Shown here one piece after another: positions 1 through 16,339 of a DNA stretch of 16,339 nt. Position numbers and translations under genes: made by a program. This stretch comes from Candidatus Hodarchaeota archaeon (GTDB taxonomy: Archaea; Asgardarchaeota; Heimdallarchaeia; Hodarchaeales; Hodarchaeaceae). Where the stretch lies: positions 1-16,339 of the forward strand of contig JAEOTM010000093.1 of assembly GCA_016839815.1 (NCBI GenBank), given 5' to 3'. Position 1 is the stretch's first letter; each line of letters starts with the position of its first letter. Under the pieces are notes generated by a model. That model worked only from the letters and a program-made list of their open reading frames with translations. It had not been told where the DNA came from and searched no databases.

Positions 1-2
1 AA

Positions 3-425
3 GCAACGGACGAAGTAATGAGAACTATTGACGGGAAGCGAATGTTTCTCACTGGGGATATCGGTAAGATTGATGAAGACGGGTATTTATGGATTACCGA
101 CAGGAAAAAGGATATGATTGACGTATCAGGGTTCAAAGCGTATCCCCGTGAAATTGAAGAAGTTCTTATTGCCCATCCTGCAGTTTCCATTGCTGCAGTC
201 ATCGGAGTTCCCCATCCCAAAGTAGGTGAAACCGTAAAAGCATTTGTTGTACTAAAACCTGGAAAGGAAGCCACAAAAGAGGAAATTATCAATTATTGTA
301 AGGAAAATCTGGTTAAATACAAAGTTCCTTATTATCTAGAATTCCGTGATGAGCTCCCGATGACAAATGTAGGAAAAGTTCTGAGACGAACTCTTCGTGA
401 TGAAGAAAAACAAAAAGCTAAGTAA
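3..425 (+). CDS. Long-chain fatty-acid--CoA ligase / AMP-dependent synthetase, C-terminal part (5'-truncated by the window edge)
   Basis: ANL-superfamily motifs [23 protein letters not shown]-x-VSG-x-x-x-YPREIEE, GVPHPKVGE and the A10 Lys motif [12 protein letters not shown]. The frame is open from base 3 (ATDEV) into the ATG at 18, so the real start lies upstream of the window. Confidence 0.93.
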
Positions 426-440
426 TCAAATCCTTAGCCT

Positions 441-461
441 CTATTTTTCTCTTTTTTCTTC
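441..461 (+). terminator. Pyrimidine/oligo-T tract, probable archaeal intrinsic terminator between convergent genes
   Basis: ctatttttctcttttttcttc about 15 nt after the ligase TAA. Archaeal termination typically occurs at oligo-U runs. Confidence 0.45.
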
Positions 462-479
462 ACTAACTACAAAAATATA

Positions 480-728
480 TTAGAAATCGAGTTCAGACCG
501 ATCTACTATGTCTGATAAATCCCATACAATAGCCTTTTTTTCTTTCGAAAGTTCTCTTGTTAATTTACCTTCTCCACTGAGATCAGCTATCGCTCCTGGG
601 ACTCGATCGCGACATTCAGCTATTCCTAAGGTTTCGGCCTCTGTAATTAATTCTTCAGTAGTAGATGGTCCCATATCATGAAGAAGTAATAGGATTAGTC
701 GTTTGGTCTTCTCCATACTTTTACCCAT
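480..728 (-). CDS. Small hypothetical protein, probable winged helix-turn-helix fold
   Basis: 82 aa with a helix (KRLILLLLHDMGP), S/T-cap helix (STTEELITEA), recognition-like helix (RDRVPGAIADL-x-x-EGKL) and beta wing (AIVWDL). SD-like AAAGGAAG upstream. Starts 28 nt after the desulfurase stop on the same strand. Confidence 0.6.
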   Translation of the reverse strand: MGKSMEKTKRLILLLLHDMGPSTTEELITEAETLGIAECRDRVPGAIADLSGEGKLTRELSKEKKAIVWDLSDIVDRSELDF

Positions 729-756
729 ACACGCACACTTCCTTTAATATCCTAAT

Positions 757-1989
757 TTAACTCAAAGTGTCCATGATCTCTCGAAGTGCGTCTATGAACG
801 TTTTCACTTCTTCTTCAGTATTATAAAGATACCATGAAGGACGTAAAGTCCCTTGATCAAGGTTTAAGGAGTGATGGAAAGCGTGAGTACAGTGATAACC
901 TGAACGGAGGAAAATATTGTACATATCATCAAGTAAGATCGCTACTTCATGAGGATTTACACCTTTCAGATTAATAGCAGCTAGTGCAGCTCGTTCTTCT
1001 GCTTTACTAGGTCCAAGAAAAGACAGAGCATCACCAAATTCTTGAAGACCATCTAGCATAACGCGACTAAGTGCAATCTCGTGTTGATGTAAATTCTCCA
1101 TTCCGATTGAATCAAGATAATCAATAGCGGCCCCTGCACCAATAACACCCGCATAATTCTGTAAACCTGCTTCAAATTTAGCCGGTGGAGGTAACATTTT
1201 AATTGTATTAGGAATTTTCACATCTGAAACAGTCTCTCCACCTAAAATTAATGGATGGAGTTTTTCTAAAATGTGGTACTTACCCCATAGAAAGCCACAA
1301 CTTGGCCCACAAGCTTTATGCATAGATACTCCCATAAGGTCAACATCCAATTTTTGGACATCGATAGGCATGTGAGGAAAGGATTGAGCAGCATCTAATT
1401 GAAAAATACCTTCTCGCTCATGAATGATTTTTGCTATAGCTGGAACATCAATAATCCCTGCAGTAACATTGCTTACTTGTGCAAGACTAACTAAAAATTT
1501 TCCTGGTGTACATTCATTCACAGCTTCAGTGAGAGCATCTAAGGAACAAATCCCTGTTTTGCCTGCATCCAAAACTTTGAGTTTTATCTTTCCTGCATTC
1601 TCAAGAAACATCCATTTAACAATATTAGAATTGTGCGATTCGGATGTAGTAATGATTATTTCTGACCCATCAAGTTTGAGAATCATACTTCCAAGATTTA
1701 GAGCTTCTGTGGTGTTTTTTGTCCAGACTACTTCTGATGAGTTCTTAGCATTGATAAAATTCGCGGTTTTTTCACGGGCGTCTTCATATCGCTTTGTTGT
1801 CTCTCTAGAGTACATATGAGGTGAACGCCCTGCGCAAGCAGTATATTTGGTGTAATAATCCATGAGCGCCTGAATAACAGGTTTTGGCTTCAAAGACATA
1901 CACGCAGAATCACAATAGATAATTGGTCTCCCATCCTTTAATTCAAATAAAGCAGGAAAATCTTCCCTGATGTTCTTTACGTCGATCAT
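757..1989 (-). CDS. sufS: Cysteine desulfurase, group II (SufS/CsdA-like), PLP-dependent class V aminotransferase
   Basis: IREDFP, IYCDSACMSLKP (variant of YLDNAATSQKP), WTKNTTEALN, VSNVTAG, LDAAQS, PLP-Lys motif SMHK, GGETV, KFEAGLQN and the group II catalytic-Cys motif RSGYHCTH. SD-like AAAGGTG upstream of the ATG. Confidence 0.9.
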   Translation of the reverse strand: MIDVKNIREDFPALFELKDGRPIIYCDSACMSLKPKPVIQALMDYYTKYTACAGRSPHMYSRETTKRYEDAREKTANFINAKNSSEVVWTKNTTEALNLGSMILKLDGSEIIITTSESHNSNIVKWMFLENAGKIKLKVLDAGKTGICSLDALTEAVNECTPGKFLVSLAQVSNVTAGIIDVPAIAKIIHEREGIFQLDAAQSFPHMPIDVQKLDVDLMGVSMHKACGPSCGFLWGKYHILEKLHPLILGGETVSDVKIPNTIKMLPPPAKFEAGLQNYAGVIGAGAAIDYLDSIGMENLHQHEIALSRVMLDGLQEFGDALSFLGPSKAEERAALAAINLKGVNPHEVAILLDDMYNIFLRSGYHCTHAFHHSLNLDQGTLRPSWYLYNTEEEVKTFIDALREIMDTLS

Positions 1990-2182
1990 TCTTTACACCT
2001 TTCTTATGCATTACCGTTTACTTAACTACAGTGAGGAATCATTTATCTCATCTTCGTTCAAGATATTGTTCAATAGTAGAAGTCCACATATCGTTGGAAA
2101 AATGAATCTCATGAAAGTATTTCCCAAGATATGACAATTAATTGAGATAATAATCATTTGTTAAACTTTTTGCCTAGTAAGA

Positions 2183-3382
2183 TTATATTTCTCCACGCAT
2201 AACTGCATCAAGAAAATCATCCAGAGCCTCAATTTCTTCCTGTGTGCCAGTAGCACTATCAATAAATTCTGCAGTATCAGCGGTTTTTTGGGAAAGACTG
2301 GTTAACATATCCCCAATAGCAATACTATGCATAGTTAATTTTCTTTGTAATTCTTGTGGAGTAGAAATATGATCTCCTAATTTTAGTGCAGACCCAAGGT
2401 CCTCAATAAAAGCGGTCTGAATACTTAGAAGACCTGTTTCGATACTTTGCTTGATTTTCCTAGGTAAATCTGAATCAGATCCATGACGTTCTATTTTTTC
2501 TATTAACCATTTATTCATTAAAAGGATCTCTGGAATACCGGACAGATTTGGAAGTTGTCGATCATTAGGAAATCGCCATTCATGTTGTATCTGATTAATG
2601 AGATTTAAGGTCTCTTTACGAATCATAGACGAAAGTTGATACTCAACAGTTGAGATAATTAAACGATCCATCTTTTTTACAACTGCTTTGAAGACTTCAC
2701 GCAATTGTCCCCATTTATTCTCCTCCTCTGGGAGTGTGAGCTCTAAGATTCGTTTTGGTAAAAGTCTAGCAATTTTTTGAATTAATCGAAACTCAGAATC
2801 AATTCTACTCAACTTTCCAGTCTTGAATACTTCCAATTGTTTCCAATGTGCTGGTTGTTCAATCATATCACGTATTAGCTCAAACAAATATTGATCAGGA
2901 TCAACTACTCGTAACAAATTTATCCCAGATCGAAAATTTAAACGATGGCCACGTTCCCTAACAAGTTCTTTGTATTCTAAACGGGAATGGCTCTCTAATC
3001 CTAAAGATCCCACAATCATGATACCAAAACTGAACTCTGGGATTGGAATTGTAAATTCTTTGTTGAACACCGTCTCTACAGGAATTTTACGATCCCAATC
3101 TATGTTATCCTTTCCACGAATGGAAATATGCTGTCCTTTCGTCTTAAATGCGAGTCTTTTGCCACGTTTATCCTGTTGAAAAATAATACCGTCAGAGGCA
3201 ATTGGAATGAATTTAATATAATTATCATTTTCATCATTAAATTGTTCTATAAACAGGGAGAACAATTCTGACTTACCAAATCCTCTTGGACCTAAAATTA
3301 AGAGAGCTAATTGAAACTGTGAGTCGAAGAGGTCAAAATATCCCAATTCACCATGCAAGCTAAACAATTTTTGATAGCTCAA
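2183..3382 (-). CDS. P-loop NTPase, probably a divergent Ras/Arf-like (TRAFAC) GTPase with large insertions
   Basis: Hydrophobic strand plus Walker A LLILGPRGFGKS (aa 27-38). Later segments resemble G3 (IMIVGSLG), beta4 (INLLRVVDPD), G4 (IPEILLMNKWL) and G5/alpha5 (FIDSATGTQEEIEALDDFL). TTG start, with an in-frame TGA two codons upstream. Confidence 0.6.
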   Translation of the reverse strand: MSYQKLFSLHGELGYFDLFDSQFQLALLILGPRGFGKSELFSLFIEQFNDENDNYIKFIPIASDGIIFQQDKRGKRLAFKTKGQHISIRGKDNIDWDRKIPVETVFNKEFTIPIPEFSFGIMIVGSLGLESHSRLEYKELVRERGHRLNFRSGINLLRVVDPDQYLFELIRDMIEQPAHWKQLEVFKTGKLSRIDSEFRLIQKIARLLPKRILELTLPEEENKWGQLREVFKAVVKKMDRLIISTVEYQLSSMIRKETLNLINQIQHEWRFPNDRQLPNLSGIPEILLMNKWLIEKIERHGSDSDLPRKIKQSIETGLLSIQTAFIEDLGSALKLGDHISTPQELQRKLTMHSIAIGDMLTSLSQKTADTAEFIDSATGTQEEIEALDDFLDAVMRGEI

Positions 3383-3468
3383 GACTCATCTAGTGTTTGA
3401 GTAGAGATCGATTATTTAATCTTTTTCAGTTGAGAGACGTGATAATCAGGAATTTATTCTGTGATTTA

Positions 3469-4368
3469 ATGACAATAAAATTTAGAATCTTTGCAAGTGG
3501 TAGTAATGGAAATAGTGGAATCCTGTCTACCCCAGATGGTGCGTTGCTGATTGAGGCTGGTATTTCACGAAAAAGGTTATTTCACCTTATGAAGGATAGT
3601 GGTATTTCCCCAGCAGATTTACAAGGAATTTTAATAAGTCATTATCATACTGATCATTGTAGGGATCTACCAATTATCAATGAGCAACTAAATGTGCCTA
3701 TAATAAGTTCTAAAGGTACTCGTGAGGGTTTCCACAAATATCAATCATATGATTCCAGATGGGTATCTGTGATTAATAATACTCGTACCTTACCTCCTCG
3801 GACTCCCCTAGAATTCGGTACTTTTCGGATACAATCTTTACCTACTGTACATGATGCACTCGGTGCTACTGCATTCTACATTAAATATCGGGATATAGGA
3901 TTTACTTTAATTACCGATACGGGACAGATTCTCCCCCATCATCTCGATGCAATCAATAATTCAATGTTTTCTCTTCTTGAAATGAATCACGATATCCCGG
4001 CATTATATCGATCACAACGTAGTAGGTCACTGAAAAGAAGAATTAGAAAAACGCATTTGGATAATGGCCAAACAACTTCAATTTTAAGTCAGATTGATCA
4101 AGATAATAAGGTACTTTTGTTTGGTCATCTAAGTGGAGAGTGTAATTCACCTCTGCATGTAAAGCGTGAATTGCTGGAATGGGGAGAAGAACAGGAAGAA
4201 TTTCCATGGGATTGCTTTATCTGTCGTCGTGATTCCCCAGGTCCCTTACTTATGTTATCCGGAAATGATATGTTACATACCTCTGAACAGTCTTTAAGTT
4301 TGAAATCGCTTAAGGAAAACAGAAGAATACTGCAACCAAAAAAAGACTTACTTTCATACTTTCCTTGA
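3469..4368 (+). CDS. Metallo-beta-lactamase-fold hydrolase, YycJ/WalJ-like (paralog 1)
   Basis: FASGSNGN, LLIEAGIS, SHYHTDH (HxHxDH), HDA, ITDTG, LEMNHD, HLDN, GHLSGECNSP. The start was moved from the TTG at 3397 to the ATG at 3469 because the family N-terminus begins there and this leaves room for a divergent promoter. Confidence 0.85.
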   Translation: MTIKFRIFASGSNGNSGILSTPDGALLIEAGISRKRLFHLMKDSGISPADLQGILISHYHTDHCRDLPIINEQLNVPIISSKGTREGFHKYQSYDSRWVSVINNTRTLPPRTPLEFGTFRIQSLPTVHDALGATAFYIKYRDIGFTLITDTGQILPHHLDAINNSMFSLLEMNHDIPALYRSQRSRSLKRRIRKTHLDNGQTTSILSQIDQDNKVLLFGHLSGECNSPLHVKRELLEWGEEQEEFPWDCFICRRDSPGPLLMLSGNDMLHTSEQSLSLKSLKENRRILQPKKDLLSYFP

Positions 4369-4381
4369 TAAAATTTCCTTT

Positions 4382-4861
4382 CTATGATCTTTGTTCAATT
4401 AAATCTGGTTCGAGCTCTAGAATTTTTTCTTTTACCTTGGGAGGAAGAGGTGATTTTGTTGAGGTTTGATAATTAAGGACAACAATCAGTGCCTCTCCTA
4501 CGGCAGCAGTTCCGTTTTTCTCACTGTATAACAGATAATCCATAGTAAATTTGGTTGATCTAAGATCTGTTACACGTGTTCCAATATGAACTGTATCTGG
4601 GTAGAATAATGGTTTTATAAATTTTGCTGAGGTACTTGCTAAAATTGGCCCGATTCCTGAGTTTTCCATCTCTTCAATAAATCCAACTCTTTTGAAATAA
4701 TCAATCCGCGCTGTTTCAAAGTAACGAAAAAAAATGATATTGTTCACATGACCAAAGGAATCCATCTCCCCCCAAGCAACTGGTACAGTTACCTTAACTG
4801 AATACTCATCTATTGTTCGCAAATTTACACAACCTTCCAATCGTTTTACTCTTATAGACAA
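4382..4861 (-). CDS. Acyl-CoA thioesterase, 4-HBT/YbgC hotdog family
   Basis: VAWGEMDSFGHVNN-x-x-FFRYFETAR signature, FIKPLFYPD. Exact start uncertain (TTG). Confidence 0.9.
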   Translation of the reverse strand: MSIRVKRLEGCVNLRTIDEYSVKVTVPVAWGEMDSFGHVNNIIFFRYFETARIDYFKRVGFIEEMENSGIGPILASTSAKFIKPLFYPDTVHIGTRVTDLRSTKFTMDYLLYSEKNGTAAVGEALIVVLNYQTSTKSPLPPKVKEKILELEPDLIEQRS

Positions 4862-5083
4862 ATATGATTATACTATTTGGTTTCTTTCTTCGAAAATACA
4901 GATAGTCGGAGAATCTTGTATTGCATGTTTTACAAGTTTTAAGTAAACATAAAAGGAAGATATACGAATTGTAAGACTAATTCAGCTGGTTTTACGAAGT
5001 ACTCAGATTTCTGTGAAAATTAATTTCAGTAGTTTGTATTTTACAATTTTCTGTTTGAATGTGCATAAATAATCTATTCATAT

Positions 5084-5119
5084 AAAAAGGGTTTATATAT
5101 AGAAGAAAAGCTTTTATAA
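5084..5119 (+). promoter_or_regulatory. Putative archaeal BRE/TATA elements upstream of the 5170 gene
   Basis: Purine run AAAAAGGG followed by TTTATATA (5092-5099), and a second TTTTATAA (5112-5119) after AGAAAAGC. SD-like GGAGAG at 5158-5163 precedes the TTG at 5170. Confidence 0.45.
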
Positions 5120-5169
5120 GCTTCTGTAGCTCAAAATTAGTGAGCTTATAACCTCTTGGAGAGTTACTA

Positions 5170-6009
5170 TTGGGGTATCCATATAGAAATGAAAACAGTA
5201 ATTCGTCGTTTGAATCGCAGGATAAAGTAACAGACGAAATTCTAGCTAGACAGGATAGAGAAGACTGCTGGTTTTTAGGTACTCTTATTGATTTCAATAA
5301 GAGGGTTCCTTCGCATTTTTATCGGTTAAAAAATATACATAATTGTATAACTCATGAGGAAACTGGTTGCGATGTTCGATTTCAGACTAATAACAATATT
5401 GCTTGTCGTCTTGCAGAATTTTTTCCGTTAAAATGGTTAAATATGATCACTAATTGTTTTAAAAATACAAAAGCGAAAGAACTCGGAGTAAGACAGGAGG
5501 ATGATCGATTGTACGCTTATCTTGCCTACATTGACCTTTTACTGATCTTTCGAGGTTTAAAACTGCTTGATTCTACTCTAGAGGAAATTAATACTTCTTT
5601 GGATGTGAATCTAAGTAAACATAGGTTACGAACTTGGCGTCTGAATCTTCTAAAGATCTACCCAGATTTAAGACACAAATGGAAAAGTGTTAGGTCAATT
5701 ACTCCTGCTCGAACTTTTCTCTCAACATTGATCAAAGTATTGAATACAGAAATGAATCTCCAAATCTACTCTACTAAAGAAATGTTTGAGATAAAACATC
5801 AAGCTTTAATCTATGCTCAGGAATTTGTAAAAATGGATCGTATAATGCGTATAAAACGAATAGAAACATGGGTACGAGCTATTTGCTTGAAATCGGTGCG
5901 GGATAATAATCTTAATTACACAGGTGATCTTTTCCCTAATCTTCCTGTCAAGACATTTGAGGTTTTGGAAAATAAGCGATGGCAATTAGATAAAATTCTT
6001 GGGATTTAG
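5170..6009 (+). CDS. Hypothetical protein, possibly a highly divergent TFB/TFIIB (cyclin-fold) homologue without a zinc ribbon
   Basis: 279-aa helical ORF with SD and TATA. LGTLID...HFYRLKNIHN resembles the TFB B-linker (GLSTxID...YRLRKWQ). TLEEIN...LSKHRLRTWR and TPARTFLSTL...EIKHQALIYAQEF resemble TFB cyclin-repeat segments. The ORF itself is confident, the family is tentative. Confidence 0.45.
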   Translation: MGYPYRNENSNSSFESQDKVTDEILARQDREDCWFLGTLIDFNKRVPSHFYRLKNIHNCITHEETGCDVRFQTNNNIACRLAEFFPLKWLNMITNCFKNTKAKELGVRQEDDRLYAYLAYIDLLLIFRGLKLLDSTLEEINTSLDVNLSKHRLRTWRLNLLKIYPDLRHKWKSVRSITPARTFLSTLIKVLNTEMNLQIYSTKEMFEIKHQALIYAQEFVKMDRIMRIKRIETWVRAICLKSVRDNNLNYTGDLFPNLPVKTFEVLENKRWQLDKILGI

Positions 6010-6046
6010 TAATCCTAAGGATGAGAAATAATTCACTAAAAGAGTT

Positions 6047-8035
6047 CTATATCTCTTCGATAAGCTGTTTATACCGCTCTTTCAATGCTTGTTTTTGCAT
6101 AACGATAGTTTCAAATTCAGATGAGATTTTACGTTTTACCTTCGGATCTGAGGGTAGGACAAGAACAATCTCTTTTAATCGATCTCCGAGTGTAGATATG
6201 GTAGCTTGAATGAAAGTTTTTGCTTTGATTTGTTTTTGAACTATTTCAGAGTTCAAGCTCCACAGAAGCAGGTATTTATCTATAATTGGATTTTCTCCAG
6301 TGATACGTATTCGACGAAAGTGGCTTTGTATGATGATCTTTTCATCATGCTCTGTTATCATCGCTGTTCTGCCAATGAGAAACGTCCCATCATTTACTAT
6401 TAATATATCTCCCGCATTAATATCTTGTTTCCGTTTATATTGATTATATATATCCTCACTTACTTGTTTTAAAGGATTGATATCAATTTCTAAATTAATG
6501 ATATCACTGGTTCGTACAAACGGGATTGTTCCTGTACCGTATGCTTTTGCTCCAATTTCATGACCTCGTGTTATTGAAAGAAATCTTTTTTCTATCAGCT
6601 CTCCCAAAGAGATGACGGTAAACTCACTATTGAGTCTATATGTGTGTAATCGTTCCCTAACATCAGGATCGTAATATGCTGGGATCAGAATGTTATTTAC
6701 TAAATCATCTCGATTAAGTATAAATCCTAAAGCTGAATAATCCAAGTGTTTGTTTGACCTGAATACACGATAGTTTTGGACGATGATAGGTAGATCGTCT
6801 GCAATGACTTTCCTTCCCTCATGATCAGTGAGTGGAATCCCAGTTTCACCGATTCTATATATCTCTTTTCCATTTTTATCATGTCCGACGTTATCTGCTA
6901 TAGCAAAGAATATTGGGTAGTCCTTTTGCTGCTTCGTCTTTTCTACAAATAGAAGTGAAGTTTTAATATGTGTATGAGGCGCAAAAGCTACAGAACTGCA
7001 GCTAATTACCGCTAAAATCGTAAAATTTTCGAGTAGGTAACTAATTATATATCGGTCACTTGTATTTCCAAAGATCCCCTCTGGTAATACTATTGCCATT
7101 CTTCCTCCTGGTTTTAATAATTGTAGACTTCTTTCAATAAATAAAATCTGTGGAGGTTGTCTTTCCCGTATTTCATCACTTTTTTGCCATCTATTCTCTT
7201 CTTTTTGCCATTTATATCCTAAATCATACATATCTAAAACATTGGGATTTGTAACAGAAATTTTGGCTCCAAAAGGGGGATTAGTTAGTACAACATCAAA
7301 CGAATTAAGCTTAATGGCTGATTGACTATTCACTGACCAATTCTCGTAGGAATCTAAAGAATTTTCGCAGAAAATATTAGGTTTAGAGGACTTTAAAATT
7401 GCTAGATGTAGTTTAGAGATTTTTACAAGGAATTCATCTTTATCAATTCCATATAGAAGATTGAAACTTGCATCTTTCTGAAGTGCCATTGTGCTTGTTA
7501 AAAATCCACCAGCTCCACATGCGGGATCGATAATTGATTCATCAGGAGTCGGAGCTAAAATCTGTGCCATTGTTATGGTAATATTTTTTGGAGTAAAGAA
7601 CTGACCTTGTGATCCCCGCAGTGAAGGTAGGAGAATTTGTTCAATAGCATCTCCTATTGCATCTCGTTGTGCCTCACTAATCGCATAGGATTCAAGCAAA
7701 GAAACGATAACCCGTAGGTTTGCATCATCTATGATTAATTGATCGTTTTTCGGATCTAGAATCGTTTTGAATTTAACTTTAAGTTGATCAAATAATCGAT
7801 TTATTCGAACTAAAAGAGGTTGCCTATTGAAATCCTCAATTTGAAACTGAACAGGCTCATTAGACGGAGTTGAGATCTCATCTTGAATTTTACAAAATAA
7901 TAGAAAGAGAACCTGTTCTACTAGTGTATTATCCTGTGTGATACCCTTGAAATTTCCTGCTAAATGATTCCGAATGTCAACAAATGCTTTTTTCAGATCT
8001 GTTGGAACCTTTAGGTCATTTCGTGTAAGTGGCAT
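6047..8035 (-). CDS. N6-adenine DNA methyltransferase (HsdM-like, gamma class) fused to a C-terminal HsdS-like target-recognition domain, with no endonuclease domain
   Basis: HsdM N-terminal helical region (LLFCKIQDE), GQFFTP, motif I IIDPACGAGGFL, YGIDKD, motif IV TNPPFG, LKPGGRMAIVLPEG. C-terminal TRD motifs IPFVRTSDI, GDILIVNDGT-x-x-IGRTA, YLLWSLNS. ATG at 8035 preferred, TTG at 8059 is an alternative. Confidence 0.9.
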   Translation of the reverse strand: MPLTRNDLKVPTDLKKAFVDIRNHLAGNFKGITQDNTLVEQVLFLLFCKIQDEISTPSNEPVQFQIEDFNRQPLLVRINRLFDQLKVKFKTILDPKNDQLIIDDANLRVIVSLLESYAISEAQRDAIGDAIEQILLPSLRGSQGQFFTPKNITITMAQILAPTPDESIIDPACGAGGFLTSTMALQKDASFNLLYGIDKDEFLVKISKLHLAILKSSKPNIFCENSLDSYENWSVNSQSAIKLNSFDVVLTNPPFGAKISVTNPNVLDMYDLGYKWQKEENRWQKSDEIRERQPPQILFIERSLQLLKPGGRMAIVLPEGIFGNTSDRYIISYLLENFTILAVISCSSVAFAPHTHIKTSLLFVEKTKQQKDYPIFFAIADNVGHDKNGKEIYRIGETGIPLTDHEGRKVIADDLPIIVQNYRVFRSNKHLDYSALGFILNRDDLVNNILIPAYYDPDVRERLHTYRLNSEFTVISLGELIEKRFLSITRGHEIGAKAYGTGTIPFVRTSDIINLEIDINPLKQVSEDIYNQYKRKQDINAGDILIVNDGTFLIGRTAMITEHDEKIIIQSHFRRIRITGENPIIDKYLLLWSLNSEIVQKQIKAKTFIQATISTLGDRLKEIVLVLPSDPKVKRKISSEFETIVMQKQALKERYKQLIEEI

Positions 8036-8153
8036 CGCTAAAATTAAGCTAATTTTCAATTATGAATAGTTTTTCCTTTAAATTCTGTAGAGATTTTTTT
8101 CCCTAATCTTTTGAATAAAAAATCTTAAGATTAAGGAGATAAAAAGTAAACTT

Positions 8154-9011
8154 GTGATGAAGGCCTCCTTGTTTACCTTTCCAGTGAAAATAAGGCAAGT
8201 TCAATGGCCATGGAATAACAAAACTACTCCAGAAAGCGTTTTTCCAATTCTGGAAACCTATTTCTCTCATCGAAAAGAGAACAGAGTCAGAAAAGAGGCT
8301 CAATATTCATTCCATGAGGTGACTAGACCTGACTATGGACTGGTACATTCGGTAATTGCAGTCTCTCCAATCTTTCATGCAGAGGGAGGTAATGAATCCG
8401 ATTATTTTACGATAAGAATTTATCAAAAGCCGTTATCAAACCTTCATATGGCATTTAATTTAGCTGAACATCATAAAACGCGTATTGAGCAACTGATAGC
8501 TGCTTTAGGTCCAGACCATTACCCTGAAACATATTTTCTTGAATCCAGTGAGCTATTAATTGTACTCCAGCCCTTTCTCTTTCATCCCGTGTGTGACTTT
8601 TCTACACGTTTAGATGTCTATAATTTAATAGAGTTACTATTTCTTGCGTCTAAATCGAGAATATTGCTTGATTATAATCATAACCACTTTTTAAGAGCCA
8701 GAGATGGTAATTTATATTATGTTGACACCGATTACATGGGTGTCTTATGTTCCAGTGAGTTTAATGCTTTACATTCAAATTTGAATCAATCAATGATATT
8801 TATTAGCGAGTCGAATGCTGAATTTATTCCAGAAAAGCTAATGACCTTCGCTGATCAAAATCAGGAGAGATTAGCTTTTTCTCGACTCTTCCTCACCCTT
8901 CTTGAAGAATATGTTTCACTTTGTCATACTGATGAAGTAAACGTATCCCCTAAATTGATGAAAAAAATAAATGTCTTATCAGATATTTTGCCTATGATAA
9001 AACTTGATTAA
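8154..9011 (+). CDS. Hypothetical protein with probable protein-kinase-like (PKL) fold and non-canonical catalytic residues
   Basis: Ordered kinase subdomain look-alikes: DYGLVHSV, YFTIRIY, YPETYF, LIVLQPFL, ILLDYNHNHFL, DGNLYYVDTD. SD-like AAGGAG at 8133-8138. Confidence 0.6.
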   Translation: MMKASLFTFPVKIRQVQWPWNNKTTPESVFPILETYFSHRKENRVRKEAQYSFHEVTRPDYGLVHSVIAVSPIFHAEGGNESDYFTIRIYQKPLSNLHMAFNLAEHHKTRIEQLIAALGPDHYPETYFLESSELLIVLQPFLFHPVCDFSTRLDVYNLIELLFLASKSRILLDYNHNHFLRARDGNLYYVDTDYMGVLCSSEFNALHSNLNQSMIFISESNAEFIPEKLMTFADQNQERLAFSRLFLTLLEEYVSLCHTDEVNVSPKLMKKINVLSDILPMIKLD

Positions 9012-9031
9012 GAGTTATTTATTACAGAATT

Positions 9032-9460
9032 TTACGACTGAACATTTCTAATTTGTTGTTTAATACGATCTACTAGATCTATATTACTCCAAGGTTTTAG
9101 AATATAATCTTTGGCTCCAGCTGCATATCCACGCTCAATATCACTATCAAAACACATTGCTGAAACTAAGATAACAGGAATTTTATTATATCGTGTATTT
9201 GTTTGCAGTTCTTGACAGAAAGTTATTCCATCCGTGCCAGGTAACTTCACATCAAGAATGACTATATCAGGTAATCTCTCTGCTGATTCAAGAAGATTTC
9301 GGGCGTCATCTGCTTTGTATACTTTCTCGGTTGTAAATCCATTCTTTGATAGAATGAGAGATAACAATTCTACTGCGTCTACTTCATCATCAATTATAAG
9401 AACATGAGGCTTTTTGTTTAATTTACCTGTTTTATCCTTTTTATGAGTGAAATTATTCAT
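9032..9460 (-). CDS. Stand-alone response regulator receiver (CheY-like)
   Basis: VLIIDDE acidic pocket, phospho-acceptor Asp in PDIVILDVKLPGTDG, VILVSA, GAKDYILKPW. No output domain. ATG at 9460 (GTG at 9469 is an alternative). Confidence 0.93.
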   Translation of the reverse strand: MNNFTHKKDKTGKLNKKPHVLIIDDEVDAVELLSLILSKNGFTTEKVYKADDARNLLESAERLPDIVILDVKLPGTDGITFCQELQTNTRYNKIPVILVSAMCFDSDIERGYAAGAKDYILKPWSNIDLVDRIKQQIRNVQS

Positions 9461-9596
9461 TCTGATCACTTTTGGGAGGAAAAGATAAATTTGTGAGAAG
9501 TATTCTGTCTTCAGTTGTGGGAATTTGAATCAAGGATTATTTAACATTGATTCTTTTTATATGTTAGTTTATCAAATTATGCTGATAATGGTTATA

Positions 9597-10217
9597 CTAG
9601 AGATAAATGGTACCAGTCCGAGTCATTCCAAAGTTCTGAATGAACGAATATGATACTGTATTTTTATGATAGACTTCACAAATCAACTCATCAACTGAAG
9701 AATCTGAAAAATATTCTGCTGCTTGTGCGACGAGAAGAAAAGCAATTTTCCGTCTACGATAGCGAGGTTCAACTCCAAGACCAGCAATAACACCTTGCTT
9801 ACCAACTTCTATGGAATTTTTTACCAGAGGTTCAATTGTAAGGTAAATAAAACCAACAATCTGACCGTAAAGAATTGCTACAAAAGTTGATTCTGGGTCG
9901 AAATGATGAAAATCAGTAAGAGATAAGCTTCGATATGGATCAGGTGCAGAAATAAAACTTCGGTTATAGACACGTATAAATCTCTCAGCATCTTTTTCTG
10001 GATCTAAATTCCTAATTTTAACATTTTTGAGTTCAGGGCTACTGTCAATAATTTTCTGCACTTCATCAACCTTAGACCATGCTTGATCCCAAGACATCTT
10101 TAAGACATAAAATTTATGTTGTTTTTCTCTTGTAACAGCTTCATTTTCCTTTAAGTCCTTATGAAAGAGTATTCGGCGTAGCTTAACCGAAGGCCGATCG
10201 GATGAACTAGGTACCAT
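9597..10217 (-). CDS. GNAT-family N-acetyltransferase with N-terminal extension
   Basis: KIRNLD, FVAILYGQIVGFI, motif A LGVEPRYRRRKIA, motif B EVYHKNTVSYSFIQNFGM. Confidence 0.85.
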   Translation of the reverse strand: MVPSSSDRPSVKLRRILFHKDLKENEAVTREKQHKFYVLKMSWDQAWSKVDEVQKIIDSSPELKNVKIRNLDPEKDAERFIRVYNRSFISAPDPYRSLSLTDFHHFDPESTFVAILYGQIVGFIYLTIEPLVKNSIEVGKQGVIAGLGVEPRYRRRKIAFLLVAQAAEYFSDSSVDELICEVYHKNTVSYSFIQNFGMTRTGTIYL

Positions 10218-10322
10218 GATGAATCAGATCCGAAATCATGTTTTAGGTGAAAAATAAATCCTTTCCCCCGCGATGAAAAGAACTAATAATATCGATCAAA
10301 TTCCGAGGTATCTGAAGCATCT

Positions 10323-11258
10323 ATGAGTAACCCATCTATGAACGAATTATCTCCAGTTTTTGACGTCCATCTACATCCTATTAGGACAGTTATTTCGGTA
10401 CAATCATTAATTGATGAAATGGATCGTGCAGGAATAACAAAAGGTGTACTACTCGCTTTAGACTTAGATCCAGATGTTTTAACCACGAATCTAAAGCTCA
10501 GAGATGAAATAATTGATGATTTATGGGCATATTCATATTTTATTAATCCTGATCAACTTTTAGATTCAATGATAAGAATATTACACACAGGTAAGACTAG
10601 CAATCAACATGTTGCAGAACTCTGTAATGTCGAACCTGGACGTTTCATTGGATTTGGTTCAGTCAATCCAAGTCGAGAAAAGGAGTATGTAACCTCAAAA
10701 TTGAATGAGATCTTAGCTTTAGGTCTTAAAGGTATTAAACTGATACCAACTCTCCAATTTTTTCACCCTCAAAAGAATAAGAATATTAAGCATATTTTCA
10801 AATATGCAACTAAACATAATTGGCCGATTTTGATACATACTGGTAAAGATCCAGGTCCTTTTGAAATTCCGACACTTAGACATGTTCAATACTCTCATCC
10901 GCGGTATTGGAAAAAAATTGTAAGGAAAGCTAACACTCCAGTTATTTTTGCTCATCTGGGAGGGTATGGAGTTACTGATGATGAATCATGGATTGATTCA
11001 GCCATGGAAATCGCAAAAACTAACTCGAAAGTGTTTTTAGATACCAGTGCAGTAACATATGCTCTTGAAGATCCTAATACAGTAGATAAACTTCGTGATC
11101 TTGGATTTGATCGAATATTATTTGGTTCTGATCATCCTGTTGTCCATGGAACATCGATGGACCATTCCAAAAAGATCATTGAGAATAGTCCTCTATTAAC
11201 CAAGAGTGAAAAACGACGTATATTATACGAGAATGCTAACAAATTATTCTTTGGTTAA
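10323..11258 (+). CDS. Amidohydrolase family protein (Amidohydro_2-type TIM barrel)
   Basis: FDVHLH (DxHxH), RFIGFGSVNP, KGIKLIP, ILIHTG, IFAHLGG, VFLDTS, RILFGSDHP, ILYENA-x-KLF. Confidence 0.9.
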   Translation: MSNPSMNELSPVFDVHLHPIRTVISVQSLIDEMDRAGITKGVLLALDLDPDVLTTNLKLRDEIIDDLWAYSYFINPDQLLDSMIRILHTGKTSNQHVAELCNVEPGRFIGFGSVNPSREKEYVTSKLNEILALGLKGIKLIPTLQFFHPQKNKNIKHIFKYATKHNWPILIHTGKDPGPFEIPTLRHVQYSHPRYWKKIVRKANTPVIFAHLGGYGVTDDESWIDSAMEIAKTNSKVFLDTSAVTYALEDPNTVDKLRDLGFDRILFGSDHPVVHGTSMDHSKKIIENSPLLTKSEKRRILYENANKLFFG

Positions 11259-11287
11259 GTTATTAGTTCTAAGGGAGAAATAATTAA

Positions 11288-12076
11288 TTGTACTTCAAGT
11301 TATGTGTACTCGCAGGATCAAGTAAAGGAAATTCGATTTTTTTAAGAATTGATGAGGATCGGTTTTTAATTGATGCTGGAATCTCAAATCGAAGAATAGA
11401 AAAGCAATTGAAAGAGTTAAAAGAACCAAATCTATCTGAATTTACTGGAATTCTGATAACTCATGAACATACAGATCATATTCAAGGTCTAAAGACTATT
11501 GTAAAGAAATATCAACCCAAGTGCTGGTTGACATTTGACACTTATCAAAAAGTTCGGCCTAAAACTGGACCTATTGATACAGAATTTATCGAAGTAGCAG
11601 AGGCATTTATTATCGGAGAAGTGCATTTCTTACCCTTTGAAATTCCCCATGATGCCGTGGATCCAGTTGCGTATGTAATTACCAAAGGTAAACTCAGAAT
11701 CGGAGTAATCTTGGATTGTGGACAGACTTCTACTTATCTTCTGGATGGATTTAGGGATCTAGACGTTCTTATAATCGAAGCAAACCATTCTTTTGACCAA
11801 TTACTAGGTAGCTCCTATTCTTATGCACTTAAGAATAGAATTTTGAGTTCTAGTGGACATTTATCTAATTGGCATACTGCTGACTTTATTTTGGCAACTA
11901 AACCAAAGTTAGTTATCATTACACATATTTCTGAAAACAATAATACTCCAGAAATCGCACTTTCGGAAATTGAAGAAAGAATTGATTTTGATTCAAAGAG
12001 TTATAAGCCATACTTTGTTATCGTACCCTCAAAAGGAAGAGGAGCAATAATTTCACATTCCGAAATGGATGAATAG
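11288..12076 (+). CDS. Metallo-beta-lactamase-fold hydrolase, YycJ/WalJ-like (paralog 2)
   Basis: LAGSSKGNS, LIDAGIS, THEHTDH, PHDAVDP, LDCG, IIEANHS, GHLSN, HISENNNTPE. TTG start with AAGGGAG SD, 29 nt after the amidohydrolase stop (probable operon). Confidence 0.9.
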   Translation: MYFKLCVLAGSSKGNSIFLRIDEDRFLIDAGISNRRIEKQLKELKEPNLSEFTGILITHEHTDHIQGLKTIVKKYQPKCWLTFDTYQKVRPKTGPIDTEFIEVAEAFIIGEVHFLPFEIPHDAVDPVAYVITKGKLRIGVILDCGQTSTYLLDGFRDLDVLIIEANHSFDQLLGSSYSYALKNRILSSSGHLSNWHTADFILATKPKLVIITHISENNNTPEIALSEIEERIDFDSKSYKPYFVIVPSKGRGAIISHSEMDE

Positions 12077-12110
12077 ACCTCCAGAAAGGAGGAGATTTTG
12101 ATTCCTATGG

Positions 12111-12590
12111 TTAGCTTGGCGATCTGATAAATACTCCCTTTATTCTTCCACCCCAATCCAAGAATGTGCCACGTACTATATATAAACAAGGAAATATTCC
12201 CCAGCAGATTAAAAACATAATTCCAACAGGGATAGCTGTAGGATTAATAGCATTACCACCAGTGAAAACTGGAATCTGTAAGGGTATCAAAATTGCTAAA
12301 GCAAAAAATCCTGAAAGGAGTAATAAGGAGCTAAATAATGCTAGAAATACGTTGATTGGCCATAGTACTAAATTTGAGACAATCCAATCGGTTTGGCTAG
12401 AACTAAAAGCAGGGGTGAACAATCCCAAACTTGAGCTTCCAAGGAATGTACCTGAAAGTAATTCTTCCATATCAAGTTCAAAGGTCATTTTGTAAATAGC
12501 AAGTATCCCTGAGCCAATGAAAAATAGAATCTCTGCAGCTAAGTAATTAATGAGAAATCTCACTAATGTAGAGTTACGTTTTATTTCCAA
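12111..12590 (-). CDS. Hypothetical integral membrane protein (about 3-4 TM helices)
   Basis: Long hydrophobic stretches (YLAAEILFFIGSGILAIY; LVLWPINVFLALFSSLLLLSGFFALAILIPL; IPVGIMFLICWGIFPCLYIV). TTG start with AGGAG SD, and a TTTTATAG box at 12647-12640 on the minus strand. Confidence 0.7.
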   Translation of the reverse strand: MEIKRNSTLVRFLINYLAAEILFFIGSGILAIYKMTFELDMEELLSGTFLGSSSLGLFTPAFSSSQTDWIVSNLVLWPINVFLALFSSLLLLSGFFALAILIPLQIPVFTGGNAINPTAIPVGIMFLICWGIFPCLYIVRGTFLDWGGRIKGVFIRSPS

Positions 12591-12654
12591 AGATGAATCT
12601 CCTGTAAATTTTTATTGTTAAACTAAGTCTATTTCAAAGCTATAAAATATTTTC

Positions 12655-12669
12655 TCCTATACAATTGCT
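12655..12669. repeat. 15-bp intergenic motif TCCTATACAATTGCT, copy 1
   Basis: Exact match to 13865-13879. Part of an imperfect inverted repeat TCCTATAC-N7-GTACGGGA. Confidence 0.6.
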
Positions 12670-12739
12670 GTACGGGATACCTCCCAGTTTTAACTGAAAT
12701 ATAGAGCTGTTTTAAAATTCTTAGTCGAAAAAGAAAAAG

Positions 12740-13138
12740 TCATGGATCGAATACGGTAGTTGAATATTGCTGACGATACATGCTTTGGATCGAAACCAAT
12801 TCTCCTTTTGTAAGAGTAAGGATTCCCAGCTTTTCAGCCAACTCGCGAGCTGTACTGGAGAACTGATTAGCTACGACCATCACACGGTTTAAACCTGGAG
12901 TATTTGTTTGTAATCGCTCTGCTTCTAATATGCAGTTATATCCACAACTGCGAGACCAGTCTTTAACAACAACTCCAATGTTTCCTCCAAGATTCACATG
13001 AGGATCCGTACTTCCATGAACGAGATAAGAGAACGATACATTTCTGTCATTCTTCCCTCGAATGCTTACATTCTCATGAAATTCAAACTTTCGAAATCCC
13101 AAAAATGCCTGAACAAGCCCGTCTAACTCTTGAACCAT
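12740..13138 (-). CDS. Mrr-catalytic-domain-like (PD-(D/E)xK fold) protein, probably nuclease-inactive
   Basis: NVSIRGKN, GVVVKDWSRSCG, RVMVVANQFSSTARELAEKLGILTL-x-x-x-EL follow the Mrr_cat pattern (V[EQ]CK-x-x-x-x-x-VG ... IVT-x-x-FT-x-x-A-x-E-x-A ... I-x-L-x-D-x-x-EL). Confidence 0.7.
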   Translation of the reverse strand: MVQELDGLVQAFLGFRKFEFHENVSIRGKNDRNVSFSYLVHGSTDPHVNLGGNIGVVVKDWSRSCGYNCILEAERLQTNTPGLNRVMVVANQFSSTARELAEKLGILTLTKGELVSIQSMYRQQYSTTVFDP

Positions 13139-13369
13139 TTTTTTCTCAAATCCTTCATCGATTAACCTGTGTAAGTTTAGGGAGAAATTTAGTCTTTAAA
13201 AGCCTCTCGCTTCGTACTACTAAGGGTGATACGCCATATGACGTCAAACACTTAGGATAAAATTATATTCGTTTTTTAAGTCGGCTTTGAGAAAAGAAAT
13301 GATTGATTAATTCTATTCAATACGAAACAGGACAAAAATTGAATTATAAGAATTTGATGTAGTAACTCC

Positions 13370-13756
13370 TCACTTTTTACGATCAGAGTCCAAAGAAGAT
13401 CCACACATAATACAAACTTCATGAATCGTAGATTCAGGATATTTTTCGTGACACACAGGACAAATGGTTTGAGGTACGTCCATTGGTTCAGTTTCACTCC
13501 CTATTGAATCAATTAGTTGGAGAGGTTTGGTTGTAGGATGACTAGGAACGGAATGTTCCGTCCAATAATGTCTAATTTTTTTGAACATATAATCACCAAT
13601 GCCAGTAATTCCGAATAAAACAAAGAGAACACCGCTAATTTCAATGGCAGAGATTGTCTTAAAGGGAGTATCAAGTTGAAGTAAAAAGATTCCTAAAAAA
13701 ATTAGAAACATACTACCTATGAGACTGAATACTTGTTGTATTCTTGGTGAAATCAA
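13370..13756 (-). CDS. Hypothetical membrane protein with two TM helices and a C-terminal Cys4 zinc ribbon
   Basis: Two hydrophobic N-terminal segments, a Pro/Ser/Thr-rich linker, then CPVC-x12-CIMCG. TTG start with AGGGAAG upstream. Confidence 0.7.
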   Translation of the reverse strand: MISPRIQQVFSLIGSMFLIFLGIFLLQLDTPFKTISAIEISGVLFVLFGITGIGDYMFKKIRHYWTEHSVPSHPTTKPLQLIDSIGSETEPMDVPQTICPVCHEKYPESTIHEVCIMCGSSLDSDRKK

Positions 13757-13857
13757 TTTACTTCCCTAATCAGATATTTTTTCGACTTAAATTAGTGTAG
13801 GATGGAGAGTTTAATTATTTTTAGATACGAAGCTAATTGGACTATATGCTGAGTAGA

Positions 13858-13889
13858 TTTTATATCCTATACAATTGCTATGATAGGAT
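13858..13889 (+). promoter_or_regulatory. Putative rubrerythrin TATA box with adjacent inverted repeat containing copy 2 of the 15-bp motif
   Basis: TTTTATAT (13858-13865) overlaps ATCCTAT-N12-ATAGGAT (13864-13889). ATG at 13901. Confidence 0.5.
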
Positions 13890-13900
13890 GATGATGACAG

Positions 13901-14488
13901 ATGAAAAAAACATACTATAATCTCCTTCAGGGATTTGTAGGAGAAAGTCAGGCAAGAAATCGCTATACATTTTATGCAAAGATAGCAAAGAAAGAGGGAC
14001 ATCCCCAGATTCAAAGGATATTCCTTGAAACTGCAGAACAGGAGCGTCAACATGCTTCATGGTTCTTCAAAATGGCCCAATCACTAAAAAAGAAATTAAA
14101 CGGTAAACTCGATGAATCAAAACTTGATGAGGTAGTAGTTCCAACCGTTTTTGGTGATACAGAAGAAAATCTCAAAGCTGCAGCTACAGGTGAGCATTAT
14201 GAATTTTCTACCATGTACCCAGGATTTGCTGAAGTGGCTGAGGAGGAAGGCTTACCCGACATTGCTAAACGTATCAGAGCAATAGCTATAGCTGAGGCTC
14301 ATCATGAAGAGAGATATGTGAAACTACTGGACCAGTTGAAAGGAAAAACTCTTTACAAAAAGGAGAAGAAGATTTATTGGTATTGCGCTGAATGTGGTTA
14401 TATGCATGAGGGAACAGAACCTCCAGAAATCTGTCCTGCATGTAGTCACCCTAGAAAATATTTCTATAGAGCATGTGAAGAATATTAA
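13901..14488 (+). CDS. rbr: Rubrerythrin
   Basis: GESQARNRY, diiron motifs EQERQH, GEHYE and EAHHEERY, C-terminal rubredoxin-like CAECGY-x-x-EG-x-EPP-x-x-CPAC-x-HP. Confidence 0.96.
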
Positions 14489-14496
14489 TTCCCATT

Positions 14497-14510
14497 CTCT
14501 TTTTTCTTTC
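14497..14510 (+). terminator. Oligo-T tract after rbr, between convergent rbr and gatD
   Basis: tctttttttctttc about 8 nt after the TAA. Confidence 0.45.
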
Positions 14511-14512
14511 AA

Positions 14513-15919
14513 TTATATTGATTCAAATAATTTTTCTATCCCAGGTTCGACTCCCTGTAACAGACTGAATCCAAAACGCGATTCTCGATTTGTAATTTCT
14601 CCTGCAAGGTTTGTTTGTATCAAGATTTTTACTTCTTCCAGACTCTTTGGAGGAAAACCAGTGTGGCCTAATACATAGGCTAATTTCGGATACGCTGCTT
14701 CAGGTAACATATTTCCTCCTTCGATTACGCCTCGAGCAAGCATTTCTCTCCCAGTTTCATATACTCTCAAATGGGCAAACCCATATAGTGGTTGTACAAC
14801 CATCACAATTGGGATGAGCTCCTCTTGTGCACGTTCTAATACTGAATAAAATTCAGAGCTGACATGACCAAGACCTGTGCCAATCATCACTACACCATGA
14901 TAACCTAGATCAATTACCGAATGAAGCATATCAGGATTCATTCCAGGATAAAAGTATAGGATAGCAACTCTTTCATCGATACGAGTGTCCAGTATGAAAT
15001 CTTCAGGATTAGAGCGGCTTTTAACTGGAGAAAAGTAAGAAATTTCTTGAGTCTGCCAATCAATTTTACCTACCGGAGGAACTGATAAACTACGAAAAGT
15101 GTCTCTCCTACTACTATGCATTTTTCTAACACGAGTTGGACGGTGTAAATAATCTGCTTTATGACTAGTTGAACCCATCATAGAGATTAATACCTCTCCT
15201 ATATCAGCATATCCAGCCACAGTTGCTGCATTTAGTAAATTGATTGCCGCATCACTTGATGGACGGTCTGATGACCGCTGAGAACCAAGAATTATGACTG
15301 GTATAGGCAAATTTTGCAGGAAATATGTTAATGCTGATCCAGTATATGCCATTGTATCAGTACCATGGCCGATAATGATCCCATCAGCTCCACTATTGAT
15401 TTCTTTAGCAATCTCTTCAGCAGTCTTTACCCAAAACTCTGGTTTAAAATTCTCTGACAGAATTTCAAATAAGGTACGAGGAGTGAGATTTACACGCGAT
15501 TGTATTTCTGGTACTGCAGCGAATAACTCTTCAGGTGTAAATGCGGGAAGTACTGCTCCTGTTCGATAATCTAACCGACTAGCTACAGTACCTCCAGTAC
15601 CCAAAAGAATAACATCAGGAAGGGTCGCTTTACGTTTTACATTAATGGCAGGTAATTGATAATTTCCTTTGGAGTAACCAAGAACTTGAAATATCGTATT
15701 TTCGGTGATTTCCACCCCAATATTATAACCAGTATCCAATACTCTTAAGGTAACAAAGTTTACTGCTGTAAAAGCAGAACGAGGGAGGAGAATTCCTTGA
15801 AAATGAGCCCCATTTTGTTTTGTAATAACAATTTCAGACCAAACCTTAATTCCATTCCGAGTTAATATTTCGCGTGTTTTGCCTTTATATCCTGGTAAGG
15901 TATCTGTATCACTATTCAT
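14513..15919 (-). CDS. gatD: Glutamyl-tRNA(Gln) amidotransferase subunit D
   Basis: GatD N-terminal barrel (GILLPR...GYNIGV), asparaginase motifs GTGGTVASRLDYRTGAV and HGTDTMAY, GSQRSSDRPSSDA, RKMHSSRRDTFRS, GTGLGHV, VYETGR, MLPEAAY-x-KL, NLAGEI. Confidence 0.97.
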   Translation of the reverse strand: MNSDTDTLPGYKGKTREILTRNGIKVWSEIVITKQNGAHFQGILLPRSAFTAVNFVTLRVLDTGYNIGVEITENTIFQVLGYSKGNYQLPAINVKRKATLPDVILLGTGGTVASRLDYRTGAVLPAFTPEELFAAVPEIQSRVNLTPRTLFEILSENFKPEFWVKTAEEIAKEINSGADGIIIGHGTDTMAYTGSALTYFLQNLPIPVIILGSQRSSDRPSSDAAINLLNAATVAGYADIGEVLISMMGSTSHKADYLHRPTRVRKMHSSRRDTFRSLSVPPVGKIDWQTQEISYFSPVKSRSNPEDFILDTRIDERVAILYFYPGMNPDMLHSVIDLGYHGVVMIGTGLGHVSSEFYSVLERAQEELIPIVMVVQPLYGFAHLRVYETGREMLARGVIEGGNMLPEAAYPKLAYVLGHTGFPPKSLEEVKILIQTNLAGEITNRESRFGFSLLQGVEPGIEKLFESI

Positions 15920-15920
15920 A

Positions 15921-16337
15921 TTACTTTCCTCCTGTTTTTCCTTCTTTAATTAAAGTAGAAAGTATCTGTTCACTGGTTAACATGGGAAAATGTGCTTTAA
16001 GAATTCCAAATAGCTTATCGTACGTAATATCGTTTGCTTGTTTTTCTGAATCTGCAATGACCGCCTTAATTCGTCTTTTCATATTTTCATCAATTTCACT
16101 TTTTTCAACACTTCGAGCTTCCCGATTATAAGTACCTGTCCGACTTATCTCACGAATAATATCCTCTAGATAGTCTTTAGAAAGTTGATTGGTTATCAAA
16201 CCAGTCAATAACTGCTTATAAATTTTTGAATTTGATTCTTTGATTGCATTATGCTTCCTCAAGAAAAATGATACTTTTTGTATTAATCCTAAAGTCTTTC
16301 TACAGAACTCTGGGAATTCTTTTACTATAGACGAAAA
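15921..16337 (-). CDS. gatE: C-terminal helical part of a larger protein, probably GatE (truncated by the window edge)
   Basis: The frame stays open from the TTG at 16262 to the window end (FSSIVKEFPEFCRKTLGLIQKVSFF-LRK...). The helical tail (LSKDYLEDIIREI) resembles the GatE/Yqey-like tail. Its TAA is 1 nt before the gatD ATG with a GGAGG SD inside it. gatD and gatE are commonly adjacent. Identity rests mainly on context. Confidence 0.55.
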   Translation of the reverse strand, partial: FSSIVKEFPEFCRKTLGLIQKVSFFLRKHNAIKESNSKIYKQLLTGLITNQLSKDYLEDIIREISRTGTYNREARSVEKSEIDENMKRRIKAVIADSEKQANDITYDKLFGILKAHFPMLTSEQILSTLIKEGKTGGK

Positions 16338-16339
16338 TT

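Follow-up and report, generated by a model that had tools for sequence, protein, structure and literature searches.

The window analysed here, a stretch of 16,339 nucleotides from a Candidatus Hodarchaeota archaeon with a G+C content of about 35%, contains a gene for a small protein that is predicted to adopt the protein-kinase-like (PKL) fold and that we judge, on balance, to be an active, divergent small phosphotransferase or ATPase with an Arg/His-modified nucleotide–metal site. The protein belongs to a family of at least 68 sequences, comprising two deep clades together with paralogues, which no sequence database recognizes as kinases, and its catalytic cleft appears to be under strong selection yet departs from the textbook Lys/Glu/Asn set. 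The natural Lys/Arg/Glu variants at the β3 position and the His/Asn variants five residues after the catalytic Asp, all within one family, provide a series for testing which of the 'essential' kinase residues are needed. The original prediction had called the gene unannotated, which was fair: no Pfam or NCBIfam match was obtained, all of the database homologues are named 'hypothetical protein', and a literature search found no paper on this kinase-fold family. New in this study are the conservation table of 68 sequences with its Arg/Lys/Glu and His/Asn variants, the match to the choline kinase spacing and to the Arg-type β3 of APH paralogues in the same genomes, the operon partner NTPase_1 of the sister clades, the more rapid evolution of the gene relative to its neighbours and the negative sequence-level tests.

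The reading frame is open from 8154 to 9011, and a start at the GTG at 8154 had been proposed. In the close relatives the protein begins with MK(A/S/D)SLF, the window protein with MKASLF, and no GTG is found in these relatives at the position equivalent to 8154; because this start is common to all close relatives and the GTG is not, the real start, as judged from this comparison, is the ATG at 8157. The residues previously numbered R88, D173, H178 and D191, which was one too high, consequently become R87, D172, H177 and D190. The reading frame itself and every motif listed for it were present in the sequence. Upstream of the gene, an A/T-rich element of 20 nt (8112–8131) and an AGGAG (8134–8138) are both kept among five close relatives in an alignment of the intergenic region, which is 97 nt in length and is shared with a divergent methyltransferase gene; together they are probably the promoter and the ribosome-binding region. 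The features are collected in Table 1.

Table 1. Features of the kinase-fold gene, its predicted structural elements (AF2, AlphaFold2) and its neighbours. Nucleotide positions are those of the window unless a locus is named.
Feature	Nucleotides	Strand	Residues	Basis and remarks
Kinase-fold CDS	8157–9011	+	284 aa + stop	ATG equivalent to that of the relatives; 68 intact homologues
Upstream element TGAATAAAAAATCTTAAGAT, then AGGAG	8112–8138	+		Intergenic alignment, five close relatives; candidate TATA/promoter
β1			45–57	AF2
Turn R57-P-D-Y-G61 between β1 and β2, equivalent of the P-loop (Gly-rich loop)	8325–8339	+	57–61	AF2; R57 in 68/68, G61 in 67/68
β2			62–73	AF2
β3, YFTIRIY	8403–8423	+	84–90	AF2 strand; R87 (8415–8417) at the VAIK Lys position
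αC-equivalent helix	8460–8507	+	102–117	AF2; invariant R109 (8481–8483)
β4			126–129	AF2
β5, LLIVLQP			133–139	AF2
αE			151–166	AF2
Catalytic loop LLDYNHNHFL	8664–8693	+	170–179	AF2; D172 (8670–8672), N174, N176, H177 (8685–8687); between αE and β7
β7			178–180	AF2
β8			186–188	AF2
D190-T-D192, equivalent of the DFG/ID[FWY]E metal-binding motif	8724–8732	+	190–192	Directly after β8; both Asp in 68/68
Four C-terminal helices			after 192	AF2
N6-adenine DNA methyltransferase + type I specificity-like TRD, 670 aa	6047–8059	−		PF02384; divergent, 97 nt away
Lone response-regulator receiver domain, 145 aa	9032–9469	−		Convergent with the kinase-fold gene, 20-nt gap
THEP1-type NTPase	L022: 8846–9376	+		Likewise in L017, L021, L023, L027, L082, L083 and L020; Walker A GxPGxGKTT, Walker B DExGxME

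Using 20 homologues, an AlphaFold2 model of the window protein was obtained that is confident (mean pLDDT of 88.7, pTM of 0.86) and in which the secondary structure follows the element order of protein kinases exactly, so that the earlier placement of the motifs agrees with the modelled strands and helices. The model has the bilobed architecture of the PKL superfamily (Pfam clan PKinase, CL0016), with a β-rich N-lobe carrying αC and a helical C-lobe in the canonical order. The bilobed kinase fold had been set beforehand as a check, and in an unbiased search of 48,161 PDB chains 48 of the 50 best rows were of kinase fold, a count in which the ATP-binding domain of NIS synthetases is included as kinase fold. 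In a Foldseek search against the PDB, all 23 matches at E ≤ 1e-3 were kinase-fold proteins, among them RIOK1/2, JNK, CDC7, the macrolide phosphotransferase MPH and Bud32, with low TM-scores of 0.3–0.4. The named neighbours in a protein-language-model comparison (Kdo, WaaY, APH, RIO1, ABC1 and YrbL; 0.91–0.93) all belong to the PKinase clan. On the basis of the model, the fold is protein-kinase-like. In the model the next core helix follows D190 after only about ten residues, which leaves no activation loop or peptide-binding platform, and a classical Hanks-type protein kinase was ruled out since the model has no activation segment. A search for fused or longer forms of the protein found none, which is weak evidence.

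The kinship that is apparent in the fold is not recovered from sequence. Scans of the window protein against Pfam, NCBIfam and PADLOC gave no match, and 23 family members compared with the Pfam kinase families gave none even at E ≤ 1. Searches of the PDB sequences with phmmer and with profiles returned nothing significant, the profile search reaching E values of only 0.6–1.3. In the only match of the family profile, which at an E value of 1.3 is not significant, the stretch HCDVNHNNWLLSEDNQLYLIDWD of an APH-family chain is aligned with LLDYnhnhfLrseeeklyYvDtD of the family, so that the catalytic loop and the IDWD motif are colinear over 23 residues and LLDYNHNHFL is paired with HCDVNHNNWL. Comparisons by hhalign with Bud32, RIO and APH alignments built from the proteins of the same genomes were likewise not significant (P of 0.035 over 29 columns for Bud32, 0.45 for RIO and 0.015 for APH), although the short segments that do align have the expected register; in the comparison with the Asgard APH proteins, the P-loop, the β3 Arg and the αC–β4–β5 segment are in register over 93 columns, with a P of only 0.015. 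When the family HMM was run against all six-frame ORFs of the genome of the window, the APH, Bud32 and RIO genes ranked among the noise. A significant sequence-profile match to a member family of the PKL superfamily was thus obtained by none of Pfam, NCBIfam, the PDB profile search, hhalign and the family HMM. DUF6206 (PF19709), suggested by an atlas cosine of 0.96, was rejected, as this family occurs in only 21–46% of the cluster members and gave no hmmscan match; a DUF6206 search of the own genome returned only an unrelated match of 13 bits.

The conservation pattern favours, at the level of sequence, an active enzyme. Non-identical members of the family were collected by a word-index search, by an exhaustive scan of 1.84 billion representatives with HMMER and by searches of whole genomes. 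They number 68, the most distant sharing 24% identity with the window protein, and fall into the two deep clades, clade B consisting of P0025–P0036 and P0057 (Heimdall LC_3). R57, R109, P123, F140, P144, L171, D172, N174, L179, Y188, D190, D192, Q211 and N220 are present in all 68 sequences, G61, Q138 and H177 in 67 and N176 in 66. D172 follows αE and D190 follows β8, so that the Asp of the catalytic loop and that of the metal-binding motif lie about 18 residues apart, as in the PKL superfamily, and the spacings of +5 from D172 to H177 and +18 from D172 to D190 that had been described are correct. The two aspartates remain invariant down to 24% identity and do not form a chance pattern; the idea of a minimal PKL core in which both aspartates are retained and the nucleotide- and metal-site residues are altered is supported by this invariance together with the fold search. 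The invariant residues appear to concentrate at the predicted cleft, as judged from the topology, and the strict conservation of the aspartates and the catalytic loop against a background of 24–40% identity is that expected of an active site rather than of a decayed one.

The residues around these aspartates are peculiar. At the fifth position after the catalytic Asp, where Asn is usual, His177 is found in 67 of 68 members, with Asn instead at +2 (68/68) and +4 (66/68); the His of the HxD motif is lost, the Gly-rich loop keeps a single Gly, and the pair of β3 Lys and αC Glu is missing from the 68 sequences, the helix at 102–117 having no conserved acidic residue and carrying the invariant R109 instead, to which the invariant R57 is added. 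The β3 position, 87, is Arg in 59 members, Lys in five, which form one paralogue clade, and Glu in four. As one paralogue of the Lys clade reads DYNQSN, with the canonical Asn back at D+5, the natural Arg/Lys exchange and this reversion support the assignment of R87 to the VAIK Lys and of H177 to Asn171 of PKA. Such losses are also what a pseudokinase would display, that is, a protein that may bind a nucleotide or other ligand and serve as a scaffold, sensor or allosteric partner without catalysing transfer. The lost Lys/Glu pair, the degenerate Gly-rich loop, the His at the Asn position and the absent HxD His would all suit this explanation, as would the Glu at position 87 in four members, which would repel phosphate and also counts against an active enzyme. 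KSR and STRADα are pseudokinases with a Lys-to-Arg exchange at β3, and the window protein shares their Arg; they are eukaryotic protein-kinase domains with activation segments, whereas the window family keeps the aspartates equivalent to those of HRD and DFG in every member. Pseudokinases have usually lost one or more of the catalytic residues; among the 68 sequences, D172, D190, D192, N174, N176 and H177 show no or almost no variation. The invariant aspartates and catalytic loop are the main argument against a decayed pseudokinase, which we consider unlikely.

The Arg at β3, which had been taken as a possible pseudokinase sign, does not have this meaning by itself. The same genomes (G000 and relatives) each contain 6–12 bona fide APH-family (PF01636) genes, and when 15 of these Asgard paralogues were aligned, the β3 strand was found to read hLRhY, 11 of them having Arg and three having Lys; this is very like the TIRIY found here. 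In human choline kinase α2 the α-phosphate of ADP is contacted by Arg146, Asn311 and Asp330 (PMC4364537). Since β3 Arg occurs both in the co-resident APH genes and as Arg146 of choline kinase, the exchange is no evidence for a pseudokinase; by analogy with the active choline kinase and APH-type enzymes, in which it is normal, it fits a choline-kinase/APH-like lineage. The +5/+18/+20 spacing of D172, H177, D190 and D192 is identical to that of D176, N181, D194 and E196, the catalytic residues of pneumococcal LicA (PMC4364537). The I-D-[FWY]-[ED] motif with an acidic residue at +2, as defined for this group (PMC4364537), is represented by V-D190-T-D192-Y, in which both aspartates are invariant.

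Choline/ethanolamine kinase and APH (PF01633/PF01636) are among the nearest known proteins, represented by LicA (PDB entry 4r77), the APH-family structures 4pdy and 7s3l and YihE/SrkA (1zyl), and the differences from them are considerable. The window protein reaches the Pfam gathering threshold of neither PF01636 nor PF01633, with no match at all, the hhalign profile comparison is not significant, and the αC Glu is absent. The Brenner motif H-x-D-x-x-x-x-N is retained only in its Asp, as LLDYNHNH has Leu (Phe or Val in other members) in place of the His and His in place of the Asn at D+5, with Asn at +2 and +4. With 284 residues compared with about 300–360 in choline kinase and APH, the window protein is much shorter and probably lacks the large helical substrate-binding subdomain. 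The earlier description of the core as RIO/Bud32/Kdo-like stands as regards the PKL core, whereas the catalytic motifs and their spacing (D..N..IDxE) appear nearer to APH and choline kinase than to RIO, Bud32 or the Kdo kinase; the fold scores do not separate these families.

As a predicted active phosphotransferase or ATPase, the protein would be a small bilobed enzyme of the Bud32/RIO/APH–choline kinase size class without an activation segment, with the nucleoside triphosphate sitting in the cleft between the lobes. Arg87 on β3, replacing the usual Lys, and the invariant Arg57 in the β1–β2 loop would hold the phosphates, and from the P-loop residues of choline kinase (PMC4364537) we infer that the R57–G61 turn is the phosphate-binding loop. 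Asp190 and Asp192, as a D-x-D version of ID[FWY]E, may hold one or two divalent metal ions together with Asn176 and/or His177, and Asp172 may act as the catalytic base or position the acceptor. The acceptor of the γ-phosphate would then be a hydroxyl group on RNA or on a small molecule, or water in the case of an ATPase. An Arg/His-rich site could also accommodate the nucleotide in a non-canonical pose and support different chemistry, such as AMPylation or another type of nucleotidyl transfer, adenylate-forming ligation of the kind performed by NIS siderophore synthetases, or reliance on a phosphodonor that is not ATP. The NIS synthetases have lower scores than Bud32, APH and RIO and double the length, the spacing of the motifs and the D-x-D agree exactly with those of ordinary phosphotransferases, and nothing positive was found for a flipped nucleotide, which makes such chemistry quite improbable.

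Bud32 is the atypical kinase/ATPase of the KEOPS complex. The window protein differs from Bud32/PRPK (TP53RK; TIGR03724) in having Arg for Lys and His for Asn and gives no TIGR03724 match, and no Kae1 neighbour or fusion was found in any of 16 loci. That the gene is the Bud32 of its genome was ruled out, as a TIGR03724 search matches a canonical Bud32 gene elsewhere, on contig C6. Nor does the protein show a sequence match to RIO (PF01163) or to the archaeal tRNA 2'-kinase ArkI (PDB entry 7vnx), and it lacks both the flexible loop of RIO and the N-terminal wHTH. An orthologue of RIO was also ruled out, since the PF01163 search of the genome detects four genes, the window gene not being among them; Rio1, Rio2 and a RIO-like gene are encoded separately. 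With its own Bud32, Rio1, Rio2 and RIO-like gene located elsewhere, the genome carries in the window gene an additional family.

All named members of the family come from Hodarchaeales, Hodarchaeota or Heimdallarchaeota metagenome-assembled genomes. Among the genomes searched, the family is present in 18 of the 21 genomes of one GTDB genus-level group, seven of which have two copies. The close profile did not find it in 40 other genomes of the class, the clade B profile found nothing in 62 other Heimdallarchaeia genomes, and from about 380 further Asgard genomes the broad profile yielded nothing but one fragment of 20 bits with a stop codon. The family is probably an invention of the Hodarchaeales, which are rich in APH-family paralogues, and a divergent APH/choline-kinase-like gene would be a possible source, to which the sequence searches lend no support. 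To our knowledge, almost all lineage-specific genes of the Hodarchaeales are unstudied. The order is often placed among the archaea nearest to eukaryotes; as no eukaryotic counterpart is detectable, the family has no direct bearing on eukaryogenesis.

The gene neighbourhoods were compared at the 16 loci, the scans of metagenome and genome contigs having returned clade A loci only. The syntenic block consists of an unknown gene of 279 aa, the N6-adenine methyltransferase–TRD gene, the kinase-fold gene, the lone receiver domain, a GNAT, an amidohydrolase and an MBL hydrolase; no histidine kinase is present in the window. Two of the conserved block genes, at 5170–6009 (+) and 2183–3382 (−), are without a Pfam family. 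In distant orthologues of the block the kinase-fold protein is 34–42% identical, compared with 50–60% for the neighbours, and thus evolves faster than these, a difference that would be compatible with a pseudokinase and also with a role in defence. The methyltransferase gene is divergent from the kinase-fold gene in 12 of the 16 loci and resembles MAD2 (306 bits in NCBIfam, below the cut-off of 720; PADLOC mad2 at 1e-46). The two might form a DNA-modification or defence module, similar to the kinase and methyltransferase pairs of BREX type 2/Pgl or of MADS, and the adjacency persists even in the rearranged genome L020. We regard such a module as very unlikely: the kinase-fold protein has no PADLOC match, the MAD2 score is far below the cut-off, no BREX or MADS nuclease, ATPase or phosphatase partner is present, no restriction subunit lies near the window methyltransferase, and the paralogues and the second orthologue group are without a methyltransferase. 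Moreover, synteny extends over the entire block, about 12 genes, within a single genus, so that the adjacency may be inherited rather than functional.

In the same distant orthologues of the block, a THEP1-type NTPase of 176–181 aa (PF03266, E value of 2e-45) is encoded downstream of the kinase-fold gene on the same strand, either 1–18 nt away or overlapping with it. At that position it is missing from the window and its four closest relatives; in the clade of the window it has been lost, and only a weak relative of NTPase_1 is left elsewhere in the genome. In L020 the genes for the NTPase, the kinase-fold protein and the methyltransferase are the only ones still together. A complex prediction for the sister-clade orthologue with its downstream THEP1 NTPase gave a score of 0.00 and returned 'no answer'. 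Next to the paralogues and in another orthologue group the neighbouring genes are unrelated ones (a Ras-like GTPase, VIT1, a TPR protein and ParA); in L018 and L019 (G016:C6 and G001:C3), which belong to the second orthologue group, a 520-aa TPR protein is located 3', a ParA-like ATPase is encoded upstream, and about 2 kb lie between the kinase-fold gene and a RIO-like kinase gene of 322 aa. No neighbourhood clue to the substrate holds across the paralogues in the 16 loci, and the links to the NTPase and the methyltransferase are leads. A bolder proposal starts from them: a Hodarchaeales-only enzyme in which the site formed by Arg57, Arg87, Arg109 and the Asn and His residues of the loop supports non-canonical chemistry or an unusual substrate (for example RNA, DNA or a nucleotide-derived metabolite that is phosphorylated or nucleotidylated, with a transition metal on His177), and whose ancestral partner was the downstream THEP1-type NTPase and perhaps the N6-adenine methyltransferase. 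We put this forward as a long shot.

Further along the window, a small Mrr_cat-like ORF (12740–13138, −; E value of 9e-4) shows the highest conservation in the block, with 95–96% identity in close relatives and about 70% in distant relatives. The ORF at 15921–16337 (−), which runs off the end of the window, has a weak Pfam match to Cmr5 (CRISPR type III-B) with an E value of 4e-4, just below the cut-off, and its homologues in the relatives are 387–571 aa in length.
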